This document shows positions 1 to 64,000 of a DNA stretch of 64,000 bases, piece by piece. The number at the start of each line of letters is the position of its first letter. The first letter of the stretch is position 1. Made by a program: the position numbers and the translations under genes. This DNA comes from an uncultured bacterium (GTDB taxonomy: Bacteria > Patescibacteriota > Patescibacteriia > Magasanikbacterales > UBA922), in NCBI GenBank assembly GCA_937861125.1, contig CALMAY010000037.1, forward strand, positions 260,941 to 324,940. Direction: 5' to 3'. Below the pieces are notes generated by a model, which worked only from the letters and a program-made list of their open reading frames with translations, was not told the DNA's origin and searched no databases.

Positions 1-1011
1 AATATTATCGATCCACTTCAGATGATTGAAAAATACGGTACTGATGCGACACGTCTTTCTCTGTTGATCGGTGGTAGCCCAGGAAACGATGTCAAACTTT
101 CTGAAGAAAAGATTGCAGGGTTTAGAAATTTCACAAATAAGTTGTGGAATATCTCTCGTTTCATGTTACTCAATATTGAGTCACCGAGTACAGAAATTGT
201 TCGTCCTACTGGTACGACACTTGCGGATAAGTGGATTCTCTCTCGACTCGATGAAGTGGTTCGTCAGGCGACGGACGGACTCGAGTCATATCAATTCTCC
301 CCAGTAGGTGAGATGCTCCGTGATTTTACCTGGAATGATTTAGCAGATTGGTATTTGGAAATTGCAAAAATAGAAGGAAATAAATCAGAAGTTCTTAATT
401 ACATTTTCAATACAATATTGAAACTATGGCATCCATATATGCCATTTGTAACAGAGCAAATCTGGCAGGAGGTGTATGGAAAAGAGTCTGTATTGATGGT
501 ACAGAAATGGCCTTACGTGTCATTGCGAGGAGGCGAAGCCGACGCGGCAATCTCTTCATTTGGTTTGCTTTGTGGGGTGATCACGGCTATCCGCTCTATT
601 CGCGCACAGCAACAAATCGAACCAGCGAAAAAGGTGAACGTCGTAATGAGTGCGGGTGATCAGACACAATTGTTACAAGAAAATGTTGTCGTTATTGTTG
701 CGCTCGCACGTTTGGAGAACTGTCAGATTGAAGCAAGTGCTGCGAAACCAGATGGTGCAGTGGCTGTGGTGGAATCAGGTGTAGAAATTTTTGTTGATGT
801 CTCAGGTGCAATTGATGTGGAAAAAGAAAAAGCTCGCATTGCCAAAGAACTCGCAGAGGTGGAACCATATATCACACAACTCGAAGCAAAACTCGCAGGA
901 GATTTTGCCACAAATGCACCACCAGTAATTGTAGAAAAAGAACGACAGAAACTGGCAGATGCAAAAGAAAAATATGAGAAATTAGTTTCTCAACGTTCAT
1001 CACTTGTCTAA
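1..1011 (+). CDS. valS: valyl-tRNA synthetase, C-terminal part (5' end outside window)
   Basis: Frame is open from base 1 (NIIDPLQMIEKYGTDATRLSL). Carries the ValRS-type motif GFRNFTNKLWN and an E/K-rich C-terminal coiled coil. Stop TAA at 1009-1011. Confidence 0.9.
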   Translation, partial: NIIDPLQMIEKYGTDATRLSLLIGGSPGNDVKLSEEKIAGFRNFTNKLWNISRFMLLNIESPSTEIVRPTGTTLADKWILSRLDEVVRQATDGLESYQFSPVGEMLRDFTWNDLADWYLEIAKIEGNKSEVLNYIFNTILKLWHPYMPFVTEQIWQEVYGKESVLMVQKWPYVSLRGGEADAAISSFGLLCGVITAIRSIRAQQQIEPAKKVNVVMSAGDQTQLLQENVVVIVALARLENCQIEASAAKPDGAVAVVESGVEIFVDVSGAIDVEKEKARIAKELAEVEPYITQLEAKLAGDFATNAPPVIVEKERQKLADAKEKYEKLVSQRSSLV

Positions 1012-1017
1012 TTTTGT

Positions 1018-2238
1018 ATGATTTCAACTGATCCAAAACATATTGAAGAACTTCTCAGTCGTGGTGTCGAAAACGTCTATCCAAAACGTGATTTTTTGGC
1101 TGCACGTCTCGCAAGTGGAACACATCTAACACTCTACACAGGATATGACCCGACAGCTCCGTCTCTTCATATTGGTCACGGTATTACGATGGTCAAGCTT
1201 CGTCAGTTTCAGGATCTCGGACACAAGATTGTGATGTTGATTGGCGACTTTACTGGTATGATCGGCGACCCGACTGACAAGGGAACTGCTCGCAAAACAT
1301 TGACCCATGATGAGTGTGTCGCCAACGCCAAAGAGTACATGAAACAGGCGAGTGCGATTCTCAATTTTGAAGGGGAGAATCCTGTGGAGGTTCGCTATAA
1401 CGGCGAGTGGTTGAGTAAACTTACAACGAGTGATTGGCTTGAGATTAGTTCGAACTTTACAGTGCAGCAGATGATTCAGCGTGACATGTTCCAAAAGCGT
1501 CTTGAAGAAGAAAAGCCAATCTTTGTGCACGAATTCCTCTACCCACTCATGCAGGGCTTTGACTCAGTGGCGATGAATGTTGATGGTGAAGTCGGTGGAA
1601 ACGACCAGACATTCAACATGCTTACTGGTCGCGACATGATGAACAACGAAGCGATCATGAGTAAATATGGAGCAGAGAAAAAGACAAAAGAAAAATTTGT
1701 TCTGACAACCAAATTGCTCGCAGATGATAGTGGAAAAAAGATGAGTAAGAGTGAAGGAAATGCGATTTTTCTCTCAGACTCTCCAGAAGATATGTTTGGT
1801 AAAGTTATGCGTTTTTCTGATGGCATGATTGTCAATGCATTTGAACTAGCAACACGTGTGCCAATGAGTGAGATTGAGAGTATTAAAGCAGAACTTGATG
1901 GTGGTGCAAATCCACGCGATGCCAAACTTCGTCTTGCATTTGAGATCACCAAAACATTTTTGGGTGAGTCTGCTGCGGAGCAGGGACGTGATCACTTCAA
2001 AAGTGTGATCCAAGAGAAAGATAAACCAGAAGAAATTGCTGACCTCACTCCATCTGCGTATGATATTGTTACCGTGCTCGTAGAGGCAGGATTTTGCAAA
2101 AGTAAATCAGAGGCCAGAGCGCAGATTGATGGAAAAGGTGTTCGTATCAATGATGTGCTTGTTGATGGATATGATGCTATGGTAAAAAGTGGAGATGTGG
2201 TTCAGAAAGGAAAGCGGTTTTTTGTAAAAATTGTCTAG
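1018..2238 (+). CDS. tyrS: tyrosyl-tRNA synthetase
   Basis: Class I signatures HIGH (SLHIGHG) and KMSKS (KKMSKSEGN). C-terminal S4-like segment (ARAQIDGKGVRINDVLV). ATG lies 7 nt after the valS stop. Confidence 0.93.
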   Translation: MISTDPKHIEELLSRGVENVYPKRDFLAARLASGTHLTLYTGYDPTAPSLHIGHGITMVKLRQFQDLGHKIVMLIGDFTGMIGDPTDKGTARKTLTHDECVANAKEYMKQASAILNFEGENPVEVRYNGEWLSKLTTSDWLEISSNFTVQQMIQRDMFQKRLEEEKPIFVHEFLYPLMQGFDSVAMNVDGEVGGNDQTFNMLTGRDMMNNEAIMSKYGAEKKTKEKFVLTTKLLADDSGKKMSKSEGNAIFLSDSPEDMFGKVMRFSDGMIVNAFELATRVPMSEIESIKAELDGGANPRDAKLRLAFEITKTFLGESAAEQGRDHFKSVIQEKDKPEEIADLTPSAYDIVTVLVEAGFCKSKSEARAQIDGKGVRINDVLVDGYDAMVKSGDVVQKGKRFFVKIV

Positions 2239-2240
2239 GT

Positions 2241-3941
2241 ATGAAGATAATTATAGATCAGTTAGTTTTGCTGTGTCATGACGTAGGATTTACCCAGGTT
2301 GGTGTAGATGATTTTGTTATACCAAAAATAGCAGGTCAGGGAGACATCTCACTCCCATGTTTTGAGTTGGCAAAAAAAGCTGGAAAAAATCCAGCCGAGT
2401 TGGCACGTGATATTGAGTCGTCTATTGCGTCATCAACACATGAGTTGGTTGAGCGTGTTGAGGCGGTAGGACCATACGTTAACTTTTATCTCAACCCACA
2501 GGCTACGGCAGCGCTCGTATTGGGAGATGTGTATACATCTGGATCTGCATACGGCACACACACTTTTGGTGCAGATAAAAAAGTCCTTGTTGAGTTTGCA
2601 CATCCAAATACACACAAAGCATTCCATATCGGACATTTGCGTAACATTACAACAGGAGAGAGTATTTTGAGATTACTCAACAACGTCGGGTACCGTGCGA
2701 CAGCGGTAAACTATCAGGGAGATGTGGGGATGCATATTGCTAAAGCATTGTGGGGGATTACACAGCTTCATGAAGAGTTTGAGACAATAAAAGAGAAGAG
2801 TCTCGCAGAGCGTGTCTCATTTCTCGGACGTGCCTATGCACTAGGTGGAACGACGTTTGAAGAGAATGAATCGGTCCAAAAAGAAATCATTGGGTATAAT
2901 GAAAAAATCTATACATATGACGAAAGTATCGCAGAGCTCTATACACTCACGCGTCAGTGGAGTCTTGAATATTTTGATTCGATTTATGCACGTGTGGGAA
3001 CACGATTTGAGCGATTGTTTTTTGAATCAGAAGTGGCTGAGCGTGGAAAAGAGCTCGTGTTAAATAATATCGACAATGGTATTTTTGAGCACAGCGATGG
3101 TGCCGTTATTTTTGCAGGTTCCAAAGTGGGGTTACATGACCGTGTCTTCATCAATAGCAAGGGATTCCCTACCTATGAGGGAAAAGAGATTGGTTTAGCA
3201 GAGCTACAAAACAAAGAGTTTGCTCCTGATGAGGTGATCCATATCACTGGCCGTGAACAGAGTGATTATTTCAAGGTAGTGTTTGCTGCGATTGATCGTG
3301 TGTTTCCAGAACTGGCAGGAAAAGAACGTCACATTCCATACGGCTGGGTGGCGCTCAAACATGGCAAGATGAGTTCTCGTACAGGCAATGTTGTACTTGG
3401 TGAATGGTTGCTTGATGAGGTGGAAAAGACCATTGCAGAGGTGATGGTTGATCGTGAGATGGATGACAAGGAGCAGACCATCCGCTCAGTTGCGCTCGGT
3501 GCAGTCAAATATGCGATGCTAAAAACGGGTGTGAACAATGATATCTCCTTTGATATCAATGAATCTGTGAGTACGACAGGAGATAGTGGTGTCTATATTC
3601 TCTATACAGTCGCTCGTATCAAAAGTATCTTGCGCAAGATGGGTGTGTCTACTGGTGTTGTGGTACCATCAGTCGTTGAGGCTCAGGAACATCAGCTCTC
3701 TCTCATGCTCGCACAGTATCCGCAGGTGACAGAGCGTGCCGCGATGAGTCATGATCCGTCAGAGGTGGCCAAGTACCTCTTTGGTCTATCACAGACGTTT
3801 AGTTCGTTTTATGATGCTTGTCCGGTTTCACAGGCCACAGACGATGTGCAGCAGTTTCGCGTGACCCTCATCGACGCAACACGACAGGTGTTGGAGCATG
3901 GACTAGATCTTTTGGGTATTCCACGGGTTGAAAAAATGTAA
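2241..3941 (+). CDS. argS: arginyl-tRNA synthetase
   Basis: HPNTHKAFHIGHLRN class I HIGH region, 566 aa, and a C-terminus ending in M as is typical of ArgRS. Starts 3 nt after the tyrS stop. Confidence 0.9.
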   Translation: MKIIIDQLVLLCHDVGFTQVGVDDFVIPKIAGQGDISLPCFELAKKAGKNPAELARDIESSIASSTHELVERVEAVGPYVNFYLNPQATAALVLGDVYTSGSAYGTHTFGADKKVLVEFAHPNTHKAFHIGHLRNITTGESILRLLNNVGYRATAVNYQGDVGMHIAKALWGITQLHEEFETIKEKSLAERVSFLGRAYALGGTTFEENESVQKEIIGYNEKIYTYDESIAELYTLTRQWSLEYFDSIYARVGTRFERLFFESEVAERGKELVLNNIDNGIFEHSDGAVIFAGSKVGLHDRVFINSKGFPTYEGKEIGLAELQNKEFAPDEVIHITGREQSDYFKVVFAAIDRVFPELAGKERHIPYGWVALKHGKMSSRTGNVVLGEWLLDEVEKTIAEVMVDREMDDKEQTIRSVALGAVKYAMLKTGVNNDISFDINESVSTTGDSGVYILYTVARIKSILRKMGVSTGVVVPSVVEAQEHQLSLMLAQYPQVTERAAMSHDPSEVAKYLFGLSQTFSSFYDACPVSQATDDVQQFRVTLIDATRQVLEHGLDLLGIPRVEKM

Positions 3942-3953
3942 TATATTAATAAT

Positions 3954-4745
3954 ATGAGTGAATTTCAAAGAGGAGATGTAGAACGTGGGATGCTTCAAGA
4001 AGAACTCATGGACACCAAAAGTGTAGATGAGTTTTATACAGTTGCAAATCCTATTTTAGGAGTTGATTGGGAAGGTCATACGCCAGAGGCGTATACCTCA
4101 GATTATGCAATAGCTCAACCAGAAAAAACAAAAATTTTTGTTTTTCGAGATCCAGATAGTCATGAGATTGTTGCGGGCGGAAAGGCAGCTATTATTGAAG
4201 AGAGTGAGGTTGAAGATTATTTTCGATTGCCACCTCATTTTTCAAATAAAAAAGGTGTGGTGTTTGAATATGCGTTTGTGAAGTCGGATGCTCGAGGAAA
4301 AAATTTACATCGAGAATTGTTAAAGAAAAGAAACGAGTGGGCGTCTGCTATAGGTGCGGACTATGTGTGTGTGGAATTGAGTACCGAAAACCCTCGTGCG
4401 ATTAATGTCCAATTGAGAGATAAGGACAATCCATTTATACTTGTCTCTGTATTTCCACCTAGTCATGGTATGCCAGATAATTATTTGGTAGGTGTGCGGC
4501 CGGTAGAGTATACTGATGAGGCTAAGTGGCGAGAGTTGCAACTTCCTATACCATCTGATCTTGCACCGGTCACTGAGGTGTCTATAAAAAAATACGAATG
4601 GAGAGAGGTTCCATTGAATTCTTCTATAGAAGAGCTTAATGGGTTGTTTAAGGAGGGCTGGGTTGGGGTTGATATAAAGTATGATGTGAATTCCTCACAA
4701 GATAATATTAGTAGTGGATATTTAATTTTTGAACGTACTAAGTAA
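3954..4745 (+). CDS. hypothetical protein, possible GNAT-type acetyltransferase
   Basis: Long ORF. The only motif is an acetyl-CoA-site-like FVKSDARGKNLHRELL segment. Sits directly upstream of speH. Confidence 0.35.
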   Translation: MSEFQRGDVERGMLQEELMDTKSVDEFYTVANPILGVDWEGHTPEAYTSDYAIAQPEKTKIFVFRDPDSHEIVAGGKAAIIEESEVEDYFRLPPHFSNKKGVVFEYAFVKSDARGKNLHRELLKKRNEWASAIGADYVCVELSTENPRAINVQLRDKDNPFILVSVFPPSHGMPDNYLVGVRPVEYTDEAKWRELQLPIPSDLAPVTEVSIKKYEWREVPLNSSIEELNGLFKEGWVGVDIKYDVNSSQDNISSGYLIFERTK

Positions 4746-4750
4746 TATAT

Positions 4751-5170
4751 ATGTCTATTCCGAGTAAATTTCCAGTAGTAAATGGAAAAGCCCAGTTTGG
4801 TCTTCATCTCATGCTCGATGCGTATGAGGCTGACCATGACAAACTCAACGATATGGCACGCGTGTTTCGATTTCTGAGAGATTTGCCACCGCGGATCGGG
4901 ATGCATACGCTGATGCCACCGGTCGTACTCGAGGCGACTGATACAGGTACTGGATTTGATACAGGTGGGTATACTGGTGTGGTGATTATTGCTGAATCGC
5001 ATATCTCAATTCACACATTTCCAGACAAAGGCTTTTTTACGATGGACGTCTATTCATGTAGTGATTTTGCTTCTGAGGTGGATAAAATCATGAGTTATAC
5101 TAAAGAAACATTTGGATTTGGAAAACATGAGCTTCAGATAGTTAAACGTGGCTTAGAATTTCCTATGTAA
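4751..5170 (+). CDS. speH: S-adenosylmethionine decarboxylase proenzyme (small bacterial/archaeal class)
   Basis: Self-processing site context VVIIAESHISIHTFPDKGFFTMDVYSC matches the pyruvoyl AdoMetDC ES-cleavage motif. Length is 139 aa. Confidence 0.85.
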   Translation: MSIPSKFPVVNGKAQFGLHLMLDAYEADHDKLNDMARVFRFLRDLPPRIGMHTLMPPVVLEATDTGTGFDTGGYTGVVIIAESHISIHTFPDKGFFTMDVYSCSDFASEVDKIMSYTKETFGFGKHELQIVKRGLEFPM

Positions 5171-5177
5171 TAGGTGT

Positions 5178-5720
5178 ATGGATATATCATTTGTCCCGCA
5201 ATACAATCCTGGATCCAAAATACAACGAGTATTCGTGTTTTTTATTGGGACAATAGTAAATAATGTTATTTTTAATTATGGTTGGGATTATGTACTATAC
5301 CCATACGTGATTTGGAGGCTTGGTCCTGTATATGGTGGTATTATTATGATGGTCACGTCTACACTGGTCTGCTATTTTTTATTACTTTTTTATGACTGGT
5401 CAAAAAAAGACTGGCTTGGTATTGAGACTCTCAAAGAGTTTCGAGAAGAGGTCGGGCACAGTAAAGCTCGCAGATTTATTAACTGGATTTTAAATAAAGG
5501 GGATACTGCTGCTTTAGTTCTTTTGTCTATACAATTTGATCCATTTATTACGACTGCGTACATGAGGCATGGGAGTTATCAATACAATGGATTGAGTAAG
5601 AGAGACTGGAAAATATTTTTTGGCAGCGCGGCTGTTGCGAACATATATTGGATGGGAGTATCATACGTAGGTATACAGGTGATTACAGCCATTGTGAATT
5701 TTATAAAAAATATTTTTTAG
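5178..5720 (+). CDS. hypothetical multi-pass membrane protein
   Basis: 180-aa ORF with several hydrophobic helices (FVFFIGTIVNNVIF, GGIIMMVTSTLVCYFLLLF, IFFGSAAVANIYWMGVSYVGIQVI). No recognised motif. Confidence 0.5.
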   Translation: MDISFVPQYNPGSKIQRVFVFFIGTIVNNVIFNYGWDYVLYPYVIWRLGPVYGGIIMMVTSTLVCYFLLLFYDWSKKDWLGIETLKEFREEVGHSKARRFINWILNKGDTAALVLLSIQFDPFITTAYMRHGSYQYNGLSKRDWKIFFGSAAVANIYWMGVSYVGIQVITAIVNFIKNIF

Positions 5721-5729
5721 TTTTTTCAT

Positions 5730-6107
5730 ATGAATTTTTTTACAAAATCAAATATTCTTATTTTTTTCATGTTGTGTGCTGGTATAACGTCTATTGGATA
5801 TACGTATTATCGATATATGATACAAAGAGATTTTTTGGTTCATGTACAAGTAGAGTGCAATCCTGTGGTTGAGAGTTGTTTTGCTGCTCCATGCGAGGTC
5901 AGTGGTGTCGCAGATGCATGTGTAACAACAGATAGCGGCGACTCTGTAATGTATTATAAATATTTACTTAAAAAGGCATATTTATTCCCTGATTGTGATC
6001 CGCAAAGTGAAGATTGTGCATATCCAACATGTGAGGGCGATAAAAGTTGTACTACTATAGTATGTAACGAAGAGACAGTAGAAGATGGAACATATTGTAC
6101 ACAATAA
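5730..6107 (+). CDS. small membrane-anchored cysteine-rich protein
   Basis: N-terminal hydrophobic anchor (ILIFFMLCAGITSIGY) followed by an ectodomain with about ten Cys. Starts 10 nt after the upstream gene. Confidence 0.5.
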   Translation: MNFFTKSNILIFFMLCAGITSIGYTYYRYMIQRDFLVHVQVECNPVVESCFAAPCEVSGVADACVTTDSGDSVMYYKYLLKKAYLFPDCDPQSEDCAYPTCEGDKSCTTIVCNEETVEDGTYCTQ

Positions 6108-6120
6108 TCTGTAGAATTGT

Positions 6121-6924
6121 ATGGTGGTTACACCTCAAGGGGATAATGAGATAGAAGAAATACAGCTTACTCGAGAAGCTCTAGTTGAAATTTATACACC
6201 AATTGGTGAGGCCAAAGATGAAATTTTAAACAGGTGGAATGATACTGTGTTACGTGATATAGCATCAAACGCTCTTGCTGGTGAGGTACCTGCACCATTT
6301 TTAGGTAATTCTCCTCAGGCCGTTTTGTTTCGTTACGTTGCTACCCCCAATTTTGAATTTGGGTTAGCGGCACGGAAATCAGACATATTAGGTCTGCCTT
6401 TGCTGTATATAGAGTTTACTAAAGATAAATTTTGCACGATTAATCCTGAAAAACGTTCTCTGGGGAGAATGTCTATTTTAAACGGTGTAGACAAGCATGG
6501 GAATTATATTGTTGCAAAAAAAAATATTTTTGATTTAGCCACAAACGATGGGAAAAGATTTTGTGATATCACTACTTTTAGTGGTGAGAGTTTAGTCGAT
6601 CTGCATCATCGTATGTTTTTTGCTGAAAACAAAAATATTGTGTATGATATATCTGATTTTGCAGCCAAAAGTGGAAGGTGTGCAATTGAAACCTATCCAT
6701 TTTATCTCACATTGTTTACCACATTTGGGGTTTTGTTTGAAGATTATGATGTATCCTCCAAAGAGGAGCGTCGTTTCGTCCTTGATGTGGTACTTCCTGC
6801 GTTTAGAAGTGTGCGTGATATGTTTGGTGTGAAGCCTTTGATTGTTCAGCTGTTAGATAGTGACCAAGGTGTTGAGTATTGGAATTTTTATCCAAAAGAA
6901 ATTAAAGAAAAATATGGAATTTAA
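6121..6924 (+). CDS. hypothetical protein
   Basis: 267-aa ORF with no recognised motif. Its 3' end overlaps the likely histidine kinase start by 11 nt. Confidence 0.5.
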   Translation: MVVTPQGDNEIEEIQLTREALVEIYTPIGEAKDEILNRWNDTVLRDIASNALAGEVPAPFLGNSPQAVLFRYVATPNFEFGLAARKSDILGLPLLYIEFTKDKFCTINPEKRSLGRMSILNGVDKHGNYIVAKKNIFDLATNDGKRFCDITTFSGESLVDLHHRMFFAENKNIVYDISDFAAKSGRCAIETYPFYLTLFTTFGVLFEDYDVSSKEERRFVLDVVLPAFRSVRDMFGVKPLIVQLLDSDQGVEYWNFYPKEIKEKYGI

Positions 6925-8632
6925 TTTCATTACGAATATCAGTGGATGCGTCGACGTGGTAAATGAACTCATGAATAATCACACGAGTTTGATATACTAT
7001 GCGCATATTCCTGTCATGGCAGTATCCCTACTCATGGGTTTTTTTATTTTTTTACAAGCACGTAAAGATGTTTCTTCAAAATATTTTTTTATTTTTTCTC
7101 TTACATTTTTTGTATATACATTACTTAATTTTATCGCATGGGTAAGTCATGATAGCCGCCTCATCATGTTTGTATGGTCTGCGTTGGGTTTAGTTACAAC
7201 GCTCGTGTATATATTTGGTTTTTTATTTTTGTATACATTTGTTACAAAAAGACATGTACCATTTTTTTTAAAACTTATCTTCTCTGCTCTTGTATTTCCT
7301 TTAATTTGGTTTGAAAGTTCTGATCTAAATTTGGTCGGTTTTGACTTTGATTATTGCTATGCTGTAGATAATTTGTATGGTGGGTATGTATTTATTCCTC
7401 AAGCACTCTCTATTGCTGCACTGATTGGATTTGGCTTAGTGCAATATTTTAGAAATAAACAGATAAATAGGAGAGAAACCCTCGTATTGTTTGTGGCATT
7501 AATTTCATTTTTTATTGTATTTTTTGGTGGTGGATACATTGCTGACAATTATGAGTTGTATAGTTTAGAAATATATGGTTTGTTTGCAATGGTGTTATTT
7601 TTGGCCATTTTGGCATATATTATTGTTCGTTATCAGGCGTTTCATATACGTCTATTTGGTGCACAGGCATTGGTTGTTGGGTTAGTTATTTTGATAGGTG
7701 CACAATTTACATTTATCAAAAATCCGACAAATATGATGCTCAATGGTATTGCATTTTTGTTGGTTATTATTTTCGGATTTATTTTGGTTCGTTCTGTAAA
7801 ACATGAGATAGATCAACATGAACAAGCACTACAGCTTGCGGCTGATTTACAAAGAGTGAATAGTAAACTGAGTGAGTTGGATAAACAAAAATCTGAGTTT
7901 TTGTCTATCGCAGCCCATCAGTTACGTACGCCACTTTCAATTATTAAAGGATATATTTCTCTTATCCAAGATGGTGCATATGGAAAACCTACTGCAAAGA
8001 TGAACCCTATTTTACAAAATATAGAAGTAAGTAATGAGCGGTTGGTAAAGTTGGTCGATGAATTTTTGGATGTGAGTCGTCTTGAACAAGGACGTACACA
8101 ATATTCTTTTGGTGCAGCCAATCTGAGCGTATTATTGGATGGTGTAGTTACTGAGTTGACTGCAAAAGCAGAGGCAAAGCAAATCGTGCTGAAGGTGCTA
8201 AAAGAAGGAGAAATCCCATCAACACTTATTGCTGATGAGGAGCGTCTTCGTCATGGTGTGTTTAACTATATTGATAACGCGATTAAGTATAGTCCTGAAA
8301 AATCAACAATTACTATCACTTTGGCATATCGCGATGGTCGGGTTGTTTACTCTGTTAAAGATCAGGGTGTTGGGTTGGATCAGTTTGATATACAAAATTT
8401 ATTTCAAAAATTCTATCGCTCCCCAAAAGTTCTTAGAGATTTTCAAGGAACTGGACTTGGTTTGTATGTGGTTAAAGAGTTTGTGGAAGCGCATGGAGGA
8501 GAGGTATATGTCAAAAGTGATGGTATTGGTAAGGGAAGTGAGTTTGGTTTTTGGATACCGCTTATACCAACAGGTGAGATATACGAAACATGGAAAAATG
8601 GACGAGCACCGGAGTTGGGAGAAAAGAAATAG
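6914..8632 (+). CDS. membrane sensor histidine kinase (no response regulator in the window)
   Basis: Multi-TM N-terminal half, an H-box (SEFLSIAAHQLRTPLS) and ATP-binding G-boxes (DQGVGL, GTGLGLYVVKEFVEAHGG). I chose the ATG at 6914 (MEFNF) over the ORF-track start at 6860. Confidence 0.85.
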   Translation: MEFNFITNISGCVDVVNELMNNHTSLIYYAHIPVMAVSLLMGFFIFLQARKDVSSKYFFIFSLTFFVYTLLNFIAWVSHDSRLIMFVWSALGLVTTLVYIFGFLFLYTFVTKRHVPFFLKLIFSALVFPLIWFESSDLNLVGFDFDYCYAVDNLYGGYVFIPQALSIAALIGFGLVQYFRNKQINRRETLVLFVALISFFIVFFGGGYIADNYELYSLEIYGLFAMVLFLAILAYIIVRYQAFHIRLFGAQALVVGLVILIGAQFTFIKNPTNMMLNGIAFLLVIIFGFILVRSVKHEIDQHEQALQLAADLQRVNSKLSELDKQKSEFLSIAAHQLRTPLSIIKGYISLIQDGAYGKPTAKMNPILQNIEVSNERLVKLVDEFLDVSRLEQGRTQYSFGAANLSVLLDGVVTELTAKAEAKQIVLKVLKEGEIPSTLIADEERLRHGVFNYIDNAIKYSPEKSTITITLAYRDGRVVYSVKDQGVGLDQFDIQNLFQKFYRSPKVLRDFQGTGLGLYVVKEFVEAHGGEVYVKSDGIGKGSEFGFWIPLIPTGEIYETWKNGRAPELGEKK

Positions 8633-8648
8633 TTTTCCCCATACTATT

Positions 8649-8677
8649 TTGCACTTCTTTGTAAGACAATGTATACT
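8649..8677 (+). promoter_or_regulatory. candidate sigma70-type promoter for the bactofilin gene
   Basis: TTGCAC (8649-8654), a 17-nt spacer, then TATACT (8672-8677), about 30 nt upstream of the ATG at 8707. Confidence 0.4.
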
Positions 8678-8706
8678 ATGTGTATACATTTTCTTTTTTT
8701 TATCGT

Positions 8707-9174
8707 ATGTTTCGAAAAACCATCCAAGATCAATCCTATCCAATCCCAGATGTCATGCCACAATCGCAAGATGATGTAGAGACCGTCGTGGGTCCTTCTG
8801 TTGTGGTTGAGGGTGATTTTGCATCGGATGGAAATATTTTGGTCAAAGGAACAGTGTCAGGAAATGTAACCACAAGTCGAGTACTTCGTGTAGAAGATGG
8901 TGCTAAGATTTTGGCTAATGTGAAGGCTGGGGAAGCGCTTATTTCAGGGCATATTAAAGGAAATGTACGTGTGGCTGATCGACTTGAGTTGACTGAGACA
9001 GCACAGATTGTTGGTGATATTCAGTGTCAGACACTTGTTGTTGCTTCGGGTGCCGTGATTCAGGGTAAATTGTCTATGCGCGGTGCCCTCGAAGACACTC
9101 CATCAAAACCAGAGCGTGTCTCGCGCTCATCACGCATGAGAGAAGAGATGACATCATCAGTCAGTGAGGCATAA
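8707..9174 (+). CDS. bactofilin-family cytoskeletal protein
   Basis: Beta-helical repeat pattern typical of bactofilin/DUF583 (VVVEGDF..ILVKGTVSGNV..RVEDGAKILANVKAGEALISGHIKGNV..LELTETAQIVGDIQCQTLVVASGAVIQGKL). Confidence 0.8.
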   Translation: MFRKTIQDQSYPIPDVMPQSQDDVETVVGPSVVVEGDFASDGNILVKGTVSGNVTTSRVLRVEDGAKILANVKAGEALISGHIKGNVRVADRLELTETAQIVGDIQCQTLVVASGAVIQGKLSMRGALEDTPSKPERVSRSSRMREEMTSSVSEA

Positions 9175-9267
9175 TAGTTTGTGGTTCATCAGTGCGTTTT
9201 TTGTTAAGTATCAGATTTTGGTTTGTTGTAAACTGAGAGCTGTGAACTGAGAACTTTAAACTTGAAT

Positions 9268-10032
9268 ATGTACCTCTATCTCTACGATCAATACATCAAA
9301 GAAAAAAAATATACATCGATTATCAAACAGGTAGAAAACCGTCTGACAGATATTGGTATTGCGGGAAAAATTGTTCGTCTTCAAAACTTTACCAATGCAG
9401 ATAGTATTATTGAACAGGAGATCAGACAGGGGGTGACGACGGTGGTAGTGGTGGGAAATGATGAGACGTTTGGATACGTGCTCTCGCGGGCGGCACATCA
9501 GCAGGTGACATTTGGGTTTATTCCTATTGGAGAAAAGGGGAATACGATTGCCCCTATTTTGGGTATTCCATACAACGATGATGCGTGTGATGTATTATCT
9601 CGAAGAAGAAAAATGAGTCTGGATGTAGGGTGGTTCAATGGGCGGTTTTTCGTTAACCAGCTCTATATTCCACCAAGTCATATCGAAGTGCAGTATGATG
9701 ATCGGTTTGTTGTCTCGTCGCAGACAGGTAAGATTGAGTTGGTGGTGTGCAATTTACAGCCATTTTTTTGGAAAGATACGAAATCACAGGGATTTGTTAT
9801 TCATCCTCAGGATGGAAAACTTGAAGCCTTTTTGCGTCCATTAACAAAAGTGGGATGGTGGAGGCAGGAATATGAAGAATCAAGTATCTTTCCGTTTACT
9901 GAAATGGTCGTGCGTGCTAAAAAACCGTTTGTGGTGGTGGCAGATGGGAAAGAGTCAAAAGAGGTTTCAATTACAATTAAACTAGCAAAGGAAAAGATTT
10001 CATTGGTGGTGGGGAAGGAGAGGCAGTTTTGA
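9268..10032 (+). CDS. diacylglycerol/lipid kinase catalytic-domain-like protein (degenerate)
   Basis: TTVVVVGNDETFGYVL sits where the GGDGT motif would be, and FGFIPIGEKGNTIAPILGIP resembles the DAGK_cat / YegS family. ATG at 9268 sits inside a TTG-started ORF. Confidence 0.55.
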   Translation: MYLYLYDQYIKEKKYTSIIKQVENRLTDIGIAGKIVRLQNFTNADSIIEQEIRQGVTTVVVVGNDETFGYVLSRAAHQQVTFGFIPIGEKGNTIAPILGIPYNDDACDVLSRRRKMSLDVGWFNGRFFVNQLYIPPSHIEVQYDDRFVVSSQTGKIELVVCNLQPFFWKDTKSQGFVIHPQDGKLEAFLRPLTKVGWWRQEYEESSIFPFTEMVVRAKKPFVVVADGKESKEVSITIKLAKEKISLVVGKERQF

Positions 10033-10111
10033 GTTTGCGATTGCAGTTTTAAGTAATTTTTTATTAGAAATCCTATCTGTTAAAAGTGAAATAAGATATC
10101 TGAGATTGATT

Positions 10112-10149
10112 AAAAAAACAGTGAACCCTCTCCGGTCTGGAGAGGGTTC
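10112..10149 (-). terminator. rho-independent terminator (minus strand)
   Basis: Stems GAACCCTCTCC and GGAGAGGGTTC around a 5-nt loop (10123-10149), followed on the minus strand by a T7 run (plus-strand A-run 10112-10118). Lies just downstream of the Hsp70-like remnant. Confidence 0.6.
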
Positions 10150-10180
10150 TTTCATCCTGCTATTTGACACGCTCAGCTTC

Positions 10181-10503
10181 TCAGCTGTTCTGTGCACCAT
10201 AGGTAGCAAGACCGTACGCAACCGATGTGAACGGATCACCAATAACGATCTTGTTTGGATCGGAGAACACATCCCTGAGGCGGCGTTGAAACGCCAATAC
10301 ATGGGACGTACCACCAGTCACAAAGACGTTGGTAATCTCGTTGGGTGTTGTATTATTTATGTCGAGAAACTTTGTGAGTTCCCCAATGATGCCTTCGACG
10401 ATGGGAGAAGTGAGCGCATCGAACTCATCGCGAGTCAACGTTATGTTGATGTCGAGATCATCCTCGTCGAATCGAATACCAGATGGTTTTGGGGGGAAAA
10501 TTC
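10181..10503 (-). pseudogene. C-terminal remnant of an Hsp70/actin-fold ATPase (DnaK/YegD-like)
   Basis: Minus-strand frame reads IFPPKPSGIRFDEDDLDINITLTRDEFDALTSPIVEGI...NVFVTGGTSHVLAFQRRLRDVF...SVAYGLA, which resembles the last ~100 aa of Hsp70-like proteins. An in-frame TGA lies immediately upstream and there is no N-terminal ATPase half. Confidence 0.45.
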
Positions 10504-10820
10504 ACGACGTTTCTGGAAAGGATGGTATGGAAGTTATTAGTAAAATTATCAGTGGTTTCAGCCAGTATGTAAATAAAGATGGTCGAATGTATTTGCTTTT
10601 ATTTGATTTTTTGTTAGATAAGACGGTGCATCTGTGTAAGCAGAGCAAACTGGATGTTCAGATTGTGGCTTACTATAATAAGTATCTTAGAAAGGGTGGT
10701 GAAACTGAGAAGCGAAAAAAAGTGATTGAAGATTTATTTTTTGGTTATGTGTTTAGAGAGGACACAAAAGGATTGTATCATCGTGTGTATATATTGGAAA
10801 TCACAAATACTTTAGATTAA
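10494..10820 (+). pseudogene. C-terminal remnant of a HemK/PrmC-like methyltransferase
   Basis: GGKIHDVSGKDGMEVISKIISGFSQYVNKDGRMYLLL resembles the (G)GxDG...G-hydrophobic tail of N5-glutamine methylases. The SAM-binding N-terminal half is absent, and the upstream part of the ORF is antisense to the Hsp70-like remnant. Confidence 0.3.
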
Positions 10821-10973
10821 GTAGTGTTTGTGATATACTAAAAATAGTATACAAAAAATAGAGATTAGTAGAATGTAAAAATATATACCTCTATTTTTAA
10901 ATAGTATAGCTGATGTGTGGAGATTATACATCATATTGGGTTTAATTGTTGAGATGAGATATTTTTTAAAACT

Positions 10974-11423
10974 ATGAATATTTTACTTAAAGTCGCTGCT
11001 TTAATTAAAAATAAAGAAGGTCAAATATTACTGATCAAAGAGAAGTATACGGAGGTGCAGGGGTATAAATGGAATTTAGTTAAGGGGACATATGATATCT
11101 CGAGCGAGACGCTTCAAGAATGTGTAATTCGTGAGATATATGAAGAGGTCGGTTTAAAAGATATTAATAAGGTTACTCTTAGCTGGATATATCACTATGG
11201 TAAGCCAGAAAACCCTAAAATATTGTTTATTTTTGATGTAAAGTATTCTGGTAACGAACATGTCACGACTCAGTATAACAAAGAAGACGAAAATGTTTGT
11301 GAAGTCAAATGGTTTACACAAGAAGAGCTTCAGCTTTTAAAACAGGAAGATTGCATGGCGGAGTACGTATACACATCAATCAACAATTCAGGTGAGGATT
11401 TTATTGTGATGCGGCGGATATAG
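10974..11423 (+). CDS. NUDIX hydrolase
   Basis: Nudix box: GTYDISSETLQECVIREIYEEVGL (Ex7REx2EExG). Confidence 0.8.
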   Translation: MNILLKVAALIKNKEGQILLIKEKYTEVQGYKWNLVKGTYDISSETLQECVIREIYEEVGLKDINKVTLSWIYHYGKPENPKILFIFDVKYSGNEHVTTQYNKEDENVCEVKWFTQEELQLLKQEDCMAEYVYTSINNSGEDFIVMRRI

Positions 11424-11470
11424 TTTTTTAGGAGAGTTATGTATCTAGTTACGTTTTAGAATTGTATATG

Positions 11471-11508
11471 TAAAATACAAACCCCGCTCTTTTGCAAGGG
11501 CGGGGTTT
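11471..11508 (-). terminator. terminator hairpin at the 3' end of rnpB
   Basis: AAACCCCGC / GCGGGGTTT stem (11479-11508), followed on the minus strand by TGTATTTT. Confidence 0.55.
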
Positions 11509-12033
11509 GCTCATTATATAAGCCGAATTTTGTACTTCGACTCGCCCGCCATGGGCGGACTCGCTCAGTATAAATTCCCTTGCGAGATTTATCATGAGTG
11601 AGCGTAGCGAATCGAATGACAATCATTTCTCTGTTCACTGCATTACTGCGATGAATCAAACGTGCGAACTTTTCCAATCAATCACACATACATTCGCTTA
11701 AAGCACACTGTTGATATGTTGTATATCTTGAGCCTGCCCTGAGCGAACGCATGTGAGCCGAAGGGCTGCACTTTCTCCACGTAGGGTTTACCACGAACCA
11801 ATCTCACGATTGGTCGAGAATAGAAGTTTTTCTCCGCGGGACAAAAACACCCATTCACTTTTCACCTTTCACCGCGAATTGCTTCGCGACTTGTATTGTC
11901 TCTGTGGCACTTTCCCGCTTTGTACCTCACGGTACAAAAGGGTGGGTATTACCCACTGCGTATATCCCAAACAAGTTTGGAATAGAGCTCGGACTTTCCT
12001 CCCCGCCGAAGCAGGGCGATTGTCATAATGAAT
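11509..12033 (-). ncRNA. rnpB: RNase P RNA, bacterial type A, unusually long (~525 nt)
   Basis: The minus strand contains GGGGAGGAAAGTCCGAGCTC (CR-I), GGGAAAGTGCCACAGAGA, GGTGAAA, GGTAAACCC and ACAAAATTCGGCTTAT (CR-V). P1 can form between TCATTAT (12025-12031) and ATAATGA (11511-11517). Confidence 0.85.
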
Positions 12034-12053
12034 TGAGTGTTTGACCACTCATG

Positions 12054-12137
12054 TGCTCAGAAGGAGACTCGAACTCCTATACCCTTGCGGGTGCTACCAC
12101 CTCAAGGTAGTGCGTCTACCAATTTCGCCATCTGAGC
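12054..12137 (-). tRNA. tRNA-Leu (anticodon GAG)
   Basis: Hand-folded cloverleaf with acceptor GCTCAGA/TCTGAGC, anticodon arm CTACC-TTGAGGT-GGTAG, a long variable arm and T-loop GGAGTTCGAGTCTCC. No encoded CCA. Confidence 0.9.
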
Positions 12138-12185
12138 AATTGGTGCCGCATCACTATATCATAGTATTTCATCTTTTGCAAGAGA

Positions 12186-12214
12186 TTGACCGTGGGTTGG
12201 TTTTCAGGTACGAT
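12186..12214 (+). promoter_or_regulatory. candidate promoter of the glycan-synthesis operon
   Basis: TTGACC, a 17-nt spacer, then TACGAT, ending 27 nt upstream of the ATG at 12241. Confidence 0.3.
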
Positions 12215-12240
12215 AGGAGTACTTTTCTCTTCTTTTTTCT

Positions 12241-13650
12241 ATGAAACGTCTTGAGTTATTCCTCATGGTATTGCAGGTGCCACTTGATTTTGTACTTCTG
12301 TTGTGTGCGGCGATGTCTGCGTATGTTCTTCGTTTTCATCCGTCTGTGGTTGCGGTCAAACCAGTACTTTTTTCCCTTTCACTTGTTGATTTTCTCTCGA
12401 TTGCTGTTTTTGTTTGTGTAGCATGGATTGTTTTGTTTGCACTCAATGGACTGTATCGACCAACTGCTCGCCGGTTTGCTCAGGACGTGATTGGTATTTT
12501 TACTGCAACTGCCAGTGGGTTGGCGATGGTGGCTTTGTATCTCCTTTTTACTCAACAGCAGTTTGATTCTCGTTTTTTGTTGGTTGCGTCTTGGGTATTT
12601 GCTGTGTTGTATATTATTATTGGACGTCTGGTTGTTCGCGGAGTGAAGGGGCTGTGCTATCGTTCTGGGGTTGGATTACGTCGTGTAGCTGTGATTGGGA
12701 GTGGTTCCACCAAAGAGGCGATCTTGCATGAATTGACGGCGCAAAAACGTCTAGGATATTTGGTGGTTGCCTCGTATGGTTCCTTTACCGCTTCAATTGC
12801 ACAGGAACTTTCAGCACTTTCTATTGATGGTATTGTGTATGCCAATCCACGTAGTAATGAATCTGAGGCTTTGGCTGCCCTGGCATTTGCTAATGAACAC
12901 CATATTGCATTTAGCTATTCTGCAGATTTATTTGCGACGTTTACTGCTAACATGTCAGTGCATCCTCTTGCAGGTATACCGATTATAGAGGTGCGACGCG
13001 CTCGGATTGAAGGGTGGGGGAGGGTAGTAAAACGTGTGTTTGATATTATTGGAAGTGTTGTTGGGATTATTTTGACAAGTCCACTAATGCTTTTGTCAGC
13101 TATTATTATTTTGTTTGAAACAGGTCGTCCGGTGTTGTACAAAAATGAACGAGTAGGAACAGAAGGAAGACATTTTTTTACTCTCAAGTTTCGTTCTATG
13201 TATGTTCATCAATCCACGGGCGATGGATTTGGTGGTAAAGAAGCCGAAGAAAAAGAGCGTGAATTGATACAGCAAAATAGTATTAAACAGGGCCCTGTGT
13301 ACAAGATTGCCAATGATCCTCGAGTGACACGTTTCGGCGCCTTTATTCGTCGGTTTAGTATCGATGAATTGCCACAGTTCTTTAATGTATTGTTTGGAAG
13401 TATGAGTTTGGTGGGTCCTCGTCCACATCAGCCTCGCGAAGTGGCACAGTATCAGCCACATCATCGACGAGTGCTCTCAATCAAACCTGGTATTACAGGA
13501 TTGTCTCAGATTTCAGGTCGGAGCGATTTGTCCTTTGAGGATGAGGTTCGTCTCGATGTGCTGTATATGGAACGTTGGAGTTTGTGGCTTGATATTATCA
13601 TCTGTTTGAAGACTCCGTTTATTTTGTTTAAGAGAAGAAAAGCGCTGTGA
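12241..13650 (+). CDS. polyprenyl-phosphate sugar phosphotransferase (WbaP/exopolysaccharide initiating enzyme family)
   Basis: Multi-TM N-terminus. C-terminal bacterial sugar transferase domain: [50 protein letters not shown]. Confidence 0.88.
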
Positions 13651-14771
13651 AAATAGCTCTCGTCCATGATTACTTATCCCAAGACGGTGGTGCAGAACAG
13701 GTCCTGCGTGCATTTCACGAGGTATATCCTGATGCGCCTATTTTTGTTTTATTTCATGATCGGAATAAGATTACGGCGTTTGATAACACAGATGTGCGAG
13801 AATCTTTTTTTCGGTTTTTGCCATTTGGCAAAACGAAGTATCAGTGGTATTTACCTCTGATGCCGATCGCGACGGAACGACACAACCTTCATGAGTTTGA
13901 TGTGGTACTCAGTAGTACGAGTGCATTTGCCAAGGGTATCTTAACTCGTCCTGAGACATTACATATTTCGTATTGTCATACGCCAACGCGGTATTTATGG
14001 ACAGATACACATGAGTATATCGCTGATTTGAAATATAGCTGGTTTGTAAAAATGCTACTTCCAAGATTGATTCACAAGATGCGGCTCTGGGATAAGATGA
14101 GTGTGGATCGAGTGGACTATTTTATCGCCAACTCTCGCACTGTTGCGCAGCGCATTGCCAAGTATTATCGCAAAGAAAGTGATGTGATCTATCCGCCAGT
14201 TACGCTTCCTGCCTGGGTACCAAAAGAGACAACAGGAGATTACTTTATTTCAGGGGGTCGATTGGTGCCGTACAAACGATTTGATATTTTGGTGAGTGCC
14301 TTTAATCGCTCAGGATTACCATTGGTTATTTTTGGTGATGGACCTGAGCTCGAGCGACTCAAAGAGTCTGCACGAAGTAATATTACCTTTGTTGGACGTA
14401 TTAGTGATGAAGAAAAGTTTTTGTTGTTGCGCAATGCTCGTGCTTTTCTTCATCCACAGGTGGAAGATCTGGGGATTACTCCGCTTGAGTCTATGGCTGT
14501 TGGGACACCTGTGCTTGCCTACGGAGTAGGTGGTGTGACAGAGACGGTGATTCCGGGTGTGACAGGTGAGTTTTTTATGGAGCAATCATGGGAAGCGGTG
14601 TTTGACATGGTGCTCCAGTTTGATCCAAAGAAATATGATCCACAGGTGATTCGTGCTCGCGCGGAGCAGTTTGCAGTTGAACGATTCAAACAACGGATTG
14701 CACAGTATGTTACTGATCGATACGATGAGTTCAGTAGAGGATTGCAGCAATGCAAAATTGAACTGTGGTAG
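13647..14771 (+). CDS. glycosyltransferase family 4
   Basis: GTG start overlaps the upstream TGA (GTGA). GT4 C-terminal signature EDLGITPLESMAVGTPVLAYGVGGVTETVIPGVTGEF. Confidence 0.8.
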   Translation: MKIALVHDYLSQDGGAEQVLRAFHEVYPDAPIFVLFHDRNKITAFDNTDVRESFFRFLPFGKTKYQWYLPLMPIATERHNLHEFDVVLSSTSAFAKGILTRPETLHISYCHTPTRYLWTDTHEYIADLKYSWFVKMLLPRLIHKMRLWDKMSVDRVDYFIANSRTVAQRIAKYYRKESDVIYPPVTLPAWVPKETTGDYFISGGRLVPYKRFDILVSAFNRSGLPLVIFGDGPELERLKESARSNITFVGRISDEEKFLLLRNARAFLHPQVEDLGITPLESMAVGTPVLAYGVGGVTETVIPGVTGEFFMEQSWEAVFDMVLQFDPKKYDPQVIRARAEQFAVERFKQRIAQYVTDRYDEFSRGLQQCKIELW

Positions 14772-14772
14772 T

Positions 14773-15801
14773 ATGCGTATTCTCGTTGATGGACGCTGTT
14801 TTCAAACACCACATGCGACGGGTGTGTCTGCGTATGCATCTTCGGTGTTACATCGATTGTTTGCAGAACATACTGAACATGAGTACGTCGTGTGGTACAA
14901 CGGTATACAGACAGGCACACTTCCACAATGGGAATATCCCCATGTGAGTACGGTGGTAACACATTGGCCAAATAAACTGTTGCATGCAAGTCTGGTGGTA
15001 TTTAGACGTCCACATATTGATCGTTTGGTATCTCGTGTGGTCGGTGGTTCATTTGATAGATTTCTATCTCTCAATCTTCATGCTGTTTCTGTATCTGAAT
15101 CAGTAGAGCATGTGGTTACAATCCATGATCTATCGTTTGAGCATTTGCCAGAATGTTATACAATGTGGCAGCAAATTCGTCATGCACTTTTGCGTCCCAA
15201 ACAGCAATGTCAGCGGGCGGTGATGATCCAGACACCTTCGGCGTATACCAAAGATGATGTGGTTGCCACATATGGAATTGTACCTGACAAGATAGTGGTA
15301 GTCCCACCGACTGTGTTAAAGTGTGTAGATGCTGTACTTCCCTCAGACATGCCTCTATCGTATGTTCTGTGTATTGGTACAGTAGAGCCGAGGAAAAATA
15401 TAGAGACACTTATTGACGCGTTTGTGTGTTCAAAGATATATGAAACACACCACATCACACTTGTTGTGGTTGGATCAGAAGGGTGGAAATCTAGGAGACT
15501 GCGAAAGCAAATGGAACATACTCCTGGTATAGTGTATCGTGGATATGTGTCTGAAGCGGAAAAATGGGGACTGTATCGTCATGCAAAAGCGTGTGCATAC
15601 CCTTCACTGTATGAAGGGTATGGATTGCCTGTAGCCGAGGCATTGTCTGTGGGCACCCCTGTTATTACGAGTAATCGCACGTCATTGCTGGAGTTGTATG
15701 ATCCGCAGTTGGTGACGTTTGTAAATCCAGATAATGTGGCGGAGCTCACTGCAGCACTGCAACATGCGAGCACGACAACACGTGAGCACCTTACAGTTTG
15801 A
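14773..15801 (+). CDS. glycosyltransferase family 4
   Basis: ATG at 14773 (MRILVDGRCF) lies 2 nt after the upstream stop. YPSLYEGYGLPVAEALSVGTPVITSN is a GT1/GT4 motif. The ORF-track start at 14653 overlaps the previous gene and was not used. Confidence 0.75.
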   Translation: MRILVDGRCFQTPHATGVSAYASSVLHRLFAEHTEHEYVVWYNGIQTGTLPQWEYPHVSTVVTHWPNKLLHASLVVFRRPHIDRLVSRVVGGSFDRFLSLNLHAVSVSESVEHVVTIHDLSFEHLPECYTMWQQIRHALLRPKQQCQRAVMIQTPSAYTKDDVVATYGIVPDKIVVVPPTVLKCVDAVLPSDMPLSYVLCIGTVEPRKNIETLIDAFVCSKIYETHHITLVVVGSEGWKSRRLRKQMEHTPGIVYRGYVSEAEKWGLYRHAKACAYPSLYEGYGLPVAEALSVGTPVITSNRTSLLELYDPQLVTFVNPDNVAELTAALQHASTTTREHLTV

Positions 15802-15841
15802 TTTTGTACTCTATTCCATGTATATTGCATGGTAATTCCCT

Positions 15842-16972
15842 ATGTCTGAACTTGTCCAAGATTCAATTGATCTGCTCGAATCTCGTTTGAAAGAAATCGG
15901 AGCATTGTTGCGTTTGGAAGAAAAAAAAGAAAAGGTGATACAGCTGGAGCAGGCGATGAGCGCTCCTGATTTTTGGTCCAATCAGACGCAGGCAACTGCA
16001 GTGAGTAAACAACTCGGAGATATTAAGAATGAGATCGCCTCATATCAAGCACTTGAAAAACAGGTAGTTGATTTGCACGCCACTCTTCCGCTAGTTCAAG
16101 AAGATAGTTCTTTGTCTGTTGATTTCAATACGCAGTTGGATATGTGCCAAAAAGCGATTGATGAACTGGAGTTTTTGACACTCTTATCAGGTAAGTATGA
16201 TGAGCGTAGTGCAGTGGTATCTGTTTTTGCTGGGTCTGGTGGTACAGAGGCGCAGGATTGGGCGCAGATGATTCGTCGAATGCTCATGCGATATGCCGAA
16301 CACAAAGAGTATTCAGTGACAATGATCGAAGAGTCAGTAGGAATGGAGGCTGGTATCAAATCTGCGACATTTTCTGTCACAGGACGATATGCGTACGGAC
16401 ATCTCAAAAGTGAGCACGGGACGCATCGGTTGGTGCGTATTTCACCATTTGATGCTGACAAGATGCGACACACCTCGTTTTGTGGAGTAGAGGTGTTACC
16501 CGAGGCGGACAAGAGTATGATTGTCTCTATTGATCCAAAAGATATTGAGCTGGATACCTATCGTGCGGGCGGTGCAGGTGGACAAAATGTAAATAAAGTG
16601 GAAACAGCAGTGCGTATCACACACAAACCAAGTGGTATTGTGGTGACCTGTCAGACAGAGCGTAGTCAACATCAAAATCGTGAGACAGCATTGGCATTGT
16701 TGGCTGCAAAATTGGAAAAACTTCAAGAAGAAAAAGAAGAGCGAGAGCGTCTGCAGATGCGTGGCGAACATAAATCAGCTGAGTGGGGAAATCAAATCCG
16801 CTCGTATGTACTCCATCCATACAAAATGGTTAAAGATGTGCGGACACGCTACGAAGAGAGTGATCCAGACGCAGTGCTTGGTGGTGAGATTGATGGGTTT
16901 ATCGAGGCGTATCTGCGTTGGGACAAGGAAGGAAGACCAGATCGGAAAGGACAAGAACGTGATGAAGAATAA
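15842..16972 (+). CDS. prfB: peptide chain release factor 2 (uninterrupted ORF, no programmed frameshift)
   Basis: RF2-specific SPF motif (RISPFD) and the GGQ motif ([18 protein letters not shown]). 376 aa. Confidence 0.92.
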
Positions 16973-16976
16973 ACAT

Positions 16977-17849
16977 ATGGATTTCGATTATCATAATCTA
17001 TTCAAACCGAGTTATCTCGAAGCACTCTGTGCTGAGTATCGTTTGCGTCCATCCAAAGAGTATGGGCAGAACTATCTTCTCTCAGAAGTACCTATACAAG
17101 CGATGATTGAAGCTGCTCGTGTGCAAAAAAATGATACCATTGTCGAAGTCGGCCCAGGGTTTGGTGTATTGACGCTTGCGCTTGCACCCCAAGTACAAAA
17201 AGTGCTCGCATTTGAGATTGAAAAAAAGATTGAAGCGTATTGGGATGTTCGTCAAAAAGAATATCCAAATGTAGAGGTTGTCTGGGGTAATGTACTGCAT
17301 CAGATGCAAGGGAAGGCGAATATCGTGCCAAATACCTACAAGGTGATTGCCAATGTCCCATATCAAATTACATCACAAATATTTCGTTTGTTTCTTGAGG
17401 AAGTACCCGTTCGTCCAGCATGTATTGTGACGATGGTGCAAAAAGAAGTAGCGGAACGAATATGCGCCAAACGAGGGGATATGAGTTTGTTGGCAGTCTC
17501 TGTACAGTACTACGGTACACCAAAAATCGTGACCAAAGTCTCACGGGGTAATTTTTGGCCGATGCCAAAAGTTGATTCGGCTGTAATCGCTATTGAGGTA
17601 AACCAGAATCATACATCTACCAAAGAGCGGGATGATTGGTTTTTTGCTGTTGTACGAGCAGCATTCGCACATAAACGTAAGCAGGCATGGAGAAATATGA
17701 GTGAAGAATTGGGAATTGAAAAAGAAAAAGTTCAAGCCACGCTTAAAACCGTGGTTGATAATGAACAAGTGCGAGCACAGGATGTAGGAGTGGGGGAGTG
17801 GATAGAAATAGCGAAACAGTTGCAAGTTCATAAAGTAAAAAGTTCATAA
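16977..17849 (+). CDS. rsmA: 16S rRNA (adenine1518/1519-N6)-dimethyltransferase
   Basis: LRPSKEYGQNYL, VEVGPGFGVLT (SAM site) and ANVPYQITS motifs. ATG at 16977 lies just after the prfB stop; an ATG at 16962 is the alternative. Confidence 0.88.
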   Translation: MDFDYHNLFKPSYLEALCAEYRLRPSKEYGQNYLLSEVPIQAMIEAARVQKNDTIVEVGPGFGVLTLALAPQVQKVLAFEIEKKIEAYWDVRQKEYPNVEVVWGNVLHQMQGKANIVPNTYKVIANVPYQITSQIFRLFLEEVPVRPACIVTMVQKEVAERICAKRGDMSLLAVSVQYYGTPKIVTKVSRGNFWPMPKVDSAVIAIEVNQNHTSTKERDDWFFAVVRAAFAHKRKQAWRNMSEELGIEKEKVQATLKTVVDNEQVRAQDVGVGEWIEIAKQLQVHKVKSS

Positions 17850-17969
17850 AGAGCTTATATGGCAGGTGTACTTTATGAACTTTATAAACTTTCTACTTTA
17901 CAAACTCAGATAAGGTGTGGACAACTAGTGCGAGAGGCACCTTTTTTTGTTCTTTTCTTCTTATTTCTG

Positions 17970-17978
17970 TGGTATACT
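17970..17978 (+). promoter_or_regulatory. extended -10 element TGGTATACT upstream of the giant-protein operon
   Basis: TGnTATACT at 17970-17978, 56 nt upstream of the ATG at 18034. Confidence 0.3.
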
Positions 17979-18033
17979 ATGTCTATATAATGTTGTATGT
18001 TGTTCCGTGCATGTTATATATTCAAAAAGCGTT

Positions 18034-18690
18034 ATGCCTGAGCTAGAACAACGGCGTCTGACCTCTGAGCAAAAGACAGGATTTGTCTTGTTGCTTATTT
18101 TTGGTTTTCTCTCTATTGGACTTGGGTTTGTACAAATGAGACAGACAATTTATTCCTCACTGTATTTGAGCGCTCTCGAACAAGAAGAAGAGGGACAAGT
18201 CAAAACATTTTTTGATGAAGAGACAAAACTTCAGCAAATTGACACAGATCAAGATGGTATCAATGATTATGAAGAGCTGACGTTTCATGAGACAAGTCCG
18301 TATATCCCTGATACTGATTCTGATGGGTTTTCTGACAAGACTGAGATCGATCGTGGTACAGATCCTCTTTGTGCAGAAGGTGACGTGTGTCAGTCTGATG
18401 TAGTGGGTGGTACGAGTACTACTTCATCAGTTGATTCTCCTCTTTTATCTGAGGGAGGACCTTTGGATGTGTTGGCAACACAATTGGGTGAACAATCACA
18501 AAATCAAGTCACAAATGCTGCTGGGGTAGTGGATACACAACGTTTACTTACTGATGCTTCATATGCTCGTCAGATTTTGCTTAGTAGTGGTCAATTGACC
18601 GCAGAACAACTTCAGGAGATTGATGATACAACCCTCCTCCAAGCTGTCAAAGAGCTTGTAACTGAACAGTCAACTGAGCAAACACAATAA
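18034..18690 (+). CDS. membrane-anchored protein with thrombospondin-type-3-like Ca-binding repeats
   Basis: One TM (FVLLLIFGFLSIGLGFV), then DTDQDGINDYEE...DTDSDGFSDKTEIDRGTDPL acidic repeats. ATG at 18034 chosen inside the longer ORF. Confidence 0.6.
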   Translation: MPELEQRRLTSEQKTGFVLLLIFGFLSIGLGFVQMRQTIYSSLYLSALEQEEEGQVKTFFDEETKLQQIDTDQDGINDYEELTFHETSPYIPDTDSDGFSDKTEIDRGTDPLCAEGDVCQSDVVGGTSTTSSVDSPLLSEGGPLDVLATQLGEQSQNQVTNAAGVVDTQRLLTDASYARQILLSSGQLTAEQLQEIDDTTLLQAVKELVTEQSTEQTQ

Positions 18691-18699
18691 CTTTTTTGT

Positions 18700-21600
18700 A
18701 TGAAACTTACGCACTCACATCGTCTCAGACAATTCAGTATTTTTTCTTTGCTTGGATTGTTTTTGTTTGTCAATGTTGTGGGTGTGTTTGGATTTATACA
18801 GCCTGTTTCTGCACAAATAAGTGTACCTATTACAGATGCAAACACTGGTGTGTTGGTAGGTTTGGGTATGAAAGAGGCGGCTAAAGATGCGGTCAAAGAG
18901 ACAAAACTTTCTCTCAAAAATGCATTGCTACAATCTTTTCTTTCTGCTTTAGTACAGGGTGCATCGTATTTTACGAGAAAATTGGCGTATGATAGTGCAA
19001 AATGGGTGGCGAATGGAGGGAAAGGGCAATCTGCATTGGCGTTTAAAGATGGATTTGGAAAATATGTGGAGCGGACAGCAGCTGATGCTGGTGCAACAGC
19101 AGTAGAAGAGTTTGGACAGGGGTTTGGTCTGAGTTTATGTTCATTGCCAAATATTAATTTGCAGTTATATCTTCAGTTGAGTATTCCACAGCTGTATCCA
19201 GAGGATAGTTATGGTCCAACCACATCATGTACATTTGAACAATTACAGAATAATTGGAATGATGAGGGGCGCCGTCGTTGGAGAGAACAAACACATGATC
19301 GGTTGGCGGAAAATTTTTCTCGTTCTCTTCAGGTGGATACTAATAGTTCTGATTTTGGGATTGCTCTTGGTGCTATGGGAAATATTGACAGAGCTCGTGC
19401 ATCTGCAAAAGAGGCCAACCTACTCGATCGTTTAGAAGGGGGTGGTTTTAAGTCGGTTACTGATCTTATTTCAGGGAATATACTTACTCCGGCGGATGTA
19501 GTACGGTATGAGACAAAATCAGCTACACAAAAGGATCAAGGAGAGCTACAGGCAGATCAGATTGCGGGTATCTATGGTGTGCAAGCACTCAATATCATTC
19601 CTCAGGCAGGAAGTATTTTTCTCAATACTCTCGTGTCTGAAGGACTTAAAAATTTACTTGCTAAAAAAGGCCTGATTCCACAAAAAACACCAGGTGAAGC
19701 AGGTGAAGACAGTGGTCCTGGGCGTGTCACAGCACGTGATATTGAAGATGCGGTATCATTTTTTCTCAAAGCGACAACACCGCGGACAGGCGAAGAGATT
19801 GATATCGTCGCGACGATGGCAGCGTGTCCATCTGATAGTCCTGGACTTAATAATTGTGTGATGGACAATGGTTTATATACTGCATTGATTCGTGAGAGCC
19901 GCAACCAACAACGTTTGACGATTGCAGAAGCAATTGAAGAAGGGTTACTCAATCGTGATTGGCCACTGATTCCGCCGACAAACGGACTCAATGATGATCT
20001 TAATTGTTATGATGGTCGGTATTGTTATTCCAATATTCAAAAAATGAGAAAGTTGCGTATTTTGCCACTTGGATTTGAGGTGGCCGCATTACGTAGTGAT
20101 CCAGATCAACCATGGACATTGGGCCAAGTGGTAGAGAATTTTGAAAACTGTGGACCACGCAATCCGGATGGATCTGTCAATCCAGATACCGAGACTTATC
20201 CGTTCTGTCATCTGATTGATCCAAATTGGGTGTTGCGTGAACCAGTGTCTCGCTGTGAGGCTGAGGTGTACGGCCCAGAGTTAGCAGGGAATAATACAAA
20301 TATTCGCCGTGAAGAGTGTGTTGATGTCTCTACGTGTGTTGCGTTTGATGAAAATGGAAAATGTGAACAGTATGGATACTGTACTCGTGAGCAAAATGTT
20401 TGGGAGATCCCAGGTGAACAGTGTGATCAGCAGTTTGCAACATGTGAGACATTTATTGATACACAAACCAAAAAGGCAAGTTCATTTTTGACTCGCACTC
20501 TTGATACTGATGAATGTACATCTGATTCTGTTGGGTGTCGCGCGTATAGTACTGAAAAGGTAAATGGTGAATGGATTTCTGTTGCTGCTGTTACAAATAA
20601 TGCAAATGAAGTGATAAACTTTAAACAATTTGGACGCAATCGTAGTATTTTCTTTGATAAAGACATTTTGGCAAAGACTTGTCCAAATAATCAGGCAGGG
20701 TGTAGCGCTTTCTTCTTGCTCGACAAAACAACTACCACCGCACCATTTGCCTATGACTTTGTCCGTCAGAACAATCAAAAAGTAACAGTCAATATCAAAA
20801 AGGCGCCAGAATACCTCAACTGTTATGACACAAAACCAAATGAGCCGGGTGTGCAGTGGCCAGCTGATTTGAGTGAGTTGCCACTTCTATCCAATGCGGC
20901 GGAGTGTGCACAGTACGCACCTGTTTGTCTACCAGAAGAAGTAGGGTGTGATGGGTATACACCAGTAGATGGTAATGATACGGTGCAGGTGCCAGGGATT
21001 ATTGGTCAAAATGCATGTAATGCACAATGTGTTGGATATGCTGCATATAAACAATTAGCGAGTACATTTGAACCCGCCAAAGATCCGCTGTACTTTATTC
21101 CAAAAGATGCGGATGCGTGCAGTTTGGAATATGTTGGGTGCAGTGAGTTTACCAATCTTGATGAGCTCGCTCGTGGTGGTGAGTCACGCGCCTACTTTAC
21201 CGACACTGCATATTGTGAAAAGCCTGCTGACGCAGCACGGTCAAATGAAAAAGTATTTTATACATGGGAAGGCTCTGCGCAAAGTGGATACGTCATCAAG
21301 ACGCATCGTCTGAAGCGTGTCTCAGATACAGATAGAACGATTTTGGTTGAATTACTTGAGGGTGCGACTGAGAGTAGTTTTGCCAATACAAATGCTCCTG
21401 CAGTACCGCAATTGTCAAAAACAGAAATCGAGGCACAGTATGCACGATGTAATGAAGCATCATATCGTGACCTGATCAATGGTGGAGCAAATCCAGCAGA
21501 TGCAGACTGTCGTGAGTTTATTGATGAGGCAGGTAATCGATACTATCGTTTGATGGGTGAAGTGGTACGTGTGAGTGACCAGTGTAGTCCGTATCGTATT

Positions 21601-24600
21601 AGTCAGCCTGTGTTAGAAAAGGATGGGGCCATTATCACACCTCAAACATGTGAAAATGCAAAAGGGCTGTGGACTCCAACAAATGGACCTGTGGCAGCTT
21701 TTTGTGAACGTTGTATGGGTGGTGGTGAGTATCGTGATGGTGCGTGTATCTATAATATCTTGGCATCAGAATCAAATAGTTGCCCTGCAAGTGCCAATCA
21801 ATGTCGAAGTTATACGGGAAACTTTGCAAGTAATATTCGCACTGTTGCTTTCTTTGATTTTGAGCCACAAGGAAATACTACCGCAGCCCTCAATGCTGCG
21901 CGTGGGTCTTGGGATGGTGGATCTGTGGTTGCTGAGGCGGTGCAGGTGGGTGGTTCATCTTTGCAAGTTAATGCAAATACTGTTGCATTTGAGCTCGCTC
22001 CCGGTGATGTGAGCACTGATGCTGGACGAAATATTGTACATACGTTGTCGTTGTGGGCACGAGGACAATCACAAACTATTCGTATTGAATTTTATCAAGG
22101 TGATACGCAGGTTGGGTCATTTACTGGTAATACTACATCCATGTCCATTGGTGACAATTGGCGCCGCTATGAGTTTGGTCCAATTGCATTTACTGGTAGC
22201 GAGAGTGTCTCAACAACAGTACGATTTACTCGTAGTGGAAGTGGTGCGTACTTTATCGATAATCTCCGTCTGAGTCGAGTAGAGGATACATACGCGTTTA
22301 TCAAAGATTCTTGGAAAACTACAGAAGGATATAATGCACCACTCGCATGTGATACTAACCCAGTCGATGTGTTCCCAGGTGAACAACTCGGCTGTACTGC
22401 ATATACTCAAGAGAGTAATGGTGAGACTGCGTATGCAACTGGATTCCAAGAGCTGTGTCGTGAAGAGGCAATCGGATGTCGTGCACTTGTGGATACATAT
22501 AATACTGAGGCAGAGACTGGGACGCTGTACAATTTACATTGTACACTTACTACTACTGTAGGTGGTATATCAACAGTATATCAAGTTCCGTTTGGAAGTA
22601 ATCCACAAGAATGTACTGAATGGAAAGATTTGACCGGAGCAAGTTGTATGGTGGAGCCAGGACAAACAGGGTGTGTGGTGGAATCTGCTCAGTTTACGTC
22701 TACAAGTTCTTCTGCTGTGTTCAATCGATTAAGGTTTTCTGATCCTTATGCCATTGTGATTCCGTCAGACACGCCAACTACAATCCCAATCTTCCTCTCG
22801 ACACATAGTAAGTACTCTTGCGACGGTAGTAAATATTTAGGTTGTGAAATTGTTGGGCTTGAGACGGAAGCATTGCCAGGAAATGATAAGTCAACCTTTG
22901 TTACTACAACATTGATCAACTCTCCATATATTTATAAAGATACCTTGTGTACCAAGGCAGAAATTGGTTGTAGCGAATATAGTACAGACAAGGGTCTAAG
23001 CTACTTCAAAGATCCTGCTGTGGTAGGCTCACTAATGTGTCAGTATAGTAAAGGTGATGGTATTTCTCAGCGAGCTGGGTGGTATCTGGATGGAATTGGG
23101 CGTTGCGGATTGCCAGAGGCTCTTGAGGTAGATGTGGCATCAAGCACCACGTTGCCGTATTGTCGTACCGAAGTTGATTGCGGTGGATATACCATTGGTG
23201 GTACTACCACTACGTGCCGTGCAGTCAATAAAACTGCTTGTTATCCAAATTATTTGGTCAATAATGGTGAGTTTGGTCTCTATAGCAACAGTGCTGGCGA
23301 TAATGAATATCTTGGGTATGTCGGTATGTGTCCTGCTGCCCAAAACGGTTGTACTGAATTTATTGATCGGGCTGATACCAATCCTGCGTTTGGTGGAAAT
23401 GGAAGACCATACTACACTATTTTGGATGACAATGCGCTGGAAGCTGCTGGTGAGTGTGGTGGCAAGGCAAGTCTGCGTGAAGGGTGTGTCCTCTTTGATC
23501 AAACAAATAACCCAAGTCGTCTGTATGATACTACTGCTACCTATGCGCGCAGTGAACAAGCGGCTATCAGTTTGGGTCAGTATACAGGGGCAGAGCAACC
23601 GTCGTTGGTTTCTCCAGAGACGACAGGAAACCTCGATAGTAATACGATTCTCAAAGTCGGTCGTAACCGTGAATGTAGTGAATGGCTCGCATGTCGTAGT
23701 AGTATTCCATATACTAATGCTGATGGGAGACAGGAATATCTGTGTTATGACTATGACGTGTGTAATGAGGCGAGTGGAGAGAATTGTGGCAACTTTGTCA
23801 GTAACACATCCACCGGTTTTACTGGTCAGTATTTGAGTCAAGAAAATTATGTTTCTCGCGACACCAGCTGGTATGGTCGCGATTATTCAGGGTATTCACT
23901 TTTCAATAAATATCCGGTTGCTGATTTTCAATCAGTTGTCTTTGGCTCTATCGCAGTGCCAACAAATAATGAGCAGTATGCACAACAGATGAAAAATCCA
24001 TTCTTGTTCTACCAAGTCCCAAATGAGCTCATGCAGGGAACAAATGGGGCTCGCTCATGTATTGACACTGCGACAGAAAATCCAAAAGCAGATTGGACGG
24101 TATGTGGTAGCAATAGCGGTGGACGTTGTTTTTCTGGAAGTTGTTTGTATCCAATTAGTGGCTCATTCCCAGCTGAGTTTAGTAGTACCACTGCACAGTC
24201 ACAGTACACACAGTTTGTCACATACGCAAAACCAAACGAGTGTAAAGCATTTCCAGAGGAAGATAGTCCATTCCCTCAGACGGTGTTGATTGAAAATAAT
24301 ACCATCTTAAATAGAAGAGTACTATCGACGTCAGGAGAAGAGAGATGGATCTTTGGTGCCAAACAAAACAAATATATTACATCTGCAGTGTGTCAGGATG
24401 GCAACTGTATGTGTGATTACAACAAGGTGGTGTATGAGGATGGAACACAAGATTATTTTTCTGCTAGTTCATTGAGTGCAGAGAGTATCCAAGGGTACTG
24501 TGCTGCAGGTGCCCCAGATATGATTGGTGCTCCATGTGATGTTGATACAGAGTGTTCTGATGTTCCAGATACGCCAGGATATTGTGTACAAAAAGAACGT

Positions 24601-27600
24601 ATAGAACGTCGTATGGGGACACTCGGATTTTGTCTTGAATATGATATGAGTCGTCCAATCAATGGTACTGGAGCAGATGGTATCAATGCACCGAAGTATG
24701 CTTGTTTGACTTGGTTGCCACTTGAGATCTCTGCATCACGAATTGATACGTATAATCAGGATGTGTTGGCGGGGTATAGTCCGGATGAAGATGCAGATGG
24801 GTATGGACAGGTGTATTGTGCGCAGAGTACCAATAGGAGTGGTGGAGAGTATATTAGTGATATGTATTTAAGTACAATTCCTGCACCTAGTACAGTCGAG
24901 AGTGTTGATTCTATCGCTTTGGGGCAAAAAGTATTTACTAATGCGGATATGATTAATCTGATCCTCTCAAGTAGTCATTTTGTTCCTACTAGTGTACCGG
25001 GTGTTTGTCCATCTTTTTCAAGCTCCTTTAATATTTGGACATGTTTTCAGTCTGGTCATTTAACTAATACACAAAGAAATTATTTGGATAATGTGCTTGA
25101 GTTGGAAGGAATAGCCACTTCAACAAGAAATGAATTTTTGGACTTGTTTCCAACAGCATCTCATCCAGCAACGAGTACATTTTCTAATTTTACAAATACG
25201 TATTCAGTCAGTGGATTAGGTCCAATGGTACTGTCTGATGTCTTTACTTCAGAAGGTTTCCCTCGCATTGTGAGTGATGGGAGTAGCGGTTTTGACAGTT
25301 GGGGGGAAAACTGGCACGGAGATGAATATGAGTGTGATCCAGATGACGCGCCCGAAGATTTGTATCGATCGTATTTTATGTGTAGAAATGGATCTCTTGA
25401 TGATCTTCAGTTGTTGTATACCACATTTCAATTGTGGGCTTGGAACTATCTTAAACCATCTGCAACTGAGTATGGGGTTAATGCTTCGTTAATACGCATA
25501 GAACATCATAATTCAGGTGATTCTTTTGATAAATTTAACGTCGGCGGTATTGAACAAGCATTTACATTGGCACCAAATGTATCTTTGGATAGTGATAGTG
25601 GTGTTCGTATGCATCCACCTCGTTCCTGGTCTAGTAGTCCTGGTAGTATTACGCAGGGTATTATGAATAAGAGTGGCGTTGGATATACAGATTTATTTGG
25701 TCCAGAGTTTAGTGGATTGCATGCCGGTACAAATGGCGTTTATCATGTGGCTATTTCACCACTTGAAAAAGAAATTCATGAGCAATCTTTGAAAGAAGTA
25801 TATTTTTTACCTTTAAGTTATCCAGATGGTGAGCAGGGGATCAATCCTGCATTAGTAAGAAAAGATGTGAAAATTAATTTTGACATTCTTCGATCTGCTA
25901 TAGAAGGTGTAGGTGAAAATACTTCTTTAGCTGAAGTTGAGACTGGTTTGGCACAAAATAAGGATATGCAAAGGAGTTGTGATAGTAGTAATGGAGGAAA
26001 TGATGAGGATGGTGTAATACCAAGTGGTAATGATGGGTGTGCCACTGATGATCCAAGCGATCGTATGGATTTTCGTTTTGGACATGATACTACAAATGAT
26101 GGTGCGCGTTGGAGTTATGTTTTGGATCGTGGTTCTGATACAGATTGTGGGAGTCTATTATCAAATTGTTCGTATAGTGGTAATGGGTATTCACTTGATG
26201 CTACTTACACTACATTTGCAAATGATAGAAAAAATCGCATTCAAAGAAGATATGTGACTGTATTTTATAGCAATACTGAGAGATACAAACCGCAGTTTCT
26301 TTCAGCTGCAACTGCGGAAGAACGAGAACCTAGAATGCTCACTGAAGATCCTTTTGCTACGGTATGTGATGGTAAGGGTGGAAATAATGGAAGAAACTGG
26401 TTTGTTATTGGTATGGATTTCAATGAAGATGGGGCATTTTTGGGGTATATTAGTCGATTCTGTCATTCTGGTGGCGGTAGTAATGGTATCCAGTACGCTG
26501 TTGTTGCAACACAGTATGACATGTGTACAAACTTTGCAGTGACACATGAACAGACTGTCCAACATGAACAATACAATAAAGCATGGACAGATCGTGTATG
26601 GTCAGGAGCACCTGAAGATTTTGGGTACATACATATCAATCGCTCAGCACTACAAAAACCATTTGCGTCACTTGTAGTTGAAAGTTCAGATGTTTCTAGT
26701 GCAACAATAGGAAGATTATTATATAATTCGGTTTTCTCACAGACTATATTTGGGTTACCACGTAGCTGTGCACAATCGTCAATGGTAGAACGTGCGTTTA
26801 GTAATAATTGTTTTGGGTTAACATTTGGAGGCACATCGCTTGTGACCTCCAATGAAATTGGCACAAAAACTATCACCAATGCACAAGATTCCATTGCAGA
26901 TCTATTTGCTCTTTCGTTTAAAAATAGTTTTCTAGATTTACAGACAGGTGTATTCTCTATCGGTTCTGTGGATGATAGAAGTCAAATGCCTACGTATGTG
27001 TCTGACGCAGAAAAACCACAAATTTACTCTCTCAATCCATTTATCTGTAACGACGAGCAGAGTGGAAAGACATGTACTGCTGGTGAGCGTGGATATATTA
27101 CTGTGAATGGTAAAAATGCCAATACGCGAGATTATAATGGTGATGGTGCACCTGATGAAGATCAGATGGGTGCCGTCAATACACCTGATGGTACCGATCT
27201 AATTGCTGTGGACTCGTATCAGGCGCAAGTGCGGTTCTTTGGTATGGCTGATCGCAATCATATGCCGATCCGACGTGTGATGGTACGGTGGGATGAGAGT
27301 AATAATAATGGTACGACACCAGATGTACTTGGTTTCCAAAAGAATCGTAAGCCGTATTGTTTCGGTGAAAACGCATTGGGCGGAAAAGAATGTTTTCATA
27401 ATGTAGATAGTTATGTGGATCCACTAAGAAATACAGAGCTTACTTGTAAGTTGGATGAAGAGTGTAAGGGGTTATTTGGTAATAGTGGTCAGTGTATAGA
27501 TGCAGGTGTTTCATTCGGTAATAGTTCCCGTGCATGTCAAGAAGGATATTTCGAATTTCAGCACACGTATAGCTGTGATGCGGGTGATTTACAAGAAAAT

Positions 27601-27939
27601 GGCATGTCAGTTTCACAAATTCAAAGTATAAATGGAGATATGTATAGTCGTCTCAAGTCTGGATATGGTCTGTCAGATGCTGATCGTGTGTGTGTCTATA
27701 AACCGGGTGTTCAGGTACTTGATAACTGGGGATGGTGTAATGCTTCTACTATACCGAGTGATGGTATGGTAAATGGAATTGTGGTTAGTTCTACACCAAA
27801 TCCTGCAGGTGAGTATAGTGGTGAATATCCAGCGGTAGTTGGTACAGGTGGTTGTGCGCCAACCAATTCTACTGCATGGTCATACTTCAACGGTATTATT
27901 ATTGTCGTACCAGAGGATGCACTCCCTGGAAATCGATAA
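18700..27939 (+). CDS. giant (3079 aa) secreted/surface cysteine-rich protein, function unknown
   Basis: Uninterrupted 9.2-kb ORF. N-terminal signal-like segment FSIFSLLGLFLFVNVVGVFGFIQPVSA-QI. Recurrent C-x(4-5)-G-C-x-x-[YF] motifs and a jelly-roll/CBM-like stretch ending YFIDNLRLSRV. Confidence 0.85.
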   Translation: MKLTHSHRLRQFSIFSLLGLFLFVNVVGVFGFIQPVSAQISVPITDANTGVLVGLGMKEAAKDAVKETKLSLKNALLQSFLSALVQGASYFTRKLAYDSAKWVANGGKGQSALAFKDGFGKYVERTAADAGATAVEEFGQGFGLSLCSLPNINLQLYLQLSIPQLYPEDSYGPTTSCTFEQLQNNWNDEGRRRWREQTHDRLAENFSRSLQVDTNSSDFGIALGAMGNIDRARASAKEANLLDRLEGGGFKSVTDLISGNILTPADVVRYETKSATQKDQGELQADQIAGIYGVQALNIIPQAGSIFLNTLVSEGLKNLLAKKGLIPQKTPGEAGEDSGPGRVTARDIEDAVSFFLKATTPRTGEEIDIVATMAACPSDSPGLNNCVMDNGLYTALIRESRNQQRLTIAEAIEEGLLNRDWPLIPPTNGLNDDLNCYDGRYCYSNIQKMRKLRILPLGFEVAALRSDPDQPWTLGQVVENFENCGPRNPDGSVNPDTETYPFCHLIDPNWVLREPVSRCEAEVYGPELAGNNTNIRREECVDVSTCVAFDENGKCEQYGYCTREQNVWEIPGEQCDQQFATCETFIDTQTKKASSFLTRTLDTDECTSDSVGCRAYSTEKVNGEWISVAAVTNNANEVINFKQFGRNRSIFFDKDILAKTCPNNQAGCSAFFLLDKTTTTAPFAYDFVRQNNQKVTVNIKKAPEYLNCYDTKPNEPGVQWPADLSELPLLSNAAECAQYAPVCLPEEVGCDGYTPVDGNDTVQVPGIIGQNACNAQCVGYAAYKQLASTFEPAKDPLYFIPKDADACSLEYVGCSEFTNLDELARGGESRAYFTDTAYCEKPADAARSNEKVFYTWEGSAQSGYVIKTHRLKRVSDTDRTILVELLEGATESSFANTNAPAVPQLSKTEIEAQYARCNEASYRDLINGGANPADADCREFIDEAGNRYYRLMGEVVRVSDQCSPYRISQPVLEKDGAIITPQTCENAKGLWTPTNGPVAAFCERCMGGGEYRDGACIYNILASESNSCPASANQCRSYTGNFASNIRTVAFFDFEPQGNTTAALNAARGSWDGGSVVAEAVQVGGSSLQVNANTVAFELAPGDVSTDAGRNIVHTLSLWARGQSQTIRIEFYQGDTQVGSFTGNTTSMSIGDNWRRYEFGPIAFTGSESVSTTVRFTRSGSGAYFIDNLRLSRVEDTYAFIKDSWKTTEGYNAPLACDTNPVDVFPGEQLGCTAYTQESNGETAYATGFQELCREEAIGCRALVDTYNTEAETGTLYNLHCTLTTTVGGISTVYQVPFGSNPQECTEWKDLTGASCMVEPGQTGCVVESAQFTSTSSSAVFNRLRFSDPYAIVIPSDTPTTIPIFLSTHSKYSCDGSKYLGCEIVGLETEALPGNDKSTFVTTTLINSPYIYKDTLCTKAEIGCSEYSTDKGLSYFKDPAVVGSLMCQYSKGDGISQRAGWYLDGIGRCGLPEALEVDVASSTTLPYCRTEVDCGGYTIGGTTTTCRAVNKTACYPNYLVNNGEFGLYSNSAGDNEYLGYVGMCPAAQNGCTEFIDRADTNPAFGGNGRPYYTILDDNALEAAGECGGKASLREGCVLFDQTNNPSRLYDTTATYARSEQAAISLGQYTGAEQPSLVSPETTGNLDSNTILKVGRNRECSEWLACRSSIPYTNADGRQEYLCYDYDVCNEASGENCGNFVSNTSTGFTGQYLSQENYVSRDTSWYGRDYSGYSLFNKYPVADFQSVVFGSIAVPTNNEQYAQQMKNPFLFYQVPNELMQGTNGARSCIDTATENPKADWTVCGSNSGGRCFSGSCLYPISGSFPAEFSSTTAQSQYTQFVTYAKPNECKAFPEEDSPFPQTVLIENNTILNRRVLSTSGEERWIFGAKQNKYITSAVCQDGNCMCDYNKVVYEDGTQDYFSASSLSAESIQGYCAAGAPDMIGAPCDVDTECSDVPDTPGYCVQKERIERRMGTLGFCLEYDMSRPINGTGADGINAPKYACLTWLPLEISASRIDTYNQDVLAGYSPDEDADGYGQVYCAQSTNRSGGEYISDMYLSTIPAPSTVESVDSIALGQKVFTNADMINLILSSSHFVPTSVPGVCPSFSSSFNIWTCFQSGHLTNTQRNYLDNVLELEGIATSTRNEFLDLFPTASHPATSTFSNFTNTYSVSGLGPMVLSDVFTSEGFPRIVSDGSSGFDSWGENWHGDEYECDPDDAPEDLYRSYFMCRNGSLDDLQLLYTTFQLWAWNYLKPSATEYGVNASLIRIEHHNSGDSFDKFNVGGIEQAFTLAPNVSLDSDSGVRMHPPRSWSSSPGSITQGIMNKSGVGYTDLFGPEFSGLHAGTNGVYHVAISPLEKEIHEQSLKEVYFLPLSYPDGEQGINPALVRKDVKINFDILRSAIEGVGENTSLAEVETGLAQNKDMQRSCDSSNGGNDEDGVIPSGNDGCATDDPSDRMDFRFGHDTTNDGARWSYVLDRGSDTDCGSLLSNCSYSGNGYSLDATYTTFANDRKNRIQRRYVTVFYSNTERYKPQFLSAATAEEREPRMLTEDPFATVCDGKGGNNGRNWFVIGMDFNEDGAFLGYISRFCHSGGGSNGIQYAVVATQYDMCTNFAVTHEQTVQHEQYNKAWTDRVWSGAPEDFGYIHINRSALQKPFASLVVESSDVSSATIGRLLYNSVFSQTIFGLPRSCAQSSMVERAFSNNCFGLTFGGTSLVTSNEIGTKTITNAQDSIADLFALSFKNSFLDLQTGVFSIGSVDDRSQMPTYVSDAEKPQIYSLNPFICNDEQSGKTCTAGERGYITVNGKNANTRDYNGDGAPDEDQMGAVNTPDGTDLIAVDSYQAQVRFFGMADRNHMPIRRVMVRWDESNNNGTTPDVLGFQKNRKPYCFGENALGGKECFHNVDSYVDPLRNTELTCKLDEECKGLFGNSGQCIDAGVSFGNSSRACQEGYFEFQHTYSCDAGDLQENGMSVSQIQSINGDMYSRLKSGYGLSDADRVCVYKPGVQVLDNWGWCNASTIPSDGMVNGIVVSSTPNPAGEYSGEYPAVVGTGGCAPTNSTAWSYFNGIIIVVPEDALPGNR

Positions 27940-27942
27940 TAT

Positions 27943-28383
27943 ATGTTTATTGACAGTCTTGGATTATTTCTCCTTTTGTCTGGGTTTGTGATTGGACTAG
28001 GTGCTGTGACAGTCATCGACATCCATGGGTTTCTCGGCATACGGTCTGCCTACTGGACACAGACGACCACCCGTGTTCACAAGGTGACCAAACCACTGAT
28101 CTGGATTGGCATACTGCTGTGTATTATCGGGGGAAGTATCTACTATCGATTTGAGACGCTCAGCGGGGTGGTACTCTATCATGTTGTGGCGGCTACTATA
28201 CTCATACTCAATGGGATATTTTTGAGTTTTGTGGTGAGTCCATACCTCCTAGAGCGAGAACGACAGAGGAGATCAGAGGAACTACTTGATCGTGTGTGGC
28301 AGATCAAAATTGCGCTGAGTTTATTGGTTTCTGACGTGTTGTGGTGGAGTTCGCTTATAGGTTTGGCCCTGTATCTTGCGTAG
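27943..28383 (+). CDS. small 4-TM membrane protein
   Basis: ATG lies 4 nt after the giant-gene stop. Four hydrophobic helices and no recognised motif. Confidence 0.6.
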   Translation: MFIDSLGLFLLLSGFVIGLGAVTVIDIHGFLGIRSAYWTQTTTRVHKVTKPLIWIGILLCIIGGSIYYRFETLSGVVLYHVVAATILILNGIFLSFVVSPYLLERERQRRSEELLDRVWQIKIALSLLVSDVLWWSSLIGLALYLA

Positions 28384-28515
28384 CCCTTGCCAAAAGTCTT
28401 CTCCTCTTGTAGGCTTATATATGTATGAAGCTGAGGAGGCCTAGTAGGCCTAGAAAGCTTTTAGAAAACTTAGATAACTCAGTCAACTTAGCCAACTAAG
28501 ATAACGTAGATTATT

Positions 28516-29808
28516 ATGACTATCTCTCAACTATCATCCGCTATCGGCACAGAAGTCACTATCCAAGGGTGGCTTTACAACAGTCGTTCTAGTGGTTCTT
28601 TGGCATTTTTAGAGCTTCGTGACGGTTCTGGTTTTGTGCAGGCGATTGTGGAAAAAGCAAAGGTCTCTGAGGAGGTATGGACTGCCGCTACGACATTGAC
28701 ACAGGAGTCATCACTGCGTGTGAGTGGGAGTGTTGCGGCACATCCAAAGAAACCGGGTGTATATGAAATCCAAGTATCTAGTTTGGAAGTCATTCATCTG
28801 TCACCAGAATATCCAATCGCTCTCAAAGAGCACGGCCCTGAGTTTCTTTTTGATAATCGTGATTTGTATTTGCGTGCCAAAACTCCTTGGGCAGTACTGC
28901 GTATTCGTGATCGTGTCTTTTTCTCCATTGAGCAGTTCTTTCATGAGGAAGGTTTTATTCGTTTTGATACCCCTATTTTGCAACCAACGAGTTGTGAGGA
29001 TACGACACAGTTGTTTTCAGTTGATTACTACGAGGATCAGATGTATCTCTCTCAGTCTGGACAGCTCTATAGTGAGGCGGGGATCATGGCATTTGGCAAG
29101 GTGTATGATTTTGGCCCAGTATTTCGTGCAGAAAAAAGTAAAACTCGTCACCATCTCTCAGAGCTTTGGATGATGGATGCAGAGATGGCGTTTTTTGATC
29201 AGAGCATGAACATGGATGTGCAGGAGAGAATGGTCAAACGAATCGTCTCTGATGTGCTTCGTGATTGCAAAGAAGAACTTGCGATTTTGGAGCGCGATAC
29301 GACGCTTCTGCAGCGTCTCGTAGATGAACCGTTTGTCCGCATGAAACATGTAGAAGCGAAAAAGATTCTCGAGGCAGATGGACTCACGGTAGATCATCTC
29401 GATGATATGACGACAGAAGAAGAAATTTACCTCGGAAACAAATACCAACTTCCAATCTTTATTGAAGATTATCCGCTCGCTGTCAAATCGTTTTATATGA
29501 AACGATATATTGACGAAGCAGGTGTACCTCGTGCACGCAATGCGGATCTCGTCGCCCCAGAAGAGGGTCGTGAGATCATCGGTGGAAGTCAGCGTGAGGT
29601 AGACTATGATGTGCTCCTCAAAGAAATTCAGGATCGCAACTATCCGCTTGCAGAATATGAATGGTATCTCAATACACGTAAATTTGGTTCAGTTGAGCAT
29701 AGTGGATTTGGGATCGGACTCGAGCGTACGGTGCGCTGGATTACTGGTGTGCATCATATTCGTGAGACCATTCCGTTTGCCAGAATGTTGAATCGAAATA
29801 GACCGTAG
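28516..29808 (+). CDS. asnS: asparaginyl-tRNA synthetase
   Basis: Class IIb architecture, 430 aa. FRAEKSKTRHHLSELWMMDAEMAF (motif 2) and GSVEHSGFGIGLERTVRWITG..IRETIPFAR (motif 3) resemble AsnRS. Confidence 0.85.
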   Translation: MTISQLSSAIGTEVTIQGWLYNSRSSGSLAFLELRDGSGFVQAIVEKAKVSEEVWTAATTLTQESSLRVSGSVAAHPKKPGVYEIQVSSLEVIHLSPEYPIALKEHGPEFLFDNRDLYLRAKTPWAVLRIRDRVFFSIEQFFHEEGFIRFDTPILQPTSCEDTTQLFSVDYYEDQMYLSQSGQLYSEAGIMAFGKVYDFGPVFRAEKSKTRHHLSELWMMDAEMAFFDQSMNMDVQERMVKRIVSDVLRDCKEELAILERDTTLLQRLVDEPFVRMKHVEAKKILEADGLTVDHLDDMTTEEEIYLGNKYQLPIFIEDYPLAVKSFYMKRYIDEAGVPRARNADLVAPEEGREIIGGSQREVDYDVLLKEIQDRNYPLAEYEWYLNTRKFGSVEHSGFGIGLERTVRWITGVHHIRETIPFARMLNRNRP

Positions 29809-29833
29809 TGGTCATATGTGTGGTAGAAACGTT

Positions 29834-29921
29834 CCCCTCCTTGGAAAGGAGGGGATAGGGGTGGTTGATTCGAAGCCACTAGACCATCAACCTCACCTGA
29901 CCTCCCCTTTCTAAGGGGAGG
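29834..29921. other. three consecutive stem-loops in the asnS-aspS spacer
   Basis: H1 is CCCCTCCTT-gga-AAGGAGGGG (29834-29854). H3 pairs GGTGGTTGAT (29860-29869) with ATCAACCTCACC (29886-29897). H2 is CCTCCCCTT-tct-AAGGGGAGG (29901-29921). Confidence 0.5.
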
Positions 29922-29998
29922 AACGTACTAAACAAGTATCTTGATGGATTGTAGTATTCGTTAAATTCGTATGCATTCGTATATTTGTATTACATTTT

Positions 29999-31312
29999 AT
30001 GAAAAACAGAATATTAGTACAACAACTTCCCCAACATTTGGGGCAACAAGTCACCATCGCAGGTTGGCTCTCCAACCTTCGTGACATGAAAAACTTTGGC
30101 TTTGCTATTTTGCGTGATCGTACTGGGTTGGTACAGGTCGTACTTGAGTCAGCACACCTCGAACAGCTTAAAGGATTACAATTTGAAACAGTGCTCAAAA
30201 TTACTGGTACTGTCAAAGAAAAAAAATCAAAAGATCCAAACGCAAAAGAGGTGGAGGTGCAGTGTGAGACACTTGAGGTGCTCTCACCGGTGACTGAGCC
30301 AACACCAGTGGAGATTGGGAAACCTGAGATCGATGTACAGCTCGATACACTGTTTGATAACCGTGTGGTGACACTTCGTCATCCAAAACAGCGTGCCATT
30401 TTTCGTGTGCAAGCTGCACTTGTGCGCGGGTATCGTGAGTATATGGATGCGCAGGGTTTTACTGAGATTTTTTTTCCAGTACTTGGTGGAGCTGCATCAG
30501 AAGGCGGTGCAGAATTTTTCAAAGTCGATTATTACGGACGTGAAGCTACGTTGATGCAATCAGCACAATTGTATAAACAAATTACAATGGGTGTATATGA
30601 GGGAGTGTATGGTTTGTCGTATTCGTTTCGAGCAGAAAAATATGCCACATCTCGCCATCTTACTGAGTTCAATCAATTTGAATTTGAGTTAGGGTTTGTT
30701 GAGGATATGGAGGAGTTGATGGAGATAGAAGAAGGTTCCATAAGAGAAATGTTTGCGGCAGTAGAGCGAGATTGTGCAAATGAGCTGCAGATTCTTGGGG
30801 TGACTCTTCCTCCACTTGGTGCTAAATTCCCTCGTGTTACATTGCGAGAAGCGCTTGAACTGTATCGTGATAATACTGGTATAGATGAAACAAACGAACC
30901 TGATTTGTCACCCGCAGCGGAACGGTGGTTGTCAACGGTGTGGGCTCCACAACAGCATGGTTCTGGTTTTGTATTTGTGACTGACTGGCCAGCAACAAAA
31001 CGTCCTTTCTATGCAAAATTAGATCCAAAGAATCCTGAAAATACAATCACGTTTGATCTTATCGGTTTTGGAAGTGAGATTACTTCTGGTGGTATGCGTA
31101 TTCACGAGTATGCTGAACAGGTGCGTCGAATAGAAGAAAAAGGATTGGATCCTGCACAATTTGAAGATTACTTGACGATGCATAAATATGGTATCCCACC
31201 AGAAGGTGGATTTGCCATTGGCTTACAGCGTTTAACTCAAAATATCCTTGGACTTGGAAATATCAAAGAGGCAACGATATTTCCTCGTGATGTGCAACGA
31301 CTTCGGCCATAA
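29999..31312 (+). CDS. aspS: aspartyl-tRNA synthetase, short archaeal/eukaryal type
   Basis: 437 aa without the bacterial insertion domain. FRAEKYATSRHLTEFNQFEFE (motif 2), GGFAIGLQRLTQ (motif 3) and a C-terminal FPRDVQRLRP. Confidence 0.85.
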   Translation: MKNRILVQQLPQHLGQQVTIAGWLSNLRDMKNFGFAILRDRTGLVQVVLESAHLEQLKGLQFETVLKITGTVKEKKSKDPNAKEVEVQCETLEVLSPVTEPTPVEIGKPEIDVQLDTLFDNRVVTLRHPKQRAIFRVQAALVRGYREYMDAQGFTEIFFPVLGGAASEGGAEFFKVDYYGREATLMQSAQLYKQITMGVYEGVYGLSYSFRAEKYATSRHLTEFNQFEFELGFVEDMEELMEIEEGSIREMFAAVERDCANELQILGVTLPPLGAKFPRVTLREALELYRDNTGIDETNEPDLSPAAERWLSTVWAPQQHGSGFVFVTDWPATKRPFYAKLDPKNPENTITFDLIGFGSEITSGGMRIHEYAEQVRRIEEKGLDPAQFEDYLTMHKYGIPPEGGFAIGLQRLTQNILGLGNIKEATIFPRDVQRLRP

Positions 31313-31349
31313 AAAAACTCGTCTGAATACCAGACGAGTTTTTGTTTTT
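31311..31349. terminator. bidirectional rho-independent terminator
   Basis: A7 run, then ACTCGTCTG-aatac-CAGACGAGT, then TTTTTGTTTTT. Lies between convergent aspS and the SIMPL-like gene. Confidence 0.7.
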
Positions 31350-31359
31350 ATGTGGTATA

Positions 31360-32112
31360 TTAGTCTTTATCCTCTGCACGGTATCCAGCATTTATCTCGA
31401 GAACATATTCACGTGGTAGATATGTTGGTGTGCCGTATCCGTAGTATCCTGGTGGTTGGATCATGTCTCCTGTACTTGGAATATTTTCATACCAGCTAAC
31501 TATATCGTTTAGCTCGCTGTTTGTCTTTTGTTCAATCATTGCTTTATTTTTTTCAAGTGCATCATATGCTTTACTCCATGCCTGTGAGCGGATAGCATCC
31601 ATATCAGAGAGTGTATATGTGACAGAGGTGATCTGGTTGAGTCCTTCTGCGTTGATGAGGGCAAGTGTACGATCTACTGATGTCTTGTGTGTAGTAATAT
31701 TTTTCACTTTAAGCATGACTTGGTAGTTTGCACTGTATCCGGTAACAGCTGGTGGGTTGCCTGAGTAGTCCATTGAGTATTCGTAGTTTGGATTGAGTGA
31801 AGAGCCTGATGGATATATTTCTACCTCAGCATCTTCAAGTGTTGCAAGTTTTTCTGATACTTTTTTGAATAATGCGTTATATTTTTCTTGAATACTACCT
31901 GATGTTTTTTCATTATTGTAGTTTACCGCAGCATAAATAAGTGCGGTGTCTGGTTCATATTGTACTACACCACGTCCGATGACGGTGATAGAGTTATATG
32001 GCTCATTGACAATTTTGTCTCGGAGGATGGAGACGATGACAATTGCTGTGAGCGCAACAACAGCAATGCCACCAAGGATGTTTTTTCCTTTTTCAGAAGA
32101 AAATTCTGGCAT
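31360..32112 (-). CDS. SIMPL/DUF541-like periplasmic protein (membrane-anchored)
   Basis: N-terminal anchor GGIAVVALTAIVIVSIL, then ITVIGRGVVQYEPDTALIYAAV, which is typical of the SIMPL domain. ATG at 32112 chosen. Confidence 0.5.
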   Translation of the reverse strand: MPEFSSEKGKNILGGIAVVALTAIVIVSILRDKIVNEPYNSITVIGRGVVQYEPDTALIYAAVNYNNEKTSGSIQEKYNALFKKVSEKLATLEDAEVEIYPSGSSLNPNYEYSMDYSGNPPAVTGYSANYQVMLKVKNITTHKTSVDRTLALINAEGLNQITSVTYTLSDMDAIRSQAWSKAYDALEKNKAMIEQKTNSELNDIVSWYENIPSTGDMIQPPGYYGYGTPTYLPREYVLEINAGYRAEDKD

Positions 32113-32235
32113 AGGATCTATATACAATGAATAAAATATATTCCTATTGTACACCTCTTTTTCTTTTTGTGCATACTTGCGGTTTTTGTCTTGCTGTGGT
32201 AGGATAATTTCGCTCTATAGAGATAATTTTTACTT

Positions 32236-33192
32236 ATGTCACCATTGCCAAGTGTATTTTTACAGCGCCTCACACTTCTTGCTGGAGACCATTATGAAAC
32301 TATTTTGTCCACATGTGTGGATAAGCCGACGACATTTCGTTGCAATACGATTCGTCGTGATGCAGTAGAGACGTATACTGAGTTGATTTCTTTGGGGTTT
32401 GAACTCGAGCCGGTTTTGTGGTGTCGTGGTGCGTACGTACTTCGTAATAAAACAAAACGAGAATTGATGTCTACGGGTAGTTATACACGTGGAGAAATTT
32501 ACCTTCAGAGCCTCGCGAGCATGGTGCCACCTCTCCTGATGGATATCGAACCAAATCTTCGGGTACTTGATATGACAGCTGCACCAGGAAGCAAGACATC
32601 TCAGATTGCTGCGCTGATGCACAAGAGGGGGGAGTTGGTAGCAAGTGAGATGAGTAAGGTGCGTTTTTTTAAACTGCAACATAATATGCACCTATTGGGA
32701 GTGTCTGACAAACAGGATGGGTGGACACTTGATCTTCGTTATACTGATGCGACCAAATTGGTCTCCAAGTATCCTGAGTATTTTGATCGTGTGTTGCTTG
32801 ATGCACCTTGTAGTGCTGAGGCACGATTTGATGTCAATGATGAGAAATCATATGGATATTGGCGAGAGGAAAAAATTCGTGAAATGGCAAGCGTACAATG
32901 GTCTTTACTCCACGCTGCGTTTGCATTACTTCGTCCAGGTGGTACACTTGTGTATTCTACTTGTACGTTTGCTCCGGAGGAAAATGAATATCAGATTAGT
33001 CAGTTTCTCAATAAAGTTGGGCAGCGAGCACAACTAGAGATGACGAGAATTGATGGACTTACTGCGATGCCGTTGGTGCAGCAGTGGAATAAAAAACAGA
33101 TTCGAGATGATGTGGTAGAGCGTGCATTGCGAGTCCTGCCAACAAAAGATATTGAAGGATTTTTTATTGCGAAGATTAAAAAACAGCCTTGA
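32236..33192 (+). CDS. RsmB/NOP2/Sun-family RNA (cytosine-C5) methyltransferase
   Basis: VLDMTAAPGSKTSQ (SAM site), LLDAPCSAE (motif IV Cys) and LVYSTCTFAPEENE (motif VI TC). Confidence 0.8.
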   Translation: MSPLPSVFLQRLTLLAGDHYETILSTCVDKPTTFRCNTIRRDAVETYTELISLGFELEPVLWCRGAYVLRNKTKRELMSTGSYTRGEIYLQSLASMVPPLLMDIEPNLRVLDMTAAPGSKTSQIAALMHKRGELVASEMSKVRFFKLQHNMHLLGVSDKQDGWTLDLRYTDATKLVSKYPEYFDRVLLDAPCSAEARFDVNDEKSYGYWREEKIREMASVQWSLLHAAFALLRPGGTLVYSTCTFAPEENEYQISQFLNKVGQRAQLEMTRIDGLTAMPLVQQWNKKQIRDDVVERALRVLPTKDIEGFFIAKIKKQP

Positions 33193-33209
33193 TATGCGGC
33201 TGTTTTTTT
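33182..33209 (+). terminator. rho-independent terminator
   Basis: AACAGCC-ttgatatgc-GGCTGTT followed by T-run TTTTT(G). The methyltransferase stop codon lies in the loop. Confidence 0.6.
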
Positions 33210-33262
33210 GTGCTTGATTATACCACATCTTTTTGATACGCTACAGCCATATTTCCCACTCT

Positions 33263-35674
33263 ATGCAGGCCAAGCATGCCCTCATTATTCCTGTTTTTAA
33301 CGGGGAGCGTCACATCCTCTCATTGTTTGTTCAATTAGAGGCTTTTTTGGCTACACAGAGCGATTGGTACGTCTATATCGTCAATGACGGGAGTACTGAT
33401 ACCACGCTTCAGCTTTTGAACCTACTCCCTGCAAATATTTCATCATCTGTGACGGTATTGTCATATGAGCAAAATAGGGGCAAGGGTGGAGCGATCGCCT
33501 ATGCGATGGGAATGATTCCGCAAAATGTTAGCACTATTTCATATACTGATATTGAGATTCCCTATACGTTTGAGCCGCTGGTCAAAGGTGTGGAGGTGCT
33601 CCAGCAGAGAAGTGAGGTGTCTGCTGTTATTGGGGATCGGACGCGTGCGCAGGGGCTCCAGTATTCCAAATACCGTCAGCTCGCGACCAAACTATTTCGT
33701 CTTTTTGTCCCGACTGAAGTGCGAGTGTTTGCTGACACTCAGGCAGGATGCAAGGCGTTTCGATCGGACGTAGCGAGACGTGTCTTTGGGCAATTACAGA
33801 CGTCACGATGGGTCTTTGATATTGAGGTACTCTCAACACTGGTTCGATCGGGTGATGTGGTTGAGACAATTCCAGTGACTATCAAACCACAGTGTGCTCG
33901 TGGTGTAGGTGGACTGACATTTTTGCATTCCAGTGTTTCTGTACTCACTGATCTATTTCACATTCGTTTTCCACAAGTGTATCGACATATATTGCAACGC
34001 ACATTCTTGCTATACTTCATCGCTTCGTTGCTTCTTTCCTTCCTTTGGTTTGGACAATCATTGACACTCGGATTTTTTAGTGATGATTTTCTCGCGCTCT
34101 CTGTCGCTGATCAGGCGTCATCGTGGTGGTCGTATCTAGTGACCAATATCTTTGGGCAAAAGGGGGGTGGAAGCTATGGTCCAGTATGGAACTGGATTGT
34201 CGAGGCACAGTATTCACTCTTTGGGATGCGTGCTAGTTGGTTTCATGGTGTCAGTATTGTCGTACATGCACTCAATGCGACGTTGCTTGTGGTATTCCTA
34301 CAGTTACTGACCAAGCGAAAGAGTCTTTCTGTTGCTGCAGGTCTGCTATTTTTGACACTGGTAGGACACGTAGAGTCGGTTGTGTGGGTAGCATCACAGG
34401 TACATCTTTTTGCGACACTGTTTCTCTTGGTTGGTTTTATTGCCTATATACAAAGTATCCAGATTGAGAACCGACGTTGGTATGTGCTGGGTATGGTCAG
34501 TATTGCGCTTGCTCTGTTTACCAAAGAAATTAGTGTGACGAGCATCTTGCTGTTACCGCTCATCGGTTTGTGGTTGCGTACAAAACAGATGGGTGTGTCA
34601 TTGTACACAGCATGTGTTCATTCACTCAAAGATGCAATTCCTGTGTTTGTTTCATTGAGTACTTTTCTTGTTCTGCGATATGTTGTGACGCAGACGGGTA
34701 CAGTGTCATATTATGGCGGTGGGTTTGATACATTAACGTATTATCATATTTCTCAGTTTATTATTGGGATTACACTCAGTCATGTACTTCCATTTAGTCA
34801 GCGTGCAGAACTCTGGGAGTTTTTGTTTGTGTACAAGGAAATTCTCTTTGTATGTTTGGTACTTGTATCACTATTTCTGCTCAAAAAGAAACAACATAAT
34901 GCTGTCTTTTTCTCTCTGCTTTGTCTGATCGTGTTGATTCCATACGTTCCATTATTTCTCAATTTTTATTCATATGAAGGGGAGCGGTATGGCTATTTTC
35001 CTGCACTCTTTTTTGCAACAGCAGTTATTTTCTTTGTTTCTGAAGTAGTGTCGTTGACACCAAAACGTGTTCAAACAATCTTGTCTGTGGGGTTGTGCCT
35101 CGTTGTTGGCGTGTGGATGGTGGGTTCCTTGGTTACCGTATTTGGTAAGATTGATAACTGGCGTCAGGCAGATGAGTGGATTGCCCAGGTGTTTGACGAA
35201 GCACAGCAGTTGCCATGGGATGATTTGGGGTATGTCTATGTGCTTGGACTGCCTGACTCGTATCAGGGTGCGCATCTGTTGCGTAATGGATTTATGCAGG
35301 GTATGAAGATGTTGTATGATCGGCCGATTGTCGGAGAAAGTCCGTATATCCTCTCATCTGTACTCGAACTACCAGACACATCAGCGCGTGCATCGATGCG
35401 TGTTACGTGTCGGATTGGCGGGCGTCAGTGTTCATTGCATTCTACGGATCAAAATATAATTGGGTTTCCGACAAGTTCTGTGGCACATGGTGTATTGACA
35501 CTGGGAAATGTAGATAGACGAACACTCCTCGCCAAGTCAGTATCGCTGAAAGTGTCAGATCAGTGGTGTGCTGACAAAGAGGTGATCTCTCTTGTGTGGT
35601 ATGATGCGCGTAGTGGAAGGTGGTTGTATGAGACACTTGACCCATATTTGCTCTGTGATAATGGTGATTTGTAG
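33263..35674 (+). CDS. fusion protein: GT2 polyprenol-phosphate glycosyltransferase domain plus a multi-pass GT-C (PMT_2/TMTC-like) membrane domain
   Basis: N-terminus ALIIPVFNGERHI...YIVNDGSTDTT is GT2 (DPM1/GtrB-like). About 11 TM helices follow, with GFFSDDFLAL in the first loop and GHVESVVWVASQVHLFATLF resembling the HPxHxEaVawI motif. Confidence 0.7.
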   Translation: MQAKHALIIPVFNGERHILSLFVQLEAFLATQSDWYVYIVNDGSTDTTLQLLNLLPANISSSVTVLSYEQNRGKGGAIAYAMGMIPQNVSTISYTDIEIPYTFEPLVKGVEVLQQRSEVSAVIGDRTRAQGLQYSKYRQLATKLFRLFVPTEVRVFADTQAGCKAFRSDVARRVFGQLQTSRWVFDIEVLSTLVRSGDVVETIPVTIKPQCARGVGGLTFLHSSVSVLTDLFHIRFPQVYRHILQRTFLLYFIASLLLSFLWFGQSLTLGFFSDDFLALSVADQASSWWSYLVTNIFGQKGGGSYGPVWNWIVEAQYSLFGMRASWFHGVSIVVHALNATLLVVFLQLLTKRKSLSVAAGLLFLTLVGHVESVVWVASQVHLFATLFLLVGFIAYIQSIQIENRRWYVLGMVSIALALFTKEISVTSILLLPLIGLWLRTKQMGVSLYTACVHSLKDAIPVFVSLSTFLVLRYVVTQTGTVSYYGGGFDTLTYYHISQFIIGITLSHVLPFSQRAELWEFLFVYKEILFVCLVLVSLFLLKKKQHNAVFFSLLCLIVLIPYVPLFLNFYSYEGERYGYFPALFFATAVIFFVSEVVSLTPKRVQTILSVGLCLVVGVWMVGSLVTVFGKIDNWRQADEWIAQVFDEAQQLPWDDLGYVYVLGLPDSYQGAHLLRNGFMQGMKMLYDRPIVGESPYILSSVLELPDTSARASMRVTCRIGGRQCSLHSTDQNIIGFPTSSVAHGVLTLGNVDRRTLLAKSVSLKVSDQWCADKEVISLVWYDARSGRWLYETLDPYLLCDNGDL

Positions 35675-35725
35675 CCCTTTTCTTTCTCTTCTTTTTCGAC
35701 TATACTGTGAAGGTATTTTGTCTCT

Positions 35726-36436
35726 ATGCCAGTGCAATTTAAGAGTGGAACATTTGAAGGGCCATATGATCTTCTTCTCTCATTGATTGAAGAGGAGAAG
35801 TTGTCACTTTCAGACGTATCTCTCTCGACGATCACTGAACAGTATCTGTCCTATCTCGATACACTAGAGGAGGAGAATCCAGAGGAGCTGGCTGATTTTC
35901 TGAGTGTGGCTGCGCGGTTGCTTTTGCTCAAATCTCGATTACTCTTGCCACAGTTTGGGTTTGAAGAGGAAGAAAAAGGGGAGAGTCTTGAAGATCAATT
36001 GCGACTGTACAAACAATTTGTCGCAGTGAGTAGAGTGCTCGAGAAGACATGGCTCTCGCCGTTACGAAGTATGTTTCGGTTTGAACCACCTCGCAAGAGT
36101 CCTGACTTTGTCCCGCCGATGAATGTGTCTGGTGAGTCGCTGTACCAGCATATGCTGACATTGATTCGACGTCTCACACCACCAAAACCGTTGCCAAAGA
36201 CGCACATGGATCGGTCGGTAAATATTAAAGAAAAAATTGATGCTATCCGACAACTACTCAATTCATCACAGACACTTTCGTTTTCAGATATTATCGCATC
36301 AGGAGGAAACAAGACTGATATGATTGTAAGCTTCCTCGCGCTTCTAGAATTGCTCAAATTAAAATCAATTCATCTCGAGCAGGAAGAGTCGTTTGGGGAT
36401 ATCGTTATTACAAAGAACATAGAACAAGCCGTGTAA
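35726..36436 (+). CDS. scpA: segregation and condensation protein A
   Basis: FEGPYDLLLSLIEEEKLSLSDVSLSTITEQYL is the canonical ScpA N-terminus. Directly followed by scpB. Confidence 0.85.
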   Translation: MPVQFKSGTFEGPYDLLLSLIEEEKLSLSDVSLSTITEQYLSYLDTLEEENPEELADFLSVAARLLLLKSRLLLPQFGFEEEEKGESLEDQLRLYKQFVAVSRVLEKTWLSPLRSMFRFEPPRKSPDFVPPMNVSGESLYQHMLTLIRRLTPPKPLPKTHMDRSVNIKEKIDAIRQLLNSSQTLSFSDIIASGGNKTDMIVSFLALLELLKLKSIHLEQEESFGDIVITKNIEQAV

Positions 36437-36466
36437 GCCTCTTAAGCATTTTAAGCCTCCTAATGT

Positions 36467-37027
36467 ATGCACTCACACATTGAATCAATTCTCCTCGTCG
36501 CATCACGACCACTTCGATATAGTGACATTGCACAAGCGCTCGATGCTGATACATCAGTCGTCGCAGAGGTAATCGAAGAACTCAAAGCGCGGTACAATAC
36601 TGAGTCTTCAGGTATTCATATTTTTGTTGTTGATGACACGGTTCGTATTGGCACCAATCCAGCACATGCCGCCGTGGTTGAGCAATTTATGAAAGATGAG
36701 ATTGCGGGTGAATTACCAAAAGCACAACTCGAAACTCTGACTGTGATTGCCTATCGCGGACCAATTACTCGTGCGGAGATCGAACAGATTCGCGGTGTCA
36801 ATTGTTCTGTGATTTTACGCAACCTATTGGTTCGTGGGTTGATCGAAGAACGTCAAGATGAGGCATCATTTATGCCAGTGTATACACTTTCATTTGATGC
36901 ACTACGACATTTGGGTTTGACCAGTATTTCTGAACTGCCAGAATATGATACATTGCGTACTCATGCACATATCGATGCAGTGCTCGCAGTAGAGGAGCCG
37001 ACGGACGACGATGCTCACGCTGCATAA
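36467..37027 (+). CDS. scpB: segregation and condensation protein B
   Basis: IESILLVASRPL and LETLTVIAYRGPITRAEIEQIRGV winged-helix motifs. Confidence 0.85.
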   Translation: MHSHIESILLVASRPLRYSDIAQALDADTSVVAEVIEELKARYNTESSGIHIFVVDDTVRIGTNPAHAAVVEQFMKDEIAGELPKAQLETLTVIAYRGPITRAEIEQIRGVNCSVILRNLLVRGLIEERQDEASFMPVYTLSFDALRHLGLTSISELPEYDTLRTHAHIDAVLAVEEPTDDDAHAA

Positions 37028-37032
37028 TCGGT

Positions 37033-38055
37033 ATGGAGCAACGAGGAAATTTTTTGGCAACTGATATTGATGTCACACGATCAGCACACTGGCGTGTTGT
37101 TTTGATGTATACCGCATTGGTGGTGAGTATTGCTAGTATTTGTTCTACCATTATTTTCTTTTTATTTCTGTATACACCAACAAATACCGCACTTCTCAAT
37201 GCGGTGATGGTGTTACTGCGTATCCCCACACCAGAGGAGCAGGTTGCAGAAGTAGAAGTGTATGTACCGCCAGTACCTACACAAATCGCAGAGGTGGTAG
37301 CTCCATCCACAACAGCTTTTTCATTTATGGTGCAGGATACTGTTGGTGGGGCCGTGTTGATCTCACAAAAACCAGATGCTGTCTGGCCACTGGCTAGTAT
37401 TACCAAGTTGATGACTGCACTCGTGATTTTGGATATGCAGCCGGATTATTCGACAACGACAGTGGTGATTGGTGCTGATTCACTTGATTCGTTTATGTAT
37501 GCCGGGGATACTTATACATATCAAGAATTGTGGGATGCGATGCTTATTGGTTCTTCAAATAAGGCGGCATTGACACTTGCAACTGCGCTGGGGGGAAGTG
37601 AGGGTGCTTTTGTGTCTTTGATGAATGAAAAAGCACGAACGTTGGGACTCTCTACAAGTACTGTATTTGTAGATGCGAGTGGTCTTAGTGATGGAAATGT
37701 GGGGACAGCACGTGATGTGTCAATACTTGTCCAAAAAGCAATGGTACAAGAAAAAATTGCACAGACGGTACGCACCAAAAGTGTCGTGTTGTTTTCAAAA
37801 GAACGAAAAAAACAACGGGAAATTTTAACAACAAATTGGTTGTTGACTGGGTGGATCCCAAACACGTTGCAGCTCGTTGGTGGTAAGACAGGTCATACGC
37901 TTGCTGCCGCATATAATTTTACTATGGTAACATATGATGAAGCACATACACGTCCAATCAGTGTCGTCGTTCTCGGTGCTCAGACACATGAGGCGCGTTT
38001 TACTGAGGCATTAGCATTGGCACAGTCTGTGTGGCAATCGTATCAGTGGCCATAA
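37033..38055 (+). CDS. D-alanyl-D-alanine carboxypeptidase (peptidase S11, PBP5/6-like)
   Basis: N-terminal TM. Active-site triad motifs SITK, SSNK (SxN) and KTGHT (KTG). Confidence 0.85.
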   Translation: MEQRGNFLATDIDVTRSAHWRVVLMYTALVVSIASICSTIIFFLFLYTPTNTALLNAVMVLLRIPTPEEQVAEVEVYVPPVPTQIAEVVAPSTTAFSFMVQDTVGGAVLISQKPDAVWPLASITKLMTALVILDMQPDYSTTTVVIGADSLDSFMYAGDTYTYQELWDAMLIGSSNKAALTLATALGGSEGAFVSLMNEKARTLGLSTSTVFVDASGLSDGNVGTARDVSILVQKAMVQEKIAQTVRTKSVVLFSKERKKQREILTTNWLLTGWIPNTLQLVGGKTGHTLAAAYNFTMVTYDEAHTRPISVVVLGAQTHEARFTEALALAQSVWQSYQWP

Positions 38056-38071
38056 TTTTTTATCATAATAT

Positions 38072-39136
38072 ATGAAAAACACATATCGCGTTGCTCTTGC
38101 GACGCATCCGTTGTGTCTCGCACATGATCCTGGAATTGGTCAACCAGAAAATCCATTTCGATTACAGGCGATACTTCATGCGCTTTCATCATCTGGATAT
38201 ACGTATGAACAGAGTGATGTTGCTCTTGCACTGGATTCGATACAACAAACACATAGTGCTACCTATCTGCGGCGTATAGAAAAAGCACGTGGCAAAAACA
38301 TGGTTTTGGATGCGCTCAAAGAAACCTATACCTCAGCACCGTCAATTGATGCTGCCTATATGGCGGCGAGTATTGGATGTTCAGTAGTGGAACGTGTTCT
38401 CAAAGGTGAGATTGACCGTGGGTTTGCTTTGTTGCGTCCACCTGGACATCATGCTTGTGTACACAAAGCAATGGGGTATTGTATTATCAATAATGTGGCA
38501 GTTGCAATTACACATGCAAAAAAACATGGTGCTAAAAAAATTGCTATCTTGGATTTCGATGTACATCATGGTAATGGAACACAAGATATCATCAATGGTG
38601 ATCCTGCATGTCTGCATATTGATTTTCATCAAAAAGAGTTATTTCCTGAATATGGTGGTAGTATTGAAGATGTGGGGGGAGCACCCGCCAAAGGGCATTT
38701 GGTGAATATTGAATTGCCAGCAGGGTGTGCGGGTACAGAATATGCGCGTCTCATGAAAGAGATTGTGGTACCAACTTTAGAATCATTTCAGCCAGATATT
38801 ATTTTGGTTTCTGCTGGGTACGATGCACATGAATATGATGGTCTGTCTGCGATCCAACTTTCTCATATAGACTACTACAATATGGTTTCTGATGTGTGTC
38901 GAGTTGCACAAACATACTGTAATGGGAGAGTTGTCTGTTTTTTGGAAGGTGGGTATAGCGTTGCAGCTCTACAGTCTTCAGTACTTGCTACCGTTGCGGC
39001 GTTGTGTGGAAAGAAATGTCCGAATATTCCCAAATACCCACCACGTTCATACAAGATTGTTGGGTTTGAAAAAATTATGCAGAAACTTAAAAAACAAAAA
39101 GAGTTGTATTGGGGGAAGAAAAAAAGAGCCAAATAG
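38072..39136 (+). CDS. histone deacetylase-family (acetoin utilisation/acetylpolyamine amidohydrolase-like) enzyme
   Basis: RPPGHHA, DFDVHHGNGTQ and SAGYDAH motifs. Confidence 0.85.
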   Translation: MKNTYRVALATHPLCLAHDPGIGQPENPFRLQAILHALSSSGYTYEQSDVALALDSIQQTHSATYLRRIEKARGKNMVLDALKETYTSAPSIDAAYMAASIGCSVVERVLKGEIDRGFALLRPPGHHACVHKAMGYCIINNVAVAITHAKKHGAKKIAILDFDVHHGNGTQDIINGDPACLHIDFHQKELFPEYGGSIEDVGGAPAKGHLVNIELPAGCAGTEYARLMKEIVVPTLESFQPDIILVSAGYDAHEYDGLSAIQLSHIDYYNMVSDVCRVAQTYCNGRVVCFLEGGYSVAALQSSVLATVAALCGKKCPNIPKYPPRSYKIVGFEKIMQKLKKQKELYWGKKKRAK

Positions 39137-39145
39137 GCTCTTTTT
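39116..39145. terminator. bidirectional terminator hairpin
   Basis: An A-run, then AGAGCC-aaat-GGCTCT, then TTTTT. Lies between the HDAC-like gene (+) and tRNA-Leu (-). Confidence 0.55.
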
Positions 39146-39147
39146 AT

Positions 39148-39231
39148 GTGCCGCGAGAGAGAATCGAACTCTCATGCCCTTGCGGGCGCGGGATTTTGAG
39201 TCCCGTGCGTCTACCAGTTCCACCATCGCGG
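39148..39231 (-). tRNA. tRNA-Leu (anticodon CAA)
   Basis: Hand-folded with acceptor GCCGCGA/TCGCGGC, anticodon arm CGGGA-CTCAAAA-TCCCG, a long variable arm and T-arm AGAGTTCGATTCTCT. No encoded CCA. Confidence 0.9.
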
Positions 39232-39302
39232 CAGTATGTTTGTGGGTACCAGTGTATCTCAAATTGCTCGGATTGTCAATTGGGTGTATAATAGTGGGCA
39301 CT

Positions 39303-40076
39303 ATGTCCAAAATCATTGCTGTAGTAAATCAAAAAGGTGGTGTAGGAAAAACAACCACGACTATGAATCTTGCTGCCTCTTTGGCCGAAACAGGAAAGTT
39401 TGTGCTTCTTGTAGATATGGATCCGCAGGCCAATGCGACGAGTGGGTTTGGAATTGTGCATACTGATCTCCCACATGGTATTTATGAAGCGTTGGCAGGG
39501 CAGAAACGTATCCATGATATTGTCCTCAATACTGCTCATGAGGGGCTTCGGATTGCACCGGCTACGAGAAACCTGGCAGGCGCTGCTGTGGAGTTGGTCT
39601 CCGTCAACCGACGTGAGTTTCAACTCGCTGATTTGCTAGAGGAGATGCGTCATGCGTATGATTATATCATTATTGATTGCCCACCATCGCTTGGATTGCT
39701 CACGATCAATGCGCTTGTGGCTGCGGATGAGATATTGATTCCAGTACAAGCAGAATATTATGCGCTCGAAGGGTTGGGACAATTGATGGAGACTATTGGA
39801 TTGATTCAAAAACATGTCAAACCTGAATTGGGAGTACTTGGTGCAGTTATCACCATGTTTGATGGACGCAACAAACTTTCTACTGATGTAATGAATGAGT
39901 TGTACAAATTTTTCCCAAATACTATTTTCAAAAGTGTGATTCCACGTACTGTTCGTCTTGCTGAGGCACCATCATTTGGTAAATCTATTTTCCACTACGA
40001 GCCGAATGGGAAAGGAGCAAAGGCATATGAACGGCTTGCACGGGAAATTTTAGATATTCACGAAGCTCTTTCTTAA
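39303..40076 (+). CDS. parA: chromosome partitioning ATPase ParA/Soj
   Basis: MSKIIAVVNQKGGVGKTTTTMNLA is the deviant Walker A. The ORF-track extension back to 38892 runs through the tRNA and was trimmed. Confidence 0.9.
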   Translation: MSKIIAVVNQKGGVGKTTTTMNLAASLAETGKFVLLVDMDPQANATSGFGIVHTDLPHGIYEALAGQKRIHDIVLNTAHEGLRIAPATRNLAGAAVELVSVNRREFQLADLLEEMRHAYDYIIIDCPPSLGLLTINALVAADEILIPVQAEYYALEGLGQLMETIGLIQKHVKPELGVLGAVITMFDGRNKLSTDVMNELYKFFPNTIFKSVIPRTVRLAEAPSFGKSIFHYEPNGKGAKAYERLAREILDIHEALS

Positions 40077-40133
40077 ATATATAACTTAGAAAACGTAGTC
40101 AACTCTTCGTTAACTTAGCAAACTCCAATCACT

Positions 40134-40991
40134 ATGGCTCTCGGTAAAGGACTTGGTTCTCTCATTCCAAACGCAAACACTATGCAGGTAAAAAAACCTG
40201 TAGTTGATGTTGGACACAAGACAGAAAAAATCTGGCAGATTCCACTCTCTGAGATTGTGGCAAATACACACCAGCCACGTCAACAATTTTCACATGAACA
40301 GCTTGAAGATCTTGCCGCTTCTATCAAAGAACATGGTGTGATTCAGCCGATTTTGGTCAACGAACGTGAAGATGGAGGGTATGAGTTGATTGCAGGGGAA
40401 CGTCGATTTCGTGCGTCAGGGATTGCTGGACTTGCTACTATTCCTGCGATCGTTCGTACGACCACTGTACAGGAAAAACTAGAAATTGCATTGATTGAAA
40501 ATATTCAGCGTCAGAATCTCAATCCAATTGAGTGTGCGTTTTCGTATCAAAGACTTATGGATGAGTTTGGCCTTACACAAGAAGATGTAGCAAAAAAAGT
40601 AGGCAAAAGCCGGTCTTCTATTGCTAATACGCTTCGTCTTCTTGATCTACCTGATGCGATTCAGCGAGCGTTGATTGATGGAGAGTTGAGTGAAGGAAAG
40701 GCCCGTGCGTTGCTGAGTCTCAAAGATGAAAAAGAGCAATTGTCAGTATTTGCGAGTATGCAAGGCAAGCAGATGTCAGTACGTGATGTAGAGTCAGTTG
40801 TAGAACACAAAGGACCTGCATCTCGTAAAGGATCGGTGCGGCGTGATCCAAATATTATGGCACAAGAACGGATACTCGAGGAACGTCTGGGAAGTAAAGT
40901 GCGCATTGCTCAAAAAGGAGATCATGGAAATATTACTATTGAGTTTCATTCACGAGAAGAATTGAAACATCTTTTTGAAATATTATCTTAA
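40134..40991 (+). CDS. parB: chromosome partitioning protein ParB/Spo0J
   Basis: ParB box GERRFRAS and an HTH region (QEDVAKKVGKSRSSIANTLRLL). Confidence 0.9.
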   Translation: MALGKGLGSLIPNANTMQVKKPVVDVGHKTEKIWQIPLSEIVANTHQPRQQFSHEQLEDLAASIKEHGVIQPILVNEREDGGYELIAGERRFRASGIAGLATIPAIVRTTTVQEKLEIALIENIQRQNLNPIECAFSYQRLMDEFGLTQEDVAKKVGKSRSSIANTLRLLDLPDAIQRALIDGELSEGKARALLSLKDEKEQLSVFASMQGKQMSVRDVESVVEHKGPASRKGSVRRDPNIMAQERILEERLGSKVRIAQKGDHGNITIEFHSREELKHLFEILS

Positions 40992-41044
40992 GGCGGTGGT
41001 GTAAAAAATAAAACATCCTCGAGGAATCGAGAATGTTTTTTGTA

Positions 41045-42535
41045 TTATTTTTTTGTAGGCAGTACTCTCCGTAACCAATCTGCAATAGATGCTTTTTGTG
41101 CTGAGCGAATGCGTGCTTTGGCAGTGTGTGTTTTGACAAAGTTGATCCAATCAGGACTTGGTCCTTTTCTATTTTTATCCAAGATGATTTCGACCACATC
41201 ACCATTTTTGAGTATGGTGTCTACTGATGCCATTTTATCATTTATTTTTGCGCCGCTGCATTTGTCACCAATATCAGTATGGATGTGGTAGGCAAAATCA
41301 ACCGGTGTGGCACCTTCGGGGAGATCGATCACATCACCTTTTGGTGTAAAGACAAAAATACGGGTTTGAAGAAAATCTACTTTTAACTCTTCAAGATCTG
41401 ATAGTTTGTTGAGAATTTCTTTTTGAATCTCTGCAAGTTCTGTCGCCCAGCGAATTGTTTGCTGGACTGATTCGTGTCCGCTAGTATTTTTGTAACTCCA
41501 GTGTGCAGCGATACCATACTGAGATTCTTCTTGCATCTCTACTGTACGAATTTGGAATTCTACTGGTTTACCGTCCTTGCCAAATACGGTTGTGTGAAGA
41601 GAGCGGTATCCGTTTGGTTTTGGTTGAGAGATGTAATCTTTGATACGGCCTGGCATTGGCGTCCAGAGATTATGTATGATGCCGAGTGTTGCATAGCAAT
41701 CAGCTACAGAGTTGAGGATAACACGAATAGCAACAAGATCGTAAACATTTTGAATTTCATTTCCTTTGCGTAGTAGTTTTTTGTAAAAACTATACAAGCG
41801 TTTGTTGCGTCCGTATGTAGTTGCTGCATTGATATTTGCTTTGGCGAGTGCTTCACGAACTTCACTTACAATTTGTTGGTAGTATTGTTCACGTCCAGCA
41901 ATTTGCTCATCACGGAGCGCTTTCATTTTTATATATTCTTTTGGATAGACGTATTTAAACGAGAGATCTTCGAGGTCGCTTTTCATATCATCCATCCCTA
42001 GGCGACTCGCGATAGGGGCAAAGATTTCGAGACTCTCGAGTGCAATACGGTATTGTTTGGGTGGTGGGAGTGCGTCGAGTGTTTGGAGGTTGTGGATACG
42101 GTCAGCAAATTTGATAATCATAACACGGACGTCTTCGGCCATGGCGACAAACATCTTGCGTAAGTTTTCGATATATCGTTCAACTCCACGATATTTGAGT
42201 TTTCCAAGTTTTGTAATACCACCAACTAGTGAGGCAATTTCTGTACCAAAATTTTCTTCAATCTCTTTGAGAGTTACCTGAGTATCTTCTGGTACATCGT
42301 GCAGGAGAGATGCAGTAACAAGTGTCGGATCAATGTGCATGCTGGCGAGAATGTGCGCAACACCAAGTGGATGAATGATATATGGTTCACCGGATTTACG
42401 AAATTGCCCCTCGTGTGCGTTTTTGGCAAAATCATACGCCAGACGTAACAAATCCATGTCAGCATTGGGTGCATACCCTGCAACCATGGTTATGAGCGTT
42501 TCAATTGTCTGTGTTTGAGGAATTGTCTGTTGCAT
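41045..42535 (-). CDS. rel: bifunctional (p)ppGpp synthetase/hydrolase (RelA/SpoT homolog, short form with TGS, no ACT)
   Basis: HD domain (HPLGVAHIL...LLHDVPEDT), synthetase (YDLVAIRVIL, YRSLHTTV) and TGS (IFVFTPKGDVIDLPEGATPVDFAY). ATG at 42535 chosen because the longer ORF overlaps the topA terminator. Confidence 0.88.
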   Translation of the reverse strand: MQQTIPQTQTIETLITMVAGYAPNADMDLLRLAYDFAKNAHEGQFRKSGEPYIIHPLGVAHILASMHIDPTLVTASLLHDVPEDTQVTLKEIEENFGTEIASLVGGITKLGKLKYRGVERYIENLRKMFVAMAEDVRVMIIKFADRIHNLQTLDALPPPKQYRIALESLEIFAPIASRLGMDDMKSDLEDLSFKYVYPKEYIKMKALRDEQIAGREQYYQQIVSEVREALAKANINAATTYGRNKRLYSFYKKLLRKGNEIQNVYDLVAIRVILNSVADCYATLGIIHNLWTPMPGRIKDYISQPKPNGYRSLHTTVFGKDGKPVEFQIRTVEMQEESQYGIAAHWSYKNTSGHESVQQTIRWATELAEIQKEILNKLSDLEELKVDFLQTRIFVFTPKGDVIDLPEGATPVDFAYHIHTDIGDKCSGAKINDKMASVDTILKNGDVVEIILDKNRKGPSPDWINFVKTHTAKARIRSAQKASIADWLRRVLPTKK

Positions 42536-42594
42536 AGGTGTATATACACTATACTCGGTTTTTGTGGGTGTTGGCAAGTGCTTGGTGTGTATAC

Positions 42595-42615
42595 AAAAAC
42601 CCCGCAATGGCGGGG
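42595..42615 (-). terminator. rho-independent terminator of topA
   Basis: The minus strand reads CCCCGC-cattg-GCGGGG followed by TTTTT. Confidence 0.65.
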
Positions 42616-42622
42616 TGTTTGA

Positions 42623-45004
42623 TTATTTCTTTTTCTTCGCTTTTTTTGTACTAGGCTTCTTTTCTTTGTTTGGTTTTGGTGGGGCGATCTTGGTTGTTTT
42701 TTTCTTGCCCCAGCCACGTTTTGGTTTCTTTTTTGCTTCTTCGATGAGTGTAAGACAATCTTCGAGTGTCAGGGTTGTTGGTTCTGTGTCTTTGGGTACT
42801 GTGGCGTTATGTTCACCATCGGTGACATAGATACCATATCGTCCTGATTTTATTTTCACCTCTGTTCCATCAAATGTTTTGATGAGCTCTTTGGCTTTTT
42901 GTTCTTTGATTGCTTTGATAACATTGTTGGCTTCATCGAGTGTGAGGGTATATGGATTTTTTTCTTTTAAATTATAATACGTTGTGTCAATTTTGATGTA
43001 TGGTCCAAAACGTCCTTTGTCTACGATAATATCAAATCCATCGTCTGTTTTTCCTAATGTTCGTGGAAGGGAAAGAAGTTGGAGTGCTTGTTCTAACGTA
43101 ATACTTGTCATTGGGATTGTTTTTGGAATTGATGCAAAACGAGGTTTTTCTTCATCGTCTTTGGTGCCAAGTTGAACAAACGGACCAAAACGTCCAACGC
43201 GGACAGAAATTTCTTTGTTTGTTTTTGGATCTGTACCAAGAATGCGTGCATTGATAATGTCGGTTTTTTTGAGATCTTCTGTTTTTTCGACAATTGTTTC
43301 ATGAAATGGTGTGTAGAATGCATGGATAATTGGCTGCCATTTCGTTTTTCCTTCAGCGATGCTATCAAGATCTTCTTCCATCTGCGCAGTGAATTGGTAG
43401 TCGACAATAGTAGGGAAGTGCTCAACAAGCAAATCTGTTACTGTCATGGCAATTGGTAATGGCGCGAGGCGTTTATCCTCATCGCGTTCAACATATCCAC
43501 GATCTTCAATTGTTGCAATCGTTGGTGCATAGGTACTCGGACGGCCGATACCATATTCTTCCATAATTTTGACCAGCGTTGCGTCATTGTAACGAGCTGG
43601 TGGCTCGGTAGTGTGTTTTTCATGTCTGATCTCAGAGCAGTATAGTGTCTCTTTTTCTGCCAATGTTGGGAGTGCTTCTTCTTTTTGTAATTCTGGATAG
43701 AGAATCAACCAGCCTGGAAATGAAATCATTTGTCCTGTAGCACGAAAAGTATATGTGGATTGTACGGTTGTAGAGATGTCGACAGTTGTTTTGGCAACTT
43801 TTGCTGTCGCCATTTGTGTGGCGAGAGTGCGTTTGTAAATCAATGTGTAGAGTTTGTGTTGTTGTGGATCGAGATATGGTTTGACACTCTCGGGTGTTCT
43901 GTTTGGATCAGTTGGACGGACTGCTTCGTGGGCTTCTTGTGCGCCTTTACTATTGTTTTTGTAACTGTGTGTTTCAAAATACTGCGCACCATACATCTCT
44001 ATAATATGTGCTTTGACTTCTGTCTTAAATTTTTCTGACAAGTTGATTGAATCAGTACGCATGTACGTAATCAAACCGACGTGACCGTCAGAGCCAAGAT
44101 TAATACCTTCGTAGAGCTGCTGAGCTAGGCGCATAGTTTGTTTGGCGCTGTAGCCAAGTTTTTGGTTTGCTTGCTGTTGGAGTGTCGAGGTGGTAAATGG
44201 TGGAGGAGGAAGACGCTTTGCCTCTTTCTTTTCTATTTTTTCAATTACGTACGTTGCATCCGTCAGTGCTGTTACAATATCAGTCGCTCTGTCTTCTGTA
44301 GGAATCGCAAATTTATCCAATTTCTCTTTGTTGATTGCAACAAGTTCGGCAGGAAATAGTGCGTCATTATCTGGATTGTTCTTTGTTCTTTGCTCTTTGT
44401 TCTTTTCAAAAAGTCCTTGAATAGTAAAATAATCTTGAGCCACAAACGCTTCACGTTCACGTTCACGTTCAACGACAAGTCGTACTGCAACTGACTGAAC
44501 ACGTCCGGCAGAGAGTCCGCGAGCTACTTTTTTCCACAGTAATGGTGATAGCTCATATCCGACGAGACGATCCAAAATACGGCGAGCCTGCTGGGCATCG
44601 ACGATCGGCATGGTGATGTGGCGCGGATGAGCGAGTGCTTCGTCAATTGCATGTTTGGTAATTTCATGAAAGACGATGCGTTGTGCTTGTTCTGGTTTGA
44701 TTTTAAAAATTTCAGCCAAGTGCCACGAAATGGCCTCTCCCTCACGATCTTCATCAGTTGCAAAGATAATATTATTGTCGACTGATTTTGCGAGCTTTTT
44801 GAGTTTTTCAACATGAGCGGTTTTGTCCTCTGAGATTTCGTATGTTGGTTCAAATGAGCCATCTTTTGTCTCTACTCCCATTTTTGAACTTGGTAAATCA
44901 CGCACATGACCAAAGGAAGACTCTACAATAAAGGAACTCCCGAGGAAGCGGGAGATTGTTTTGGCTTTGGTGGGTGACTCGACGATAACGAGAGTTTTAC
45001 TCAT
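42623..45004 (-). CDS. topA: DNA topoisomerase I with a lysine-rich C-terminal tail
   Basis: TOPRIM N-terminus MSKTLVIVESPTKAKTI, DEDREGEAI and the active-site region GLITYMRTDS. The tail is KKPKRGWGKKKTTK...KKAKKKK, and the C-terminal domain has no Zn-finger Cys. Confidence 0.93.
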   Translation of the reverse strand: MSKTLVIVESPTKAKTISRFLGSSFIVESSFGHVRDLPSSKMGVETKDGSFEPTYEISEDKTAHVEKLKKLAKSVDNNIIFATDEDREGEAISWHLAEIFKIKPEQAQRIVFHEITKHAIDEALAHPRHITMPIVDAQQARRILDRLVGYELSPLLWKKVARGLSAGRVQSVAVRLVVEREREREAFVAQDYFTIQGLFEKNKEQRTKNNPDNDALFPAELVAINKEKLDKFAIPTEDRATDIVTALTDATYVIEKIEKKEAKRLPPPPFTTSTLQQQANQKLGYSAKQTMRLAQQLYEGINLGSDGHVGLITYMRTDSINLSEKFKTEVKAHIIEMYGAQYFETHSYKNNSKGAQEAHEAVRPTDPNRTPESVKPYLDPQQHKLYTLIYKRTLATQMATAKVAKTTVDISTTVQSTYTFRATGQMISFPGWLILYPELQKEEALPTLAEKETLYCSEIRHEKHTTEPPARYNDATLVKIMEEYGIGRPSTYAPTIATIEDRGYVERDEDKRLAPLPIAMTVTDLLVEHFPTIVDYQFTAQMEEDLDSIAEGKTKWQPIIHAFYTPFHETIVEKTEDLKKTDIINARILGTDPKTNKEISVRVGRFGPFVQLGTKDDEEKPRFASIPKTIPMTSITLEQALQLLSLPRTLGKTDDGFDIIVDKGRFGPYIKIDTTYYNLKEKNPYTLTLDEANNVIKAIKEQKAKELIKTFDGTEVKIKSGRYGIYVTDGEHNATVPKDTEPTTLTLEDCLTLIEEAKKKPKRGWGKKKTTKIAPPKPNKEKKPSTKKAKKKK

Positions 45005-45026
45005 AGTGTGGGGTCAATACGTAGGG

Positions 45027-45055
45027 AGGATAGGGGAAAGTGGAGGTTTTGTCAA
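45027..45055 (-). promoter_or_regulatory. candidate topA promoter
   Basis: Minus strand has TTGACA (45050-45055), a 17-nt spacer, then TATCCT (45027-45032). A second TGATATACT element lies at 45124-45132 on the minus strand. Confidence 0.35.
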
Positions 45056-45284
45056 TGGTGTACTGTTATGACACGAGAGTTGGGCGTAGTTCACCTGAGA
45101 GAAAAATACATCCAGTGACCAGTAGTATATCATGTTTTTTTGTAGACCGCCTGTTTTTCAATGATGTTGTTATCGGCTAAAGAGTATGTTATCTGTGAAT
45201 ATTTGTATGGTTATCCACAGATTTTTTGACAGGTCTTTATAGGTAGATTACGATAAATATATAATTTCTTATTGTAGCTATAAT

Positions 45285-45503
45285 ATGCATATGAGCAAAG
45301 AACGTGGTCCTACATTATCTGTAGGAGAAGTAGTTGATGAAATACGTATGATGATTCAGCAATACAATCAGAGTGGTGCTGGTTTTATGGACCCTCGTAC
45401 ATTGGAAGGAATTATGAAGGAACTTTTGTCAGGGCGTATGAGTCCAAGTGAAGCGTTAGAGCAAGCGCGACGTATTAGTGATGGGAGAGAAGATTACCAT
45501 TAA
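45285..45503 (+). CDS. small hypothetical protein (72 aa)
   Basis: ORF immediately after a TATAAT hexamer (45279-45284). No recognised motif. Confidence 0.35.
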   Translation: MHMSKERGPTLSVGEVVDEIRMMIQQYNQSGAGFMDPRTLEGIMKELLSGRMSPSEALEQARRISDGREDYH

Positions 45504-45524
45504 AAAGAGGCCTTAAGCCTTTTT

Positions 45525-46598
45525 TTAACTCCTCACATACCTCATCCCACCCACGTTCTTTATCACCCCTTTCATCTCCATCAGTGTTAATGTACTCATA
45601 ACTGTCGTTTGTGGAAGCGCAGAAGATTTGATAAGCATATCAATCAACACTGGTTCTCTAGAAAGTAATTTGTAGAGTACCTCTTCATTTGGTAAAAGTG
45701 ATGGTGGTGTGATTGGTGACTCTGTATTTCTTTTGACAATCGAAAGTCTAGTAAAGATATCTTCTGCACTGGTGACGCAAAATGCCCCTGCTTTGATGAG
45801 CTCATTTGGGCCTCGTCCGTGTTCAGTGGTGATTGGGTGGGGGATAGCAAAGACGTCTCGATTGTTGTCGAGGGCGTATTTGGCGGTGATGAGAGATCCG
45901 CTGTCTTCACCTGCTTCAGTGACAAGCACGCCACGTGTCATACCGGCGATGATACGGTTGCGTCTGGGAAATGTATATTTGTTTGGGATAGCTCCAGGTG
46001 GATATTCTGAGAGGATTGCACCACCAGTACTGATGATACGCTCGGCCATGTTGATGTGTTCGCGCGGAGCGATGTGTCGTGTGTTGACACCACCTCCGAG
46101 TACTGCAATAGTATTTCCACCAGCGCGAAGTGTCGTTTCGTGTGCAATACCATCAATACCAAGTGCAAGTCCGCTGACTATAGTGAGTCCTTGTTTTGCA
46201 AGCTCAGAGACAATCATTTCTGTGACTTGTTTGCCGTAGGGACTATATTTACGTGTTCCTACGACAGCGATCATGTTGGTATCTTGCTGTAGTGTCCCGC
46301 GGACAAAGAGGCAGTAGGGTGGATCGTAGACATCCAAAAGTAGTTTTGGATAGCGTGGATCGTCTTGGGTGATGGTTTCGATGTGTTCTTGTGCGAGTAT
46401 GGTTTCCATTTTTTCTTCATTTGTTTTTTCTAACCACGAACGAAATTCTGACTGAAGTTCATCATTCCAACCGAGTGCTTTGTATGTTTGTGTGGGAGCA
46501 TTCCTTATGTCGTTGACTGAAGAACAAACAGAGAGGACGTCTCTAAAGCGTTTATGGGTAATTTTTGGAAAATAGGAGAGGAAGGCTTCAAGACGCAT
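45525..46598 (-). CDS. dprA: DNA processing protein A (Smf)
   Basis: VGTRKYSPYGKQV...VSGLALGIDGIAHETTL...AVLGGGV Rossmann core and a C-terminal winged-helix-like tail. ATG at 46598 (MRLEAF) chosen. Confidence 0.88.
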   Translation of the reverse strand: MRLEAFLSYFPKITHKRFRDVLSVCSSVNDIRNAPTQTYKALGWNDELQSEFRSWLEKTNEEKMETILAQEHIETITQDDPRYPKLLLDVYDPPYCLFVRGTLQQDTNMIAVVGTRKYSPYGKQVTEMIVSELAKQGLTIVSGLALGIDGIAHETTLRAGGNTIAVLGGGVNTRHIAPREHINMAERIISTGGAILSEYPPGAIPNKYTFPRRNRIIAGMTRGVLVTEAGEDSGSLITAKYALDNNRDVFAIPHPITTEHGRGPNELIKAGAFCVTSAEDIFTRLSIVKRNTESPITPPSLLPNEEVLYKLLSREPVLIDMLIKSSALPQTTVMSTLTLMEMKGVIKNVGGMRYVRS

Positions 46599-46618
46599 AT
46601 GTTGGAAAGGGTACAAAT

Positions 46619-46708
46619 AAAAAGGATACAAGATACAAACAAAAACCAAATTACAATCTTAAATCAGCTAAAATTGTATCCTTGGGATTTTTAATTTGTA
46701 TCCTTTTT
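46619..46708. repeat. GGATACAA-family repeats (inverted pair)
   Basis: AAAAAGGATACAAGATACAAAC (46619-46640) faces TTGTATCCTT (46674-46683) and TTGTATCCTTTTT (46696-46708). The last copy encodes the C-terminal residues of pth. Confidence 0.7.
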
Positions 46709-47251
46709 GTTAATCCAGTGCTGTATTTGGTCCACCGCATCCATAATACTTCTCTCTACCGCACCACGTTCAAAAAAGCCAAATTTTCCTAGTACAAAAT
46801 CAACAGTATCTTTCATTTTATCTGGGTTCTTGTGTCCGACACCGACACGGAGGCGGGCAAAGTTTTGGGTGTTTAGATGTGCGATGATGGACTTGTTCCC
46901 ATTGTGTCCAGCTGCACTGCGGTTTACTTGGAGTCGATTGTCACCGAGTAAAATATCTTTTTCATCGTGAACCACGAGAATATCTGCTTCTGTAAGTTTG
47001 TAAAAATCGCAAACGGCACGTACTGACACACCAGAATCATTCATGAATGTTTGTGGTTTGAGGAGAATGATTTTTTCACTGTTGATTGTGCCGCCACTGA
47101 TCATTGCGTTGAATTTTTTGTCCATTGCCCAGTCAGAAATACCTTCTTTTTTCCAAGTAGCGTGAAGTGTATCCAAAATAATGAAGCCAATGTTGTGGCG
47201 TGTTTTTTCGTATTGTTTTCCTGGATTACCTAAACCGACTATGAGTTTCAT
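46691..47251 (-). CDS. pth: peptidyl-tRNA hydrolase
   Basis: MKLIVGLGNPGKQYEKTRHNIGF and AGHNG motifs. Confidence 0.92.
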   Translation of the reverse strand: MKLIVGLGNPGKQYEKTRHNIGFIILDTLHATWKKEGISDWAMDKKFNAMISGGTINSEKIILLKPQTFMNDSGVSVRAVCDFYKLTEADILVVHDEKDILLGDNRLQVNRSAAGHNGNKSIIAHLNTQNFARLRVGVGHKNPDKMKDTVDFVLGKFGFFERGAVERSIMDAVDQIQHWINKKDTN

Positions 47252-47297
47252 ATGGAGTTGTCTAATGGTCAGTAGTATACAAAGTTTTTGTAGAAAT

Positions 47298-47331
47298 TAA
47301 AAGGACACAAGTTTGTATCCTTATGTCCTTT
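47298..47331. repeat. GGAYACAA-family imperfect palindrome
   Basis: AAAAGGACACAAG-tttgtatc-CTTATGTCCTTTT between der (stop) and pth (start). Could also act as a weak terminator on the minus strand. Confidence 0.6.
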
Positions 47332-47350
47332 TCATTTTTAATTTTCTTAC

Positions 47351-48754
47351 CTACTTTTTCATCTTCGTCATCTTGATCACAATTGGTGTTCCGACAAAGT
47401 TGAAACGTTCGCGAAGTTGGTTTTCGAGGAACTGTACGTATGAGCGATGGAGTGAAGTTTTGGCTTTGATAAAGATTTCAAAAATTGGAGGGTTCTCATT
47501 GAGCTGACGCATACCAAGGATCGCTGGGTGTCGAGTACCTTTACCTTTGGTAGGGAGGCGGTGATGTACGGCGTCGAGGACAAACTTATCAAGTCCACGA
47601 TTGGCTATATGTGTATGACGCGCTGCCCAAATTTGCACCAAGAGATCAAAAATATCATGAATACGGTATCCTGTTTTTCCACTGACAAAGAGGATTGGAG
47701 CAAATTTCAAGTGTGGAAAGTGGCTATAAATCATTTTCTTTACTTCCTGACGTTTGGTATCTGAGTTGTCTTCTGCCAAGTCCCATTTGTTGATGAGGAT
47801 GACGACACTTTTTGATTTGCGCTCAAGCATACCACCAAGCTGTTTGTCTTGGGAACTAATTGGCTGACTACCATCAAGCGTCAGCAAAATAATTTGAGAT
47901 CTATCAATTGCTTTAAGTGTTTTGCCTACACCTTCACGTTCGAGTGTACCTTCGACATGGTTTTTACGTCGCACACCAGCAGTGTCGACAAAGTTGATGA
48001 GATAATCTTTCTTTTCTTCACCGGGAATATCATGGGTATAGGTGAGGAGTGTGTCGTATGACTCACGAGTCGTATGGGGCATGTCACTGACAATCACTTT
48101 GTCTTCGCCAACGAGCTTGTTAAAGAGTGATGATTTGCCGACGTTTGGTTTTCCAATTAGAGCAACAGTAATTGCTTCTTCGGGGAGTGGTTCTTTGAAT
48201 GCTTTGGCTTGTTTTTTGTTGCGATGAAATACAGTATAGAGTTCATCGAGAAAATCACCAATACCGCGGCCGTTGGTGGCAGAGACAGTACGAGGCATAC
48301 CAAACGCGAGTGGTGCCCATTCAGAGAGATCGAGGACACGTTCATCTTTGACGCTGTCTACTTTGTTGACGAGGAGCATGACAGGTTTGTCTTTGTGGCG
48401 TTTTTGGATCAGACGAGCGAGTGCGCGTTCCTGTGGGAGGACACCTTCCGCTGAAGTGACAAAGACAATCACATCTGATTCGTCGATTGCTTTACTCGTT
48501 TGGTCAATAATTTCTTTTTCCAAAAATACTTCGTCATCAAATGTTAAACCGCCGGTATCCAGAGCGATACATTGTTTACCTCGCCAGTTGATATAGCCTT
48601 CATTGCGAGTGCGGGTGGTACCTGCGATAGGGGAGACGATAGCTTTTTGTTCTTCGATGAGACGGTTAAAGAGGGTAGATTTACCTACGTTGACACGCCC
48701 AACGAGACAAACGATGGGGAGGTTGTGGGATTGCTTCACGCCAAGTGTAGGCAT
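47351..48754 (-). CDS. der: ribosome-associated GTPase Der/EngA
   Basis: Two tandem G domains (GRVNVGKSTLFN...DTGG; GKPNVGKSSLFN...DTAG) plus a KH-like C-terminus. Confidence 0.92.
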   Translation of the reverse strand: MPTLGVKQSHNLPIVCLVGRVNVGKSTLFNRLIEEQKAIVSPIAGTTRTRNEGYINWRGKQCIALDTGGLTFDDEVFLEKEIIDQTSKAIDESDVIVFVTSAEGVLPQERALARLIQKRHKDKPVMLLVNKVDSVKDERVLDLSEWAPLAFGMPRTVSATNGRGIGDFLDELYTVFHRNKKQAKAFKEPLPEEAITVALIGKPNVGKSSLFNKLVGEDKVIVSDMPHTTRESYDTLLTYTHDIPGEEKKDYLINFVDTAGVRRKNHVEGTLEREGVGKTLKAIDRSQIILLTLDGSQPISSQDKQLGGMLERKSKSVVILINKWDLAEDNSDTKRQEVKKMIYSHFPHLKFAPILFVSGKTGYRIHDIFDLLVQIWAARHTHIANRGLDKFVLDAVHHRLPTKGKGTRHPAILGMRQLNENPPIFEIFIKAKTSLHRSYVQFLENQLRERFNFVGTPIVIKMTKMKK

Positions 48755-48840
48755 AGAGAATGTTTGTAAGCAGAGTAAGTACTAAGCAGAGTAGGCTATA
48801 TATGTAGAAGAAGATATGACACACTCTATAAATTGGTCTG

Positions 48841-48869
48841 AGTATAGCGGATTTTTGTGGTTTTGTCAA
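48841..48869 (-). promoter_or_regulatory. candidate der promoter
   Basis: Minus strand has TTGACA (48864-48869), a 17-nt spacer, then TATACT (48841-48846). The leader contains a direct repeat TACTCTGCTTA x2. Confidence 0.45.
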
Positions 48870-48969
48870 GGTACTGAGTATTGATGATTGTGTGTTCAAA
48901 TGATCGTGACACACCTGTGCCTGTTTCAGTTTTTGATCATTTGGTCATACAATCATCTGATCATTCACT

Positions 48970-50475
48970 TTATTCACTAAAATCTTCACCCAAAATAACC
49001 AAAATCTCTGTTCCGGTCGCAGTTATTGGTGTGATAGTGTCTGCATCGCGAGGTGGTATCTGCAGGAGGGAGGAGATGCTCTGTACGACATCAAGCGGGG
49101 CAGTAGAGGTGAGTGTGTAGATACCACTTTGTGGTACTGGGCGTGTCTCTGTGTTTCCAATGGTAGCTACATTAATATGTGCATCTTCGAGTCGTTTTTC
49201 TATACGGGCTGCCATGCCAGCTGACCAGGTACCATTTTGTATTTCTACACTTGTGATTGGTTGTGTTGGGGTGGTCTGTGGTGGTGTGTCGTCAATAGTT
49301 GATGTATGTGTAGATGATGTGGAATCAAAGATGGCAGCGACTTGATGTTTGATGTCATCATATGATCCTGTTTTTGGTAATAATAAATATGCACCTCCGT
49401 CGCCAATCGCGTCTTTGAGTGGGCCTTCTGCACTACTATCAAATACAATTTTGTGTAATGTATCTGTTTGGATAGTTTTGGCTTTGCGAATAAAGGTGAG
49501 CATCTCATCAAACGTCATGTTGGTCGTCATGTGGGTATCCAGTGACTGCATGATATTGTTGATACGCACTGGATTAAGAATGGTTTCGTAGGAAAGCACT
49601 TTTTCTTTGAGTGCGAGGATGACTTTTTGTTGACGAGCAGCGCGAGCAAAATCAGAACCTTCGCCGTTGTTGCCATGTCGTGAGCGGGCAAAGGTGAGGG
49701 CTGTATTTCCATCCATTGTCGTGATTCCTTTTGTGAATTGAACCGTTTTGTATTCAATAGTTCCCTCAAGAGGAAACAGTGGATCAACAAATGTTTTGTC
49801 TACCTGTACAGTAATACCGCCTACCTCATCGATAATTTCTGCAAATGCTTTGAAGTCTACACGTACATAATAATGTATTGGTATACCTAGTGTGTCACCG
49901 ATGACTTCACTGGCAAATGCACCACCCCAGCCTTCTTTTTTTTGTTCACCAAAGTGGTTGGCGTGGTTGATTTTTCGCATGCCTTGGTCAGGAATTATTA
50001 CGCCCATATCACGTGGGAGCGAGATCATAGCCACTTCGTTATTCGATGGTTTGATACTGATGACCATGATCGTGTCAGTGAGGTAGGGGCCGTCGTGTCC
50101 TGGACCACCCATACCAAGTAGCAGAACGTTGATACGATCTTCCTTTTCACCTTTTAATGTTTGTTCTTCATAAAAAAAGATGTGACTCAGACGACTGAGA
50201 AAGCCAGTTGGTTGTTTTGGCTCAAGTGTGATGTCGTCGTAGAGGAGTGGATCGTTGTTGGTATAGTTGACCTGTGACTGTATTGCTTTGTAGAGGAAAA
50301 AACAGACACAAAGTAGTGTGCCTGTACTAAAAATAAAAAAAAGAGGCCAACGAGAGGGTGTTTCTTTGGTCTGTATATGTGGAATTGTTTTGGGTATTAA
50401 TTCTGTTTGTACGAGCGGTGTGGTGTGTTCTTCCGGTGGTACGTCGAGAAAATTAATTCGAGATCGTTCGGGCAT
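48970..50475 (-). CDS. LytR-CpsA-Psr (LCP) family cell-envelope transferase with a C-terminal LytR_C-like domain
   Basis: One TM, then INVLLLGMGGPGHDGPYLTDTIMVISI...ISLPRD is the LCP core. Confidence 0.85.
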   Translation of the reverse strand: MPERSRINFLDVPPEEHTTPLVQTELIPKTIPHIQTKETPSRWPLFFIFSTGTLLCVCFFLYKAIQSQVNYTNNDPLLYDDITLEPKQPTGFLSRLSHIFFYEEQTLKGEKEDRINVLLLGMGGPGHDGPYLTDTIMVISIKPSNNEVAMISLPRDMGVIIPDQGMRKINHANHFGEQKKEGWGGAFASEVIGDTLGIPIHYYVRVDFKAFAEIIDEVGGITVQVDKTFVDPLFPLEGTIEYKTVQFTKGITTMDGNTALTFARSRHGNNGEGSDFARAARQQKVILALKEKVLSYETILNPVRINNIMQSLDTHMTTNMTFDEMLTFIRKAKTIQTDTLHKIVFDSSAEGPLKDAIGDGGAYLLLPKTGSYDDIKHQVAAIFDSTSSTHTSTIDDTPPQTTPTQPITSVEIQNGTWSAGMAARIEKRLEDAHINVATIGNTETRPVPQSGIYTLTSTAPLDVVQSISSLLQIPPRDADTITPITATGTEILVILGEDFSE

Positions 50476-50482
50476 ATGTTGT

Positions 50483-50515
50483 GAAAAGAAAAAAGAAAAA
50501 GATACAAGGACACAA
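50483..50515 (+). repeat. purine-run/GAYACAAGGAYACAA repeat, copy A
   Basis: GAAAAGAAAAAAGAAAAAGATACAAGGACACAA, immediately 3' of the four-helix-bundle gene. Confidence 0.7.
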
Positions 50516-50519
50516 TTTG

Positions 50520-50876
50520 CTACATGTTTGTATGGTTTTCTCTTGTCTTTGTTATGATGGCGGAGAGGATGTATGTTATTTCTCTACTCTCTTGGAGTAG
50601 ATCGTTCATCCTAGGTGCGAGGGTTGGGTTTGCTTCGGCTATCAACTCAATCCAGTGTGTGGTTTCTTTGCTTTCTTTTCGTGATATTTTGAGACGAAAG
50701 AGAAAATCTTTTGTACCCGTAGCATCATTTGCCTCGCGATAGTTGGCACCCACGGATGTGCCTGAACGAAGACATTGTCCGCTGAGTATCTTGTTTGTTT
50801 GGTTATTAGGCAGTGCTTGGATTAGACGTACGATGCGCTTTCCAAATTCAGATGTTCTTTGTTCTAGGTCGTACAT
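50520..50876 (-). CDS. four-helix-bundle protein of the 23S rRNA intervening-sequence (S23p) family
   Basis: SVGANYREANDATGTKDFLFRLKISRKESKETTHWIELI is the family signature. ATG at 50876 chosen; the longer ORF's N-terminus is encoded by repeat copy B. Confidence 0.85.
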   Translation of the reverse strand: MYDLEQRTSEFGKRIVRLIQALPNNQTNKILSGQCLRSGTSVGANYREANDATGTKDFLFRLKISRKESKETTHWIELIAEANPTLAPRMNDLLQESREITYILSAIITKTRENHTNM

Positions 50877-50880
50877 AGGT

Positions 50881-50910
50881 GGAAAAGAAAAAGGACGCAA
50901 AATACAATAC
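50881..50910 (+). repeat. degenerate repeat copy B
   Basis: GGAAAAGAAAAAGGACGCAAAATACAATAC, directly upstream of the four-helix-bundle gene start. Confidence 0.45.
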
Positions 50911-51000
50911 ACCTAAGTTTGTTTTTATATCTATTATTGCGCATATTGTACCATATTACCTGTGGGCAAAACAAGGTTGTGCGGTGTACTGTGTATTAGA

Positions 51001-51034
51001 TTTGTATCCTTGTGTTTTTTCTTTTCTCTTTTCC
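51001..51034 (-). repeat. repeat copy C, inverted relative to copy A
   Basis: TTTGTATCCTTGTGTTTTTTCTTTTCTCTTTTCC. Its reverse complement is GGAAAAGAGAAAAGAAAAAACACAAGGATACAAA. Confidence 0.7.
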
Positions 51035-51086
51035 ACCTCCCTGTGTATATCTCAATGGCATATATATACTTGCTTTATTCAAAATG

Positions 51087-51095
51087 TGCTATACT
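51087..51095 (+). promoter_or_regulatory. extended -10 element TGCTATACT upstream of the T4SS-like cluster
   Basis: TGnTATACT about 100 nt upstream of the GTG at 51193. The D/E palindrome would lie in the leader. Confidence 0.3.
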
Positions 51096-51101
51096 GTATA
51101 T

Positions 51102-51186
51102 GAAAAGAAAAAATCAAAAGGACACAAGATACAACGTAGTATCTATGTGCGTTTGTATCCTTGTATCTTTTTCTTTTTAATTTTCC
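51102..51186. repeat. repeat copies D and E forming an ~85-nt imperfect palindrome
   Basis: GAAAAGAAAAAATCAAAAGGACACAAGATACAA (51102-51134) faces TTTGTATCCTTGTATCTTTTTCTTTTTAATTTTCC (51152-51186). Confidence 0.7.
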
Positions 51187-51192
51187 AAACTT

Positions 51193-51696
51193 GTGCCAAA
51201 AAAAACAAACGATGTTGCAAGTATAGGAACTATACAGCATCAATGGAATGTTACTGAGTACGAACATCACGATCGTGCTCCTTTTTGGTACATTTTTATG
51301 ATGAGTATTGGGATTTTGCTGGTTGGATTTGGATTGTTTACGGGTAATTTTCTGTTTTCACTTATTATTATTTTGTTTGCGATTATTTTATTTTTGCAAT
51401 CACAACAACACCCCATCGAAGTCCCGTTTATGATTACTGATCTGGGCATAGTTATTTCTGATCGATTTTATGCATTTAGTGAGTTGAGAGAATTTTATAT
51501 TATCTATCAACCTCCAGAGGTAAAAACACTGTATGTCGAGACACATGGTGTTTGGCATCCACGTTTGCGTATCCCACTCTATGATCAAAATCCAGTAGAG
51601 GTGCGTCATACATTGCAAAATTTTTTGATAGAAAATATAGAAAAAGAAGACGAGCCTCTTTCGGATCGTCTTTCGAGAAATTGGGGTATTCATTGA
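51193..51696 (+). CDS. hypothetical 2-TM protein, first gene of the T4SS-like cluster
   Basis: GTG start. Two adjacent TM helices (FWYIFMMSIGILLVGFGLF, FLFSLIIILFAIILFL), then a ~90-aa soluble domain. The next gene starts 11 nt downstream. Confidence 0.55.
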   Translation: MPKKTNDVASIGTIQHQWNVTEYEHHDRAPFWYIFMMSIGILLVGFGLFTGNFLFSLIIILFAIILFLQSQQHPIEVPFMITDLGIVISDRFYAFSELREFYIIYQPPEVKTLYVETHGVWHPRLRIPLYDQNPVEVRHTLQNFLIENIEKEDEPLSDRLSRNWGIH

Positions 51697-51706
51697 GTTT
51701 GAGTAT

Positions 51707-54700
51707 ATGTTGACACGTGTAGCACAATATATACGACGGTGTCTCCCAGCGACCATATCCAAAAAACATATCGCTGTGTTTTTGATTTTGTTTGTGTCAT
51801 TAAGTATAGCGTTATTTGCTGTTGACGTGAGATTGGTGCATGCCCAAACAATGCTTGATTCTGTAGCCAGCGGTATACTCAATGTTTTGACCAAGGTAGC
51901 TCTCTTTTTTGCTCGCCTGTGCATGGCGATGGCGATTTTCTTTTTGCGGTTTTTCATTCAGCTGGGTGCATATAATGGATTTTTGGATGCACCGATTGTG
52001 CGGTTGGGTTGGGTGATGTTGCGAGATATTGCCAACATGTTTTTTGTGGTAGCACTGCTTGTGATTGCTTTTGCGACGATTCTTGGTCGTGAGAGTTATG
52101 AGTGGAAAAAGGCAATGGTCAAGCTTGTACTTGTGGCGATTGTCGTTAATTTTAGTCTTTTGATTTGTGGGGTGGTGCTTGACGCTGCACATGTGTTTAC
52201 TGTGACGTTTATCAATGCGATTGCGCCAGTAGCTGCGGGCAATCTAATCACCATGTTCAATTTTGATAGTATGCAAAGTATTGTCACCAATACTGGTGGT
52301 GGTCAGGCTGGTGATTTTGATTTAGCATTATTTGGTGGGGCTGCTATGGCGTTGTTTTTTTCTGCATTGGCCGCACTCACTATTGGTGCGTATTGTGTTA
52401 TTTTATTGTATCGAATGGTGGCAATTTGGTCACTACTTATTTTCTCGCCACTGGCTTTTGTCTTGTCAGTGCTTCCTGCGACAGAAAATTATTTCGAAGA
52501 ATGGAAAAGTGAGTTTACAAAAAACGTACTCTCAGCTCCGATCGCCGTATTTTTTCTTTGGTTGGCATTTGCAACAATGGGGGCCAATAGTGCTGTAGAA
52601 CATTTGAATCAATATAGTAGTGGATTTGAAATGCAAGATGTTTCTAGTCAGGCAAATGGAGCCGGTGATTCGGTAGCAGGTGGTATTGGAGCTGAGCAGA
52701 CTGGTACAAATAGTGTCTCTATCAATGCTGCATCTACATGGGCAGCAATGGCTGGTTTTTTGGTGGCCATGGCGTTTTTGCTCAAAGGGATTGAACAAGT
52801 GCAGAGTCTTGGGGTACACGGGTCAGGATGGCTGGATAGCGCTCAGAGTTTTGCTAAAAACGTAGCGACGATTGGGTCTGGTGTGGCGCTTGGCGGATGG
52901 TTGTTGGGTAAGGGGAGAGATATGACGGCTAATACTGCCAAGAATATTGGTTTGTCTGTAGGTACGCAGACGGGTGTGATACAGGGTTGGAAGCGGGTAT
53001 TTACTGGTAAAGGGTTTTTTGCTGGAGCTGGGCAGGCCGCTGAGGGTCGTTTACATTTGTTAGAGCAAGAAAAAGAGAAGAAAGAAGCCATGAATCGTGC
53101 GTTGGGTGTGCAGGGTAAAGGTGGATTGTTTGGAACTGGTTTTGCGTTTACTGAAGGGGCACATAAGTCTCTTGCGGAACAAACAGTGTTGGCTGAAAAT
53201 GAAGAACATGCCGCACATGGAAAAGAGGAGGAGACAAAGATTGAGACAGAGCGAGAAATGCGTGAAGGTAAATATGGAGAGAAAATAAAAGGCCAAATGA
53301 ACCATGCCATAGAGCATGATATTGTGATAAAACAAAAACAAGATGCACTGGAAGGTATGAAGACAAATCTAAAACAGACACAAACAAAAAAAATGCGTGA
53401 CAAAGAAGATGTGGAGAAGGTAGACGCATATGCACGGGCAATCATTGATGGATCAGCTACTGGTGTAAGTGAAGAGCAAAGAGAGGTATTGAAAGCTGCA
53501 TTGCAGGCGAGAAGCGAGTCTTCAAAAGAGATAGAGAAGGCCAAAAAAGCACTTGAAAAAGCGAAAAGAAGTGGTGATGCTGAGGCTGTGCATAAAGCAG
53601 AGCATGATTTAGAACATGCGATAGAGCATGATGAAGAACATGGCGGTTCGTATGCAAAAGCGCAGGCTGATGTAGAGGAAGCGTTAGAAAAAGCACAAAA
53701 AGAAATGGATTATGTAACTCGGCGTGAAAACGATGAGATGGTTGCACGTCCTTTTGTTATGAGTGACGCTGCGGTTCAAAAGCTTAAGGCAAAAGAAAGT
53801 GCTGGTGATGAAAAAGATGCACTCGAGGGTCTTGAGGGAAGCTATGATGTGGCGTATTCTTTGACAGAACAGAAAGAAATACAAAAAGCTTTTGCAGAAG
53901 TAGAACAGGTTTTAGCAAAAAAGGCATTAGAAACAGTAAAAGATGAAATACTCCCTCAAAAAATTAAGGAAGCACAAGATGACGTAGCGGCTGCAAATAA
54001 ATTACTAGTTGATCTTGATACAAAGATATCAGAAGCAAATCGAAATGATGATAAAGAGGAAGCAAGACGGCTTGCAACACAGAGAGTATCTCTCCAAAAA
54101 AATGTGGATGATAAAGTGGCGGTTGTTGATGGTTTAAAATTAGCACTTTTGGGTACGGATGCGACAAGAAGAAAAGAAAAAGAAGAGGAATTCCAACAAA
54201 TAATTAAAATTGGGTCTGCGGATGGTGCAACTGATGAACAGAAAAAGAAAGCAGAACATGCTAGTGGCTCCCTGCAGTCTTTGTATGCTGCTGATCAAAT
54301 GGCGTTAGATAGTATCACTCCACAGGAACGTGCACTTGCATATAAAAAAGCGGGTATTCATAAAAAATTCGTCAAATACGGTGGTGAGGTGTATGCACGT
54401 GAGCAACAAAAGCAGGTTGCTAAAGCAAAAAGTCTCCAAGAGATTATAGCTGCCACTGCATCTGACGCAGTACGTGGTGTTGAAAGTAAGCCAATGGATG
54501 AGCTTGATGAAAAATTGACAGAAAAAGCAAACAAAGTTACTGCTACAGGTTCTCGATATAAGGATTCTTTTGATTTGCATGTCAAAGCGATGAGTGATCG
54601 TTTTAGAGAAATTCGTAGACTCAGAGAGAAAGAAGCGAAGGAGAAATTGAGTGATGTTGAGGCAGATGCATTAAAAAATGCTACCCAAGATATAGCAGCA

Positions 54701-56233
54701 CTTTTTGCGGGGGGTATGTCTGAGTTTAAAGGAGCATTTGGTGCTGTGTTACAGTTGGTAGATGGTCTGGGTGCTGATGGGGTTTCCTTGGACGATACAG
54801 AAACTTTTTCGAAAACATTTTTGGCAGCTTCTACAGGTGCAAATATTACTGACGTGTTAAAAAAGACAGATGAAGAGCTTGTTGAAATGATGGAAGAGAT
54901 TCGAGAGACAAAGTTTAAAGACAAAAAAGAAGAAATTATGGTTGCATTGCGTAATGCTGCCAATAGAACTGGGCTTGGACACTATAATAATCAATTTGCA
55001 TATGGATATGATGAATTTGGCCATCGAAAGATCGGTCTGTTGACGTTGGCAGGGAGAGGTCTTGATATCCAAGAACCTGGAGGAAAAGGACAGCGTCGGT
55101 TTACTACGGGAACCACACAGGATGGTGTTACTGCTCAAGAAGATTTGGCAATTAGTAACGTGTATGGATCTCAAACACTTCAAAAAATACCGGATGTTCG
55201 TTCTATTTTTGCAACTGGTAAAAATTTTGGTATTTCAACACCACAAGGCAAACGTATGGAAGCATATGCTCGTCAGCTTGCATTGATTGCTTCGGGGCAG
55301 GTGGATATTGGAATGTGGCGTCGTCTTGGTGGTGGCTCTGGGGATAATGGGGCATATCTAGGTGATGGAAAATGGGAGATACGTGAGGCTGGATATGTGG
55401 AATATTTTGCTGAGATGGTAAAAGGATGGAATGATATTTTGCATGATCCAAATAAAACAAAGCAAGAGCATCAAGATGTTGAAAAAAGAATTAGAAATAT
55501 GTTGTCTGCAAATGGTGTAACAGAACTTTTGGATGGAACGAGTATTACTACTGCATCAGCAGAACAGATGGCAGATTTTATCAAGGGATTAACTTTTGAT
55601 GTACGTGGTACAGATAAAAGTGCTGTTGCTGGTTTGCAACAAAAGTTTAGGGATATTAATTTTAAGGCAGTTAATTCAAAAAATACAAATAGTACCGAAT
55701 CTCAAGGATCTGCCTTAACTCAACCAGAGACTGCGACCGCGCCTACCGTGCTTACGGGAGGGGCGAGTAGAACACAACCAACTCAACCTGTTGTAGCCTC
55801 TAGTGCTGTTTCCAATTCAGTTTCTCAGTCTGGTGGAACTCAACAATTTAGTACACCGCAGACATTGCCACAGTTTTTGGCTGCAGCGTCAAATACACCT
55901 GTTGATTTGTTTGCCTCTGGTGCGCAGATACGTGCTTTTAATACCTTTAAAGAAATGAGAAAACAGTTGGAAGATATTGCTGACTTATTAAAAACGTCAA
56001 CACTCCAAAATGACGACATGCAGATTGCTTTGGATGGTTTGCAAGAATTAGGTATTTCTCGTCAAAAGACGGAAAGTATGAATCAAAGTCAGTTAAATGA
56101 ATTGGTGCAAGGTATAATTGGTCGTGTCGACGGGGATGTTACGTCTGCGATATCACCAAAACCGCGTCGTGCAAGAGATCAGTCACAACCAGCTGATAAT
56201 GATGATGAAGACGGAGATGAAGAAGAATCTTGA
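51707..56233 (+). CDS. TrbL/VirB6-like polytopic membrane protein with a ~1100-aa coiled-coil and globular extension
   Basis: The N-terminal ~400 aa have at least 6 TM helices and the segment WVMLRDIANMFFVVALLVIAFATILG...LVLVAIVVNFSLLICGVVLDAAHVF, typical of VirB6/TrbL-type proteins. A long E/K-rich region follows. The tail is acidic (DNDDEDGDEEES). Confidence 0.65.
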   Translation: MLTRVAQYIRRCLPATISKKHIAVFLILFVSLSIALFAVDVRLVHAQTMLDSVASGILNVLTKVALFFARLCMAMAIFFLRFFIQLGAYNGFLDAPIVRLGWVMLRDIANMFFVVALLVIAFATILGRESYEWKKAMVKLVLVAIVVNFSLLICGVVLDAAHVFTVTFINAIAPVAAGNLITMFNFDSMQSIVTNTGGGQAGDFDLALFGGAAMALFFSALAALTIGAYCVILLYRMVAIWSLLIFSPLAFVLSVLPATENYFEEWKSEFTKNVLSAPIAVFFLWLAFATMGANSAVEHLNQYSSGFEMQDVSSQANGAGDSVAGGIGAEQTGTNSVSINAASTWAAMAGFLVAMAFLLKGIEQVQSLGVHGSGWLDSAQSFAKNVATIGSGVALGGWLLGKGRDMTANTAKNIGLSVGTQTGVIQGWKRVFTGKGFFAGAGQAAEGRLHLLEQEKEKKEAMNRALGVQGKGGLFGTGFAFTEGAHKSLAEQTVLAENEEHAAHGKEEETKIETEREMREGKYGEKIKGQMNHAIEHDIVIKQKQDALEGMKTNLKQTQTKKMRDKEDVEKVDAYARAIIDGSATGVSEEQREVLKAALQARSESSKEIEKAKKALEKAKRSGDAEAVHKAEHDLEHAIEHDEEHGGSYAKAQADVEEALEKAQKEMDYVTRRENDEMVARPFVMSDAAVQKLKAKESAGDEKDALEGLEGSYDVAYSLTEQKEIQKAFAEVEQVLAKKALETVKDEILPQKIKEAQDDVAAANKLLVDLDTKISEANRNDDKEEARRLATQRVSLQKNVDDKVAVVDGLKLALLGTDATRRKEKEEEFQQIIKIGSADGATDEQKKKAEHASGSLQSLYAADQMALDSITPQERALAYKKAGIHKKFVKYGGEVYAREQQKQVAKAKSLQEIIAATASDAVRGVESKPMDELDEKLTEKANKVTATGSRYKDSFDLHVKAMSDRFREIRRLREKEAKEKLSDVEADALKNATQDIAALFAGGMSEFKGAFGAVLQLVDGLGADGVSLDDTETFSKTFLAASTGANITDVLKKTDEELVEMMEEIRETKFKDKKEEIMVALRNAANRTGLGHYNNQFAYGYDEFGHRKIGLLTLAGRGLDIQEPGGKGQRRFTTGTTQDGVTAQEDLAISNVYGSQTLQKIPDVRSIFATGKNFGISTPQGKRMEAYARQLALIASGQVDIGMWRRLGGGSGDNGAYLGDGKWEIREAGYVEYFAEMVKGWNDILHDPNKTKQEHQDVEKRIRNMLSANGVTELLDGTSITTASAEQMADFIKGLTFDVRGTDKSAVAGLQQKFRDINFKAVNSKNTNSTESQGSALTQPETATAPTVLTGGASRTQPTQPVVASSAVSNSVSQSGGTQQFSTPQTLPQFLAAASNTPVDLFASGAQIRAFNTFKEMRKQLEDIADLLKTSTLQNDDMQIALDGLQELGISRQKTESMNQSQLNELVQGIIGRVDGDVTSAISPKPRRARDQSQPADNDDEDGDEEES

Positions 56234-56245
56234 TGGTAATTAATA

Positions 56246-57283
56246 ATGTCTATGAGTAGCGTATCCATTTCATTATATCAACCGCATCGTATTGATGATG
56301 TATATAAAAAAATGCAAATTGAAGCAGATATTTTTGCGTCTTTTGAGTCAAGTGGAAGTGCGCAAAAAGCAATTGAAGAAATGTTTACTTTCTTTTTTAA
56401 ACAAGGGTTTAAAAAAGAGGTGATCGAAGTGTATTATGATTCTTATTGGAAATGGTTTGTTCGCATTTGTTCAACATATACCCGTGTTATTGATCCTATA
56501 CTATTTCCAAAAGTTTTTTCTACTATACTTGTTTCAAGTGTGAGCATGGGGTTTTCTCCTATAGATATATATATAGAATATCTTGCTCATACGCGTTCAT
56601 TGGCGTCTGAAGGGTTGGTGCAACAAATACATACACAATGTGTCGCTGAACTAAGACAGTCACAAGTATTTCTGGGATACGGAGGCATGAACATGCATCA
56701 GACCGTAAGTCAATTGTATGATACAGTAGTACATCGGTTTTCATCTTTGGATAGTTTGCAAAAAGCTGATTTTTATTTACGTACCCAAGAAGAAATATTT
56801 GAAAAAAATGACTTGGCTATATTTTTGGATTCTAATAAAAAAAGTGAAAGCATATCTTTGTTGTTTCAATTTCTTCAATTTTGTGATGCGACTAAAAATA
56901 TCGTACCAATTATTAGATCCTTTGAAAGAAAAAGAAATGAAATACCTGTTGATGTAGATGTGGTTAGATGGTTGAGTGAAGCACAACAAATGAATGTTTT
57001 GTTAGAACAAAGTGGTGTTCCAACAATTCCGAATAATTTACTGATGCAACCATTTAATATATTCGAATATTTCGATACGTTTATCAAAAAAGATGATGGT
57101 GTATATCCATTGGACAAAGTACTTACAGAGTTAAACGATATGGCAGATGTTCGCGAAGAACCACGTATTCGCGATGTTTATTATTACAATGAATCTACGG
57201 GTCAATTTGAATGGGATGAAGCATTGCTCAAAGAATTAGAATTGGTGCCATCAGATTTTGATATGAGTACAATACATACATAA
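56246..57283 (+). CDS. hypothetical soluble protein (T4SS-like cluster)
   Basis: 345-aa ORF starting 13 nt after the upstream stop. No recognised motif. Confidence 0.6.
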   Translation: MSMSSVSISLYQPHRIDDVYKKMQIEADIFASFESSGSAQKAIEEMFTFFFKQGFKKEVIEVYYDSYWKWFVRICSTYTRVIDPILFPKVFSTILVSSVSMGFSPIDIYIEYLAHTRSLASEGLVQQIHTQCVAELRQSQVFLGYGGMNMHQTVSQLYDTVVHRFSSLDSLQKADFYLRTQEEIFEKNDLAIFLDSNKKSESISLLFQFLQFCDATKNIVPIIRSFERKRNEIPVDVDVVRWLSEAQQMNVLLEQSGVPTIPNNLLMQPFNIFEYFDTFIKKDDGVYPLDKVLTELNDMADVREEPRIRDVYYYNESTGQFEWDEALLKELELVPSDFDMSTIHT

Positions 57284-57328
57284 AAATAAGTAGTAAGAAA
57301 AATATTGAGATTAAAACGAATACCTTGT

Positions 57329-58594
57329 ATGGCAGATGATCAAGCACAACAACCCATGATCCTCGTCAAAAAACCCGATGGTACATCTGTGCGGGTGCCT
57401 TTGTCGTCTTTGCAAGGAACAAAGAACAAGGAACAAGGAACAAGCCAGGTGGTGGGTGAAGATCAGAAGGTCAGAAGGTCAGAAAGTGGTACTGCAACGC
57501 AACAGCCAGTTGATACGTCTGTAGTTCAATCAGTAGCTATTGAACATGTGGATCAAAAAATGCTACCACCAGAACCACCACAGATGCTGCTTGAGGAATC
57601 GTATCAAGATGATGAGGCGTCACAAGAGCCCGGTATTACAGCGCCCCGCGACAGTGTGGCTCAGCGTGAGGTGGTACAGCAACCGGTTAATAATGTGTCA
57701 AATCTCACGCGTAGTACGCAGAACGTTGTACGCAGTACGTCCCAATGGTCTGCCGATGATCACTTGTCTCCACTGACTGAAGTGCTGCAAACACAAACAC
57801 CACATGAAGTGTCCTCTATTCGTGGTGAGGATCAGGTGGTGGCATTTTTGTCTACGTCATCCGTACCTATCAAACCAGAGTTACGAGGTCGAACGATTGC
57901 ACTCCTTTCTTCGTTGCTAAAGGGGGTGAGAAGTTCACAGCAGGTCATGGAGTATGCGGTAAAAGCGGTAGAAACAGGAGGACTACAACTTTCTGATGTA
58001 GAGGCTAGATCGTTGGTCCAGCAGGCGCAAGAGTATTTTCATCTTCGTCCAGGCGTGGCAGTAGCACGACGATCACCATCAAACACCACTTCTCTTGATT
58101 CTGTGTATGTGTCACAGCCACAAATATCACGCACGGTGCCAAAACCAACCTATGCACCTGTACATGAGAGCGGTGTACGTCCGCGTGTTACGGATATTAT
58201 CCTTCCGCCAGCCATACCAGCACCACATGTATCTCAGAGTGAGATACATGCTGTACCACCAGAGACACCTCTTGTGGTAGAACCTATGGGGCCTGTGGAA
58301 GAAATACAGACGTTTACCAAAGATGATTTCCGTCGTCTGAGTGCCAATCCCAAAGAAGCAGCGCACATGTTGCTTTTGCAGATGCAGCATGTGAGTGAAG
58401 AATCTCCTTTACTGGGACTTTCTGTGCGACGAGCATGGTTTTTGAGTCCTTTGTATACTGAGTATTTGGGTATGTTGGCAGACTCTCTTGAAAATGGTTT
58501 TTCTATTGCTGATATTGCGCAAGATGCCAACAGTCTAACAAAAGATGAGGTGCTTGCGTTGTTGGATATACATCGGGCGTGTGAGGAGGTATAG
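57329..58594 (+). CDS. hypothetical protein with a low-complexity N-terminal half (T4SS-like cluster)
   Basis: ATG at 57329 (MADDQAQQP). Q/P/S/V-rich disordered-looking region, then a conserved-looking C-terminal ~100 aa. No recognised motif. Confidence 0.6.
   Translation: MADDQAQQPMILVKKPDGTSVRVPLSSLQGTKNKEQGTSQVVGEDQKVRRSESGTATQQPVDTSVVQSVAIEHVDQKMLPPEPPQMLLEESYQDDEASQEPGITAPRDSVAQREVVQQPVNNVSNLTRSTQNVVRSTSQWSADDHLSPLTEVLQTQTPHEVSSIRGEDQVVAFLSTSSVPIKPELRGRTIALLSSLLKGVRSSQQVMEYAVKAVETGGLQLSDVEARSLVQQAQEYFHLRPGVAVARRSPSNTTSLDSVYVSQPQISRTVPKPTYAPVHESGVRPRVTDIILPPAIPAPHVSQSEIHAVPPETPLVVEPMGPVEEIQTFTKDDFRRLSANPKEAAHMLLLQMQHVSEESPLLGLSVRRAWFLSPLYTEYLGMLADSLENGFSIADIAQDANSLTKDEVLALLDIHRACEEV
57414..57441 (+). 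repeat. heptanucleotide tandem repeat (AAGGAAC x4, one variant) inside the CDS
   Basis: AAGGAAC AAAGAAC AAGGAAC AAGGAAC. The unit length is not a multiple of 3. Confidence 0.8.
57464..57487 (+). repeat. octanucleotide tandem repeat (CAGAAGGT x3, third variant) inside the CDS
   Basis: CAGAAGGT CAGAAGGT CAGAAAGT. The unit length is not a multiple of 3. Confidence 0.8.
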
Positions 58595-58622
58595 TTGATT
58601 TATTTATATTTTTTGGTATACT
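58595..58622 (+). promoter_or_regulatory. candidate promoter with an extended -10, probably giving a leaderless mRNA
   Basis: TTGATT (58595-58600), a 16-nt spacer whose last 3 nt are TGG, so TGG-TATACT spans 58614-58622. The ATG at 58631 is only 8 nt after the -10. Confidence 0.4.
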
Positions 58623-58630
58623 CGTAGTAT

Positions 58631-58957
58631 ATGGACCCTGTTTCACAGCGTTTGGATACAATGGAAAAAAACTTCTCAGATATGCTGGAGATTCTTGGTG
58701 TTATTCGTGATAATATGGCTAGCAAAGAAGATTTGGCTGCGTTAGAAAAACGAATGGATGGTAAAATAGAGCGACTCGAAGCAAAAGTTGACAGAAACCA
58801 TATGGAGTTGGAAGCAAAAGTTGACAGAAACCATACAGAAATGCTTGAGCATGTTGATGGATTTATCGGTTTACATAAGGATCAGGAGCAAGAAATCTTT
58901 GCTCTTTCTGCTCGTGTTGAGCGTGTAGAGAAAAAAGTGGACAAAGTCATATCTTAA
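58631..58957 (+). CDS. small coiled-coil protein (T4SS-like cluster)
   Basis: 108-aa heptad-rich ORF containing an internal 11-aa duplication, LEAKVDRNHME / LEAKVDRNHTE. Confidence 0.6.
   Translation: MDPVSQRLDTMEKNFSDMLEILGVIRDNMASKEDLAALEKRMDGKIERLEAKVDRNHMELEAKVDRNHTEMLEHVDGFIGLHKDQEQEIFALSARVERVEKKVDKVIS
58778..58835 (+). repeat. 33-nt-period direct duplication
   Basis: An identical 25-mer, GAAGCAAAAGTTGACAGAAACCATA, occurs at 58778-58802 and 58811-58835. Confidence 0.85.
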
Positions 58958-58974
58958 GTAAAACAAGATAGAAG

Positions 58975-59004
58975 CACTAGTTATCCACACTAGTGTTTTT
59001 GTTT
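58975..59004 (+). terminator. rho-independent terminator
   Basis: CACTAGT-tatccac-ACTAGTG followed by TTTTTGTTTG. Confidence 0.65.
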
Positions 59005-59040
59005 GTCCGTTGTGGGTGCGTGGCGTCCATGTGAGTTCTG

Positions 59041-59049
59041 TGGTATACT
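59041..59049 (+). promoter_or_regulatory. extended -10 element TGGTATACT, probably giving a leaderless mRNA
   Basis: The -10 ends 6 nt before the ATG at 59056. Confidence 0.35.
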
Positions 59050-59055
59050 GTGTCT

Positions 59056-59511
59056 ATGCAACAACAATTTATCGTGCCACAATTTATTGAAGTTGAAGAT
59101 AAAATTTTTGGGCCGATTACTGTACGGCAATTTTTGATTTTGCTTGTCGGTTCTTTACTTGAGTTTTTAGTATATCGTTTTGCAGATTTCCAGTTGTTTG
59201 TCGTACTTACTGCATTGATTGGTGGCACTACACTGCTTTTTGCATTTGCCAAGATCAATGGGCAGACGTTCCACTATTTTTTATTGAATTTGTTTCAGAC
59301 GTTGCGTCGCCCGAGCATTCGTATTTGGAGAAAGTTTTATACCAAAAGTGATCTGCTTTTTATTATCAAACAAGGTATCCCAGAAGTGATTGTCCCTGAA
59401 GAAAAAAAGACAGTACGTCCTCAGCGGATGCGTGATTTATCTCTCGTGGTCAATACGGGTGGATATTATAGAGAAGGATTGGACCAGGAATCTGATGATA
59501 TGTCAGTATGA
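59056..59511 (+). CDS. PrgI-family (VirB3-like) small membrane protein
   Basis: The N-terminus MQQQFIVPQFIEVEDKIFGPITVRQFLILLVG, followed by two TM helices, is the pattern of PrgI-family proteins in Gram-positive T4SSs. Confidence 0.7.
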   Translation: MQQQFIVPQFIEVEDKIFGPITVRQFLILLVGSLLEFLVYRFADFQLFVVLTALIGGTTLLFAFAKINGQTFHYFLLNLFQTLRRPSIRIWRKFYTKSDLLFIIKQGIPEVIVPEEKKTVRPQRMRDLSLVVNTGGYYREGLDQESDDMSV

Positions 59512-60191
59512 AAAATGAGCAAGCACAAAAACAGACAGCCAAAAAACCATCAGCACAGCAGTATCTGCCGATTGCTGAGATTCGTGACGGGGTGGTGATT
59601 CTCAAAGATGGCACGTTGCGTGGCGTATTTTTGGTAAGTAGTATCAATTTTTCACTCAAATCAGAAGATGAACAAAATGCGCTGGTGTCAGGGTATGTAG
59701 GATTTCTCAATGGGCTTGATCACCCACTTCAGATTGTGATGCAGTCACGACGACTTCAAATCAAACCGTACCTCGAACAACTTGCAGCCATTGAAAAAGG
59801 ACAACGTAATGAATTGTTGCGAGCACAGACAGCGGATTATCGTTCATTTGTGACTGAGCTCGTTTCGTTGGGTGATATTATGACCAAACGATTTTATGTT
59901 GTAGTGCCCTATGATCCGATGACAAACAAAAAGAAAGGGTTCTTTACTCGTGTCAAAGAGGTGTTCAAACCATTGCGAGTTGTGCGTGTATCTGACAAAC
60001 TATTTGATCAGCGCAAACAAGAACTAGAAGGGCGAATGAGGCAAGTAGAAAATGGACTCGGTGCTCTGAGTCTCACGGTTGCACGACTTGATACACAGTC
60101 ATTGATTGAGTTGTATTATAATACGTACAATCCAGACATTGCATTTTCTGAGCAGCTTACAGATCTCAATACACTTCGTGTAGAAACATAA
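59508..60191 (+). CDS. protein resembling the N-terminal domain of Gram-positive VirB4 ATPases (separate ORF)
   Basis: ATGA overlap with the PrgI-like gene. QQYLPIAEIRDGVVILKDGTLRGVFLVSSINFSLKSEDEQNALVSGYVGFLNGL resembles, from memory, the start of ConE/Orf16/CD1110-type VirB4 proteins. Confidence 0.5.
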   Translation: MKNEQAQKQTAKKPSAQQYLPIAEIRDGVVILKDGTLRGVFLVSSINFSLKSEDEQNALVSGYVGFLNGLDHPLQIVMQSRRLQIKPYLEQLAAIEKGQRNELLRAQTADYRSFVTELVSLGDIMTKRFYVVVPYDPMTNKKKGFFTRVKEVFKPLRVVRVSDKLFDQRKQELEGRMRQVENGLGALSLTVARLDTQSLIELYYNTYNPDIAFSEQLTDLNTLRVET

Positions 60192-60198
60192 TTACTAT

Positions 60199-62085
60199 AT
60201 GGCTGTTTTTAAACCAGAGCGTATCCAAACTACACCAATTGAAAAACCAGTCAAACGAGGTTTGTTTTCATTTACCAAAAAATCACAAACAAATACAACA
60301 AAGGATGATATTATTTCACTGGAGGAAGAGCGCATCTATCGAGCTGGTACCGTCGCGATCCGTGATTTGATTGCACCAAGTGCGTTTCGAGTTGAGTCCA
60401 GTTTTATTCAGCTAGGTGATGTATTTGTACGTACGATCTATGTGATTACTTATCCACGCTATATTAGTGTTGGGTGGGCGGCACCGATGCTCAATTTGAA
60501 CTTGACGATGGATGTCAGTATGTTTTTTTATCCTGTACCGTCGCACATCATCCTCAAGCAGCTCAAGAAAAAAGTGGGTGCGGTGCAGGCACAGCTCTCT
60601 GCCGATGCAGAAAAGGGTGCGCCACGTGACCCACTACGTGAGACAGCGCTTCGTGACATCGAGCAACTTCGTGATGATCTGACACAGGGGATTGAGCACT
60701 TTTTTCAATTTGCTTTTTATGTCACTTTGTATTCCAAGAGTACGGAAGAACTAGACAAAACAACAGAAGATATTGAAAACATGTTTGGGTCAAAACTGAT
60801 GTATACCAAACATGTTCTCTTCCAAGCTGAACAGGGTTTTAATTCGACTGTGCCACTAGGTATGGATGATTTGGTAGTGTCATTTAATATGAATAGTAGT
60901 CCAATTGCATCGTCATTTCCATTTATGTCATCTGAATTGACGAGTGATTCTGGAATTCTCTACGGTATCAATCGTCATAATAATAGTTTAATTATCTTTG
61001 ATCGATTTAGTTTGCAAAATGCCAACATGGTTGTGTTTGCAACCTCTGGTGCGGGTAAGTCCTATACAGTAAAGCTTGAAGTATTGCGTAGTCTCATGAT
61101 GGGGACGGATGTCATTATTATTGATCCTGAAATGGAGTACAATCATCTCTGCGAAGCAGTCGGTGGTACATATATCAATATTTCTCTTTCTTCGGAGAGT
61201 AAAGTCAATCCGTTTGATCTTCCTCGACCAGCAGCTGATATACAGATTTCTACTGAGGATGTTATTCGTAACGCAGTAATTACAACTAAAGGATTGTGTC
61301 GTATCATGTTTGGATCTATGACACCACAGGAAGATTCGATTGTGGATCGCGCATTGATTGAGACATTTGCAAAAAAAGATATCACTGGTTCATCAGATTT
61401 ATCATTGGTTGAAGCGCCAATCATGCAAGATTTTCTTGATGTTTTGGAAGGGATGGAAGGTGCTGAGACATTAGCACTCAAATTACGTAAATACACAGAA
61501 GGAACGTTTGCTGGACTGTTTAATTCTCCTACAAATGTCAATACAAATAATCAATTGGTGGTATTTTCTGTTCGAGATCTTGAAGATGAGCTTCGTCCGC
61601 TGGCGATCTATTCATTGGTCAACTATATTTGGAATATTGTTCGCTCTGAACGCAAAAAGCGTTTGTTGATTATTGATGAGGCATGGTGGTTGATGCAGCA
61701 TGAAGATAGTGCAAAGTTTATCTATGCGTTAGTTAAACGATGTCGCAAATATTATTTGGGTGTGACTACAATTACTCAGGATGTGAATGACTTTTTGGGT
61801 TCTCCATATGGCAAGGCGATTGTGACCAACTCTGCGTTGCAATTATTACTTCGTCAATCTCCTGCTGCAGTAGATATTATTCAAAAAACATTTTTATTAA
61901 CCGAAGGAGAAAAGTATCTTCTTCTTGAAGGAGCGGTTGGTGAGGGTATTTTCTTTGCGGGGCTGAAACATGCGGCAATTCGTGTTGTGGCAAGTTATAC
62001 CGAAGATCAGCTTGTGACAACCAATCCAGAACAGTTGTTGCAAATTGATAAAGCAAAAAAAGAATTTGAAGAACAGATGAGGTAA
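60199..62085 (+). CDS. VirB4/TraE-class T4SS ATPase (lacking the extreme N-terminal domain)
   Basis: Walker A FATSGAGKSYTVK and Walker B RLLIIDEAWWLM, with an upstream VRTIYVITYPRYISVGW segment typical of VirB4. 628 aa. Confidence 0.8.
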   Translation: MAVFKPERIQTTPIEKPVKRGLFSFTKKSQTNTTKDDIISLEEERIYRAGTVAIRDLIAPSAFRVESSFIQLGDVFVRTIYVITYPRYISVGWAAPMLNLNLTMDVSMFFYPVPSHIILKQLKKKVGAVQAQLSADAEKGAPRDPLRETALRDIEQLRDDLTQGIEHFFQFAFYVTLYSKSTEELDKTTEDIENMFGSKLMYTKHVLFQAEQGFNSTVPLGMDDLVVSFNMNSSPIASSFPFMSSELTSDSGILYGINRHNNSLIIFDRFSLQNANMVVFATSGAGKSYTVKLEVLRSLMMGTDVIIIDPEMEYNHLCEAVGGTYINISLSSESKVNPFDLPRPAADIQISTEDVIRNAVITTKGLCRIMFGSMTPQEDSIVDRALIETFAKKDITGSSDLSLVEAPIMQDFLDVLEGMEGAETLALKLRKYTEGTFAGLFNSPTNVNTNNQLVVFSVRDLEDELRPLAIYSLVNYIWNIVRSERKKRLLIIDEAWWLMQHEDSAKFIYALVKRCRKYYLGVTTITQDVNDFLGSPYGKAIVTNSALQLLLRQSPAAVDIIQKTFLLTEGEKYLLLEGAVGEGIFFAGLKHAAIRVVASYTEDQLVTTNPEQLLQIDKAKKEFEEQMR

Positions 62086-62205
62086 AAGCTACAAAGTAAG
62101 GAAGCAACGAAGTGTAAAAGGCCAGATAACTGGAGATTAAGAGATAGTAGGATGATATATTATTTATTAGAAATTAGATATTAGAAATTGGTAATTTTTA
62201 TACAT

Positions 62206-62802
62206 ATGTTTTCACTCCGCCAACGTATTTTTATCATCATCTCTATTGTTTTGGGTATTATTGCGATTATTGTTGCTGGTATTTTGATCACTGGTCGTCT
62301 GAGACAGTCTGACCCACAGACAGTCAACGAAGCACAGCAACCTGGTGATCAGCCACCAGTAGCGCCTAATGCGTTGATCCAGCAGCCTGGTGTGGTACCA
62401 CCGCCAACAGGTGTGTTGGAACCATCATTTCCAAATGATATCCCAAAGGAACGTCTGGCACGGCAGGTGGCAGAATTGTTTGTTGAGCGTTTTGCAACTC
62501 GTTCAAATCAAAATGAAAACGCACATATTGATGCGGTGTTACCGTTTGTGACTGAGACTATGGCACGATGGACGCAGACGCAGACAGTTACTCAAAGTGG
62601 TGGATATGTGGGAGTGCGTACAGATGTGGTGACAACAGATGTGACTACTATTACGGATAGTGCAGCAACAGTTCGTATAGAAGCGACGCAGCTGACTGAA
62701 AATGGAAACACGACACAGAGTGCACAGAAAACAGGACGAGTGGAATTGGTGCTAGACGCAAACGGTGTGTGGAAAGTAAATGGATTTTTCTGGGATAAAT
62801 AA
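62206..62802 (+). CDS. membrane-anchored protein, candidate VirB8/TcpC-like (NTF2-like fold inferred)
   Basis: One N-terminal TM (IFIIISIVLGIIAIIVAGILI) and a Pro-rich linker. The ~130-aa C-terminal domain ends RVELVLDANGVWKVNGFFW, which is a SnoaL/NTF2-like pattern. The position after VirB4 fits this role. Confidence 0.4.
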   Translation: MFSLRQRIFIIISIVLGIIAIIVAGILITGRLRQSDPQTVNEAQQPGDQPPVAPNALIQQPGVVPPPTGVLEPSFPNDIPKERLARQVAELFVERFATRSNQNENAHIDAVLPFVTETMARWTQTQTVTQSGGYVGVRTDVVTTDVTTITDSAATVRIEATQLTENGNTTQSAQKTGRVELVLDANGVWKVNGFFWDK

Positions 62803-62998
62803 TATTATGTTTTCTTTTGTCATTCTGATGTCATTCCGACTGAGCGTAGCGATTGGAGGAATCCTTTTGTGATATCTGACCTAACGAGAACGAAGTGAAT
62901 AAAAGTAAGTGATTTACGAAAGGGATCTCTCGGTTTCGATCGGGATGACAACGATATCTAAAATTGAAATCAAAAGTGTTGTCATAATTCGTCGTTAT

Positions 62999-63712
62999 AT
63001 GGTTTGGGGAGAGACGTTTTTTCATGCGGTGAAACAGCACGTCAATGATGTGCTGTTTCCTGTTTTTTGTCTGGGATGTCGCAGGGAGGGGCAGTGGGTG
63101 TGTGATGAGTGTTTACTGCAGATATCGCCATTGACACAGACGTCTTGTTTTTCATGCGGTGTGACTCTCAGAAACAATGCGTGCTGTGATGTGTGTCGTA
63201 CAGAGAGATGTGTGGATGTCTATTGGTCGTTGTATTCACATCAGATACCACTTATGTCAGATATGATTGAACAATTAAAATATCATGGTGCTTCTGATGT
63301 GGTACTGGCAGTGTCAGCGCTATGTGCGAGACACCAGTATTTGCAATCACTCGTGTCTTGTGTTGATATGATCATTCCGGTTCCACTTCATCCTGTACGA
63401 TTTCGTGAGCGGGGATTTAATCAATCTGAGTATATTGCGCATGCGATAGGATCTGTTGTGGGAGTACCTGTAGTATGTTCTGTGCTTGTGCGAAATAAGA
63501 AAACAAAACAACAAGCCATGTTATCACTACAGGAAAGAAAAGAAAATGTAGTAGACGCCTTTGTGTGTATTGATTCTGATATGGTGCGGGGGAGGCGTGT
63601 GGTATTGGTTGATGATGTGCTTACAAGTGCGAGTACAGTCGATGCATGTGCTGTATCTTTGAAGAAAGCAGGGGTACAGTCTGTATATGTGCTAACATTG
63701 GCGAGAGGCTAA
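62999..63712 (+). CDS. comF: ComF-family protein (phosphoribosyltransferase-like competence protein)
   Basis: N-terminal Cys4 cluster CLGCRREGQWVCDEC...CFSCG. C-terminal PRTase motif VVLVDDVLTSASTVDAC. ATG at 62999 chosen. Confidence 0.85.
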   Translation: MVWGETFFHAVKQHVNDVLFPVFCLGCRREGQWVCDECLLQISPLTQTSCFSCGVTLRNNACCDVCRTERCVDVYWSLYSHQIPLMSDMIEQLKYHGASDVVLAVSALCARHQYLQSLVSCVDMIIPVPLHPVRFRERGFNQSEYIAHAIGSVVGVPVVCSVLVRNKKTKQQAMLSLQERKENVVDAFVCIDSDMVRGRRVVLVDDVLTSASTVDACAVSLKKAGVQSVYVLTLARG

Positions 63713-63718
63713 GAGATA

Positions 63719-63747
63719 TTGACGTTTTCTTTTTTTTCTTGTAGTAT
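63719..63747 (+). promoter_or_regulatory. candidate promoter for the tRNA-Ser pair
   Basis: TTGACG, a 17-nt spacer, then TAGTAT, ending 28 nt upstream of the first tRNA. Confidence 0.35.
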
Positions 63748-63774
63748 ATTGACCATACACAACGTATTTGTTGT

Positions 63775-63864
63775 GGAGAGATGGCTGAGTGGTCGATAGC
63801 AACGGTTTACTAAACCGTAGTTCTCGCAAGAGGACCCAGGGTTCGAATCCCTGTCTCTCCGCCA
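63775..63864 (+). tRNA. tRNA-Ser-like class II tRNA whose anticodon reads ACU (unusual)
   Basis: Acceptor GGAGAGA/TCTCTCC, a 3-bp D stem (GCT/AGC), anticodon arm ACGGT-TTACTAA-ACCGT, a long variable arm, T-arm CAGGGTTCGAATCCCTG and an encoded CCA. Confidence 0.75.
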
Positions 63865-63872
63865 GGAGATGA

Positions 63873-63958
<86 letters not shown>

Positions 63959-64000
63959 GTATTCAACGAGAAACAATTAACTTTTGACAATTGACTGCTA

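Follow-up and report, generated by a model that had tools for sequence, protein, structure and literature searches.

A probable intervening-sequence-type palindromic cassette carrying a PF05635 gene outside rRNA, in the leader of an LCP operon

The locus lies in a window of 64 kb, by which the whole stretch of DNA analysed is meant, between an LCP gene, whose product matches LytR families, and a T4SS-like cluster in which PrgI, TraC-like and VirB4-like proteins are found. The preliminary description had placed it there and had also reported inverted repeats at 50483-50515 and 51001-51034, a single S23p-family gene (50520-50876) in the segment between them, a degenerate third repeat copy abutting the start of this gene, and a position outside any rRNA gene. 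Each of these points stands: the sequence and an inverted-repeat search agree on the two repeats, the gene is matched by both PF05635 and TIGR02436, the third copy is present at the ATG, and Rfam finds no rRNA in the window. The features of the locus are the following, with arms and further repeat copies denoted by letters.

50483-51039, minus strand: the whole inserted cassette of about 557 bp, comprising arm C, a promoter-bearing spacer, copy B, the S23p gene and arm A
50483-50515: arm A, the downstream (3') arm relative to the S23p gene, reading GAAAAGAAAAAAGAAAAAGATACAAGGACACAA on the plus strand and TTGTGTCCTTGTATCTTTTTCTTTTTTCTTTTC on the minus strand
50520-50876, minus strand: the S23p (PF05635, TIGR02436) four-helix-bundle gene, 118 aa
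50875-50910: copy B, an extra copy in pyrimidine orientation that abuts the S23p ATG and is complementary over 19 nt (89%) to the outer portion of arm C
50945-50974, minus strand: a candidate internal promoter of the extended -10 type, TTGTTT-N18-TGG-TACAAT, as read from the sequence
51001-51039: arm C, the upstream (5') arm relative to the S23p gene, reading GAGGTGGAAAAGAGAAAAGAAAAAACACAAGGATACAAA on the minus strand; its part 51001-51034 is GGAAAAGAGAAAAGAAAAAACACAAGGATACAAA when reverse-complemented
51040-51055, minus strand: the remnant of the ancestral LCP promoter, a -35 box TTGAGA with 10 nt of spacer

The S23p gene is the only PF05635 gene of the window and scores well above the family cut-offs (PF05635, E = 2e-16 and 60.5 bits against 33.8; TIGR02436, 82 bits against 24). 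The 557-bp insert holds no other ORF, and no transposase, recombinase or reverse transcriptase. The protein matches PDB entry 2RLD by phmmer (E = 6e-19), and its AlphaFold monomer model (pLDDT 95.4) comprises four helices (residues 5-21, 26-50, 55-82 and 87-116) in an up-down bundle, as is typical of the family, whose members have about 110-125 residues. Foldseek superimposes this model on 2RLD with a TM score of 0.81-0.88 and on 2GSC with about 0.8; both of these structures contain five chains. With a dN/dS of 0.056 between the window and the relative L085, the gene is under strong purifying selection.

The protein is also a homologue of Avd, the pentameric, reverse-transcriptase-binding accessory protein of diversity-generating retroelements (DGRs), with TM scores of about 0.65-0.70 to the Avd structures 4DWL and 8UB7. 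CPR genomes are rich in DGRs. It could thus be argued that the gene is an Avd accessory gene and that the repeats are parts of a retroelement. This reading was rejected as highly improbable, because there is neither a reverse transcriptase nor a pair of template and variable repeats. The adjacent genes, LCP and a 167-aa ORF without a Pfam match, do not encode a reverse transcriptase, no reverse-transcriptase Pfam domain occurs in the called genes within about 10 kb on either side, and no template/variable repeat pair was detected within 6 kb. Moreover, the profiles assign the protein to PF05635/TIGR02436, and its similarity to 2RLD is far greater than that to Avd, with which it shares a related four-helix-bundle fold but only about 13-15% sequence identity, and the neighbours of S23p genes at other loci are housekeeping genes.

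The inverted pair formed by arm A (50483-50515) and arm C (51001-51034) is complementary over 25 nt at 88% and over 18 nt at 94% in the inverted-repeat search, and the outermost inverted repeat spans 45 nt (50471-50515 with 51153-51197, 84% complementary). The arms are imperfect, about 34-39 nt long, and composed of GAnACAA-type heptamers and a purine run. In the window arms the periodicity is weak: each has no more than two or three GAnACAA units, and period 7 ranks first by a narrow margin. The outer two-thirds of each arm consist of a low-complexity GAAAA-type purine run, which would suit the view that arms A and C resemble each other by chance, as purine and pyrimidine runs may. This view was nevertheless rejected and deserves next to no credence: a search for the 33-mer with up to three mismatches returned two sites, against none expected from shuffled sequences, and all eight copies detected by a motif profile in the 64 kb fall within 4.6 kb (46.6-51.2 kb), the other 59 kb having none. 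In addition, the arms are conserved in L085, and their core GAYACAAGGAYACAA, which is not of low complexity, recurs beside S23p genes elsewhere.

The window locus is atypical in carrying copy B, which is better preserved in L085, and in having its arm C about 125 nt away from the ATG. A reading of AUACAAGGAU as a CsrA site, based on the consensus that SELEX reportedly yields, was dropped, as GGA is absent from most related arms.

The insertion itself becomes apparent from relatives with and without it, the junctions of the window having been aligned with three empty sites (L168, L167 and L170, whose LCP orthologues are 82%, 81% and 70% identical) and with the filled site of L085. In the three sister lineages, the 167-aa gene and LCP diverge across only 170, 88 and 93 nt, respectively, and both the S23p gene and the purine-rich arms are missing. 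The difference between filled and empty sites spans exactly 50483-51039 and thus coincides with the outer ends of arms A and C. Common sequence resumes at ...CACAGG (51045-51040) on one side and at ACAACAT-ATG (50482-50473) on the other. The empty-site promoter, TTGAGA-N17-TATACT, is interrupted in the window: the -35 box is retained and the -10 box TATACT is gone. At the insertion point the ancestral leader is shorter by about 26 nt and shows no duplication: no direct repeat indicative of a target-site duplication exists at 50476-50482 and 51040-51046. The alignment shows the cassette to be a discrete insertion that separates the -35 box from the start codon in the promoter/leader of the LCP operon, and in this respect the earlier proposal of a self-contained cassette is borne out. 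A protein search with LCP in the genome-contig collection retrieved only Bacillaceae LCP genes of about 33% identity.

The repeat is not confined to the cassette. Beyond A, B and C, six further copies were located, and the repeat also forms hairpins without an ORF at four nearby intergenic spots; three hairpins are listed here.

51100-51186: hairpin D/E without an ORF, formed by copies D (51102-51135) and E (51152-51186); a second insertion according to the alignment with relatives
47291-47344: hairpin of copy F with a short partner, between der and pth (-18.6 kcal/mol, z = -5.9)
46606-46711: hairpin H/G, between pth and dprA (-26.4 kcal/mol, z = -4.2)

Hairpin D/E is absent from the empty-site relatives in the alignment and folds with -24.2 and -23.0 kcal/mol on the two strands (z = -4.7 and -4.1). 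Copies G and H occupy 46606-46705; copy G ends just before the ATG of dprA (46599), and copy H overlaps the last codons of pth. The hairpin of copy F is kept in L168. ORF-less hairpins with matching arms also occur on Patescibacteria contigs that carry S23p genes. The arms thus occur without an S23p gene too, as intergenic hairpins.

The locus prompted a comparison with about 85 other genomes, in which 71 other S23p loci of Patescibacteria and 13 plasmid loci were examined. Flanking inverted repeats with a score of at least 30 accompany 70% of the 71 Patescibacteria loci, compared with 6% of 230 other genes from the same contigs (p = 1e-24), the median scores being 38 and 17; shuffled, direct and cross-locus controls were also run. 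Arms of this kind are thus carried by other S23p genes too. In nearly all cases, the S23p gene is co-directional with its neighbours (67 of 71 upstream, 57 of 67 downstream). The cassettes reside in ATP-synthase, ribosomal-protein, cell-wall, defence and CRISPR operons, and the host sites include the gaps between atpA and atpG, nusG and rplK, LCP and der, murG and gltX, and PfkB and AdoHcyase, as well as a position just upstream of tmRNA. An Rfam scan of 14 related loci revealed a single tmRNA and no adjoining rRNA. Arms with a GAYACAAGGAYACAA-type core are common to eleven S23p loci in quite different neighbourhoods.

These data bear on the possibility that the repeats belong to the host rather than to an element. 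The repeats would then be intercistronic hairpins or shared leaders, serving as processing sites, stabilisers, terminators or a U-rich translation leader; the S23p gene would simply be resident between two of them, and the inversion would follow from the divergent transcription of LCP and the 167-aa gene. Several observations point in this direction. Copies are found at four intergenic spots without S23p, and every intercistronic gap of the operon contains a hairpin, one of them from another family, while relatives carry different hairpins at the same spots. The arm in pyrimidine orientation ends 5-7 nt before the starts of S23p, LCP, the 167-aa gene and dprA (for arm A, 7 nt lie between its end and the LCP ATG at 50475; hairpin D/E stands 7 nt upstream of the GTG at 51193 of the 167-aa gene), and the 45-nt outer inverted repeat takes in both start codons. 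Against this, gene and arms are missing together in the sister lineages, the bracketing is specific to S23p (70% against 6%), arms with the same core are found with S23p where the neighbouring genes are unrelated, and five phyla show the pattern, each time with other heptamers. A purely host-derived origin of the repeats is therefore considered unlikely.

The recurrence across phyla concerns the internal structure of the arms. A strict detector of runs consisting only of A/C or only of G/T found almost no arms, because these contain all four bases; runs were then detected by CAA/TTG density together with a period analysis. The arms prove to be arrays of tandem heptamers, period 7 being the top period in 113 of 142 S23p flanks but in only 95 of 490 others. 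Tandem heptamers before the S23p ATG are clear in relatives of the window and in other phyla. The inverted layout was seen in all 13 plasmid loci, from Cyanobacteria, Chloroflexota, Spirochaetota and Bacteroidota, where period 7 leads in 25 of 26 flanks. Judged from sequence, inverted tandem-heptamer arrays are a hallmark of the PF05635 family in at least five phyla. The arrays range from about 3 to 15 units, and the idea of one heptamer per protomer, with five per arm, finds no support as a fixed number.

The heptamer content follows the identity of the protein (rho = 0.65, with none of 500 permutations as high), and two paralogues on one contig (L120) possess different heptamers, as do two on separate Chlorohelix plasmids. 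Shared descent could produce this link between heptamer and protein instead of binding.

The occurrence of heptamer arrays around the S23p family in several phyla makes the rRNA element look like one case of a wider class. To our knowledge, the intervening sequences (IVSs) of rRNA and their S23p ORF have lacked an explanation since about 1990 as regards the role of the protein, the arms and the spread. The preliminary description had likened the locus to an rRNA IVS, and the likeness is closer than was claimed. As in the IVSs of Coxiella burnetii and Leptospira, a gene of the S23p/PF05635 family lies between complementary arms for which a long stem is predicted, the element occurs sporadically, some sites being filled and others empty, and short versions without an ORF exist. 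In the 23S IVS of the gammaproteobacterium Coxiella, three to four GACAGAT units lie just upstream of the S23p ATG; RNase III cuts at the first of them, and their copy number varies between strains (PMC4990558). This arrangement of tandem heptamers in the 5' arm before the ATG is clear in the relatives of the window and weak in the window arms. Unlike the rRNA elements, which lie within 23S or 16S genes (helix 25 or 45), the window cassette resides in the promoter/leader of a protein-coding operon (between cistrons in its relatives), and it contains a promoter-like element of its own as well as one additional arm copy. Furthermore, the Coxiella ORF is decaying, whereas the window gene is strongly conserved by selection.

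Whether the arms act as a stem depends on their meeting on one RNA. The C-A RNA duplex comprises about 36 pairs with -40.8 kcal/mol, and in a minus-strand RNA of 581 nt the C-A stem closes both the MFE and the centroid structure (z = -3.4). At this locus, however, the best promoter candidate is situated within the loop, downstream of arm C and ahead of the gene, so that the two arms may not be transcribed together. The TGGTACAAT element of this candidate promoter is conserved in L085; a consensus promoter scan did not call it, and within 50300-51400 the scan returned no terminator-like site and a single promoter-like site on the wrong strand. No RNase III signature was recognised in the six-frame translation of the 64-kb window.

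The same cassette may also be explained without an RNase III stem. In this case, the arms would be protein-binding arrays on DNA or single-stranded RNA, occupied by the S23p pentamer or a host factor, and their inverted symmetry would be a by-product of the way the element is built or moves. This explanation is possible, but we regard it as the less probable one. It draws on the quality of the pairing: in a stretch of about 48 nt only about 79% of the arm positions pair, their mismatches are mostly transversions, and the transcribed strand reveals no excess of G.U over A.C mismatches (98 against 90), which is weak for a helix kept by selection. The strict period of 7, which arbitrary complementary sequence would not have, and a heptamer vocabulary that follows the protein, so that paralogues on one contig or in one organism have different sets, point the same way. 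In addition, binding to a defined RNA element is described for the structural relative Avd (bioRxiv 10.1101/2023.10.23.563531), and the paired hepta-/octamer arrays of Geobacter have been proposed as regulator sites (PMC2700814). The opposite is indicated by the RNase III cut within the Coxiella heptamer region, which was determined experimentally (PMC4990558), and by the arms of a given locus, which pair better with each other than with arms of other loci sharing the vocabulary (median -39.3 against -29.3 kcal/mol, p = 2.5e-6). Pairing is also slightly stronger for the sense than for the antisense strand of the arms (p = 0.05).

Taken together, 50483-51039 is probably an IVS-type palindromic cassette, in which a PF05635/TIGR02436 gene is set in inverted heptamer arms outside rRNA. 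Such a cassette would be mobile now or would have been so formerly. It would rely on host transcription and, at this locus, also on the internal extended -10 promoter, which may now drive the S23p-LCP-der-pth-dprA operon. Wherever both arms are on one transcript, they could form a long stem, and cleavage of this stem by RNase III, as in rRNA IVSs, would separate the S23p mRNA from the RNA on either side. The Avd-like and presumably pentameric product of the S23p gene is likely to recognise the heptamers of its own arms. The hairpins without an ORF may be miniature derivatives of the cassette.

Other mobile or repetitive systems share some of these traits. Like a RAYT gene with its REP/REPIN sequences, the S23p gene is a single gene between inverted copies of a short repeat that is also scattered as extragenic hairpin doublets. 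The window protein, however, is a small helical bundle (PF05635 only) and not an HUH Y1 transposase of the IS200/IS605 type, and the arms are tandem heptamer arrays instead of GTAG/CGTC-tagged palindromes. That the S23p protein mobilises the hairpins would be pure conjecture. With MITEs and insertion sequences bounded by terminal inverted repeats, the cassette has in common a discrete insertion, inverted repeats at its boundaries, empty sites and short ORF-less derivatives. It differs from them in the lack of a transposase and of a target-site duplication, in the partial deletion of host sequence at the junction, and in an orientation strongly biased relative to host transcription.

The locus offers a clean comparison of filled and empty sites outside rRNA. 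In view of the heptamer arrays across the protein family, the IVS may be recast as one case of a general cassette riding on host transcription. Genes annotated as "four helix bundle protein" between operon genes may accordingly deserve to be read as insertions, and such insertions can replace promoters or leaders, as at 50483-51039. Literature searches, the coverage of which misses most subscription journals, retrieved no paper in which PF05635 genes located outside rRNA are connected with heptamer arrays at their flanks; the general pattern thus appears not to be described in the searchable literature, which is no proof of its novelty.

It is conceivable, at a rather speculative level, that PF05635 genes and inverted heptamer arrays constitute a single pan-bacterial class of autonomous elements, whose protein would read its own heptamers and drive their spread or RNA-level behaviour. 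The rRNA IVSs would be its rRNA-resident members. Several unexplained classes of intergenic heptamer repeats would thereby gain a candidate origin as non-autonomous derivatives: the STRR, which we take to be the intergenic tandem heptamers of cyanobacteria, the TAACTGA arrays of Beggiatoa, the paired sites of Geobacter and the CPR hairpins. The STRR, Beggiatoaceae and Geobacter arrays resemble the S23p arms in that 3 to more than 10 heptamers stand in tandem in intergenic regions, often ending just before start codons, but the reports on them make no mention of a PF05635 gene between or beside the arrays. In the Beggiatoaceae the TAACTGA arrays are intergenic (PMC4679880), and in Geobacter metallireducens the "global regulator sites" are paired, with the members of a pair on opposite strands (PMC2700814). 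Among the cassettes with an S23p gene, that of Planktothrix is flanked by CCCCAAT-type units and that of Euhalothece by TCACTGG/TAACTGG units.

The S23p gene is bracketed by two inverted copies of a purine-rich 33-34-mer ending in GAYACAAGGAYACAA, arms A (50483-50515) and C (51001-51034), as the preliminary description had reported. In a repeat search, A and C are complementary over 25 nt at 88% and over 18 nt at 94%, a match expected 0 times in shuffled sequence. The degenerate copy B, described at the same time, is present and abuts the S23p ATG. Searched with a profile of the arm motif, the 64 kb yields eight copies, none of them outside 46.6-51.2 kb.

Features of the cassette and its surroundings (all but the ORF were overlooked in the preliminary description)
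50520-50876, minus strand: S23p ORF, 118 aa, the sole ORF between the arms
51100-51186: D/E, an ORF-less hairpin
46606-46711: H/G, further repeat copies
47291-47344: F, a further repeat copy
50471-50515 with 51153-51197: outer inverted repeat of 45 nt, extending into the start codons of both divergent genes

The window's contig is of Patescibacteria and, going by homologue names, probably Magasanikbacteria-like. Comparison with relatives shows the cassette, with its single conserved gene, to be a discrete insertion that has inverted arms at its ends. In L085, a filled-site relative with a 93% identical S23p, B, A and part of C are retained at the same place. Three further lineages, L168, L167 and L170, have LCP proteins 82%, 81% and 70% identical and retain the order 167-aa gene <-> LCP-der-pth, with 170, 88 and 93 nt, respectively, between the divergent genes; neither the S23p gene nor purine-rich arms are found at their LCP site. 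All aligned sequences share the stretch ...CCATTGAGATATACACAGG. The empty sites run on as TGTTTGATATACT... into a good promoter, TTGAGA-N17-TATACT, and the LCP ATG lies 34-45 nt past CACAGG, whereas the window runs on as GAGGTGGAAAAG... (arm C) and rejoins the shared sequence only at ACAACAT-ATG, immediately past arm A. These points of divergence and return place the insert at 50483-51039, within 5 nt of the cassette originally delimited. Its limits coincide with the outer edges of the inverted repeat, and the old LCP promoter has lost its -10 box to it. The old leader is short of about 26 nt, no target-site duplication is seen at the insert, and nothing within it accounts for mobility.

Between C and B, the insert contains an extended -10 motif, TTGTTT-N18-TGG-TACAAT, which is conserved in L085 and is similar to TGnTATACT, a motif found ahead of the 167-aa gene. 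A consensus promoter scan leaves this candidate uncalled; from its sequence, we infer that it now drives S23p-LCP-der-pth-dprA. The D/E hairpin, missing from all three empty-site relatives, is a second, ORF-less insertion, placed downstream of the likely -10 box of the 167-aa gene and ahead of its GTG. S23p, LCP, the 167-aa gene and dprA each have a pyrimidine-orientation arm ending 5-7 nt ahead of the start codon. Short-read contigs of this organism (L002, L004) and of L085 end ~170 or 305 nt upstream of S23p, in L085 within arm C; such breaks are consistent with arms repeated elsewhere in those genomes.

Other hairpins accompany this operon. Copy H (46691-46711) overlaps the final five codons (…KKDTN) and the stop of pth; thus, either the repeat has turned coding or the gene end has been recruited into the hairpin. 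A 23-nt inverted repeat of a different sequence family (48883-48905 / 48935-48957, 87% complementary) lies between LCP and der, and together with A, F and H/G it places a hairpin in every intercistronic gap of S23p-LCP-der-pth-dprA. The hairpins at the same gaps in relatives are different ones.

The encoded protein matches PF05635 with 60.5 bits (cut-off 33.8), TIGR02436 with 82 bits (cut-off 24) and 2RLD, a family member of solved structure, with E = 6e-19. Its predicted structure is a four-helix bundle (pLDDT 95.4) that superposes on 2RLD with a TM of 0.81-0.88 and on 2GSC with about 0.8; Avd, the accessory protein of diversity-generating retroelements (DGRs), is more distant (about 0.65-0.70). 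The gene is under strong purifying selection, with a dN/dS of 0.056 against L085. In the same comparison, its dS (0.60) is well under that of the adjacent LCP gene (48970-50475; 1.35), a difference suggesting either a cassette younger than its host gene or recombination of the cassette between lineages.

The cassette belongs to a widespread class lying in sense orientation inside transcription units. When metagenomes were scanned with aligned S23p homologues as the query, 80 loci were recovered, 71 of which had enough flanking sequence to be analysed. The flank score, which compares the upstream 150 nt with the reverse complement of the downstream 150 nt, has a median of 38 at these S23p genes and of 17 at 230 other genes that share their contigs. 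A score of at least 30 is reached by 70% of the former and 6% of the latter (p = 1e-24), so the check for arms at other S23p genes, proposed at the outset, is positive across these Patescibacteria loci. Two of the 11 listed high-scoring "other" genes are themselves further PF05635 paralogues. The median arm-to-arm RNA duplex is -39.3 kcal/mol, against -29.3 with arms of other loci and -24.0 with shuffled arms. The upstream neighbour is co-directional with S23p in 67/71 cases and the downstream one in 57/67, across gaps of roughly 30-100 nt that barely exceed the arms. The window's own GAYACAAGGAYACAA-type core occurs in the arms of 11 loci whose proteins tend to rank among the closest. ORF-less hairpins with matching arms are found elsewhere on the same contigs (e.g. 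three each in L096 and L098). Second PF05635 paralogues share a contig with the first in L120 (7692-8090) and L126 (6866-7249), each with inverted arms of its own. The host sites vary widely.

Host sites of S23p cassettes
between atpA and atpG (twice)
between nusG and rplK
between LCP and der, a gene neighbourhood as in the window, but on the opposite side of LCP
between murG and gltX
with an epimerase and a glycosyltransferase
between PfkB and AdoHcyase
upstream of PrgI
upstream of tmRNA (L133, 4992-5869; about 100 nt away, same strand), a highly expressed stable-RNA context other than rRNA
with a hypothetical gene and an M16 peptidase

The arms in this class are arrays of tandem heptamers; in the window's own pair the periodicity is weak. 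CAA-to-CAA distances within the arms peak at 7, 14 and 21, and 7 outranks every other period in 113/142 S23p flanks vs 95/490 flanks of other genes. A tblastn search of plasmids yields S23p homologues at about 35-43% identity; at the 13 plasmid loci read, period 7 ranks first in 25/26 flanks. At most of these, the two arrays flanking the gene are reverse complements of each other.

Heptamer arrays at plasmid S23p genes (upstream; downstream)
Nostoc (two species): CAATTCG x4; CGAATTG x4
Planktothrix: AATCCCC x4, then AATCGTA x3; CGATTTA-type
Dolichospermum: GTAATTC x4, then GGAATTT x6; TTACGAA x4
Euhalothece: CAGTTAC / CAGTGAG; TCACTGG x12
Bernardetia: TTAGTGA x15; TCACTAA-type
Chlorohelix (two plasmids): AATCCAA-type and ATGAAGG-type; GGATTTT-type and CATAATT-type
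Treponema: CCGCTCT-type; CCGCTCT-type (direct, not inverted)

The CCCCAAT units of Planktothrix are presumably the cyanobacterial STRR1 repeat, reportedly described by Mazel et al. 1990. Protein identity correlates with heptamer content (Spearman 0.65, reached by 0/500 permutations). The two paralogues of L120 have different heptamers, those of the second being TGTTACA/TTGTTAA, and so do the two S23p genes of Chlorohelix on their separate plasmids. The heptamers thus follow the element, not the host; this link could stem from common descent, from binding of the heptamers by the protein that the element encodes, or from the two together.

Outside CPR, plasmid cassettes often lie within defence or transport operons (L173, L178, L182, L183, L172, L177, L179, L181).

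Plasmid sites
between DUF1156 and Swt1-HEPN, in Chloroflexota and Cyanobacteria
between a helicase and an N6-methylase
adjoining cas1 and cas2
between an RND adaptor and an RND permease

On Nostoc sp. ATCC 53789 plasmid pNsp_c (L171, 1228-2124), the cassette has a 77-aa fragment of a "DNA cytosine methyltransferase" on one side and a hypothetical ORF of 92 aa on the other, as though a gene had been split.

Coxiella burnetii's 23S intervening sequence (IVS) has a 28-bp stem at its borders that RNase III cleaves in vitro, and three tandem GACAGAT units plus a degenerate fourth just upstream of the S23p ATG; the 5' cut coincides with the beginning of the first heptamer, and the repeat number is strain-dependent (PMC4990558). 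This anatomy, a stem and heptamers before the S23p ATG, is that of the cassettes found here. L099 and L100 are identical in the downstream arm and the neighbouring gene, but their upstream arms differ in unit number and order, an array-length polymorphism between strains like that of Coxiella. In CPR, 23S_rRNA_IVP ORFs have been surveyed within 16S and 23S insertions (bioRxiv 10.1101/2024.02.27.582315). Strict membership of the rRNA IVS family is ruled out, since that family is defined by a location inside rRNA. The initial reading as an S23p-type, IVS-like cassette outside rRNA is supported by the empty sites and by the arms at other S23p genes, and the cassette has the parts of rRNA IVSs and probably works likewise. 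The searchable literature yielded no paper in which flanking heptamer arrays are tied to PF05635 genes lying outside rRNA. The TAACTGA repeats of Beggiatoaceae, which end just ahead of start codons (PMC4679880), and the paired hepta-/octamer sites on opposite strands in Geobacter metallireducens, one pair of which lies between proB and proA (PMC2700814), resemble the cassette arms, but neither report mentions an S23p protein. The value of the cassette lies more in the general rule it exposes than in the single copy in the window.

The class would, with moderate confidence, rely on host read-through transcription. Both arms would plausibly pair in the transcript to form a long imperfect stem, which RNase III may well cut as it does in rRNA, splitting the S23p message from the flanking cistrons. 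More tentatively, an Avd-like pentamer might recognise the heptamers, and the ORF-less hairpins might be derivatives of the cassette. Several observations weaken the RNA-based reading. Arm pairing reaches no more than about 79%, transversions predominate among the mismatches, G.U is not in excess over A.C (98 vs 90), and the sense strand is favoured only marginally (p = 0.05). At the window locus, the likely promoter within the loop means that C and A may not share a transcript.

Elsewhere in the window, the class A RNase P RNA (11503-12035, minus strand) measures 533 nt against a 367-nt model. It carries an insertion of about 100 nt plus one of about 70 nt near the 3' end, and no heptamer arrays are seen in either. 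Two tRNA-Ser genes adjoin each other (63775-63864 and 63873-63958), and ARAGORN gives the first the unusual anticodon ACT.
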